A stretch of 55,119 nucleotides of DNA, filler included, from Diploschistes diacapsis (taxonomy: Eukaryota), in NCBI GenBank assembly GCA_023645945.1. It is 5 parts of 5 records of this genome, joined end to end, with 100 filler letters (N's around TTAATTAATTAA, not from the genome) between each part and the next. Parts side by side here need not be neighbours in the genome. Positions count along the whole stretch, not along the records: positions 1 to 10,956 come from JALAIB010000870.1; 4 more parts are not named here. One strand, given 5' to 3'. Below the pieces are notes generated by a model. That model ran no database searches. It saw only the letters and a program-made list of their open reading frames with translations, and had not been told where the DNA came from. This document shows positions 1 through 55,119 of the stretch, one piece after another. The translations under genes and the position numbers were made by a program. Every line of letters begins with the position of its first letter. The stretch's first letter is position 1.

Positions 1-99
1 CAGCCAGGGGCTCACGCTCTGGATGAAGGGCTCAGGGCTGCGCGCCAAAATGGCCTCCCAGTCCACCTGGTAGTTCTGCAACAGCAGGGCACAGGTTTC

Positions 100-212
100 G
101 CCGGGCACACACACAGACACACACACACGTGTGCACACACACACACGCTCACGTGCACACACACATGCACGGATGCATGCGCGCACACACACCTGCGCAC
201 ACGCAGTCTCTC
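100..212. repeat. Imperfect (CA)n/(CACG) microsatellite near contig start
   Basis: Runs of cacacaca/gcacac read directly; explains spurious ORF 12..200. Confidence 0.9.
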
Positions 213-619
213 TCATGGAAACCAGGAACCAAATTACAGGCTGGCAGCAAGCAAGGCTGATGTCACTTGTGGCAGACATGATGTAGCAGGCACGGCTCGA
301 CACTTTATTAGAGTCGGCAGCCACAGGCACGATTGGCCAACTAGGCCATGCAGCAGCAGCGAGGATGGGATGGATGGATGAATGGACGTCGGGGATGGGG
401 AGGAAAAGAGGCAGCATGATGAGAGGGGGGGGGACTTTTGATGGTATTTCTCGTCGAGCCAAGGTTGTGTGAAGAGTGGCTATCAGAGTTTCCCTACCGA
501 ACAAGACTCCGAAACTCGTGTGCATGCAATGATCCTTTGCAGCGCTTTTCGTATCACGGCCGCGGCCACGGCGGGGACAAGTCCCGCACCTGGCTTGTTG
601 CTTTCTCGCTTCGTTCTCC

Positions 620-2005
620 TCATTTCCCTCCCCTTCCACCCCTCCTTGCGCTCCTGCTCGCCTCCTTCTTCTTCTCCTTCGCCTTCTTCTCTCTCTTCGA
701 CTCCTCTTCGCCCTTTCCAGTAAACACCTTCTCTCCCGCATAGATCCCGCGCGTGGAGATGGGTCTTTTGTTGTAGTCGGCAGAGAAGTATCCTCCTCGG
801 TTTGCAACGTCGGTGGGGATTCCCTCGATCTCATTTATCAGGTCCCAACGTTCCAACCAGCCTTGCGGATGCTTCCTTATCCAAAGCTCCCGTGCCTGCC
901 CAAGTGCTTCATTCAGTTGCACGTCGTTTTGCTTGCCCGTGATCGTCTGCCACTCGAGCATACTGTGCAGACCTGGGATCTTCGCTGCTTCCTCCGCACA
1001 GAGTCTGCCTTCAAGGCTGTCGTCGCTGGGGTCACGGCGGAGGGAGAAGAGCGTGTCGGTTAGCTTGTCGATGTCTGTAATGAGTGCATCCACGGATTCC
1101 TGGTCGTAGATCACCCACTCGCCTTTCAGCATTCCGAGCCTTTCGTTTGTAATGGATTGCGATACTTCGTAGAGCACGCGACAGACGTCTCCCAGATTGG
1201 TCTCATTAAAATGCCCGCGCAGCCTGTCTTCCTCGTCCTTCATATCCGATCTGAGCTCCTCGTATATAGCTCTCCTCCTTCTCCCGCTAACCACCGGGCG
1301 CTTAGCCTTCGGTTTCCCTCCCGCTTTTCCCTTTCCTTCCTCACCCAACTCTTCTTCCTCTTCCTCTTCCTCCTCCTCCTCTTCCTTTTCTTCTTCCTCC
1401 TCCTCCTCCTCCTCTTCCTCTTCCTCTTCTTTCTCTTCTTCCTCTGCCTCTTCTTCATCTTCTTCTTTGTCCATTTCCACCCCTTCCATCCCGTCCTCTT
1501 CCTCGTCATCGTCCTCGTCCCCTAAGGCTCCTTTCTTTTCCTTAGCGGCCGCCTTTTTCTGTCTTATCTCTTCTTTCCTCGCTTCTTCCTTCATTTTTAT
1601 CCAACGAGCCACCTGCGCCGCCCATTTTTCATCTTCCGCCGGCTTCTGCTCCCTAGAGCGCTCTTCTGCCAGCCGGAGTACGTCACAGATTTTGCTAATA
1701 TACACCACTGCAAATCGAATATTGTCATCAAACCCTAAGGCTTCGACGAGGCGTGCGCGCATGGCGAGCGGAACGATCGGCCCTTCCAGCAGTCCTACGC
1801 ATGCACCCCAGCGTGACAGCCTTACGCGTAGGTGCTGGAGCCGTAGCGCAGTTATCTTGAATTCGCCACCAAAGTATTTGTGGAGACGGATGTGGTCGAT
1901 AATATCTATCGAACTTTTGAGGCCAAAATATGCAACCATAGCGAAGGCCGCCATCTCAGAGTCTGCATTTGCAGCACCGATGATGGCAAGATTCTGACTG
2001 GTCAT
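620..2005 (-). CDS. HET-s/HET-S-like HeLo-domain protein with large charged/poly-Glu insertion and degenerate C-terminal prion-like tail
   Basis: Intronless ORF, first ATG at 2005 (MTSQN). HeLo motifs: 'IRLHKYFGGEFKITALRLQHLRVRLSRWGACV' (cf. HET-S VQLGRHFGRDYERCQLRLDIAKVRLSRWGEAV), 'WVIYDQESVDALITDIDKLTDTL' (cf. WALYDGKSLEKIVDQVAGFVDEL) and 'RLCAEE...NDVQLNEA'. Confidence 0.8.
   Translation of the reverse strand: MTSQNLAIIGAANADSEMAAFAMVAYFGLKSSIDIIDHIRLHKYFGGEFKITALRLQHLRVRLSRWGACVGLLEGPIVPLAMRARLVEALGFDDNIRFAVVYISKICDVLRLAEERSREQKPAEDEKWAAQVARWIKMKEEARKEEIRQKKAAAKEKKGALGDEDDDEEEDGMEGVEMDKEEDEEEAEEEEKEEEEEEEEEEEEEEKEEEEEEEEEEEELGEEGKGKAGGKPKAKRPVVSGRRRRAIYEELRSDMKDEEDRLRGHFNETNLGDVCRVLYEVSQSITNERLGMLKGEWVIYDQESVDALITDIDKLTDTLFSLRRDPSDDSLEGRLCAEEAAKIPGLHSMLEWQTITGKQNDVQLNEALGQARELWIRKHPQGWLERWDLINEIEGIPTDVANRGGYFSADYNKRPISTRGIYAGEKVFTGKGEEESKREKKAKEKKKEASRSARRGGRGGK
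1350..1520 (-). repeat. (GAA/GAG)n coding triplet expansion encoding poly-Glu
   Basis: Plus strand tcttcc/tcctcc runs; in frame with the 620..2005 ORF. Confidence 0.9.
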
Positions 2006-2911
2006 GGTGTCGTTGGTTCTAACCGCCGACGTTCTTTCTGAGTGTCTAGCTGGTAGTAATACCCCTGTTAGACGACTCTGGAGATCCAATCTCCTTGGAT
2101 TCTGCTGTTTGTAGCTTAGAAATAGCGTTCTTCGAACAGTAATGACCTTCCAAAGCGGAAGCCAATTCTTGCTCGGATGATGCAGCGAAGAGTCGGGTAG
2201 ACTGAAGTGATAGGAGGTCGGTTTTTTATGTTGTTGATCAAAAAATGCTGGACAGATGAAAACTCAGCAGCGTAGGTCAAGTTTCATGTGTTGACAAGGG
2301 CTCTAGCAATAGCTCACGCCAGGCTTCTTTGTGCCTCCACCAAGTATGTGTACAGTGTCTTTAATGAAACAAACAATGACGCAGAATCGAAGGTTCAGAG
2401 CTGGTTTGGACGACACCATGGCCTTGCTGGTTGAAAGAGCATAGTGTCTGACAAGATAGATTGCGTTGTAAAACCCGGGATATGATAGTTCAAGAAGGAG
2501 GAATTTCTTGATTTTTTATTATCGAAGGCGTACTAATACCGGATCCTTCACTAAGTTGGGTGATAGGTGCCATTCAAAGTTACTGCCAGGACGCAGTGAC
2601 TGGGTCAATGGAGTGATTGGATGGATACTTTAGTAACTTAATACTCCTCTCGGTAGCGGTAGCGGAGGTTCTTCAAGCAGAAGCTACTTGCTGGCAACAC
2701 TGATTTAAGTAAGTAATTATCCATTATCTTGAAAGGAGGTTCTTAAGCCCACCTCGTGTCGCCTTAGAACCAAGCATATGCCTTGCTTAAGACATAAGAA
2801 GAGAGGAGTACATCTCGCTATTGCGAATTACAGCAGTGTCAAATGTACAACAAGCTCACAATACTTAGCCATCCTGAAACATGAAGTTCGTATGGACTGC
2901 AAATTCAAGCC

Positions 2912-4666
2912 TCAATCGTCTTCATCATCATCATCATCAGAAAGAGGATTTGGGGCCGTCAAAGTCTTCGACATGTACGGCCCATCTTGCCAGTAGCCCA
3001 GCCGGGCATAGTAGCTTCTTACACCCACTCCACTGATAACGCTTATTTTCTCACTACCGTGCTCGTCTCTGGCAATCCTCTCCGCCTTTTCCATGAGCAG
3101 TGTTCCATAACCTTGGTGCTGGAACTTGCGTGGGTCCCTCGCATGTACAGGTACTGCTGTACCGTAGACATGCAATTCTCGAACGATGCTCGTCTGCTGC
3201 CTAGTGAACTCCGGCCTGAAAGTGGTCTCCTTGCTGCACTTTCGGAGTCGCAGGAGAGCGATGAGGATGTCTTGCTTGGGGTCCTCGTAGGCTAGAAAGC
3301 TTTCCCAGCCGCCATTGGCCACGTAGTCTCTCCGAACAAATTCAACTTGCGAGGGGCGGATCTTATTCTTGACTTCATTCACACCAACCTCGCGCGTCCG
3401 CACATCGCGGCATGTCGTCCCGAAATCCTTCATCCTTGCGAGCGCTAGCTCTCGGAGGTTGCCATTTTCGACACCTGAAGTGACAAGTGGCATTGGGATA
3501 TCGCGCTGCACGCGGTATATCCTCGTCCACGGTGGAATCAAGGCAAGTATACGGGCGACAAGATCTACGAGAGCGTTGGGCGTGTAATTCTTGTACCGCC
3601 CTGTGCGCCAGAGCTCATAGAGCCCCGTGCCGCGGATAACAAGCGTTGGGTAGATTTTCAGGCCGTCGGTACGGAAAGCTGGATTCTCAAAGTACTCCCG
3701 GAATTGATCAAGGTCCCGTTCCATGCCAACATTGGGTAAGTCTGGCATCATGTGCGAGACAACTTTGAACCCTGCGTCCTTGGCAAGACAGAAAGTGTGG
3801 GCAACAGCGGCAACCGTATGGCCTCGATTGGTGTCCCTCGCGACATCTTCATACAGAGACTGCACCCCAATCTCAAGGCGTGTACAGCCATACCGAAGCA
3901 TGGATGACAGATGTGGTTGCAGGCAATAATCTGGCCGAGTCTCGATTGTGATGCCCACGCACTTGGTGTTGCTCATCTCGCCCGCTTCAACAGCCTCGTC
4001 AACCTTCTCTGTACTGTAACCGCTGAGCGCATTGTGAAGTTGAGCAATGAAGTTGTCCCTATAGTCCTCCGGTAACGACATGAATGTACCACCCATAATA
4101 ATGTACTCCACCTTATCCACGCTGTGGCCCAGAGACTTGATCTGCTCTACCCTTCCCCTGGCTTGCTCATACGGGTCATATCGTGCTCGTATCGCCCGCA
4201 TCGACGTCGGTTCATACCCGGTGTATGACTGTGTCGAGTACTCGAAATCGGAATCTGGACCCCCAGGGCAATAGACACATATATTGCCGGTGTATGCGAT
4301 ATGCGGACATCGATGCGGTTTGCACATGACAGCCACTACGGCGATCCCGGAAGACGTCCGGATAGGCTTAGCTATTAGCTTGGGCAAGATGTATTTCTTG
4401 TAGTGCTCTGGAACGGCAGCGATAATCGCTGTCAGCGGTGGCTGCGTGCTTAGCCTATGTTTCCTCGATACTTGTCCTCGCAGGCTGTTGAGATTGATGT
4501 CTTTTCTTGGCTTTGTAGGATCATGTTGCGCTTCGTAGTCTTGTATCAAGGCGTTGGCAACATCCTGGCAAGCTTGCATGAACCGCTCGTTTTCAGGCGG
4601 TAGCTTAACATTTTTGGGTAGCCGTAGCTTTGTGGCTACTGGACTTGCAAGAGTCTCAGTGGCCAT
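2912..4666 (-). CDS. ELP3: Elongator complex catalytic subunit Elp3 (radical SAM + GNAT acetyltransferase)
   Basis: [25 protein letters not shown]...[47 protein letters not shown]; intronless 584 aa. Confidence 0.98.
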
Positions 4667-5064
4667 CTTCGCAAGCGCTCTGGCGATAAGTGCACAAGCA
4701 AACGTGTAATGACTGACAACACCTCCGAAAGGCCTTCAACTGTCTAAGTGGTAAGTACTGAGAATAAACACAGTCAAATTATGTTTCTGCGGTCAGTTAG
4801 TGGGGTTAGTAGTCATGGAATTCCTCCCGTCCCCTCATATTGTCGGCCTGACATCCTGTATCGGGCCGATATCTCGATATCTCGGTCCGGTCGGTTAAGG
4901 GGCTGTATAACTTACCGAATATGGACTAGCACGGCCTTTAGCCTGGCCCTGCGGTTGAACTGCATGGCGGAGCTTGTTCACACCCAGACACCTCTCCAAT
5001 GCCAGTCACCACCTCACTTTCGCGCACACCTACTTTCCGCCCTTAGAGAACAACTGTGTTCACC

Positions 5065-6345
5065 ATGCAGTCATTACGGAGCAGCGCAAACGCTGTTCTG
5101 AAGTACTCCAGCAGAAGAGCATACGCCACTGCCTCGTCGCCGTACGCCGCAACAGCCAACAACCTCCGAATAAACAACGACACTAAGGTGATATACCAAG
5201 GTTTCACCGGCAAGCAGGGAACGTAAGTAGGCCACAAAACAAACCACATCTTACTAAAGCTTCTTTTCATAGTTTCCATGCCCAGCAAGCTATTGATTAC
5301 GGTAGCATTCACATTCTAATGGGAGAAAAGCTGCAGTTACTGATAACGCTCAAGGGACAAATGTTGTTGGAGGCACGAATCCCAAGAAGGCTGGTGAAAC
5401 ACACCTGGGCAAGCCTGTCTTTGCGAATGTCCGCGATGCTGTGAAGGAGACGGGTGCTACAGCTTCCGCGATCTTTGTACCGTACGTCTACTTGATGATC
5501 AGGAACGCAACTTGAGCTAACGCGAACACAGGCCACCACTAGCAGCAAAAGGCATCGAGGAGGCAATAGAAGCAGAGATCCCTCTCGTAGTCTGGTAAGT
5601 AGGGCCGCATACGTGCTTGAACCGACTTGCTAACTCGACCAGTATTACAGAAGGCATTCCACAGCACGGTAATTATTGCTACAAGATGTTTCCCACATAC
5701 TCTAACTTGTGTAGATATGGTGCGAATTACAGATATACTAAAGTCGCAATCGAAAACGCGACTGGTCGGACCCAACTGCCCCGGTATCATTGCTCCTGGC
5801 CAATGTAAGATTGGGATCATGCCAGGCTTCATACACAAGAGAGGCAGGGTCGGCATCGTCTCACGATCGGGAACACTCACATACGAGGCTGTCAACCAGA
5901 CGACTCAAGCTGGTCTAGGACAATCGCTGGTCGTCGGAATTGGTGGTGACCCTTTCTCTGGGACAAACTTCATCGACTGCCTAAAGGTCTTCCTTGAGGA
6001 CGATGAAACTGACGGTATTATTATGATTGGAGAAATCGGGGGAGCAGCTGAAGAGGATGCGGCAGACTTCTTGAAGACTAACAACGTCAAGAACAAGCCT
6101 GCTGTGAGCTTCATTGCAGGTATATCAGCCCCAGCAGGGCGAAGAATGGGTCACGCTGGTAAGTGCGTTTCTTTCATCAACTGGTTTGCGGCTAACGTGG
6201 GCAAGGTGCCATTGTCAGTGGCGGCAAAGGAGGCGCCGACTCGAAGATTTCAGCTTTGGAAGCTGCTGGAGTTGTAGTAGAGCGGAGTCCTGCAGCGTTA
6301 GGGAAGACTCTGCACGCAGAGTTTGTGAAGCGAGATTTGATTTGA
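5065..6345 (+). CDS. LSC1: Succinyl-CoA ligase alpha subunit, mitochondrial (6 introns)
   Basis: ATG 5065, targeting-like N-terminus, [37 protein letters not shown], phospho-His motif RRMGHAGAI across an intron; ends EFVKRDLI*. Confidence 0.96.
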
Positions 6346-6670
6346 TTGGTTGAATTGCGAAGCGTCTCTGATTTATCTGTACATTTTCATCATAGCTTAA
6401 GCAGGGCGATGTGTTTACCTATCGAATTTCACCCAAGTACAATCACGCAACCAGCCAATCTTACTTGAGGTCTCTTGTTTGAAGTGCTAATTAGTACTTG
6501 GCTGTCTGCGAAAACTCTTGGTGTTTTACAGTACATGTCACGTGTCCTGTAAGTAGCAATCCAAAGAAGCAGCAACTTGTGGGGAGCACCCGGAATTTGT
6601 AGATTTGAACGACGTTGCAGCCTTAAAGAACAATTAGAAGTGCCTTTCGTGGCCACAGATAAAAGTCAGG

Positions 6671-8101
6671 ATGCTTTCTGGTATCTTGATATTCAATCAA
6701 AAAGGCGAAAACCTAATCTTCCGTGCCTATAGAAATGACTGTAGGCCGCGCCTCGCGGACGTATTCCGGATCCAAGTCATCTCGAACCCTCAGGTGCGAT
6801 CCCCGATCTTGACCTTGGGCTCGACGACGTTCAGCCATGTCAAGCATGAGAACATTTACTTGGTGGCAATTACCAAGGGGAATGCCAATGCTGCCCTCGT
6901 CTTCGAGTTCCTGTATCGGCTGATCGGGCTGGGCAAGGGATACTTTGCGAAATTCGATGAAGAGGCCGTGAAGAACAATTTCGTGCTTATCTACGAACTT
7001 CTAGATGGTATGCCTCGTATTTGAGGATTCCCGTCTATCGGCAAATGGTAGAGTTATACTGACGACAATACTAGAGGTGCTCGACTTCGGTTACCCGCAA
7101 AATACAGAAACCGATACGCTCAAGCTGTACATCACAACTGAAGGGGTGAAGTCTGAGCGGTCAATGGAAGATTCTGCCAAAATAACGATGCAAGCTACCG
7201 GTGCTATATCGTGGCGGAGATCGGACATTAAATACCGAAAGAACGAGGCATTTGTCGATGTGATTGAAGAGGTCAATCTCTTAATGTCGGCTTCTGGAAG
7301 TGTGCTGCGGGCCGATGTCAACGGTCAGATTATCATGCGAGCCTACCTCTCTGGAACGCCCGAGTGCAAGTTTGGTCTTAATGATCGCCTACTCCTCGAT
7401 GGTGATAGTCTTTCGGGTCCAGTTGGGAACATTGCTGGCACCAAGGCAACAAAGGCCGCCGCTGGTAGTGTAACGCTGGAGGATTGTCAATTTCATCAGA
7501 GTGTGAAGCTTGGCCGCTTCGAAGCTGATCGCACCATTTCTTTCATTCCTCCTGATGGGGAGTTCGAGTTGATGAGGTACCGCGCCACTGAGAACGTGAA
7601 CCTCCCGTTCAAAGTTCATGCCATAGTTAGCGAGATTGGAAAGACGAAAGTCGAGTACAGTATTGCGGTGAAGGCTAACTACGGAAGCAAATTGTTTGCA
7701 ACAAACGTAGTTCTTCGGATCCCTACTCCTCTGAACACTGCAAAACTGTCAGAAAGGACCACCCAAGGTCGTGCTAAGTACGAGCCGGAGCAGAATAACA
7801 TTGTGTGGAAGATCAATCGCTTCAGTGGTCAAAGTGAATATGTTCTGTCGGCTGAGGCTTCACTAACTTCGATGACCAATCAAAAAGCTTGGAGTCGACC
7901 CCCATTAAGTGTTTCCTTTTCACTCTTGATGTTCACAGCATCCGGACTGTTGGTTAGATATCTCAAAGTGTTCGAAAAAAACAACTACAGCAGCGTGAAG
8001 TGGGTTCGCTATATGTCAAAGGTAAATTCTCTCATTTAGTGGAAAATGGAAACTCTGTTCCTGACCAAGTACAGGGCGGCTCTTATGAGATAAGGTTCTA
8101 G
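6671..8101 (+). CDS. APM4: AP-2 adaptor complex mu subunit (2 introns)
   Basis: MLSGILIFNQKGENLIFR, DFGYPQNTE, SWRRSDIKYRKNEAFVDVIE, SFIPPDGEFELMRY; last exon GGSYEIRF* after intron starting 8022. Confidence 0.95.
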
Positions 8102-8699
8102 TTCCCGGACTGCCTTAACTGGCGAACGGCATTTTTGGCAACTTTAATATTACGTGATGCCATAAATTGCGGGAGTGCTCTTCAGAGACCCAGCGCAGGA
8201 GATTGATTCCGCTGGGCGTGTCTGTCTTATGTGCGGATCCCGTGCTCGTTCAAGCCCCATCTTTGTTCGGGCTTGCTGCAAGCTGATACCTTTGGCTGTT
8301 GTGTCGGTTCATCACGCCGGCTTCCTTATATCAAGCTGGCAAGAAATCTATTGTTCGTGAACTTCGACTTCTGGGAGTCTACTACGTTGCCTTGAGTACT
8401 TTTTCTCGGGCACGTTCGCCTTACTTCCTAGTGACCGAGATCATCACCTTTCCGCCTCCAGTAGGGGAAGAAGCCGACGGCTTCCCAAAGCATCTATAGT
8501 GGTCTTCCAGTTCTCGGGGTCGATTCTGGACTTCGCGTTTCCGCGCATCAGGTACGGAATACTTGCCAGCAAATACCTTCCACGATCGAAGTGAAATTCT
8601 TCGGTCGTACACTGGTCAAATATCCTTAATCTTTGGCTTTCATATTGTTCTCCCTTCAACAGTTCTCAATATAAATACTCATAAGTCACAAAGGTGACA

Positions 8700-9976
8700 A
8701 TGTCTTCCGCACCGAGCGGGGAGCAAGGTTCATGGGACGCTTCATGTTTCCCAGACTATGCAGGTGGCAATGTCTGCATCGTGCTTGTGGAAAACCCTTT
8801 TACAGAAATTCACTTACACAGGACAACCTTAGCAAGACATTCCAAGTGGTTTGAAGTTCAATTTCAGTCTATTGACAAAGTGAGGCAGCTAAACAATGTG
8901 AAAAAGTCTGGATATCAGTTCAAGCTCGTTGTCAATCCCAAACATGCGTTTCTTAGTCTTCTCCTTGTTACCAACGTAAACGGTCTCCGTCCGATCTTTG
9001 TTTCATACTAGCTAACTGCAATCAGGAAGACCAATCGTCAGGTGCCAGGATCCCCCCAAATACCGCAGCTGGTGTCGATGAACCCCACATTAAAGCCGAG
9101 GACGAAGACACGAAGCTGGACGCTGCGAAAATTGAAGAGATAAACTCTCGAAAACAACTGCTTATTTGGACTGGGTATAGTAACTTCTTCAATGCAGTCT
9201 ACTTGATCCCTCCGAAGCTCGGCTGTTCGGACCTGCCCCCAATTCTGGACCAGTGTGAAGCACTGGTTGAGGTTGCAGCCTACCTTGAGGGCCTTCCTGC
9301 CGTTAGAATGTACATTTCTAACAGCCTCACCGAGCTTCGGCATAGGCTTTATACGGCCATAGCTCAAGATCCTGTACGCTGGTTAAACCTAGCTGTGCGT
9401 CTCAATTCCAAGGTGATATTTAGCGAAGCCTTGATCCACTGCGTTGGCGGCTTTCCTGGTATGGCGTGGCCGACACCTAGCACCAAGATCCTTCAAGAAG
9501 CCCAGCAAGTCACCTTCGAGAAAGCGATGGCCCTGGATTCTTGGGCCAAGAGAGTGGACATGCACCTTCTTGAGAATACTTTGCGCGACAAAACTTCCGG
9601 AAAAGCTGTCTCGCCCGAATACGGGCGCGGTTCATGGGTGGTAGTGTCTATATTTCGTGACTGGTTACTTGAGCAGAAACGCAAGCTCCACAAACGCCGG
9701 TACCAGTGCCAGTTCGCCACAGTTTATCGTCAGATCTATAAGGGGGGGGAGGCTTACCTGAAACTCGAAGATGTCGATATGCTCGTCAACGAGGTCCTAG
9801 GACCGAGTTACAATTTCTATGCGGAGGACAGCCTCGACAAGCTAAAGAACTCGGCCAAGGAGGCTGTGGCACCCGTTATCAAAAACAACTTGATGATCGA
9901 TCCGGAAATCGCAGAGATACCGTATCTCACTTGCGTTGAGGTGGAGGAACAGGACTATCCTTGGGAGCGAGATTAG
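8700..9976 (+). CDS. Fungal BTB/POZ-like domain protein (1 intron, about 8976-9025)
   Basis: 'GNVCIVL...IHLHRTTLARHSKWFE' resembles a BTB start; GTAAAC...CTAAC...CAG intron joins it to a helical region 'DPVRWLNLAVRLNSKVIFSEALIHCVG' and C-terminal 'YLTCVEVEEQDYPWE'. Confidence 0.7.
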
Positions 9977-10419
9977 AATGAAGTGAAGTGATAATGCTCT
10001 CGAGAAGGATGAAGCTACTAGGCGGCGAATTCAGAGTTAAGGTGGGTTAAACATGTTACAAAGATGAATTCCGATACACAGTATTAGAAGTAGCTGCTGA
10101 GCCGTGAAAAACCAAAAGCGGGGCTAAAGACACAATACCAAAGATCCTCCATGGAGGCTCCATGAAATATACGGTTCAATACACCCAAATCTAGGTTAAT
10201 AAGCCCATATTTAAGCGCCTATAAGCATGGGTCCACCGAAACCTATCCCTTAAGCCTTAACAATAGAAACGAAGATGGAGACAAAATCCTCCTCCAACGC
10301 CCGCTCTCCCGCCTGCAGCATCCCAAGTCGCCCAGTGGTCCAGTAGCCCGAAAACCCTCCCTCCTCAGGCATCCTTCCTCCTGTTCTTCTTCATTTTCCT
10401 CCTCATCCCTCAACCCATA

Positions 10420-10754
10420 TTAATTTAGCGATATCTCCCCTCCCCTCCTCTGCCGCACGTGCAACAGGGCCTGAAGTCCACAGAAAACGAGGAACGCAGC
10501 GTAGACGATGACGGCGGTAAATATGGTGCCGGCGATGGCACCGGCCTGGTCCGGATCGGGGTCGTCCTCGGTGCCAACGACGCTGTGGTGGCCGCGCTGG
10601 AAGAGGGCGCCGATTGTGGAGAGGATGAGGATAGCGAATACGGAGACTACGATGCTGTGGGGGCTTAAGTCAACAGAGGATTGAGGATGGGGCGGAACAG
10701 CGCGTACCATGTCCAGGCGTTGAAGGCGGAGACGATGGGGTGGGTGAGCTTCAT
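10420..10754 (-). CDS. VMA17: V-ATPase V0 subunit f (YPR170W-B / RNaseK family), two TM helices; intron 10655-10707
   Basis: Spliced product MKLTHPIVSAFNAWTCIVVSVFAILILSTIGALFQRGHHSVVGTEDDP...AVIVYAAFLVFCGLQ matches recalled yeast MRPVVSTGKAWCCTVLSAFGVVILSVIAHLFNTNHESFVGSINDP...FFVFCGFQ. Confidence 0.88.
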
Positions 10755-10956
10755 CGCTTCGGTTGTGCGGGTGAGAGAGAGCGCGCAAGTGGGTGGAAGT
10801 GATGGGCAGGCGTAGATTGAGATTATGCGGAAGGCTGTCTGTTCTCTGCTTCGTCGATGATCGGGGACTGGTTACGAGCCGGGCAAGGCAGGCCGACTAA
10901 GAGGGTGCGTGCCTTAAGGTTGGAAGGAGGGACACGACGTTGAGGTTGATGAGGGG

Positions 10957-11056
10957 NNNNNNNNNNNNNNNNNNNNNNNNNNNNNNNNNNNNNNNNNNNN
11001 TTAATTAATTAANNNNNNNNNNNNNNNNNNNNNNNNNNNNNNNNNNNNNNNNNNNN
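10957..11056. other. Artificial contig linker N44-TTAATTAATTAA-N44
   Basis: Stop-in-all-frames 12-mer flanked by Ns. Confidence 0.99.
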
Positions 11057-12262
11057 GTGGGCGAGGGTATGGTGACGCCATGGCGTTAAGTTCGATGGGC
11101 TTCGAGGGTCGTTTTCTAAATGGCATCCTAACAGTGCCCAACGGCTTGTGGTCGCATTCTCTTGTCCGTAGCATCTTCTGTGTCATTGGGAAGCCACGGA
11201 TCAATGTAGGAACTTGCTGCCTAGAAGCGTTCCTGAAGAGGCAGTTGAAGCTGAAGGAGAGCCGGATGCTGACGGTGAGGCCAGGTAACGATTCCTGGCA
11301 TATCGTTAAGACACATTCATGAGTGTTCTAACTCAGGCAACACATTATGCAATGTTGTGGTCCCATGCTGTGGTTAGTAGTACAGACGAGGCTGAGTTGT
11401 AGGCAGATTCGTATCGGCAGCCTGTGCCTCTGAGTCCTGACGATCTCTAATCCTTATCGTGCATGTACTGCATGTACGTACATGCTAGTGAGAGTAATTG
11501 TTCCATACTTGGAGCTTTCACTCAGGGAACTACAACAACAGTGACTCTGGTTCGTCGTGTAAATAATAGCAAGCTTGGGGCACTGCCCTATTCCCGGAGT
11601 GGTGAAGTCGCCGAATTCACAACTCAGGGGAAGCTCGTATTGTGACATTCATTACGTTGGTCTCTCCATTGAGCATGCATTGTTGACCAGGCATATTTGA
11701 GTACACTGGGAAGATTACAGTCTTCAATCTAACATTCGCTTGTAGATATAACTGCTCTGAGTTTAGGGAACCGAGGTCGTGGGCATCAGGTGGGGGAAAA
11801 GGTAAGCACAATACACTTTCAAAGTTTCATTATGCTGCTAAGTTCTATCTACAATACGTTCCCGGCCATGCTCATGCTTTCTATCTCGTGTGAGAATCTG
11901 CGGCGTTCCTCAACTATCTTGGATTACGCCCCTCTGCTACGCTTCGTAGCCCTGGCTAGAAGACGAACACTATGCTGAATGCGCTCCTTTCATCGAATTT
12001 GCTGCAGTTTGCTTTGAATTCGGCCGTTGAATGCTCGTAGCTCGTCGTGCTCATTAAGGTCGTGATGGCCCGAACCAGAATCCCCCATATGCTTTCTTGC
12101 CGCCTGGACCTATTCTAGGAGTAGGACGTCCTTTGACTATGACCGAATTAGAATATTGATACAATAATAATATAACAAATAGCTGTCTGCTAAATAGACA
12201 CCACCAACGAAGCGTCGAGGATGGTCAAGAGTGGCTGAAGCATCCCGTTGTGTTCATGCAGC

Positions 12263-15055
12263 TCAAATCACGCTCTGTCGCCAACGATCAATCATAGCCC
12301 TCTGCTGAGGCTGCAGGTTCGTTTCCTCGGGCATGGGCGGATAGTATGTTTTCCCCTGCCCAATTGCGCCTGGGTAATCGCTAGGAAGCTGCGCGTATGG
12401 GGCCATAGCACGATTCGGATATTGGATCTGTTGAGACGTAGAGTGTGGATAGTGAATGTGTTGAGCCATGGGGTTTGGGTACTGAATAGACTGATAAGGG
12501 CTTTTGGGAACTGATTGATGGTACTGAACAGACTGAGGTTGCACGGGAATCGGTTGGTCAGTCCTGCTTCGCTGCAAAGCCACAGGATGCTGATAGGCTG
12601 TTGGCTGCTGGAAAGTAGAAGCGTGACGGACTTTCGGACCTGCGTTGACTAAATGGCCTGGCCCTGTTCCCGAAGGAAATGTACCAGCCATCTGACGAGG
12701 GCCGACGGGATTCGATTGGAGTAAGCTAGCCATGTTGTGACGATTTCCTATGGGTATAGATCCTGCGTAGGGGTCTTGGCTAGCGCTTTGGCTGCTTGCC
12801 TGCCGAGCTTGTTGTTCAGCTTTCAGTCTTCTCTTCCTGGCCCCAAGGGTCTCTTCTGGGTCTGGAGTCTTGCTTGGGGGTTGCTGCTTGTCTTGCGCCG
12901 TACCGACGCCAAGCTGACTCAACACTTCACTTGCAAAGTCACTATTCAGGGGCCTTGATTGCGCTGGGCCTTGATCTCCTCTCAAGCGACGCTGCATTTG
13001 ACCAAGCGTCTCCCCTTCGTCTTCGATGCGAGGTGCGTTCGATGCCACTTTCGTCATAAGTCCGTAAGAACTGGCTCGCGGCTGACTTTGGACTCTGCCA
13101 CCCTTGTGAGCACCATGAAGCCTCGCTCGGCGTCGACTGAGAGGCTCATTTTCCTCGATGTACTTTTGAGCAAGTAGACCAAGTGGTCTGTCTTCTGGGT
13201 ATCTGCCTATGCTGGGTTCCTGCTGCTGCTTGCTGCTAGGGTACAAAAGACCCAGTGGGGTATCTTCATCGGGATCCTCCTCACCTTCGCCATTTGGATC
13301 TTCCCATACGAGTGAGATTTGCTTCTGCTTCCTAGCCTGTTTTTGAACTTGTGCAACGGCGTCGAGTTGAAGCAGAGTCGAGTGCATGCCATGGGGGAAA
13401 GCGGTTGCTGCGGTGCGATTTCGTTGCTTTTGTTGAGCCTTTCGGATCTGTAGTTCTGCAAGTAGAGTGGATGGTCGTTGGGTTGGGACATAATCCTCGT
13501 CCTCTTCTAGATTTACCTCTGCTTCTGGTTCAGCAGCAGCATCATCATCCTCGTCTGCGTTCTCTTCAACTGCTTGCTCGGCCTCAGTCATTCTAAGCCC
13601 TCTAAGTTTGGCGCCAAAGGCGAAGAACGAACTGGCCCTTCTTTTGGCTTTCGGCTTCGCGGGTGAAGGCTGAGCAGGGCCCGCATGCTTATCGCTTGAA
13701 TAGATTTCACCCCCTTCCTGTCCAGCCATCGGATGATCGGTGAAGGCAGCCACAGGAGCATGCGCAGAAGCATCAAGAATGCTGTCTAATGTGCGAACAG
13801 CAGACCCGTCTATGATCTCGATATCGTGATGGATAGACGGTTGGTCGAAATACGTGCTTGCGCGCAACTGTGAAGGCACATTGCTGGCTCTTTTGCGTGT
13901 GAAGTTCTCTATTGCTTCCTCTGGATCGTTAGACTCTAGAAGATCTGGGGCCGATTGGCTGGCTTGCGCTTCGCTCCGGAAAATCTCTGATCTGCGTTTA
14001 TCGAGTTGTGCGGCAGATGGTCCTTTGGAAAGCTTAGCGGGAAGATTCAGCATCATTGGCACAGGCGCTGGATAGTAGATCATATTTTCATGATCCGGTG
14101 GCATGTACGTAACGACAGGTTCTCCATCGTCTGGAGGAACTAGGGAAGCTTCGGGATCCAGTAAACCATAGCTTTCGTCTTCAACTTCAGGAGTATCCGA
14201 ATCGATGTGTACGCCATCAAAGTCCGCAAATGCGTCATGGGCACGCTGAAACGTGTCGCCCGAAGCAGCACTGTTTGACCTATCCAGCTTCTCATCCTGT
14301 AGTGGTGCTTTCAGATGTTGCGACTTGCCCTTGTCTTCCCGGTCTTGCCGATCTTGCTCTGTGGAATTCCGTACCCGTAAAATTTTTGATTCCGGCGATG
14401 GCGGAAAGTCGAGTGGTCGGCCCTCTATTGCAGGCTCGGCTGCTCTCGACGCGCTGGAAGCGTGATCCATCATTTGCACTGAACTTGGACTTTTTGCGCT
14501 TTGTATAGACCACGGCGACATGACCGAATTACTCGGTGAGGCAACATAAGCCTCGGGAGAGAAACCCCTGGAGTGTGCGACGCTGTTGACGTTGACAATC
14601 GAACTCGGATGAGACGTGGTTGAATACTGTCTGGCCACTTGCACTGAGGACCTTTGGCTGTCGGCGAGCTTCTGTCTGTCATGCAATTTCTTCACTTCCT
14701 CTCCAATATCTGAGCTCACACTTATGCGTTCCGCACTTTGTTCAAGGCGCTCGATGTTGGCGATGTTAGTGGAAGTTCGCGAGCCTGGGGTAGGCTGGCT
14801 GAAATCGGTAGCTTCTGGACGTGATACAGTTCGGACACGATTGCCATAGTGAAGGGAAGGACGTGATCCACGACGAGAACGAGACCAGTCGTCATGATCT
14901 GAAGAGCTAATGTGAGAATCTGGATCAATCCAGGAACCGGTCAAAGGACCACTGTCAGAACCCGGATCAAGCCCTTCGTGTTCGAGGACGTCGTATTCGG
15001 AGGACTCCACTGGTTGGTAGCGACTACTACTCGAGATGTTTCTCGAGCGTAGCAT
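12263..15055 (-). CDS. Conserved Pezizomycotina hypothetical protein, largely disordered (930 aa)
   Basis: Long intronless ORF with ordered islands YYPAPVPMMLNLP, TLLAELQIRKAQQKQRNRTAATAFP, IDRWRQSV. Confidence 0.85.
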   Translation of the reverse strand: MLRSRNISSSSRYQPVESSEYDVLEHEGLDPGSDSGPLTGSWIDPDSHISSSDHDDWSRSRRGSRPSLHYGNRVRTVSRPEATDFSQPTPGSRTSTNIANIERLEQSAERISVSSDIGEEVKKLHDRQKLADSQRSSVQVARQYSTTSHPSSIVNVNSVAHSRGFSPEAYVASPSNSVMSPWSIQSAKSPSSVQMMDHASSASRAAEPAIEGRPLDFPPSPESKILRVRNSTEQDRQDREDKGKSQHLKAPLQDEKLDRSNSAASGDTFQRAHDAFADFDGVHIDSDTPEVEDESYGLLDPEASLVPPDDGEPVVTYMPPDHENMIYYPAPVPMMLNLPAKLSKGPSAAQLDKRRSEIFRSEAQASQSAPDLLESNDPEEAIENFTRKRASNVPSQLRASTYFDQPSIHHDIEIIDGSAVRTLDSILDASAHAPVAAFTDHPMAGQEGGEIYSSDKHAGPAQPSPAKPKAKRRASSFFAFGAKLRGLRMTEAEQAVEENADEDDDAAAEPEAEVNLEEDEDYVPTQRPSTLLAELQIRKAQQKQRNRTAATAFPHGMHSTLLQLDAVAQVQKQARKQKQISLVWEDPNGEGEEDPDEDTPLGLLYPSSKQQQEPSIGRYPEDRPLGLLAQKYIEENEPLSRRRARLHGAHKGGRVQSQPRASSYGLMTKVASNAPRIEDEGETLGQMQRRLRGDQGPAQSRPLNSDFASEVLSQLGVGTAQDKQQPPSKTPDPEETLGARKRRLKAEQQARQASSQSASQDPYAGSIPIGNRHNMASLLQSNPVGPRQMAGTFPSGTGPGHLVNAGPKVRHASTFQQPTAYQHPVALQRSRTDQPIPVQPQSVQYHQSVPKSPYQSIQYPNPMAQHIHYPHSTSQQIQYPNRAMAPYAQLPSDYPGAIGQGKTYYPPMPEETNLQPQQRAMIDRWRQSVI

Positions 15056-15449
15056 ATCGGGCTTATCTCATACGAGGATAGAGTTAATGACAGAAAAGGA
15101 GGGAAAAGAAAAGAAAAGATGGAAAAGAAGGCGTGTATTAGTGTCGTGTGCTGCTTGGGAGCTCCCACAAGGTGACTAGTTAGTACGGCCTCCCTCCCTT
15201 GTAGCTTGCCAAGGCGCTTACCGAACTTGTCAAACTTGCTTTTCTGAGACAGCTGAGGAAGGTCCGTGCATCGGGGCTGTCAGAGATATCCCTGGCATAG
15301 TCAGCACTGACTCAGCCAAACAGAGCATAACTTAGCAAATACTACCACTGCGCGTTAGACGTCTTTGCATCATGTCGGGAAATATGCGAAGCCTAACCCA
15401 CTCATGACCTTAACCCTCCCGTCCGTTGTCATACACATTTTGTCTATCC

Positions 15450-17762
15450 ATGTCGGACTCTGAGGATGAGCGCCCCTCCTTTGGCGGAGGTGGCATTGAG
15501 GCTGGTTTCACATCGGGTCTTAATCTTGGCCGAAGGAAGTTCGATGATAGTGAAGACAGCGAGGGAGAAGAGCAGCCTAGCAAGAAAGTGAAGTTCAATC
15601 AGTTCCGTCAGACAAAGCCAGTCATGGCCAGAAATGGTGCTGCGCCGGCTGTCAGCAAGCCTGGCTCCTTCGCTGCTAGGATGATGGCACAAATGGGGTA
15701 CAAAGAAGGTCTAGGCCTTGGGAAGGAGGGACGCGGAAGGCTGGCACCCATTGAGACTCAGCTCCGGCCACAAAATGCTGGTCTTGGTGCAGTCAAGGAG
15801 AAGACTAAGCAGGCTAAACAGGAAGAAAAGAGAGAGGCGGAGTTTAGAGGGGAAGTAATTGAAGACTCGTCGGAAGAAGAGCGTAAGAAGAAAAAGGAGC
15901 GCAGAGCGCAGCGGTTAGCATGGCGTGGTACGAGCACACTAAAACCAAGGCCGAAGATCAAGTATCGAACAGCGACGGAAATCGAGCAGGATGCCGGTGG
16001 GCTTCTTCAGGTGCCTGATACTTTAAAGTCGTTGATTGACGTTACGGGTAAAGAGACGCAATTACTCAGCGCTACCGGGTTTTTGGTACCCAGTGAGACG
16101 GAGGAAGTCAAGATTGCAAAACGAGCACACAGGGAGCTAGAAGCATTCGTAGATGAATGGAGCGCTCTTCAGGATCGCAAACGCTACTATGAGCTTGAGT
16201 TCAGTCATACCTTAACTGAAAGTGACAATCAGGAGATTGAAATGGAAGACTTGCGCAAGGCTCTGGAAGACGTGCAACAGCTACAGCAACTTGGTGTCCA
16301 AAGCAGTGATAGCCCGTCTTGGGACGCAATAATCAAGAGGATGGAGAACATGGAAGTTCTTTTGAAGGACACAAAGGGGGACGTGAAATCGACCCTAAAC
16401 TTGGAGGAGATCGCGGTCTCTACCATTCATCCAATGTTTCGTCAGGCGATGCACACCTGGGAACCGCTGGAGGAGCCCACTTACCTGGTGTCCTACCTAG
16501 AAAGTATGAAGCATGTTTTGGCCATCCAATCAGGCGCAGAAGATACTGCCTTGATAGTACAGAATCGTGAATACTCATCTCGACGGGACCGAAAGACTAC
16601 TTCCTTCTACGAGACCATGATCTACACGCTTTGGTTACCGCCAGTCCGCAATGCCATTGTCAACACCTGGAATGTCGAGGATCCTATTCCTCTTAGCACC
16701 CTTATCGACACCTGGCAGCCTCTACTACCTCCTTTTGTTCTTTCCAACATCATTGACCAGCTCCTCCTTCCACGCCTCTCCGTCGCCCTATCCGAGTGGA
16801 AACCCCGGCGCTCAAGCAAAAGCCAGCGTCGCAGCCACAGTCAACCGCCACATATCTGGCTATTTCCTTGGCTACAGTACCTACCACCTCACCACCTCGA
16901 CCCGACTGCCTCATCTGGCCTCATCGCCTCGGCCAAACGTAAGCTCCGCTCCATCCTCTCCTCCTACGACATCACTCATGGGCCCCCACCTTGGCTTCCA
17001 CCCTGGCAGCCCCTCCTCAAATCCACATACAGTACTCTCCTAACCTCACACCTTTTACCACGTCTCGCGAATTTCCTCTCACAGAACCTAGTCATTGACC
17101 CTTCAGACCAAGACCTCATCCCCCTAACCACTGTTTTCGCCTACCTACCTCTCTTTAAGCCTGACACGTTCGCACATCTCCTTACCGCACACTTCTTCCC
17201 CAAATTCCATTCTGTCCTCCACCAATGGCTTACAGACGAAGCCGCCTCCTATGATGAGATCGGGCAATGGTTTCAGTGGTGGAAGGAGCAGATCCCTGCT
17301 TCTATTCGCGACCTGCCACCCGTCCAAGCCGAGTGGAACCGCGTCATCGAAACGATGGCACTGGCTCTCGATCTAGGGGACCGCGTTGCTACGGAACTTC
17401 CGGCGCCTCTGCCTCCGCCTTCAGACATCAGCCTGGCAACAGCGGAGGGTACCAAGCTCCCGACACTTGCCACCACTGATCTCCCTGCAGCTGCAGGTGG
17501 TAGAGCGTCGCTGGAGCAATCTTTCAAAGACATAGTAGAGGGCTGGTGCGAGGAAGAAGGGCTGCTACTGATCCCACTACGGCAGGCGCATGAGACCACG
17601 GGTCTGCCGCTTTCTAGACTTACGGCTAGCGCGACTGGGAAAGGAGGGTTATTGGTGTTCATAAAGGGTGATGTGCTATTTATTAGGGAGAAGAAAGGTG
17701 GGCAGGAGTTGTGGGAGCCGAAGGAGCTAGGAGAGGCGTTGGTGCGGATGGCCGGTGGTTGA
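15450..17762 (+). CDS. TFIP11: G-patch/GCFC spliceosome disassembly factor (TFIP11/Ntr1/Spp382 family)
   Basis: G-patch SFAARMMAQMGYKEGLGLGKEGRGRLAPIETQLRPQNAGLGA; PPHIWLFPWL; FFPKFHSVLHQWL...WFQWWK. Confidence 0.9.
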   Translation: MSDSEDERPSFGGGGIEAGFTSGLNLGRRKFDDSEDSEGEEQPSKKVKFNQFRQTKPVMARNGAAPAVSKPGSFAARMMAQMGYKEGLGLGKEGRGRLAPIETQLRPQNAGLGAVKEKTKQAKQEEKREAEFRGEVIEDSSEEERKKKKERRAQRLAWRGTSTLKPRPKIKYRTATEIEQDAGGLLQVPDTLKSLIDVTGKETQLLSATGFLVPSETEEVKIAKRAHRELEAFVDEWSALQDRKRYYELEFSHTLTESDNQEIEMEDLRKALEDVQQLQQLGVQSSDSPSWDAIIKRMENMEVLLKDTKGDVKSTLNLEEIAVSTIHPMFRQAMHTWEPLEEPTYLVSYLESMKHVLAIQSGAEDTALIVQNREYSSRRDRKTTSFYETMIYTLWLPPVRNAIVNTWNVEDPIPLSTLIDTWQPLLPPFVLSNIIDQLLLPRLSVALSEWKPRRSSKSQRRSHSQPPHIWLFPWLQYLPPHHLDPTASSGLIASAKRKLRSILSSYDITHGPPPWLPPWQPLLKSTYSTLLTSHLLPRLANFLSQNLVIDPSDQDLIPLTTVFAYLPLFKPDTFAHLLTAHFFPKFHSVLHQWLTDEAASYDEIGQWFQWWKEQIPASIRDLPPVQAEWNRVIETMALALDLGDRVATELPAPLPPPSDISLATAEGTKLPTLATTDLPAAAGGRASLEQSFKDIVEGWCEEEGLLLIPLRQAHETTGLPLSRLTASATGKGGLLVFIKGDVLFIREKKGGQELWEPKELGEALVRMAGG

Positions 17763-18583
17763 CGGAAAGCTGGGAGCCTCAAGCATTACTAGAGTTGGGA
17801 AGATGGAATCAAACAGAACAGCAAGATACCCCTTTATGTAATTAACAGACGACTCTAGACTTTAGTCAAGTCTATCCAGCGTGCTTGATTTCTCCAAGTG
17901 TCTCCCATGTACAAAGCATTGCCATATCAGATAGATGGCGAATCTCAGGTATAGATCTAGTCTGGTGACACTACTTTCCAACCATGTAACCGGTAAAGAC
18001 CTGATGTAAAGCAGCTATCGGTAGGGATATTATCCTTGAATAGGTGTCGTTAAAGAAAGCAATAGCGCGCCCCCTAAGCGGTTGGATTGCTCTCTCAGGC
18101 CCGTTGGCTAATATTTGTGCATTATCACTTCAATTTTTTTTTGATAGGAGCCCTTTGAAACAGATAAATACCCAGTATATGCAACAGCGAAGAATCAAGT
18201 TGTCGATGAACAAAATGCCTAACCATCATGTAAAAGAATGCTGATAGAGTAAATCGTTCAGCCCTATCTATATACGGAACCACATAGGCCCGACACCACA
18301 GCCGTAATCCCCGGACGGACCGACCAGAAGTCTAACATCGCATCATTGTTCAGAACTTTCAAACTGTTAAGTGCCACCCTCGAGCATCTTCGATCCATTA
18401 CATCTAGCCACTGCGGCCTTTCATTCTTTATTTCTTGGGAGCGACATGGATACTTTAGCAACTACTTGAATCATCTTCTTTCCTGAGAACCTGATCTTTC
18501 AGCACGTTTACTGCATTTCTGATACGTATTGCCGCTGCTCAATACTTTCGGTTCGCCCGTTTGGGCGTTGACCTGAAGGCAGC

Positions 18584-20881
18584 ATGGCCACTAATCCTCT
18601 CAGAATTTTGCCATTTAGGTCCTCTCATCTCTCTCTACGGCCCTTGTTTCGCGGTTCTACAAAAAGCTCAAATATTATACGGCCCATATCGACATTACGC
18701 GTAAATCCAACTCTACCCCCCTTCAGCCTGCGTTCCTCGTTTCTCCGGCCACAGAGTCTCAACCAGCAACCGCAACAATGCCGGACTGTCTATGGTGGCA
18801 GTTCGCAGAACCTGCTCGCACATATGGAGCAGACCGCAAACAACAATCCAACAAGTGCAACGGCGCAGAATGCTCTCTACTCGGCATTGCTACGAGCCAA
18901 CATGCCTGCTATTGTGGTGGAAAGATATCAAACCGGTAGATACGCTACGAATGCTGCGGCTCAGGCTACATATGTGAAAGCATTGGAGAGAATCGGTCAA
19001 ACTGATGCTGCCGGTAGTATCAATGCTGGTGGGATCCCACAAGGCGCAGGCACTCAGTCGACACTTTCCAACGAGCAGCTACAGGCTATTGGACAAGCTA
19101 TTGCAGCGAAATCACATGGTGGGACTGTCGCTGTTAATCGTCCGAGGTCAGAGTCGGTAGGCGCTGGTGCCGGCGGAAAGGAAGCTCCTCTCTACGTGGT
19201 AGTAGATGAGTCGCGTGGTGCAGCAATCTTCCGATGGATCAAATTCATTGTAACGTTTGCTTTTGTGGCTTGGATTTCTATGGTATTTGTCATGCTCTTC
19301 GTTGAGACGACTGGCGTCCTTAAGCGTGTAAGTGGCATTCAGAATAATGAGGCCCAACCTCAGCAACAGAAAGCACGATTCTCGGATGTTCACGGTTGTG
19401 ATGAGGCCAAAGAAGAATTACAAGAGCTAGTCGAATTTCTCAAGGATCCTAGCAAATTTTCAAATCTCGGTGGCAAACTTCCGAAAGGCATCCTTTTGGT
19501 CGGACCTCCCGGAACCGGCAAGACACTGTTGGCTCGAGCCGTGGCTGGCGAGGCTGGAGTCCCCTTCTTCTTCATGTCAGGATCTGAATTTGACGAAGTA
19601 TACGTCGGAGTAGGAGCGAAGCGTATTCGAGAGCTGTTCAACTCTGCCCGCGCCAAGGCCCCTGCGATCATTTTCATTGACGAACTCGACGCTGTTGGAG
19701 GCAAGCGTAACGAACGGGACGCAGCTTATGTGAAACAGACGTTGAACCAACTGCTCACAGAACTCGACGGCTTTACACAGGAGACTGGTGTCATCATCAT
19801 TGGTGCAACCAACTTCCCTCAATCACTCGACAAAGCTTTGACCAGACCGGGGCGGTTTGATCGTCATGTTGTAGTACCCCTGCCGGATGTCAGAGGTCGC
19901 GTGCAGATTATCAAGCACCACCTGAAGAACGTCAAAGTCGAGGCTGAGGTGGATCCTTCGACGATTGCTCGCCAGACTCCTGGCTTCTCTGGAGCCGAGC
20001 TCGAGAACCTTATAAATCAGGCAGCTGTTCATGCTAGCCGGAACAAGCAGAAGACTGTTACTCTTCTTGACTTCGACTGGGCCCGAGATAAGATCATGAT
20101 GGGCGCCGAGAGGCGAAGTGCCGTCATTCAGGAGAAAGACCGGATTATGACAGCGTACCATGAAGGCGGCCACGCCCTGGTCGCTCTGTTCACTGCTGGA
20201 GCAGATCCGCTGTACAAGGCGACAATAATGCCCCGAGGTCAAGCGCTAGGTATCACGACCATGCTTCCAGAGATGGACGAAGTCTCAAGATCTAAGAAGC
20301 AATACCTCGCCACAATCGACGTTTGCATGGGTGGCAAAGTCGCTGAGGAGCTTATTTACGGAGATGAGAATGTTACGAGCGGAGCATCAAGTGTAAGTAC
20401 CGGATCAACATCTACTTCTCAACGGACACGCTAATTCCGTACCTAGGATATTTCCAACGCAACAAGTATCGCCTATGCAATGGTCACTCAAATGGGCTTC
20501 TCCGAACTCCTCGGCGACGTCGAGCTCGATAGTAGGTACAACCGTCTCTCCTCGGAGACAAAACAGAAGATAGAGAACGAGGTCCGACGTATCGTCGACG
20601 AAGCGCGGCGGAGAGTCACCACCCTTTTGACAGCCAAGAGGAAGGAGCTTGACCTTGTCGCCAAAGCGCTCGTCGAGTACGAGGTTCTAAGCTTGGACGA
20701 GATGCAGAAGGTGCTGAAGGGAGAGAAGCTGCCGAAGCTCAGTGCGGAGCCGAACACGAATACGCCAATCAAGTTACCTGACCTGAAGCTGCCGCCAGGA
20801 TTGGGCGGACAGGTGGCCGGGGGCCAGTCATCTGGCGGCGGAGGGGACACACAGGGCAAGGGTGAGGATGCAAGGATATGA
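18584..20881 (+). CDS. YME1: Mitochondrial i-AAA protease Yme1 (intron 20393-20446)
   Basis: Single TM, FSDVHGCDEAKEEL, Walker A GPPGTGKT, Walker B IFIDELD, RPGRFD, M41 zinc motif HEGGH. Confidence 0.96.
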
Positions 20882-21498
20882 GTGCTGGCGTTTAGCGGTA
20901 TTGCATCATGGGAATCAATAGTAGTCTCTTTTCTATTTTTGTTTGATGGCATACCTAGCGGCTTTGATAACCCCGGTAGTTTCGGGCTGGTTGCAGTCGG
21001 CAAGTAGGAAACGTTTGAATCTCTCACCCATACTCACTCATACAACAACATAAAAGGCTGTCTCACAGAGTGACTTGGCATCTTTGTACTTTTCGAGTAA
21101 GGCCCCTTCAGACTGAACCTGTCATGCTAATCGCAAAGTCCAAGTTTTGGCGTGGTGATAGCTCTATTAATCACCCGAACACTTTCAGCGGTCCCTCCCA
21201 AGTGGCCGTATGCAATCTTTTGAATCTATGTCATTGAAATCGGCGAAACTCGATGAAAAATGCATCATCATCGATGTGCCGGTGAACAGTGGAAAGTACG
21301 TAGGTAGTTTTATATGGAAGTCCCGATGCTTGCCGAAATGGGCCTTCTTGGTCCGCATGCCTCCCATGATGTTTATTTGCTTCTACACTAATCAACCAAG
21401 TAATTCCCCCCTTCTTTTCACACCCCTTCGGAACCGAAAACGATGCGGGTTCTTTGCAGTTGGCTGCTTTGAGTATCACCTTGACCCAAAGGGCGAAT

Positions 21499-22012
21499 AT
21501 GCCAGAGTCGATCCTGGACGAGATCTCGCACCGGCGCTTCAACCCACTGCGGGGCAGCTGGATCCTGGTGTCTCCGCACCGCACGAAGCGACCATGGCAG
21601 TAAAAACCACTTGCAGCGTTTTGCCCCCGTCTTTTGAATTTGCCCGTTAACGGACAGACAGAGGCCAGCAAGAGGCGCCCAGCAAAACAACTCTCCCCCA
21701 GCATGACCCGTCCTGCTACCTCTGTCCCGGCAACACGCGCGCCGGCGGCGCCCAGAACCCGCCGTACACCTCGACTTTCGTCTTCGTCAACGACTACAGC
21801 GCGGTCAAAGAAAGCCAAGAAGCCTACGCGCCGCCTTCCTCGGAGCTCTTCCTCCGCGCCGAGCCCGTGACGGGGAAATGCTACGTCCTGACCTTTTCGC
21901 CCGCGCACAACCTCACCCTCGCGGACCTCAGCCCGCAAGAGATCCTGCCCATCGTCCACGCCTGGACCTCCATCTACGCGGCGCACCTCGACCCCCGATC
22001 CCCCCTCGCCAA
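21499..22012 (+). CDS. GAL7: Galactose-1-phosphate uridylyltransferase, 5' part (truncated by gap; intron 21600-21661)
   Basis: [29 protein letters not shown]...[12 protein letters not shown]...[10 protein letters not shown]...[14 protein letters not shown]. Confidence 0.95.
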
Positions 22013-22112
22013 NNNNNNNNNNNNNNNNNNNNNNNNNNNNNNNNNNNNNNNNNNNNTTAATTAATTAANNNNNNNNNNNNNNNNNNNNNNNNNNNNNNNN
22101 NNNNNNNNNNNN
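22013..22112. other. Artificial contig linker
   Basis: N44-TTAATTAATTAA-N44. Confidence 0.99.
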
Positions 22113-24760
22113 GGTGGGAATGGGGGTGGAGGTGGGTTGAGGTTTGGGCGTTGGTTTTGGGGTGGACGCCCCTTTCTCTGTTGGGACGACGGTGGTAGTA
22201 AGAAGTTCTTGCTGTTCCTCTTCGTCGTCGTCCTTAGCTTTGCGCTTGCGCCGGGAGTGCGACTCCTTTTCGGCTTTGTCGACAACTACTTTGGCGATGC
22301 GCTCAAACTCGACACACACCTCTAGCATGCGTTTGACGGCGCCGGTTTCCTCCTCGATGGCGATGGAGGAGAGAAAGCTCACGACTTGGTGCATCAGGCG
22401 GATATCGGACCGGGTGCGTGCATCTTGGGGGTTTTGGAGGACGTTAGTGAAGAGAGTCATCAGGGCGGAAACAGGGTAGTAGATGATCATCCTAGTGAGA
22501 AGTAAGCATCTGTGCGAATTTGGCACGCATGAGAACTTTACCAGACGCAGGGGAAGTCTCCCTGAGGTATGTACTTTAGTAATTGGATAGTCGCCCTTGC
22601 GGCTTGGACGCAGATAGTAGCGGATGAAAAGACACGGGGATTTAATGGACGGGCATTAAGTCCCTGGATGGCGTAATTCGATAGCCGATTCGACCAGTAA
22701 CCATGGTGTACGGACATTCGGTGTATGGTGGTTAGACAATTATAGTAGGCGAAGTGAAGGACAACGACGTGAAGGATAAGTGGTGTATGGGATGCCTTGA
22801 TCTCATGTTCTGGTCGAAAGTCGACAGGGATGGCATCTTTCCATTCCTCAAGTTCCTTGTCGAGCTCTCCGATAGCATTAAGAAGTTCACCATCCGATGA
22901 TTTGGTTGCTTTAGTAGAGTACAGTTGTTTATAGACTTTACCTGCTATAATCGAGAAAACGCACATAAGCCGAAATAGATTCAGCTTACCCTTACCGTCA
23001 GCTAGCGGAATATTGCCGATGTTGTCACCAGGATCTTCGATTGGGAGTTCCACGTTCATGTCATCGTCATCCTGGGCAGGTGGTCTTCCGGAGCGTAACG
23101 ACATGCTGAAGGCACTTAGCCAAAGGGCATACAGGTGACTTCAAGCACTTACTCCTTGTCCAGTAGAAAGGCGATCCAAAACACTCGTTTCCGCTGCTCA
23201 ATCTCGACGGGGTTCAGGTTGAAGGTCGAGCCTTTCTTGTGAAGACCAATAGCATGCGCCAAGCGAGTCGCGGCAGCGACCAAGTGAAACGATGGCTGTG
23301 GGTTTGGCGTTCCAAGCAAGAACAAAGCCTATACATTTGGTGAGTGATGGCGAATGTGCGGTTAAGAAGCCATAACTTACCATGCCGAGAAGAGCTTGCA
23401 CACTAAGCAGATCAGTGTTCCGCATGGTCAGTTCGGCAAGAACACCCAGAGCATTCTTCATGAAACCCCAAGCCTTCTGATCTTCTTCTTGCGGAACAAG
23501 ATTGCTCATAACGCGAAGGCGGTGCGCAATCGCAAGTACACAATTCAAGCTTGCCCACCAACTGGAGCCTTCATACGGATTTTGCGAGAATTTCAAGTGA
23601 ACAAGATGCATAAACGTTGGCTCGTGGAATAAGGGAAACATGCAGTTGAAATTCTCAAAATAGTCTTTCAATAACGACAAAGCTTCACTAAGTGGCGGTA
23701 ACCGTCGAAAGAGTTTTCGAGTAAATATGTCGCCAAATATTTCTGGCTTCCATGGCGAGAACTGGGTACTGCCTTCGTCAAGGTTGCTTTCCGTCATCAT
23801 CCTCTGGAAGGAGTCGTCGCCGGTCTTGTCGTTTACCCACCGGATACCTTTTGGCGAAAAAATAGAAAAGCCTGATGATGAACCTTTGCCGCCGTCAGAC
23901 GACGCTGCATGATAGCAAGTACGCAAACTCACCAATGAATCTTGTCTCTCCGTAGTTGTTTGTGACCAGCGAACACATCAGCTCCGCTACGGCCTCGACC
24001 TCCTCGTCTTGCTTCCGCAGCTTCGGCGACGATGCGGAGTTCCTCTTACTCGGCTCTGGATCTTTGGACGTCTCCGTATGGCTTTGACTCTGAGCCTCGG
24101 TCAATATGCCATTTTGGCTCCCACCGTCGGATAAAGTAGGGGATTTCGAGGCGGCGTTGTCGCTGGTGCTTGGTCGTCTCTGCTGCTCTGTCTGATTACT
24201 CAAAGCTTTGTCGGCAAGTCTTTTCTCCAGTGTACCAAGGTCGGTATGGCCGTCTTCCGCGTTGAGAAGTCCCGATAGCTTGAGCAGTGATTCCATGCGA
24301 CCCAGGCGATTCTCCAGGCCTTCTATGTACTTTGCGCTGAGCGCAGCGTCAGCACTTATTAGAAGCATATTGGCAGGGCTCAGCCGTACCCTTTTGGTGG
24401 ATTACGTTTCTTCTCCTGGTGGGTGAAGATGCAGTCCGTCTTGTAATTGATACAGTGCGAGCACTTTGGCATTTTGCCGTCACACTTGATCTTCTTCTTC
24501 CGGCACATATCGCAGGCCTGCACATTCCGTCATTCCTTATTGCCAACGCATCGCAGGGTGTGAGGGGTTACCCTTGCAATCCGCCTTCTCTTAGGATCGC
24601 CGTTGTCCTCCATACTGCCCTGCCCATCGTTCTCGGCAAAGTAGCTTCCGGAGAACTGGAAAGGGGATTCCGAGCCATAGTCACCGAACATCTGTTGTGG
24701 TGGTGGATTCATTATGGGAGGTGCAATGAAAGCTGTACCATCTTGCGTATATGATTCCAT
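22113..24760 (-). CDS. atrR: Zn(II)2Cys6 transcription factor with fungal-specific TF domain, AtrR-like; multi-exon, 3' end lost at gap
   Basis: Spliced [38 protein letters not shown]...[47 protein letters not shown]. Confidence 0.85.
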
Positions 24761-25731
24761 ATGGAATCTCCCGCCAAACAGTGGAGGACCTTCGGGTTAT
24801 TTTTGGGGTTGTAGACGTTCTAGCGTAAGAATGGGTTCACGCCCGGTAGCATAGAACTCAGAATAGGAGCATTCAGCGGTCCTCAGTCAATGCTGAAGGG
24901 AGTAGAGTCGCTAGGTTTCGGCCGGAAAGGTGCTGCATCCGAGCCCGAGGGAGATGATGCTGCGGATGCAAGAGCGATTCGAAGGATGAGCGGTGATCTA
25001 CTTCAGGCATCCACATGCGATAGCTCGGGAGTGAAGGATTCGCAGTAGTGAGCCTGAGGAACTAAAACCGCAATGAGCTCAGTTGAGCATCTATGCCGTT
25101 CGAATTGCGAAGAAGCCAAAGAGAAGAAAAAAGCAGAACGGTTATTGTTGAGTAGTTACACCTAGTAAGGTGTGATTGGTAATGACTAGTAGAGATTATT
25201 GTGCCGTCCTTAGCTTCACCATCCACCATCAATGCTCTATGCCAACGTTACAGCATTTAAACCCTGTAGAAGACAGCAGGTTGGTCGAGATACTCCAACG
25301 CTGCTGCATAGCAAATACTTTGTGGAACCTTTCATGCATCAGGGTACGCACCGCATGTCCCATTTCTTTATACCTTCTGTGGTAGCCGAGGCAGACTGGA
25401 TCGCACAAGCTCTGAGAGAGTTGTACACAGCACGAGATATCGCGGACATCCGACTCTGTTTCGGCAACTGCATACTACGAGATCTATCGTCTATCAATCA
25501 ATTCTGGACACGTCTTCAAACTCCAACCCAGGTACCGTGACACGCGAATCTTAGGGAGGTTTGAATCTCTGTACCGCTCCCCGTGACGTCTGCCTCTTCT
25601 ATCCGGATCAAAATCAGATCAGTTCAGGGTCACATTTTAGCTAGTAGAGTTTCAAGATTCTTCTGACCCGATTGCGCCTGCTTTCCACCATTGTGATACT
25701 CGTCAGAGGTGGTGCTACGATTGCTGGGCTC

Positions 25732-26932
25732 ATGTATGTGGTTCGAATCACAGGTCTAGCTACTGTGAGACTAAATGATCGCCTTGCAGGGCGCCTCTCA
25801 AGGCCGCTGAACTCCTCCAGCACCCCCAGTTCAACAACGTGATATGGCCGTTGAAACCGACGTTAGAAGGTAAGTTGCCGGTGGCGGTGGCCCGAGGCGG
25901 GCCAGTCAAGATTCATTATGAGATCCATGGTCATGGTCCACGCCATCTTGTAGTATGGTCCGCGCGAGGCGCCTGTTTTGAGTCTTATCCTGATTTATCG
26001 GCAGTTGATCATGGGATTGGGCGGCTTCATCTATACTTGGCAACGACAGACCAAAGACTTTGGTCATGACCAGGCCGACAGATATTCATGCTTGGTCTTC
26101 GACAACCGGGGAATTGGCAAGTCAGACAAACCATTGATGAGGTATTCCACATCCGAAATGGCCAAGGACACCCTCGAGGTCCTTGATCAGGTCGGATGGA
26201 CAGCCAAACGGGAGCTCCACGTGGTTGGCGTTTCAATGGGGGGGATGATTGCTCAGGAGCTGGTATGTTTCTTGAATCTCCGTTCCAAATCATGGATATG
26301 CTGACAATTTTGGAGGCTTATATGATTCCCGAGCGTATTGGATCCCTTACGCTGCTGTCCACGGCCGCTCGTCTGGTCAATACCGTTGGATATTTCGAAA
26401 ATCTGAGGAATCGCATCAACATGTTGTAAGCTCTGATGGCTTCGTACCCGTATTTTTGGACACTGATCTTGGCAGCCTCCCGAGGGACATTGATACCCAG
26501 ATAGCTGAAGTCAAGTCTCGGCTGTTCAGCCAAGAGTGGCTGGACAAGCCCGACGCGGATGGGATGTTCCCCACCAACGGAGATAGGTTCGCTGCCCAAG
26601 AGCTCACGAAGAGAATGGATACCGAAGGATACACACGCAAAGGCTTCACGTTGCAGGCTATTGCGGCTGGATGGCATAACAAGAGCGCGGAACAACTCGA
26701 CGAAATTGCGAATAAAGTAGGAAGAGACAGGATTCAAGTCATTCATGGGACAGCAGACCCACTTATCACAGTTCCTCATGGTGAAGTTTTGGTAGCGGAG
26801 CTTGGTGGCGAAGATGAAGGCATCACGAGGATCATGATGGAGAAACGAAGCCACGGGCTCACTTGGGAATGCAAAGCGGAGGTTGACGCTGCAATATCCA
26901 GGCTAGTTGAGAAGACCGAGTCCATTGTGTAA
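25732..26932 (+). CDS. Alpha/beta-hydrolase fold protein, multi-exon
   Basis: IHYEIHGHGP, FDNRGIGKSDKP, nucleophile GVSMGG, IHGTADPLI, His in RSHG; start codon inferred as AT|G split by intron 25734-25789. Confidence 0.88.
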
Positions 26933-28586
26933 GAAAATGTGACAATGGGTCTTTCGAAAGAGTCTCCCATATCATTAAAGCATTGTCGGGCTGTAACATT
27001 TTCTGTAAACAACAATAATGTTCCAGTACACACGCAGCTCACAAAAAGTGGAACGTCGCACAATAACCACTTGATTTCTTTTACACCCAGTCAATGCGCT
27101 CCGGAACTTATCAAAACAGTGCGCAAAATAGATGTTTCTAATCTTCATCCAAAGACAATCCGAATCCGAATTTGAGATATTTAAGTACGACTTTCGCTAG
27201 TTTATACTCGTACAAAAGTGAAATAGCCCAAAAAAATTGGCTATCGGTTATTGTTTTTCCGATCCGCCAAAGCTTTTCCCCCGTAGGTTATTGCCCGAAA
27301 CTTTAATGAAGAGAGAGTCAGGTCCAGATACTCGGGAATTTTAGTTGAACCTGTGCCTCCAGAATTGGAACCGCAAGTTTCCTGAAATATAGCAGGTTTG
27401 CGAAAGGAATGAAAAGTGTCCACCGATCGCTACGACACTGATGGTGAGGATTTAAGCATAGCTATGGCCGAGTGCCTGTGACGAATGACCATGGAGCCTC
27501 TGAACCGATTCTGGGCTTCATACGCGAAGTACATCGCTCGATAACTAGCGTTAACCATGGGCAGTAAGGTTGGGTCAAGCTTCACCAAACGAAGTCCTAG
27601 GCTCATGAACCTACAAATCGGCCATGAAACGTATCGTAGCTATTCTGAATTACTTGCAGCTGCTTCAGATGTCAAAGACATAGGACTCCAGTCACGACCT
27701 TTTGATTCGAGACTAGGTGCGGTAGCCGCATCCGAATCACCCACTCATGCTATGCGGAAAGTTCAAGAACGAGCTATGGGCTGAAAAAATGAATTGAGAT
27801 TCTGTGGGGTATTTGTAGACATTCCCTATTCCAGGCTGTGACCTCCAACGCCGTCGCTATAGAAGTGAAAAGGATCGGGGTATTAATGGTTTTTCTCTAG
27901 AAACTCTTTCGCTTCGTTTACTTTCGTCGCAAGATAGGGGCTGCACGTTGAAGTTAGAATTCAATAGGCAATTAACGTTCAACATTTGGGGAATATTCTC
28001 ACCTTCCACCTCTGTCTGGGTGGTTGAGTAGCATTAATTTGCGGTGATTTGCCCGTATCTTGTCCTTGTTCATGGCTCGTTCGCTGATAGACGTGAGATG
28101 CGCCTTTTGTGAATTTCTCACGGACTCTTACTTGAGTTGTAAAATAAGCGCAGCCTCCCTGCGGTTCATCTTAGGTTCAAAACCTCCCTTATAAAATTTG
28201 CCAGCAGCGCCAGCGACCCCTCTCGACCTCCGTAGAGCGACAAGCCCGGCGCGACCCTGTTGCCCATCAGTCCAGTAGGTTAGATGTCATCCACTGACTC
28301 TTACAAGAAAGGCGGCAACGGCGACGCCTGTCCCTATGAGGATAGCACCGACCATTGTGTTAAGCACTAACGCTGGAATGGTGAGGGCGTGAGACGACAA
28401 CCGCGAAGAACCTTCAAGATGGAAAGGATGAGCCTTACAGCGCTAGCTTACTTGGCACGGAGATAAAGTTTGGCCGAAGATAACCGCTCCACGGAACCAA
28501 TTTTGATATCGAATATCGATATCGATAACACTGCGATTAATGGGCAGCTGCTTTTTAGTCCTCATCTTTCGCATCCAATCCTCAAT

Positions 28587-29331
28587 ATGAAGATCGAAGT
28601 CTGCTTTTTGTGTTCCAAACCAGTTTATCCATCGAAGGGTCTGATGTTTGTGCGCAATGATGCCAAAGCGTTTCGGTTTTGCGGTTCAAAATGCCACAAA
28701 AATGTGAGCTTCGGGAATTGCTGGTTTTACTGGCTTGCTTGCTTCTCAATGTTGACGGTATTGCAGTTCAAGATGAAACGAAATCCGCGAAAGGTCTGTC
28801 CTTGCCGCTTCGGCCGACTGCATATTCTAATTTCATGTAGCTCAAATGGACGAAAGCTTTTCGCAAGGCGCATGGCAAGGAAATGGTACTTTTTGCGCCT
28901 GATCACAACAATAATTCATGTTTGTTAAACTGGCCTAGATTGTGGATTCTACTTTGCAATTCGCAGCTAGGCGGAATGTGCCTGTACGGTACAACCGCGA
29001 GCACATCGCTACGACCATCGAGGCCATGAAGCGGATCACAGAGATCAGAGCGCGGAGAGAAAGGCAATTCTACAAGAGGCGGATGGCTGGCAACAAGGTG
29101 AGACAACGGGAACTTGACAGAAAGTTGGTGGAAGAAAATCAACACTTGCTCCCGAGAGAGAGGGCGAGCGAGAGGCTGGCGCGCGAGGCAGAAGAGGAGA
29201 TAAAGGAAGCAGAAGAACTGGGTGTGGAAGCCATGGACACTACTATCACGGCACCAATCACAAAAAGGCAAAGGACCAGACAAAAGCTCCTTGTTGGCGG
29301 AGGAGTTGAAGAAAGTATGGATGTGGACTAA
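28587..29331 (+). CDS. RLP24: Ribosome biogenesis protein Rlp24 (3 introns)
   Basis: [83 protein letters not shown]. Confidence 0.96.
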
Positions 29332-29389
29332 GGTTGATATCTCCCAAAACCACCAGTCACTGCATGGCGTTGGCGCAAGAAATATACTT

Positions 29390-29915
29390 TCAGAGCTCCC
29401 CGTGCTCTACTTGCCTTCCTTCTCCGAGGTATGCCTTTTCGGGTGACTTAATCTGCTTATCAATATCTTCAACAGAAGTTTCCTGCTCCGCCGCCCTTCC
29501 GGGTTGTGGGACTTCTTGGGTGGCTCGAGGTTTTGGCTGGGCGGCCTTGAAATTGCCAACTCCACCTCTGCCATGTACGGACACTCTTCTATTGCATGTG
29601 TTTACCACATCTGCAGGTTCGGGTTCATCAGGCTGGGGTGCATCAGCGGGACAGCAAAGGTTGCCTGCGCCACCCCTACCACTATGGGCATGGCCTGCGG
29701 GCGCTCGATTTTGGAGAATAGCATCAACGGTTGGTCGGCGATCTTGCGCTTCAATATCCTAGATAACAGCGTTAGTAATGACCAGGACCCAGTTTGCAGG
29801 GATTATGCATTGCACGATATAGTTTACACACTTTGGAGACTTGATGAATGTCTTTAAAACTCTGAATGTTACCAGCTCCCCCGCGTCCAACCTTGAGAAC
29901 CTTATCTGAAGCCAT
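29390..29915 (-). CDS. Small GRGG[AV]GN-repeat protein (DUF3602/Par32-type motifs), about 150 aa; intron 29759-29831
   Basis: Spliced MASDKVLKVGRGGAGNIQ...HSGRGGAGNL...HGRGGVGNF...IKSPEKAYL; GTGTGT donor, TACTAAC branch, TAG acceptor, phase 0. Confidence 0.82.
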
Positions 29916-30308
29916 GACACTCGTTACGCCAAATCATCCTCCACTAAACTTTGAATGCCAGACTATAGACCCTTGAAGATCAAGAATAGAGTACTGCGAT
30001 GACGCGAGCCTGCCAAGCTGTGTTTTGTTGCCAGGCGTGACGCTCCCTTTTTTACTTAATTCTGTGGCTATTCTAGGGTACATATGTACTCTAGTAATGT
30101 ATCACCTGGAATGAAGAGAGTACATGGATCTTCGTTACAAGTATTATTCAAGCCCCTGACTAGCTGCCACGCGTGAGAAACGAACCCCACTAGAACAGAT
30201 ATCAATGACAAGGATTCAGTCTTTCCCAAGACTCCTCTCAATAACCACTGTGCCTTTTCGTGATAGTTCCGTACTCACCTTTGCATATTCACCAGATGAC
30301 CAGCAAAG

Positions 30309-32591
30309 ATGGGGTATAGGGAGGACCAGGACTTACCGAGTAAACGGACTGCTACTTCCGACGACGATCCTCCGCCGCCAGCGTACGCACCTCCGCTTCC
30401 ACCGCGAGAACCAGAAGTCTCGGAAGTGGGAGCACGAAATCCTCATCCTTCTGATAACGACGCGAAGCGAAACTCTTCCCTCTGGACCTCTCAAGATCCT
30501 CGCGCTGCGTCTACGGATTCGCTGGTTCCTCAGCAATCCATAGGCTCAAGGAGGACATTATTGTTGATATACATCCATGGCTTCCTCGGCGATGAGACTA
30601 CTTTTCGCTCCTTTCCTGCGCATGTTCATAATTTCGCGACCCACTTGCTTTCCAAGTCTCATGTTGTGCATACGAAAATCTACCCCAAGTATAAATCGCG
30701 GCGGGCGATTGAATTCGCGCGTGATGCTTTCACCGAATGGTAAGATTTTTTGCATTGGGATCCACACTCTATCATAGAGATATAACTCTGCCTTAGGCTT
30801 AAGCCACACGAATCGTCTAATACAGATGTAATCTTGCTTGGCCACAGCATGGGCGGTCTCCTGAGCGCTGAGGTGTGCTTGAAGAAAGCGAACCCAGCAA
30901 GTGGGTCTGTCGTCCTACAGCATAGAATTCTAGGAGCCATCAACTTTGATGTGCCATTCTTGGGAATGCATCCGGGCGTGGTGGTCAGTGGAATTGGTAG
31001 CCTGTTCCGACCCACTCAGCTATCTCCTTCTTTGGAACAACATAATGCGCTACTTCCCATGCTCGAGAGCGAGCATGAGCTGGGCGTTTCTCCTAGTAAC
31101 GCGCCACTGCTTCAGCAACGGGAACGGTCTACCGAAGCTGATCAGGACTGCCCTAGCTATTTCCCGCCGAATGCATCCAGCAGCTTCTCGAATAACTACC
31201 ATAGAGTAGCAACAGGTGACAGCTCAAGCCATGCTACGCCCTTGTCAATTCCTGTCGGTGACCCAAATTACAACCCTAGGTTCGACAATGATGTTATCAT
31301 ACCAATGAGGAAGGGCTGGGAAAGTGCTCTTCATTTTGTAACGAAACACGCAGGTGGACTGACTCAAGCTACGAAGACGTATGTGACATCCCATCTTGAA
31401 TTTGGTGGTGCTATGGCGGATTTTAAGTCCCTGCATGAGCGGTACATAAAGATCAGGTCTCTGGAAGACATCGACGACTTAGGACCATCTGGCGCGGCTC
31501 AAGGTAGACCTACTAAAAGGGTACGCTTTATAAACTATTACACCGCAAGCACTGGCAGATTGCATCCACCTAAGCCACTTCCACCGGAAGTAGACGCACA
31601 AAGTAATCTGAGAGGAAGGGAAGCGTCTGGAGAACGAGGATCACAAGAGCTTGGAGTCGAGCAAGACATGAGATTTACAAGATCACGACCCGAAAGCCCT
31701 AAGGTATCAGTGGAAGACCCAGAGGGTAATGTTATGCTTGAGTCATTCGGCGTGGAAAACCCATCCCTCGATGAGGATAACTTAGAGGACACGATTGACG
31801 CCGTTGATGATCTAGACCAAGTGGAGCCGAAAGCTATGAGCGAGGACGAGAGGGATGCATCTAGGGAGGATGAAGAAGCAACGAATATGAAGCCTTTAGA
31901 AGCTAGCACTACTGATCTCCATACTGTTTCAACTGATACTCAAAGCAAAGATGACCAACTGCCACCTATTCCACCGGAGCCCACGGCTCCAGGTAAGATT
32001 GACCTCTTAACTTTCTCTAACAAAGAAGTTCAGAAGCTTCATGAAAAGGATTACGAGCGAAAGATGAAGGCTCATAAACAAGCCGTAAAGGATAGGGAGA
32101 GGGCAATAGCCGAGCGACAGAAGATACTAGACAGGAGGGAGAAAAAAGTGAAGAAGGAGCAAGAGAAAGCGCTCAAGGCAGACAAAAAGGCTGCAGAGAA
32201 AGCAGAGAAGCAGAAGGCCAAGCAGGAGGCTGCAGCAGCGAAGGCTGCTAAGTCTTCCACCGAGCAGGGCAAGAAAGTCAAGAGCGAAGAGAACGGCACA
32301 GACGAGTCAAACGCCCACCGTGAGAAGAAAGACAAAGACAAGCCAAAGAAAGACCGCAAATTCTGCATCACGCCTTCCAAAGGGCCCAACGGCGAGAGAG
32401 ATCCTACCTGGATCCGAGTGTACATGGAAGGCGTTGACGAAGTAGGTGCGCACTGTGGGATCTTCTTCGACGACAAGCCGCATTACGAGAAGTTCGTCAA
32501 CGATGTAGGAGCGAAGATCGAGGAGTGGATTGATCGAGACTTGTTTGTGCGCGAGAGAGTGCACGAGATTGCTTTGCGGGATATCGCGTAA
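30309..32591 (+). CDS. DUF676-like putative serine hydrolase with Lys/Glu-rich coiled-coil insertion (intron 30740-30796)
   Basis: LLLIYIHGFLGDETTF, LLGHSMGGLL, FDVPFLGMHP, C-terminal VDEVGAHCGIF. Confidence 0.85.
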
Positions 32592-33063
32592 TTTACCTAT
32601 CGAGACACCCTTATACAGGTTTAACATTCATGTTCTTCTCGGAGCTTCACATCAAAGGTGCTATGTATCATCTCTACTGCATTTTCCAGTACAACCAATA
32701 CTTGCAAGAACAGTGTAGTGCTGATAGTGCTCACAATCCCATTATTAATCATGCCGTTTCTGGTAAGCCAGGCGTCGCCGCCACAGTAAGCTCTGCGTTG
32801 TATAGATAAGATTGGGCGCCAGCTGTCTTCTTCTCTTCTGTTCGCTACCAAGGGGTATCCGTGGAGCCCGACAGACTGTTCGGCTTTCTAATTTACTCTT
32901 CACAGAACATCCTCACTAAAGCAGATTCCCCCCTTGTTTCAGCATCCTCCACCGAGCCCACCATACACGACACCACCTCGACCACACCCAATCTACCTAG
33001 AACCCCTCCCAAAACAAAAATAGTCTAAAACTCCCCCATGTCCTCCCTCCCCTACTCTCTCTC

Positions 33064-33163
33064 NNNNNNNNNNNNNNNNNNNNNNNNNNNNNNNNNNNNN
33101 NNNNNNNTTAATTAATTAANNNNNNNNNNNNNNNNNNNNNNNNNNNNNNNNNNNNNNNNNNNN
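33064..33163. other. Artificial contig linker
   Basis: N44-TTAATTAATTAA-N44. Confidence 0.99.
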
Positions 33164-36100
33164 CCCCAAACGCACCACCTCGCGCTCCGATCCGCCAGCA
33201 CCAGTCCCCTCCAAACCCCCTTCTCCCCAACCTTGATGATCGTCTCCCATGTCCCTCCTTCGTCCTGCAGGCCCCCCTCGATCTTGCGACTCAACCGCAG
33301 GATCTTGCCTCCGGGGGCTTGGATCGCCAGCTTGGCCGGCTTGTACTGTTGCTGCTGTTGCTTCCCGTCCTGGGCCATCTGGCCGGGGTGGTGAGGCTGG
33401 AAGTAGTTCATGGCCGAGGGGTTGGAGCCGGAAGCGGAGGAGGACGCCATGCTCATGGCCGAGCCCGGGCGGCCGAAGGGGACGGGCGATATCAGACCCG
33501 AGGGCGAGACGACGGAGCCGGGAGACGCGACGCCGCTCGCGCCGTTCGGATTCGGCGAGGTGGTGGGCCCCAAGCTTGAAGGATGCTGGCGCACGGAAAA
33601 GACGTAGGTGTTGTTTGCCGCAAGCCTCCTGCACTGCGGCTGCGCCACGTACAGATCGTGCCTCTGCGCGTGCGGCGTGGGGTGCCTCGTCAGGAATTCA
33701 AACGACGGATTCTCGCCCGTGTGGTACATCGGGATCGAGAGCGCCAGGGCGTGCGGATTGTCCTTGATGCTGTGCATGAGGCCGCGTCTGCCGGCGTAGA
33801 TGTTCAGCGTGCCTTGCCCTTCGTCGCCGGGAAGTGCGGCTTTGATCTTGTACCGCTTCGCGCCGTGCTTCCATTTTGTTTGCGCCAGCGCACGTTTGAC
33901 GATCTGCTCGCCCGATTCGTACAAGTCGCCCTCGGCGTCGCGCGCGAAGGCTCGAGCGGTGACTTCTGCATAGAGCTCCGTGTCCACAGGAACATCGAGG
34001 TGCAGGTGCATCAACTCGAGATTATCGAGGTAGAGGAGCGCGGTGGAATACTCTGTCAGGCGAAGATTGTTGCGGAAGTAAGGGGCCATTGCACACGGCA
34101 GAGCAAGGAGGATGGTCGGATCGATTGGTGGCACGATGCGCTGCTGCGCAGGATCGCTGGAGATGTGCGTGTAGCATGCTTCGAGCGGACGGGTGAGGAA
34201 GTAGAAGGATTCGGCTGTTACGTTGGAGGCGGAGGAGTAAAGAGGCCGTTTCGGGTTTGTAGGGGAGGCGAGACTGCAATCCATGATGCGCCATTCGCCA
34301 TCGACGAGTACGGCGTTCCACCAGTGGTTGGCGCGAGGATCGCTGGTTAGGTCAGGAAGCTCACCGGGTGGTTTGAGATAACCTTGTACAACTTCCGCGT
34401 GGAGGCCGACGGCTTGGCACATTTCCATAACCAGCACGGCGATCTCTTCGGAGCAGCCACGACGGCTTTGGATGATGCGACGAGTATCGATGTCTCCCTC
34501 AAAGTCCTCTTCCCAAGCTATCTTTTCGCTTACCCAGGTGAAGATGGCGCGGAAGCGTTGGACGTCGCTACGGTATGGACGGCAGACGTAGCCTTGAGAG
34601 AGGCTTATTGCGTTTGTCATTGGAGGAACGCTAGTGACAAAACGCGCCGACTTGTCGACGAGCTGTAGGTTGACTGCTTGGAAATCCGTGGGTTCTGAAA
34701 TCGGCATGCCGTCGATCCCTTCATCACCTTCGGCTGCCTCTTCAAGCAGGTCTATCGAATCCACCACTGGGTGATCGAGAAGTTGGCACCTCTCAATCCT
34801 TTCGTTACGTTCAATCCGGCTCAATGAATTCGAACGATTCACGTCGCGTCGGACTGCCATCCAATCCATTGCGCTGCTCCCATGACCATTGTTACCACCC
34901 ACAGCTCCTCCCAAGCCCATATCGCGCGCTGCACTGCTACCACCAGCTAAACTTGTCACGCCATTGGGCAGCAAGTTTTTGACCGGACTCCTGGGGACCT
35001 CCTGCCCCCCAGCGATGCTGTTCCTTGCATTAGCCGCGCCAGTCTTTGCGGTTTCGACCAATCGTTTCAGGAAACCGCTTCTCTTCGGCTTCAGGGATGA
35101 CCTCGTTTGTGTCAGCCCCCCCAAGTCGTTCCCAGACGCGTTCACACTACCAGCCCAAGCAGCATCCATGGCTGACGCTGGTCTTGCAGAGCCGTGACTC
35201 GAGTGATAGCTGATACCTGTCAATGGTGTTTGAGGGCGAGAAGTAGATGCGGTCGAAGCATCGTCTTTCCAAGCAGCAAATGCGCTTAGAGGCCTTGCCA
35301 TTCTTATGCTTCCCCAGCCACCTTTGCGTCTGGCCAAGCTACCAGCACTCGTTGCGCTCACACCTCCTGCAGAGGAGCCACTCATCAGGCTCTGACCTGT
35401 AACTTGTGTGCTTGTCGTACTATTGGTGCTTGTGCTTTGAGTTCCGTTGGAATTAATCGTTAACGTGGATTTTGTGGTCATTGTGCGGTCAATTGCTTCT
35501 CTTCCCAGGCTGAACATGGACCTGCGATTTTGCAGTCGACGACCCCCGGAGAAAGGTTGACTTTCCCTCGAAGACATAGGTCTTTGATATTGCGGTTGCG
35601 CCTTGAGTGGAACAGGAGGTGGGCCCATATCACCAATTGTGCGATTTAGATACTGAGGCTCTCCTTCCATACCGCGGAGCCGCTCCTCCATTTTATCCAC
35701 ATAGCTACCGGCGCTCATGCCAGGCTCGCTAGCAACAGCTCGACTATGAGCGTTGTCATTATATTGTCTGCTGGAATCAAGATCCTGATCATTTGTAACG
35801 CCAAGTCCGATCGAGGATTGTGGTCTCCCATGTCTCCTCTGGGAATTTTGACGAACTTGTTCGAACTCTTCCGGTGACCAAGGGTCAAAATTCGAAGGTT
35901 CACTTTCTTGACCCATTCCCATATCATTTAGTGAGCACATGACATCCTCCATTGCATCACGAAGTGGTGAAGGAGTAAGTGCATGGCCTCCAGGGGAGCG
36001 TGGTATGGGCGACTGACCCCTTGATATTGTAGGGTAACGATCGTTCATCGAAGGAGCTGGCGAAGGTGTTCGAGGCGGAGGCTGGTTGTATGCGACTCGA

Positions 36101-36876
36101 TGAGGCGGCGGAGGGGGTGGAGGGGAAGAGCCGCCATCAGGTGATGGGATAACTGATGGCTGTCGGGATATATCCGGGTGTACCGGGGTAGGAGAAGGCG
36201 CTCTTGAGGAATATTGTGGATACTGTTGGTACGTGTTGTATCCATTCTGTAAGAAACTATTCTGTCTCGAAGGGACATAATCGTCATTTCCCGAATAACT
36301 GTTCTGCCTCGAGAGAAATTGGTCGTCACTTGCCAAAAAGCTGTTTTGCCTCGACGGTGAGTTGCTGTGACTCTGATTATGACTATGCAGGTAGCTATTT
36401 CGTCGCGAGATTTCTCGATCGTCATTCTGCAAATAGCTGTTCTGACGCGAAGGAGCCTGAGTGGTTTTTGGTGGGCGAACCTTTTGCGACACTGGCTTCA
36501 GGGGTTGAGGCTTGGGCTCTTCGGCCTTTGGCATAGGAGCTGCATAAGCCTGGTATGGCTTTCGGAACATGCTCTTTTGTTTTTGGGGTGACGGACTTGG
36601 TTCTTTGGAGGCACTACTGGGCATTGGGCTTGTAGCTCGTGTCATAGGTCGAAAGTTCTCGTCCAGGACCTTGACAAAGTTCGAGGGAAACAATCCCATT
36701 GCTCGCCGGTCCCTGTGCAATCTGCCCATCCACCAAGATCCATCCCCTGCGTTGAGGCATTCGATGAGATCGCCCTCTACAAATCCCAGATCTTTTTTGG
36801 TTTCTCCTCCCCATGAGTATACCGCTCGGCACCAGCAAGGAAATCGCATGGGTAGGCCTGGTGCGACCGCAGCCAT
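33164..36876 (-). CDS. CYK3: Cytokinesis protein Cyk3 (N-terminal SH3, transglutaminase-like domain); last few codons lost at gap
   Basis: RAVYSWGGETKKDLGFVEGDLIE...GLFPSNFV; RAIFTWVSE...HWWNAVLVDGEWRIMDCSLA; GVWRGLVLADRSARWCV. Confidence 0.93.
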
Positions 36877-38410
36877 CTCTGTTAAAGCTTAAAGCACAGG
36901 TCTATTCAAGATCGATGTCGATTTTAAAGTCATGTGTTCGAAATGTCGTAGAAGAGAACAATTAGACTCTAAGTTGACAGGAGATTAGTCTGTTTACTTC
37001 CTAACCACACGAGCGCTTGACGAAGCAAAAGACAATAAACGATAGTATGCAATGTCTATGGCGCGCAAAGTCGAGGATCTCCTCAAATGAATGAAATGAG
37101 TGGCAACAGACTCCCGCTGGAGATGCAGTTAAGCTTGACGTCGAGTTGTAAGGAGGCTTGCGAATGATCTTTTGTTTACTTTTAGTTGATACTCGCTTCC
37201 AAGTTTCTGCCACGGGCTTGGCAACTCTTGGCGCCGCTGCGCACGGATCATGGTGCCAGCAGTTCAATCATGTAGGGCTGAAGCTCACAACTCCAACTCC
37301 AAGTCTCAAATCTATACAACCTAATCTGGTCTATTCAGAACCGCGTACTATTAACCTCAGCTGTACCTATAAATCGGCACTAGTTTTTAAGGCATGCCCC
37401 CTGCTATACTTTACAAGACATGTCTCAGGTTGTTGCTACCATCACTAGCTCCGTAATGGCCACCCTTTATACACCTTTTTCAGGCGCCAGGAGGCTGTCC
37501 ACGAGGTTATCCACGAGGCTACCAACCACACCCAAGCCCACTCACTGCACCTGAAGACAACCATAAAGCAGATATGCTTCTGTACAGTGGATAGTTGCTG
37601 TTGGCCGGTTGCTAGAACCAAACCCATGATTAAGAAAATGGCAAAACTGTGCCTGCGAACGTCCTATCTCGCAGTCAAAGCTGCAAGCCTCCTCCATATG
37701 GCTTAATTCAACCACAAGTCACGCTGATGACGATGTTTTCATATAATTTGGCTCTCATTACTCCTCTTTTTTGTATAGCGAAATTGTCCTTCCATAATCC
37801 TGTACGCGCCTCCGCGCTGTCGTCCAGTCTATTTCGGGCCAGGAGTTTCTCCAACAATATGTACATACTCTTAAAGAAAACAAAGTGATACTTATTGTTC
37901 GGTCACTGATAATCTTCAGTACTCTGGGAACAGCGTGGTGTAGGTACATCCGTATAGCCAATCAAGAGAAGTTGCTAATTCAACCCACAGGTGGCTGACA
38001 CATCGAACTGGAACACAAGATGAGGGTTTTGGAAATGTGTCAACAGAGAGCGGAGCCCTAGGCAAAAACCGCTTCCTGATATCTTCGTCGATGATTGTAG
38101 CTTGGGTCATCTCTATTGGATCACTCGCCCGTTACTCCTCAATGAGCTCCACGACGCCTATAGTCGTGAAAACTACGTTCAGAAAGACTGAGAGTCGCTA
38201 AAACACACTTGCAAATTACTATCATGACTAATTAAAGATACAAACGGGATTATGGTATCATGCTGTGCTATGCTAACATCAGTGCCTTGTCAAAGATCAC
38301 GCAAAACCCCGCCCACTCTATGTCCTATAAATGCTTGACCCCCCAAACCTCTGAGTTCCATGACTCGGGGCATTCATATGCGACAGACCTTATAAATGTT
38401 AATCGCCAAA

Positions 38411-40466
38411 TCACGCTTCCATCAATATCTTCCAAAGCGCCTCAGGTTCTTGGTACACATGCCCAATAACATTAACCAACCAGCATTGCTCCCTGCAACT
38501 CCTAATTATCTTTCTACTCTCGCTGTCAACGGCATAGCACCTTTCCCATTCCCTCCAAATACCAAAGGCTTCCTCCACCCACGCCCGGAAACTCATCTCC
38601 TCAATGATCGTCGGTGTTACGATTTCTTTGCCTGGAAACGAGCCCCACGTAACGCTATCTACCGAGCTCGCAGGCGAGCTGGACTCAAAGGCCGTCTGTG
38701 GCACGGAGTGTGCGATGCCATTCTGCATCACCTCTAGTGATCCATTTGCGCCAAGAAATGAGGAGCTTCCCGTCTTCACCTCCGGATTTGCAGCGGCGTA
38801 CCACGATACCTTCTCTTTCACTCCGGGCTTAGTGAGACACGGTTTCAGCACCTCGCGCCAGTCTTTCTCGGGAATCCAAAACTCCACAAACGCCTTCTGA
38901 AACACGAATCCGCCTTTAGGACCCCATCCAAAAACTTGATCCGAGCTCATGACCCCGTCGGCCGCCGGCTGCGACGCTATGCTCCACCAACCTCTTTTTT
39001 CAATCAACCTGCATAACTGCTTTTCGATGACTCTCGTTTCCGCATTGAGTGGGCCTTCGCTCCAGGGAAGCTGGTCCAGCTCCCCTCTGAGATGGCGCAG
39101 GAAGAGCTTGCTCAAATCCGAGCGCGAGATTGGGTAGCCCCATTTTGCCCGCGCATCAGAAGGCGAAAGGTGAAGCGAGGGGCCATACCCATCAATCTCT
39201 CCGAAGGCAGGGGAACGTGCATCCCCAAAGCGGCCGTTGGGGTAGTCGTCCCAGGTGGCTTCACGGCCGAGGGAGCCAATGCCGTGCATTATTGCTATAT
39301 CCGTCGCGCGGGATGGAGGAGATGAAGAGCTTGACGTGCGGAGAGGGGTCGTTGTGTGGTTGTGGGGGGATGAAGGACGTCGTGAGGTTGGACGGAGAGA
39401 GATATTGTGTGTGCCTTTTGTAAGCGAGGCATATTCTGAGTCTTCTATTGCAGCTGACCGGCCAATGTCTTCGTCATACTGAGGGATCAGATTGCATTTC
39501 TCAAGAACGAGGGAGACGACTTTTTCGAGGTTGAGCGTGAAAAAATGAAAGCCTCGTTGGTGGGGTGAGGGAGTAGACTTGATTTTGCTGACTATGGAGC
39601 TGAGTACATTGACACCAACTTGCTTGACGCTTTCGTCGTCACTTCTCACAGCCATCAGCTTCTCTAAAATGTCCTTTGGCACTTTTGCATGGCTTAGGTC
39701 TGTCGTGCGCTTGAGCACAGCAAAGCTCTGGATAGGCATGAGACCAGGGATGATTAGCAGGTCCTTCATTGCGCCGCCTTTCCATTCTCTCACTAGCCTC
39801 TCATACGAGAGAAATGCCAGTTCGTCGAAGAAGAGCTGTGTCATGGTGAAGTCTGCGCCGGCCTGAACCTTCTCCAGTAGAAACGGCATGTCATCCTGTG
39901 GATCTTGCTGCGCTGGATGCGATTCATCTGAATGTCCCTCTGGATACCCAGCCACACCAATGCAGAAATAATCTCCGTACTCTTTCCTGATATAACGAAC
40001 TAAATCAGCCGCGGACTTGAAGTCTTCTGATCCTTCGAAGTCTTGGCTATCGATCCTGTACTCGTCTTCCCTCGGCGGATCACCACGAAGTGCTAGTATG
40101 TTTTGTATGCCCAGCTCTTTCGCAGTTTGCAAAGTCACGTCGATGATCTTCTTACCCATATTTGTACAAGTTAGATGCAGGCATGTTGTCAGGCCCAGTT
40201 GTTGCTGACATATTTCAGCGAGCTCGAGCGATCGACTTGCGGTGCTGCCTCCGGCTCCCCAGGTCACAGTCACAAAGAGCGGACGAAGAGCTCTTGACAT
40301 GCGAGAGAGGCGATATTGCAGGTTGGAGAAGCCCTAGTTCCATTACTTATAATCTGCTAAGTAAAGTTCACTTTCTTACAATGTCCGTTTTAGGAGGGAA
40401 GAACTCTAATGAAAAGTAATTGGCGCTTGGGGATAAAGCATTGATCTTGACAGTGATCTTGTCCAT
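38411..40466 (-). CDS. MET12: Methylenetetrahydrofolate reductase, Met12-type paralogue (1 intron near 5' end)
   Basis: MDKIT...FSLEFFPPKT|GFSNL, FVTVTWGAGG, HLTCTN, LALRGDPP, AGYPEGH, regulatory domain WDDYPNGRFGDARSPAFGE. Confidence 0.93.
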
Positions 40467-40610
40467 AGCTGTCGGCATTTGACCCACCTTAGAGCTCATT
40501 TTTGTAGTCTTTCAAGAGCAGCTATGTATAGTCAGATGCCATGGAGGAAAAAATCCATCATTGCACGTTTCTCAAAGCTCCATCAGGGCTCTAAACACGC
40601 AATTCGCGCC

Positions 40611-40673
40611 TGACGTCATTCCTACTTGATCCGGTTATCGTTATCTAATCAAAACCCTGATTCAGTCACGTGA
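40611..40673. promoter_or_regulatory. bZIP palindrome TGACGTCA (40611-40618) and E-box TCACGTGA (40666-40673) upstream of MTHFR
   Basis: Both palindromes read directly, 145-207 nt upstream of the ATG; function inferred. Confidence 0.5.
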
Positions 40674-41686
40674 GCATACACTTGCTGCCCGTTTTGCTTT
40701 CAAGGAATACGCTCATCAGAACTCTCGTAATGATTGGGCTCATGCGAAGGGCAAACAGTGCCTAACTGGGAACGAGATCATAACTGTATCTTGGACTTTA
40801 TACGCGTTCCTGCTTTTACCATTGGAGCCCCTTTGAATCTCCACACTCCACCTAGTAAGGAAGATGTATGGAACATTGGCAGTCACACGCTAGGAAGTAG
40901 CTCTGCTAAGTAACTCCTGACCATAGTAGTTTGGCCTGATAGCAGGAGCCGATATGATTGCTACGTGATGTTCAGCTGTTCTGAACGGCTTAAAGTACGA
41001 TGCATCCTACATCCCCCCTGCACTCTGTAATACTCGGTGGTGCATTGTATATCTTCATAGCAGGGTAGGATGCTAGCAAATGAGAATTTAATAGTAATTT
41101 AATGATATAGTGACTACCATTTATAATGCGTTGGACTGAGTGGCAGCTTCCCTTCCATATGACTGGGGAAGGAAAGACCTCTCTGGCGACACCAAGGTGC
41201 ATATGACCAAGAAGACAGATATTGGAGAGAGAAGACCCGAATCAGACGGGCCCAAGTCGGAATTCGTGGGAAGGAGATTTGTAAGGTGGTTTTCTTGAAA
41301 TGAGCGATATATATTATCATAATAAGCTCATGATATTAACTATTGAACACGGCCACACCGGGTGGTTCAAGTCAAACTCAGACACGACACTGAAATGCAA
41401 TGTGCCTGGTTCAATCCCCCTCTGACTAAGTTAATGAAAATGACTTAGTACCAAACAACAAGCTGATGATCAGCCTCCTCTCTTTTAGGGGTAAGGTTTT
41501 GCCATTCTCGATTTCTTCTTCTTCTTTGGTATTAGAGTCTGCATAGCATTTATACAGTATGTAAATATCCAGTCGAGAATAGCATACTGTACGGTCCCCA
41601 GAGGATCAGATAACGAAGCAAGGATTACTACTGTCAATGGCAAGATCTTAATTCTCTACCTCTTCAGTCCGGATATGTAACAAGGC

Positions 41687-43239
41687 CTACTTATCCGGCT
41701 CGTACAGTCTCGCGAATCCAAGATCTTCCAAGTCCCTTGCATCTACACTCTCCATTAATGATGTTTCTTGGCTTTCTGCCTCCTTATTCATTTGATCATT
41801 CAACGTCCTAGTGGTAAGGCTCTCACTCCTGGGCCTACCTGAGTGCGGGTTTCGATTTAAAGGTTGAAATGGCGCTTTGTTCAATTTCTTGGGCGCTGCA
41901 CCTTGGGAGGTCTGGTAGCCACGTATCCTACAAAGCATTAAAGAAACGTACGCAAAGCGTTGTTCACATACCGAGGCCCTTGCCCTTTAAATTCGGGAAA
42001 ACGATCCTCGTACATCTTCGCAAAGTCCTCCACGCAGTTTTCAAAATCACCACGAGCGATGCTTTCCCGTACGCCTTGGAAAAAGTCGTCGATCACATGG
42101 TGGTTGTGGATCTGAAGTAGCACCCAGGCAAGCATTTCCTTTGCAGACAACAAATGTTGAACATAAGCTCGGTGGTGGCAACGACAAGCATAGCACTTGC
42201 AATCTTCTTGCAATGGTAAGAGACTTCGGGAATGTAAGGGCTGCCACATATCGGCCCCAAGAGGTAGCCGTCCATGCCCAGTATCCGACACTGGAAACCG
42301 AAACGTGAAAGCAATCCCAGCTTCTGATGCTGCGGTGATGAATGGTAAGGTGAAAAGGTCAATTCCAAGACTAATTGACCGCAGGATCTGATGCGGAGAG
42401 CGAGGCCTGTAAAAGCTTATTCTTGGTAAGCCTTGCATGTTGCTTGGTACGCTCGATATGCTATTTTCGTCATATAGAACGACTCCGCCAAAGCCAGACT
42501 GTGCATTGTCTTCAAGATGCTCGATGTAGCTTTTCTGGACTTCGGGCTCGATTGGGAGAATTGGTACCCAAATCGTGCTGGTAGGCTTCCCTAACCGTCT
42601 TGCACCCTCTATTTCAGCTTGCAGACCGCGTAACCAAGCAGTAGACCTTTCAACCATATTTCCTTGGCTCTTTTGTCCTGGTGTCATGCGACCAGACCCC
42701 AAGTCTACAGGAGCAATAACAACATCAGGTCTCAATTTACTAGCAGCTTCGATATAGCTGGATATCTCCAACATTCGAAATCCTACTGACGTAGAAATAC
42801 TAATGGCAGTGGGACTGTTGGGGGAAGAGCCAGGGATAGGGGGCAGCCGTCGCGGTCCAAGGATGAGAAGGGCATTCTGCTGTAATGCGACGAAGCGTCG
42901 CAAAGGCGATTCTGTAGCCAAGCATGGAATTGCGGTAATTGGGGAAGGTTTCGGGAGGTGCTCTGCATCTTTCTAGCCCGCCGGAGCGAAAATGTTAGCA
43001 GCAGATATGGTTCCTGTATTCCTATACATACAGTCTTCGAATGCTACGTAGAGGCTACTTAATGCTGTCTCACTCTGCATCATGTCTGGGGTTATGTGCG
43101 GCACGCATCCTCGAGAACTAATCCCGATGTAGTGGGGTGTCCGGATTGGTCGTCGACGTTGACCTGTGTACTCGAGTCGACCCAGGCGAGCTTCAGTGCC
43201 TGAGAAAGCAGAACTCTGAATCGCAAACATAGTCTCCAT
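41687..43239 (-). CDS. QTRT2: Queuine tRNA-ribosyltransferase accessory subunit (2 introns)
   Basis: ARLGRL...IRTPHYIGISSRGCVPHITPD; SPHQILRSISLGIDLF; zinc site CKCYAC..HHRAYVQHLLSAKEMLAWVLLQIHNHH; GQGPR|IRGYQ. Confidence 0.9.
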
Positions 43240-43565
43240 CTGTCTGGCAAATCGCCACGGCGAGAGAGGAGCGAAGATGGTGGTGGGCCACAGGAGATAT
43301 GGTATATTGTTACCGCAAGACCATGAGTAGGGGGGCTTTTTACAATGCATATACGAATTAAATAAATGCTGACATGATTGATAGATTGTAGGCGCTAGTA
43401 GATATCTCGACACCAACGCTAAACTCAATCAAGGAGGCTCACCAAAGGTCATTTGCAGATTGTCCATTTCATGAATGCCCTTCAAGCTTGTTCATTTGCT
43501 CTATCGGCTTATTTTAGCATCTCGCTGCTGCCTCTGGCTCCTCACTAGCAATATACTACCGTCCC

Positions 43566-44097
43566 TCATCCTCTTCCTCCCAACTTCCTTATCCAAGCAT
43601 CAGCATAATCCGTCTCCCATCTCCCCTCTTCCTTCCTCATCCCCCTCGCAATCTGCCTCTGCCTAAGCGCTGTCCTTTCCTCCTCCCACTCCCTCCTTCG
43701 CACCGCCCACTTTTCCTTCTTCCTCCACAGGTCCAGCACCTCGTGCAGCACCTCTTCCCTAGCCCTCGCATCTCTCCCCTCGTCCTTCCCGCCGTCCGCA
43801 TCGTCCGGCAGTGAAGGCACATACCCGTCGACAAACTTCCGAAAGGCATCCCGCTTACCCATACGTGCCCTGTCGTTGTGCTTCAGGTCCGCGCGCTTGT
43901 ACCAGCGCTTGCGGAAGAAGCGCGAGCGCGTCGCAAAGGCGTACATTGCTTCCAGGGACGGGAACTGCCTGCTTTGCGCCACCAGGACACTAGCCTCTCC
44001 TTTACTCCCTGCGCTCGCCTTCTCTGTCACTAGAGCCTTACCCGCGGCAGAAGTACTAGTCGCAGCACCATCACTCTTCCCACCTCCGCCCCCACCC
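43566..44097 (-). CDS. 3' part of an unidentified protein (5' end lost at gap)
   Basis: Frame is open from the gap to the stop at 43566, with protein-like segment QFPSLEAMYAFATRSRFFRKRWYKR...DAFRKFVDGYVP; no family recognised. Confidence 0.55.
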
Positions 44098-44197
44098 NNN
44101 NNNNNNNNNNNNNNNNNNNNNNNNNNNNNNNNNNNNNNNNNTTAATTAATTAANNNNNNNNNNNNNNNNNNNNNNNNNNNNNNNNNNNNNNNNNNNN
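44098..44197. other. Artificial contig linker
   Basis: N44-TTAATTAATTAA-N44. Confidence 0.99.
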
Positions 44198-44429
44198 TTC
44201 CTGGGGGGCGGTAGATGGAGGGACAAGGGGGAGCAGATATCTGGGGTGGGTACGATGAAATCGGGCACGGTGAAAAAGGAAGCGGGGTGGAGTCGACCGA
44301 GTTCTTCTTCGCTTCTGATATATACCTTACCTTGATTATTTTCTCTCTCTCTCCTTTTTTTTTGGATTTAGCTTTCTGGGGCGTTGGGATGCGAAACGAT
44401 TGCGCTCGCCCTGTAGGACGGCACAGCTC

Positions 44430-45035
44430 GCCTTGGACTTAACTTGACTTAACTTGACCTAGCTTGGCTTGGCTTGGCTTGGCTTGGACCAGCACTCCGG
44501 GGAGCGAGGGAACGGGAACGAGAAAGTAGTGGCGCCGCGGGGGGGGCAGCGGCAGGAAACCGACATGGATGAGTCGAGGAAGTTATGTAGGGTAGCGGTA
44601 ATCGAAACCATCCATCAATCAATCAATCAACCAACCAACAAGCCACTATCAACCACAGAGCACACGGGCCTGGCGATGGCCGAGATGCATGGCGCGCTCG
44701 GGGTACAGAAAATGTCGTGGTGATAAGTACAAGCGGGCGGATGGGGGGGGGGTTCCGCTAACTAACGGGCCTTGGGGGAGTTGCCGTGGCTATGTGCATG
44801 TGTGAGTGAGTTGCGTGTGTAGAGAGGCCCCTGGTCGTAGTAGCACGTGCCGTGGCTGCGCTCCTTTTTCCTTTTTTTTTGTCTCCCCTTTCTCCCCCTT
44901 TTTTTTTTTTAAACAATGATAGCAGGGCGAAGGTGAAAGAGTTGGACGAAGTTTTTAGGAGAAGAAAAGCAGTAGTAGCAGCAGGCGAAAGTGATAGCGC
45001 AAGGGCCACGCGCCATGCCATGCCATGCCATTCCA
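44430..45035. repeat. Cluster of short microsatellites: (CTTGA/CTTAA)n, (CTTGG)n, (ATCA)n/(ACCA)n, poly-T, (GCCAT)n
   Basis: Read directly at about 44437-44488, 44610-44640, 44865-44910, 45012-45037. Confidence 0.85.
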
Positions 45036-45658
45036 TGCCCCGGAGTCCGAGAGAAAAATACGACGAGCAACTTGGGACTTTCCGCATGCACAAGGGAGGG
45101 TGGGGGCAACTAGTCAGTGTATGTAATAATGGGGGGCTTTTTTTTATATCGCTTGCTCCTGCTGCTTTCAAGCTTTCGTCTCAAATCTCCAATTAATTCA
45201 TTAATTCATCTCGCAAAGCAAATTCGCCCGAGCTGTTCCAATCTCGCCCCCGTAGCACTCTTCAAAACCAATCTGTCAAATCCAAGAAGCAAATAGTAAG
45301 CCGTCTGTCGTGAAGTAAGGGGGGTATTATCTAAGTATGTCCGTAAATGATAATAACAGTGTATATGGTCTGGTGCTTGGTGAAGGGGGGGTGGTGGGAA
45401 CTCATTTTTGATAACCGTACATGCCTTCAGGAGTGCAGCGCTGGTAGCTGGGAACTGGGCGCATGTTGCAAGCTGTAGCACTTGAGAAGGTAGTCAAGTG
45501 GTGAGTGGTGGTATTCTGCTCGAGTATGCGGATCGGCTTCCAGAGGTATCGTGGGGCGCTTGGGCATCCAAGCACCCGTCATACGTGTTTCGCAAGCCTC
45601 CAGCTCTACCAGTACAGGTCGCTATCGTTCGGGGTAGTCTGTGCCAAGTTGTGAGACT

Positions 45659-47262
45659 TCATCCCACGATCCTAAGCACCTTCGCCTTCTTTCGGCCTTT
45701 GCTAGCTTCCGTCTCTGGCAATTTGCGCTCTCCAAGGATCTTACCACGGACAAGGTCTGCTGCATCGACCAGCTGTGTTGCTCGGTTGATTTTTCCATTG
45801 TCGCGAGGGCGTGTGGCTGCAGCCGCGCGAACGTCGGTCGAGTCATCGCCGAGCATGAGGTTGAGCTCAAAGGAGTACAGGTCTTTCAGCTTCGGGAGGC
45901 CTGAGAGGCCATCCACGAGGTCTTTGGCCCAGGTATCCGACAACTTGAGGCGGATGTAGGAGCCACGAATCGTCATCAATAGGTGAAGCTGTTGCAGGGC
46001 TAAAGACAGCGAGCATTAGTCGACTGGAATACTATGAGAGTAGAGAGAAGAGAAAGGATATACTTGCACTGGCAGCGGGTAGTCAGCCCTTGGAGGTTTG
46101 CAACGAGGTTCTTGCGCTCTTTTTCGCTGAATGTTAGGTTCGATTTCAACAGCGGGATGTTTTGCATATCATGTGCAAGACTGATCATGCAGATATTGAC
46201 ACGGGCGATCGGGGTCAAGCTGTCTAAGAACTTGGTCATTAGTGCGTGAGAAGCGAAGCTGAAGGCATTGCGTGAATAGAACAACGAAGCAACCTCATCA
46301 TGGATTTGCCTATTGACTCCGAGCAGTGCCTTCGACCCTTTGACTTGCAAGCCCCAACCGTCATCCTTGTCAAAACCATTAGCTTCAATGGAGCTAATAG
46401 CCAGGCCGATTGCCTGTTGCTGATTTGCATCGCTCGTCTTGGCTGCTTGTGCATAAGCAGCCCGCTTCTGGACAGCCTGGAAGCGGACTTGTCCACGGCG
46501 CTTGGCCATCTTGTACGCGTCGAAAGTGCATACGGAGAAGTGCTTCAAGAACTCCATGTCCTTTGGACGAATCTTGCCTAGGATACGGTCCTTTGGCCTG
46601 GATACAATTGGACTCCTATGACGATAGTGGGTGAGATCCTTGCCCTTCGACAGCCAGACGATCTCATAGTGATTCATCTTGGGAAACGCAAAATCGTAGA
46701 TTCTGTTTCGGATTTCTCCAGGAAGATCCATGAACCCGATCTTGTCAGCGTCGATCTTAGCGTTGCTGCAACGAATGGTAGGGATTTCTGGCTGCTCCAC
46801 ATCAGTGTTACTGGTCACCTGTGGCTTGGTTTCCTTGTTCAGAACGATGTTGGAGACATCGTGAGACGCGCTCACTTGTGGTGGTGTTGTCTTGATAGCA
46901 GTAATAATAGAGGCGTCAGAGCAGGTGCTTGCATTAGCGTTGATATCACCTGAGCCAGAGCTTTCAGTGGAGGTTTTTGTGCTGTCTGAGAATTCTTGGA
47001 GATCTGCTGCTTCTATTTGCGCAGCCTCTTCCTCGGTCCTTAAAGCCCCGTTAGTAGATAAAGAGGAAGTTCAAGAATGCGCTCACGTTTCAAAGCCATC
47101 AGGAGGGAGTGGCAGCCGAGCGGGATTATAAGTCTCTGGTGCTCCCCATATCTGTTTCCAGAGAGGGTCTGAAGGATCTACTTCCCAATGGTTTCGCCAT
47201 TGAATTGGGTGGCCGCTGGGCCAATCTGAAAAGGGACCCCCATGTCTAAGCATCAAAACCAT
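45659..47262 (-). CDS. Hypothetical protein with F-box-like 'FMDLPGEIRNRIY' motif; 2 introns, second is GC-AG
   Basis: Exon 1 MVLMLRHGGPFSDWP...DGFET, GTGAGC..CTAAC..TAG intron, exon 2 GFMDLPGEIRNRIYDFAF...LLGVNRQIHDEVASLFYSRNAFSF, exon 3 SLQQLHLLMTIRG. Confidence 0.75.
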
Positions 47263-47902
47263 TTCGTCAATAAGGTTAGAACCTAGGGTAGTCTATCCGC
47301 CCCAAAGCTTATAGCGAAAGGTATAGGAAGTAAGATAGCAAAAGCAGGGGATGTGATTTGAAGTTGTTGTAGTAGGTGGATGGATATGGTGAGTGAGCGG
47401 AAGAAATTATACAGGCAGGCGCAAAAGGTTGTGCGTGAAAGTGTAGGGCTTCTCCTCAATAGGCATAGCTTTGGAAGGCACATGCCAATAGTTGCCTTGT
47501 AAAGACATTGTTTATAGTGAACTGTAGATATGCACTTTAAGTCACAGCGTGACTGCTTGAACAATATGCACATCACAATAGGAGCTTCAGTCAGTCACCT
47601 ACACTTAATATTCGCACCACCAATACTGGGCATAAGCTAAGAAAAATCAAGACAATAACACGCTATACGTCCGAAAGTTCTCATTGATGATATATAATAG
47701 TATTGTTCATCTTGTTTCTTACTTCAATCAGTCAAATAATGCTTGAATGTGAAAACATCATACTTGGGATAGAGTTGTAGTTGTTGTTTTTGCGACTTTG
47801 ATAACTTGGCGTCCGTTACGTAAGCGAGACATGTGAAAGCGACTCCAAGTCATTGGGCAATAGTCCATGCTCAACCTTCCGCTCTCGATACCGTGACCCT
47901 CG

Positions 47903-48867
<965 letters not shown>

Positions 48868-49636
48868 ATGCATTGCGTAGTGCCCAACAGGAACATTGTA
48901 CAGAAGACATACTCCTAATGACCCGGTACACGTTTGAGAGGTTACCTAGCGAGCTCCAGCAACGCATAATATGAGTAATGTCTCTACCTCAACAGCACGT
49001 TCTATAAAATTAATTGCTGGGACCTTAATGAGATTGACCCCCATAGTTGTCATTTGTGCCCGCAACGAAACAGTCTGTTGCTCTGTCGCTTATTAGGCGT
49101 CCTCGTGCATGAGCCGCCACTTCAACTATCGTGAAGTTCTTGCAAGGATATCCACGACCATGTTCTGAATTTTTTTACGTAGCACTCTCATACATACTGT
49201 GAGAAGCTACCTAGCGTATGAATAATGCTTGAGACTATGCCTCGTTATGAAAGCAAGAGCTTGGACACAGTGTAGAGGTAGGTATTACTGTTCCTCCTCA
49301 TGGCACGCCTTCAGCAGGAATGACGTGCCAAGCTGCTGCCCGCACAGCTTCAAGTATCAGGGACAACTTTCCTGTTCAAATACAGGTTTTTCCCTTGCTT
49401 TCCCATTCTACCAATCCTAAACATCCATGTCTCGTAGTTCTTGCTTTTCTGAGACAAGCACAGCAAGAACGCTACTGTCGCTCCTGCAAGCACTGCTCCA
49501 ATCCTGGACTGACTCTTGGGCTGCATAAGAATATTTGCTAGAAATTGTCTATAGTTCTTGAATGCAGATAGTGTTTGAAATTCTGTGCTGTGTGGTAGAG
49601 TAGCAATTACATGCGACGTTTCAGTGATCGTCCAAT

Positions 49637-52600
49637 ATGGAAGACGACGGGCAACACACAGACATGGACGCAGACCAAGCAGCTTCCCGGCATAAAGCAC
49701 CGTATAGTACTCGTCGGCCTGTTCCAACAGTCCAGCACTACAGACAGATTCGACAGGAACGCGACAGGTTGGACGATGGCCAGAACGAAGCCGAGGACCA
49801 GGGACGGAAGCGTGACGGGCTCAAAAAGATCTTCAATCTTGGCAATGCCTCTGACGAGGGAGATGCAAGTGCTCATGGCTGGGCCGATCAGGGTTACAAC
49901 CGCAACCAGGCAACTTTCAGTGCTGAAGGGGAGATTCTAAATGGAGATCACGAAGACACTAATGGTGAAGAAAAGAAGCAGAACAGGAGCGAAGACGAAG
50001 ATAAAGATGGGGAAGAAGGATCAGCCAGCGATAACAAGCCAGTTGATACCTCTGAAGCTATCGCAAACGAGGTTGACCCGAGGCAGAAAAGAAAAGCTAT
50101 GAAGGGTCGAGCCTCTGAGAAAGACCGAAAATCTAGACAAGTGACAGACCCAGTAACTCACCTTCCTGTGACTATTCATGACTTTACAACAAAAGAGGTC
50201 AAGGATGCCCCAGCCAGTCTACCACCGTACGGCTTGCAGCCACGGGCTGCTACTGGGACCAATGCTGCGCCAAAGGATGACAAGCAGCTGCAATCGGAAA
50301 AGGAAGAGATTGAGCTAGGAACTAGGGGCACGCAGAAACTGTTCCCTCCGCCATCGCTTACGGCATTGAAAATAAAGATAGGAAGCGCTTATTCAACTGT
50401 ATTCGCTGTCGGAGTAGCCGCCCTTGGTGTCATCGTCTTTCTTACGCTGGGCATGACCTTCTGGACAATTCGTGGCAACCACACATCGAGGGCTCAACAG
50501 CTGATAGCGGTGATGATGATGATGGGGGGAGCTTCCGCGTCTGCTGGCGCGTTATGGACCTGCAAATGCTGGTTGTCCAGTAAAATCAACACCATATGGG
50601 AAGACGACATATGGGACGCTGCGCGACGGCAGGAACGCAAGGAACAGCACAAATTTCAGATACCAGAGTCTGCCATGTGGCTGAATTCGATTATTGCCAG
50701 CATCTGGCCACTAATCAATCCTGATCTGTTCTCTAGTATGGTAGATAATCTTGAAGATGTCATGCAAGCCTCTCTTCCCAAGGTTGTAAGAATGATCGCC
50801 ATCGAAGATTTCGGGCAAGGGAGATCCGCGTTGAGGATCCTCGGCGTCCGCTGGCTGCCCTCTGGAGCCGCAGCTAGCAGTGTATCCAAGGACGGGGAAT
50901 TGGAACAGCAAAACAAGGAAAAGAGCGATCGTGAAAACCCTGACGAGGGACACATCCAAGACGGTAAGGACACTGACAAGGGCCAAAGCCAAGAAGAATC
51001 GAAAGACAAGGAATCAGACGAGTCAAATATGGCAGAGGGCCTCGAGGCGGAGTCGGGCGATTTTCTAAACCTGGAGTTGTCATTTTCTTACCGGGCTACA
51101 GCGAAAAGCAGAAGCCTAAGGGACAAGACCGAAAATGCGCATATGTACCTGGTCTTCTACCTGCCTGCTAGTATGTCGGGGTCCACTTAGAGCCTTCTTA
51201 TGCTGACCGCATTCAGATATTCCCGTGCCAGTCTGGGTTGCCATCGACGGTATTGTCGGCACGATGAGACTACGAATTCAAACAGCTCCAGACCCTCCAT
51301 TCATCAAGTTATGTACGCTAAGCTTCATGGGCCAGCCAAAGGCTAGCATCTCATGTGTTCCGCTTGTCAAACGCGCTCCGAACATTATGGACCTCCCCTT
51401 GATCAGCTCTTTCGTGCAATCAAGTGTGGATGCGGCGCTGGCTGAATATGTGGCACCGAAGAGCTTTACCCTTGATCTAAAGCAGATGCTAGAAGGCGAT
51501 GACTTCAAAAAGGATACACTGTCTCGGGGTGCAATCTTTGTGAGGATCAGGCGTGCTGAGGGCATGAAAGAAGGCGACAGTAGCATACCGTTTATAAAGA
51601 GTGGATCATCTGATTGCTATGTCTCCTGTGGATGGGCAAAATTCTCAAAGCCGATGTGGTCTACGAGAATAATCATGGCGGATATGAAGCCATCGTTCGA
51701 AGAACATTGCGTTTTGCTAGTAGGGTCTCAAGAGCTCAATGCACACGAGCGTCTAAGGCTGCAGCTCTGGGACAGCGACCGCTCGTCTGCAGACGATGAC
51801 CTTGGGCGTATTGAAGTTGATATCGAGGAGTTGATGCAGAATGAGAACTCGAAGGGCAAGATGTGGTCTCGAGAAGACGAATTCGTTGGCATGGATGGGG
51901 ACTCTTCGATGCCTGGCAGGCTTACCTGGGAGGTCGGCTACTTTAGCAAAGTCGAGGTTACGCAAGATCAGCTGGCGAAGCAGCAGGTAAATACGGACAT
52001 ACGGACATTGCAGCAACTAAAGAACAAAGTGAAGGATTCCACAAACAGGAAGCTCAGGGAAGCCCCACGTAAGATCCGCGCAGAAGAAGGCAGCCAACAG
52101 CGGGCCCAAGAGTACGAGGACGAGCAGCATCGATTGATTTGCGCGGCACCACCGCCTGAAGAATTCTGCAGCGGTATCCTCTCTGTCCAAGTTCACAACG
52201 TCACCGGCTTAGAAGTATCCTCTCTGCGAAAGAAGACAAAAGATGAAAAGGAGGACTCGGAGAGCTTCGAGGACGATCTACCCAGCCCTTATTGCACGAT
52301 CATCATTAACGGCAAGATGCTATACAAGACTCGCACAAAGCCCAAAAACTCTAATCCATTCTTCAACGCAGGCACGGAGCGCTTTATCCGCGACTGGCGA
52401 GAGGCCGAAGTCATAGTTTCTGTTCGCGATGCTCGCGTCCACGAGGACGACGCACTACTCGGCATTGTGTACCTACCACTTGAACAGCTTCTTCGAGACT
52501 GCTCTCAGGTCAATGACACTTATCCTATCAGCGGAGGTATCGGCTTTGGGCGACTTCGTGTGTCAATGGTCTTCAGAGCAGTAGGCATCAAGCTACCAAA

Positions 52601-53411
52601 GGAGCTCAGAGGATGGGACTATGGCACGTTAGAGATTGATGACACAATACAGTCTGAGAAGGTGCCCGAAGACTTGAGGAACTTGCGAATCAAGGTCTAC
52701 AGCTCGATCAATAAGGCCAAGTTAAAATCTAATAAGGACGGGACATGGACGGCAAAGAGAGGCCACAAGATCAATTTAGCTGTTGAAAAGCGATATTCTA
52801 GCGCCATCATCGTTGAGTTTCGTAAAGACCAGGCAATCAAGGATAAAACGCCAGCTTACGCCATCCTGTGGTTGAAGGACATTGCGGACGACATCGGCTT
52901 GGAAATGGATTTGCCGGTATGGCGAGGAAGTGACTCGGACTTCAAGCGCGCTCGAGCCAATGTCCTGGAGGAGATGGGCGAGCGAGCGGGAAGCCTCAAA
53001 CTCAAGCTCAAGCTCTTTGCTGGCCTCAGTGACTATCACAAGAAGCTGAAGGACCCCAAGACCAAGCACGTCATGGAATGTCTGGACATCGCGAGCGCCA
53101 ACAAGGACCTGCCAGATGAAGACAGAGTTTCCGAGGATAACTCGGACTCGGGCTCGTCAAGCGACGAGGCCGAGCATGCGGGCAACGATGGCAAGAACGA
53201 TAATGACAGCAGGAGGGGACCGGTAGACGCGGTCAGCGACTACATGGACGACCACAAAGCCCTACATAGGCAGCATAGGGGTATGATGCAGTGGAAAGCG
53301 GCCAGGACGGCAAAGTGGATGAAGACGAAGGTCAAGGACGATATGGGAGGGAAAGTAAAGGATGCGTTGAAGCGGAAAGGCAGAGACCAAGGGATTGAAA
53401 GAGAGGTCTGA
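49637..53411 (+). CDS. Mug190-like membrane protein with TM hairpin, SMP-like domain and two C2 domains (intron 51171-51216)
   Basis: VTDPVTHLPVTIHD, two hydrophobic helices, PESAMWLNSIIASIWPLINPDLF, C2 motifs LQLWDSDRSSADDDLGRIEV and PSPYCTIIIN...NPFFNAGTERF. Confidence 0.88.
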
Positions 53412-53896
53412 AATGATATTGCATGTTATTTTGGTCGCGCTGGGTAGTTTTTTACTTCGGCCGTCGCGCTGGAGAGCGCTTGAGGAGTTTATGATTATGG
53501 AGCACGTTAAACTAATGGCCCTGATGCTAATAATACCTCGATACTTTACACAAGCGAGCGTGCTCTTATCAATGTTCTCCTTGCAATAACATGACCCAAC
53601 AAATCCCCCTTCCTGCCAACCGTTCAACTTCTCCTCCTCTGTCCCCGGTCTCTCTCCACCCGGTCTCAGACGACTATCATCATCATCATCTTCTTCTCAG
53701 GTCAAAGAATATGTCCGGCAAGCCCTTGCCCGCCTCCGAATCCGCCCCAAAGGGGCGCATCATCGAAAGCAGCCTCATAAAGCCTGCCCATGCCCAGGGC
53801 CAACCCAGGGAATGCGTTTTTGATCTTGTACGCCAATATGAACGCCAGACCACGGTGTGTCTGGGTTTGGCGCTTGATTATGCGTTCTTGAGGTTT

Positions 53897-53965
53897 TGTG
53901 TGTGTGTGTGTGTGTGTTACTGAAAAGAAAAAAGAAGAAGAAGAAGAAGAAGAGGAGGAGGAGCA
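53897..53965. repeat. (TG)n followed by (AAG)n/(AGG)n microsatellites
   Basis: Read directly. Confidence 0.92.
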
Positions 53966-55119
53966 GGTGTTGGGTGCTTGGGGGCTGGGGCTATAAGGCT
54001 GATTTCGATCGGGAAAGGGGTGGAACAAACTCGGGCCGGGGGTTTGTGCGTCTTTTTATTATCCTTACGAGCGCGCGGGAAAAGGGATAGAAAAGAGGAC
54101 AAGGGGTTCGCTGGCACGACGAGTGTACTTGACGCCCCAAGACGCCTTCATGAGATCTCGAGCCAGAAATCGACATTGCGTGTTTGGTGGAGACTACTTT
54201 GTGCGGGCGCGGGGGTTTCGGCGGACGTTGCTTGTACGGCCATTGGGCTTTGCAGCGGCTGCAGCAGGACGCTTGGACCGATGCTTTACTTTCAGGCCAT
54301 GTTCCTTTACGACGCTTTCATCCGCTAGCGGTTCCTGTCTATCCTGCTTTTGCTGAAGGTGGCTGGCGTCATCTTCGTAGCGGAAATAGGTAGCAACCTC
54401 GTTTGTAAAAATACTAGCTAGAGCCTGGAGCGGGGGCGTTGTAAAGGGCGGTTTGATGGTACCTGTGGAGATGAAGGCGGAGACAAGTACATAGACTGAC
54501 GTTCCTAGAGACTTTAGGATAGAATAATAGAGCAAGATAGGCGAAGAGACGTATCGAGGCCTGAGGTAGTTCTCTCGGGGTTCGAAAGTAGTTGCCTATA
54601 TGAGCTAGAAAAGCCCATATGGGTAATATCAAGCAGGTTATATAGGAGTATCTGCGAAATGAAAAGTATATTAGCTAAAGAGATCCATTTGGACAGAACT
54701 GGTACAGTATCAATGACAGCCACTTGGAAACGCAGATCGATCTCGTTGCACCTGAACCGTCACAATGGGCGAACTCTGTTCCTATGTCTGGACACCGCCG
54801 AGCTTTTGATTCGAATAAAACCAGGTACACGAATCTCTATCAACAAAGACATGAAGACCTTCAAGCCGAAAATTTCCCCATACTCGATTCTCACCTCCTC
54901 TCTTGCGAGGGCTTCAGAAAAGATGTAGATGTGATCACATGCCCATAGGCATCACACTCTTCCTATCATTATAAAAAACTTTCATCATCACAAGCCCTGT
55001 GATAACAGAAGAAGAAAAACAAAAAAAGAAGATAAAAAATTCTGTCCCGTCTAGCGCTCACCGCCCACCCGGCAAAAAAAAAAACTCCACCCCCCCAAAA
55101 AAAAACCCTATATATGCCC

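Follow-up and report, generated by a model that had tools for sequence, protein, structure and literature searches.

HeLo and HELL domains are the fungal counterparts of the membrane executioners MLKL and RPW8, and they are known to be turned on either by an NLR through amyloid templating or by being fused directly to one. For MLKL, HELLP and RPW8 the switch is phosphorylation, amyloid templating or NLR oligomerisation. In the sections of PMC12881547 and PMC9815663 drawn on here, MLKL, HELL/HELLP and RPW8 are described as helical bundles that free the extreme N-terminal helix to attack membranes; passages of PMC3531502 place the HeLo domain at the N-terminus of proteins and report that the hydrophobic segment at the N-terminus of HET-S is expelled and that membranes become permeable. 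The protein analysed here shares with HET-S/HET-s of Podospora anserina (PDB 2WVO, 2WVN, 2WVQ) the PF14479 domain family and the predicted fold, as well as a hydrophobic segment near the N-terminus, the RWG motif and other core positions. It differs from them in having approximately 131 extra residues in the connector, an N-terminal extension of 11-17 residues and a basic Arg-Gly-Gly tail in place of the two-repeat prion-forming domain, and no adjacent NLR was found in its available flank. Its nearest relatives by sequence are HeLo proteins of the "small s protein" type (P0002, P0003, P0047 and others), which are 224-346 aa long, have a connector of 28-49 aa and mostly carry PF17046 or a HET-s-type motif, whereas the query has neither motif and lacks a compact connector. 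By analogy, its working mode may be like that of the MLKL four-helix bundle, HELLP and RPW8, although none of their switches can be inferred for it.

The window, i.e. the whole stretch of Diploschistes diacapsis DNA that was analysed (55,119 nucleotides, filler included), harbours on its minus strand an ORF of 461 codons plus a stop, the frame of which is intact. Both the frame and its exact coordinates (620..2005) agree with the preliminary description, and all of the peptide strings quoted there were found in the translation. The first ATG (2003-2005) lies in a strong start context, and the GC content at the three codon positions resembles that of the neighbouring housekeeping ORFs. The features of the locus are as follows.

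620..2005, minus strand: whole ORF; stop codon at 620-622, first ATG at 2003-2005, context CACCATGA
1955..2005, minus strand: N-terminal extension, residues 1-17 (A1 alignment, HET-S alignment, start contexts)
1652..1954, minus strand: HeLo N-half, residues 18-118 (Pfam, relatives' profile, A1 alignment, model, conserved columns)
1526..1651, minus strand: insert part 1, Lys/Glu/Ala-rich, residues 119-160 (composition, model)
1340..1525, minus strand: acidic block of the insert, residues 161-222 (translation, charge count)
1349..1467, minus strand: imperfect tandem repeat coding for the poly-Glu core (Tandem Repeats Finder)
1205..1339, minus strand: last part of the insert, residues 223-267 (translation, charge, model)
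878..1204, minus strand: HeLo C-half, residues 268-376 (Pfam, profile, alignment, structure superposition, conserved columns)
716..877, minus strand: C-terminal extension, residues 377-430 (Pfam, model, tail scoring)
623..715, minus strand: Lys/Glu/Arg-rich tail, residues 431-461 (translation, charge, model)

The full protein matched the Pfam HeLo profile PF14479 with 51 bits (E 2.1e-13, cut-off 23.2), the match spanning the insert and running from residue 30 to residue 339, opposite positions 14-192 of the 205 in the profile. The proposed check by hmmscan was carried out on the whole protein and, in place of an insert-deleted form, on the two halves separately: the N-half alone (residues 1-118) also scored above the cut-off (31.6 bits, E 1.8e-7) and the C-half with the tail (residues 256-461) scored below it (19.9 bits, E 7e-4). 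A profile made from 36 relatives only, with the query left out, matched both halves in colinear order, residues 29 to about 125 on profile positions 18 to about 112 (62 bits) and residues from about 265 to 371 on positions from about 120 to 226 (37 bits). The phmmer search of PDB sequences matched HET-S (2wvo) at residues 30-77 (E 6.3e-4); the top match in that search, CWC22 (E 2.9e-4), and several others were rejected as homologues, being low-complexity matches to the acidic stretch. An alignment of 34 relatives has 48 columns with at least 70% identity; the query keeps the majority residue in 31 of these, and most of the remaining differences at conserved columns are conservative. All four columns invariant among these relatives are kept (L56, R65, W66 and G67, the L..RWG motif), and so are the near-invariant residues R289, W297, L319 and D361 of the C-half. 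Helo_like_N (HELL), the accession of which we take to be PF17111, was not among the Pfam matches listed up to E 10, whether for the whole protein or for one of its halves, within the limit set by the HMMER filters, which discard most matches with E above approximately 0.1. His33 of HET-S aligns with Tyr44 of the query, not with Pro, the residue that inactivates HET-s at this position according to a passage of PMC3531502. As a separate observation, Glu86 of HET-S aligns, through two chained profile alignments, with Lys105, where the family consensus is Gln; the same paper reports, in the section concerned, that the change of Glu86 to Lys in HET-S abolishes leakage.

In the AlphaFold2 model built on the relatives' alignment, most blocks within residues 21-120 and 271-380 have a mean pLDDT of about 83-96, and two in the C-half are lower (68 and 82). 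When the predicted structure was overlaid on the crystal structures of HET-S/HET-s (2wvq, 2wvn and 2wvo), another of the checks proposed earlier, VIA-align superposed 200-208 of 207-222 residues with Z 23.2-23.7 and an rmsd of 2.6-2.9 A; HET-S/HET-s was the only match, the next-best Z in the PDB being 5.2. Foldseek likewise returned HET-S/HET-s (E 2.3e-5 to 9.9e-5, target TM-score 0.78-0.82; next match at E >5). The identity in the structural alignments is just 11-18%. Folded as a single sequence, the protein reached a mean pLDDT of 44.5 and a pTM of 0.21; because the confident fold depends on the relatives' alignment, the structural match is not independent of the sequence homology. The profile score and the predicted fold together bear out the view of the preliminary description that the ORF encodes a HET-S-like HeLo domain in two halves.

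The N-terminal membrane helix had, however, been thought to be interrupted by the polar residues NADSE, and this has to be corrected. NADSE aligns where the relatives have their N-terminus (Met-Glu...) and lies ahead of the hydrophobic segment, which starts at Met18 and is unbroken to Lys30. The highest Kyte-Doolittle mean over 19 residues is 1.44, for the stretch that begins at residue 18, and falls within the range of the relatives (-0.01 to 2.02, median 1.69; 30 of the 34 relatives measured). The segment is preceded by the extension of 11-17 residues, which itself contains a short hydrophobic stretch and NADSE. Translation from the alternative start Met18 (context GAGATGG) would drop residues 1-17, and only in that case is the segment at the extreme N-terminus; with the first ATG, 11-17 residues stand ahead of it. 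Helix 1 is not of the same length in all family members, according to a 2025 review (PMC12881547). Since the core residues and the hydrophobic segment are kept, we infer by default that the protein can still be a HeLo-type membrane-targeting module, and to judge from its sequence the membrane activity may have been retained.

The insert occupies residues 119-267 (1205-1651), between the halves at approximately 18-118 and 268-376, within the connector whose counterpart in HET-s is at about residues 100-120. About 170 residues are found between profile positions 95 and 135, where the relatives have a median of 39, hence the estimate of some 131 extra residues; the earlier figures of about 140 aa and about 1240-1650 for a Lys/Glu, poly-Glu and Arg-rich insertion at a short connector come close to this. 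Among 155 relatives the equivalent segment measures 28-49 aa, with a median of 39, and no part of the domain holds a single insertion of more than 13 aa, with the qualification that these relatives are the best profile matches, a selection favouring compact forms, and are redundant, 121 of them sharing a 39-residue segment and belonging mostly to one subfamily of HeLo plus SesB motif. A comparable insert, which if common among relatives would make that of the query unremarkable, is present in none of the 155. Searches of an open-access library and passages of PMC3531502, PMC3321046, PMC9815663 and PMC12881547 gave no description of a large charged insert in a HeLo domain; in PMC9815663 the word "insert" does not occur.

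Three parts can be told apart in the insert. The first (residues 119-160) is Lys/Glu/Ala-rich with a net charge of +4, and in the model the preceding HeLo helix carries on through it as one helix spanning residues 93-161; over residues 131-160 or thereabouts, the 10-residue block means of pLDDT are 66-81 even when no alignment is supplied, means of at least 66 being otherwise confined to the helix of the C-terminal tail. The acidic block (residues 161-222) has a net charge of -46, 49 of its 62 residues being Asp or Glu, and the repeat coding for its poly-Glu core (1349..1467) has periods of 3, 6, 9 and 15 and consists of GAR codons on the coding strand. Since this core is an imperfect GAR trinucleotide repeat, it has probably grown by replication slippage. 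Residues 223-267 comprise a Gly/Lys-rich linker, a basic cluster (Lys-Pro-Lys-Ala-Lys-Arg ... four Arg; net +7 over residues 223-255) and a predicted helix (241-263) that returns the chain to the domain. In our reading the fold tolerates the insert as an enlarged surface loop that points off the bundle, and the domain is not disrupted by it.

The C-terminal extension has one extra predicted helix (380-393), followed by a low-confidence stretch (400-433, pLDDT about 36) that, judging from the model, is probably disordered; the tail (431-461) has a net charge of +8, a predicted helix at 433-455 and Arg-Gly-Gly repeats at its end. It is the region equivalent to the C-terminal extension in which relatives place their amyloid signalling motif, and most of them carry one. 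Under the HMMER filters mentioned above, neither PF11558, PF17046 nor any other amyloid motif family was found by Pfam at E up to 10. The tail (residues 372-461) scored -0.8 bits against the PP/SesB-type profile of the relatives and -1.5 bits against their HET-s-type profile, and 213 and 178 of 300 shuffles, respectively, did as well or better; 98 and 5 tails had been selected for the two profiles, duplicates and tails shorter than 15 aa being dropped before building. The motif was also absent from all 1684 six-frame pieces of the window. A degenerate motif at about residues 417-429, placed by MAFFT under that of the relatives, was rejected, as the tail scores below most shuffles. The protein thus lacks the two kinds of amyloid motif seen in relatives, HET-s-type and PP/SesB-type, though a motif of some further type may be present. 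This absence was missed in the preliminary description, which had regarded the protein as rewired, and it bears on such rewiring at least as much as the insert does. If active, the protein cannot be switched on through canonical NLR-to-amyloid templating, and a HeLo domain without an oligomerising trigger may be inert.

Partners and relatives were sought in the window and in sequence collections. No NLR was found in the 53 kb of the window on the 5' side of the gene (the 3' flank comprises 619 bases), nor any NACHT/NB-ARC domain in the 14 largest ORFs scanned among the 17 window ORFs of at least 200 aa. A word-indexed search with residues 1-125 gave 581 candidates, all of them with E above 1e-3. 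The full HMMER scan of 1.84 billion representatives returned 43 matches, 36 of the HeLo type and seven low-complexity matches to the insert, and the best relative across the searches was P0002, with 32% identity and both halves matched (E 8e-11). The profile search with alignment A1 gave three matches and was dominated by poly-Glu words; the metagenome scans with the N-half and C-half separately yielded no relative. By exact look-up, both the ORF and its Met18-start form are absent from a collection of 15 billion proteins, in which the neighbouring Elp3 protein is present. The best feature score in the ESM Atlas was 0.85, to unrelated clusters and below the meaningful level. The orthologue search suggested at the outset has therefore revealed no close orthologue in the collections searched.

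Taken together, these data make it reasonably probable that the ORF encodes a genuine, divergent and so far orphan HET-S-type HeLo member of a filamentous ascomycete with a tolerated loop expansion. The bundle would be coded in two colinear pieces (approximately residues 18-118 and 268-376), between which the Lys/Glu-rich continuation helix, the slippage-grown acidic block and the basic Lys/Arg cluster with the return helix would be accommodated, while the conserved core and the N-terminal hydrophobic segment would be kept in the protein.

That the gene is a decaying relic, a former HeLo-amyloid effector which has lost its partner NLR and its motif and is drifting, with decay recent enough to leave the frame open, seems unlikely. 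In such a relic slippage would be building up a low-complexity tract and the N-terminus would be changing; a relic would agree with the failure of Pfam, tail scoring and six-frame pieces to reveal an amyloid motif, with the lack of an NLR domain in the 14 largest window ORFs and with the lack of a close relative in the collections searched (best 32% identity) and with the absence of the protein itself from public protein sets. It is also in line with the argument made in a part of Daskalov et al. 2012 (PMC3321046) that losing one partner removes selection on the other. However, an open frame of 461 codons is unlikely without selection outside the repeat, and the retention of 31 of 48 conserved columns and 4 of 4 invariant ones, with mostly conservative changes elsewhere, points in the same direction, as do the confident modelling of both halves and the coding pattern of codon-position GC. 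Moreover, PMC3531502 reports that fusions of HeLo domains to uncharacterised regions occur commonly, and with just 619 bases on the 3' side of the gene there is room for an adjacent NLR beyond.

That the protein is a rewired HeLo, as suggested in the preliminary description, with the segregated charges serving as an intramolecular electrostatic latch or a targeting signal, is improbable in our view. It would in that case remain autoinhibited up to the arrival of a non-amyloid cue, be directed to the nucleus or nucleolus, or serve as a non-toxic decoy. The charge blocks are indeed strongly segregated (-46 in the acidic block against +7 in the basic cluster and +8 in the Arg-Gly-Gly tail), and the Lys/Glu-rich part is predicted, even without an alignment, to form a long helix that extends a helix of the domain. 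Basic clusters like this one are similar to nuclear-localisation signals. With no amyloid trigger, an active protein would have to be controlled in another way, and a precedent may be seen in G3BP, in which, according to part of PMC7181197, an acidic disordered tract binds an Arg-rich region and autoinhibition results; by analogy, G3BP likewise combines an acidic tract and an Arg-Gly-Gly basic region in one polypeptide, although the query protein and its fold are unrelated to it. Against rewiring, an imperfect trinucleotide repeat tract is the product expected of neutral slippage, the failure to find an orthologue leaves no evidence of conservation, and the kept N-terminal hydrophobic segment argues against a simple loss of membrane function. 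A further form of this idea, in which a HeLo pore-former would be switched by an electrostatic latch made up of the insert and the Arg-Gly-Gly tail instead of by amyloid templating, draws on analogy and is quite improbable. The acidic block (-46) would in that case hold the basic cluster and the tail, or the membrane-binding face, and the latch would be opened by a cue, for instance pH, Ca2+, phosphorylation or cleavage, so that the N-terminal helix is freed.

Finally, it is very improbable that the gene model is an artefact, the charged stretch being wholly or partly an intron, or further exons existing, and the mature protein a compact HeLo: even though GAR-rich sequence leaves a frame trivially open (two other frames are open there too), the ORF is missing from public predicted proteins and introns are clear in other genes of the window (e.g. 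51171-51216), the single GTRNGY 5' site of the whole ORF lies within the conserved C-half and not at the insert, none of the 43 in-frame GT..AG pairs spanning the insert has a GTRNGT-type 5' site or a branch-site motif, their 3' ends being rich in purines, the canonical short-intron pattern has 21 candidates in the window and none in the HeLo ORF, the intron needed, of about 400 nt, would exceed the 46-nt example (51171-51216, likely real) many times over in length, the predicted domain helix runs on through the first 40 residues of the insert, and no downstream exon with an amyloid motif was found within the window.

The query, a HeLo protein with a conserved core and a large block-charged loop, lacks both an amyloid motif and a fusion to an NLR. 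Were it expressed and active, a further way of controlling HeLo would be indicated, and the connector at about residues 100-120 of HET-s would be a permissive insertion site that could serve for tagging the domain. If the latch were real, it would mean amyloid- and NLR-independent control of an MLKL-like executioner in fungi. If, on the other hand, the loop has grown by slippage in an orphan or decaying gene, the locus would represent an ordinary low-complexity expansion in a fast-evolving gene family of the immune type. The evidence leans towards the latter, ordinary reading over a new mode of control, and a HeLo gene with such an insert is an oddity, not a new kind of system.

The HeLo gene of Diploschistes diacapsis occupies a single open frame of 461 codons plus stop at window positions 620-2005 (-), and every peptide string quoted in the preliminary description is present in its translation. 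The context of the first ATG is strong (CACCATGA) and that of an alternative in-frame ATG at codon 18 fair (GAGATGG); the GC content by codon position (0.62/0.37/0.61) is similar to that of the housekeeping ORFs of the window. According to the Pfam scan of the ORFs, the gene for Elp3 adjoins directly upstream on the same strand; beyond it follow genes for an AP-complex mu subunit, a G-patch/GCFC protein, Yme1, Cyk3, MTHFR, queuine tRNA-ribosyltransferase and a Mug190-like protein. By their predicted products, these are unremarkable eukaryotic housekeeping genes. Members of the 90%-identity cluster to which the Elp3 protein belongs bear mostly hypocrealean names, joined by two lichen-fungus genomes, consistent with a filamentous ascomycete. 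Just past the 3′ end of the HeLo gene (106-202) there is a microsatellite of (CA)n type whose higher-order periods are 20-22 bp, and two ORFs elsewhere, 12263-15055 (-) of 930 aa and 30849-32591 (+) of 580 aa, match no Pfam family at E 1e-5. The Yme1-like ORF 18584-20434 (+) reaches only from position 2 to position 89 of the 191 in the M41 peptidase profile and the queuine tRNA-ribosyltransferase ORF 41938-42774 (-) begins only at profile position 113; since both profiles are covered incompletely, these genes probably continue in further exons.

The HET-S-like HeLo domain proposed in the preliminary description was confirmed by the profile search, in which the full protein matched Pfam HeLo PF14479 at 51 bits (E 2.1e-13, cut-off 23.2) in one alignment, residues 30-339 on profile positions 14-192 of 205, crossing the charged stretch. 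Searched separately, the N-half (residues 1-118) scored 31.6 bits, above the cut-off, and the C-half with the tail (residues 256-461) 19.9 bits (E 7e-4), below it. A scan of 1.84 billion representative proteins led to 43 matches at E 1e-3 or better, including 36 HeLo-type proteins, nearly all aligned in two stretches (N-half and C-half); the other seven reflect low-complexity similarity to the acidic region and are not HeLo-type. The best relative has an E value of 8e-11 and 32% identity, and no close lineage or orthologue was found in the protein and metagenome collections searched. A profile of the 36 relatives, built without the query, matches its halves in the right order (62 and 37 bits). 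In an alignment of the query with 34 of these relatives (a 1052-aa protein and a 134-aa fragment were left out), 48 columns show at least 70% identity across the relatives, and the query has the majority residue in 31 of them; all four invariant columns (L56, R65, W66, G67) are kept, and most other differences are conservative. The profile of this alignment matches the HET-s/HET-S chains of Podospora anserina at E ~1e-71, a score carried by the relatives and used mainly for placing the insert on HET-s numbering. Judged by its sequence, the protein is a member of the HeLo family.

The AlphaFold2 model computed from the same alignment has a mean pLDDT of 76.7 and a pTM of 0.61, with block means of ~83-96 in most of the ranges 21-120 and 271-380 (68 and 82 in two C-half blocks). 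Foldseek against the PDB retrieved only four HET-S/HET-s chains (E 2.3e-5 to 9.9e-5, target TM-score 0.78-0.82; next match E >5). The overlay on HET-S/HET-s suggested in the preliminary description likewise succeeded: VIA-align gave Z 23.2-23.7 (next 5.2) and an rmsd of 2.6-2.9 Å, covering model residues 3/16/20 to 374/376. As 200-208 of 207-222 residues are aligned, the two halves are predicted to rebuild nearly the whole HET-S domain with the insert skipped, in a structural match that is not independent of sequence homology. Folding of the single sequence without alignment (pLDDT 44.5, pTM 0.21) placed the helices similarly and gave no confident tertiary structure, with fair confidence only in the stretch 119-160 and the C-terminal tail helix.

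The suggestion that the N-terminal membrane helix is interrupted by NADSE did not hold. In the HET-S alignment, residues 19-66 correspond to 30-77 of the query, and the initial Met-Glu of the relatives is placed by MAFFT at query residues 16-18; therefore NADSE falls at the N-terminus of the family. The hydrophobic segment starts at Met18 and is unbroken to Lys30; its hydropathy (1.44) lies inside the range of the relatives (median 1.69; 30 of 34 measured, the other four having no anchor motif used by the script). It is preceded by an extra leader of 11-17 residues that includes a short hydrophobic stretch. Within leader residues 1-17 (window 1955-2005 (-)), Leu-Ala-Ile-Ile-Gly-Ala-Ala looks by eye like the beginning of the N-terminal helix in the relatives, which raises the possibility that the helix start was partly duplicated. 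Published work stresses that HeLo domains lie at the very N-terminal end (PMC3531502) and indicates that the length of helix 1 differs among family models (PMC12881547). The position of HET-S His33 is occupied by Tyr44, whereas the non-toxic HET-s has Pro there (PMC3531502). Two chained profile alignments put Lys105 (window 1691-1693 (-)) at HET-S Glu86, where a Lys substitution eliminates both dimerisation and liposome leakage (PMC3531502); because the family consensus there is Gln, this is probably not meaningful.

Profile alignments leave ~170 query residues between profile positions 95 and 135, and the extra material was placed at residues 119-267 (window 1205-1651 (-)). It consists of three parts:

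Residues 119-160 (-): Lys/Glu/Ala-rich, net charge +4
Residues 161-222 (-): acidic, 49 of 62 residues Asp/Glu, net charge -46
Residues 223-267 (-): Gly/Lys linker, Lys/Arg cluster and return helix 241-263

In the AlphaFold2 model the preceding domain helix runs on through the first part as a single helix 93-161. Among the 24 window ORFs of at least 150 aa, only the HeLo ORF reaches at least 60% Asp/Glu over 30 residues. At window 1349-1467, the poly-Glu core forms an imperfect tandem repeat with periods of 3, 6, 9 and 15, suggesting that it grew by replication slippage. Eukaryotic proteins often show low-complexity loop expansions. No other copy of the insert DNA was found in the window except a short GAR-type repeat (53922-53967), 80-90% similar over 29-45 bases and lying just past the 3′ end of the second Mug190-like ORF (51264-53411).

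That the insert is unusual, as initially proposed, proved correct among the 155 relatives whose matches span 150 or more of the 209 domain positions (a further eight sequences were set aside as fragments or low-complexity matches): the equivalent segment has 28-49 residues (median 39), and single insertions in any part of the domain reach at most 13 residues. The best 120 of 626 profile matches are all of 241-346 aa, with proteins up to 606 aa eligible. This sample is redundant, with exactly 39 residues at the segment in 121 of the 155, and selection by best profile score favours compact forms. By these alignments, the nearest relatives clearly do not commonly have such an insert; some unsampled close lineage may have it.

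The C-terminus is the larger departure from the known logic of the family. In most relatives the C-terminal end is an amyloid signalling motif (PF17046 in most of the matches listed): 98 tails match the strict PP/SesB pattern and five the HET-s pattern, and motif variants are visible by eye in many of the other 52. The query tail, in contrast, is basic and has no recognisable motif. Residues 372-461 match no Pfam motif family at E up to 10, and against the relatives' PP/SesB-type and HET-s-type tail profiles they score -0.8 and -1.5 bits, values reached or exceeded by 213 and 178 of 300 shuffles, respectively. The model shows instead an extra helix (380-393) followed by ~35 low-confidence residues, and the end is Lys/Glu/Arg-rich and contains Arg-Gly-Gly repeats (net +8). 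The 14 ORFs scanned yielded no NACHT or NB-ARC domain; the 3′ flank of the gene is only 619 bases, and an NLR gene may lie beyond it. Since none of 1684 six-frame pieces of the window contains a motif-like segment, a downstream motif exon hidden in this flank and a matching NLR N-terminus within the window both seem unlikely.

The explanation we consider probable is that the HeLo gene is real and divergent and that its fold accommodates a block-charged connector loop grown by slippage. A relic drifting after partner loss appears rather unlikely, and rewiring, the idea of the preliminary description and the most novel of the readings considered, is more doubtful still; here the acidic block would act together with the basic regions as a latch or targeting signal. 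A function of the charged loop, and even its expression, would be conjectural. A gene-model artefact is highly improbable and the insert unlikely to be an intron, since the only GTRNGY 5′ site of the ORF lies inside the conserved C-half, the 43 in-frame GT..AG pairs that span the insert combine a poor 5′ site with a purine-rich 3′ end lacking a branch motif, and none of the 21 canonical short-intron candidates of the window falls in the HeLo ORF on its strand. The same pattern recovers a likely real 46-nt intron (51171-51216) splitting the Mug190-like gene, which served as the in-window reference. That gene (49637-53411) comprises two ORFs with abutting SMP-domain matches (profile 1-131 and 153-232 of 232), separated by GTATGT ... 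CTGAC ... CAG at ~51171-51216.

The combination of a large charged insert in the bundle, an N-terminal leader and a basic Arg-Gly-Gly tail without amyloid motif is absent among the relatives examined, and no description of such a HeLo protein was found in the searched literature, as far as its texts were available. Family, fold and presumed action are already known; the architecture is the variant. In the divergent HeLo gene, the block-charged loop would project from the connector equivalent to roughly HET-s 100-120. The weak point of this explanation is that, to be active, the protein would have to be oligomerised by a different cue. From its conserved core and its hydrophobic segment at the N-terminus it seems that the protein would remain a membrane-targeting module, one presumably not wired to the canonical NLR-amyloid trigger.
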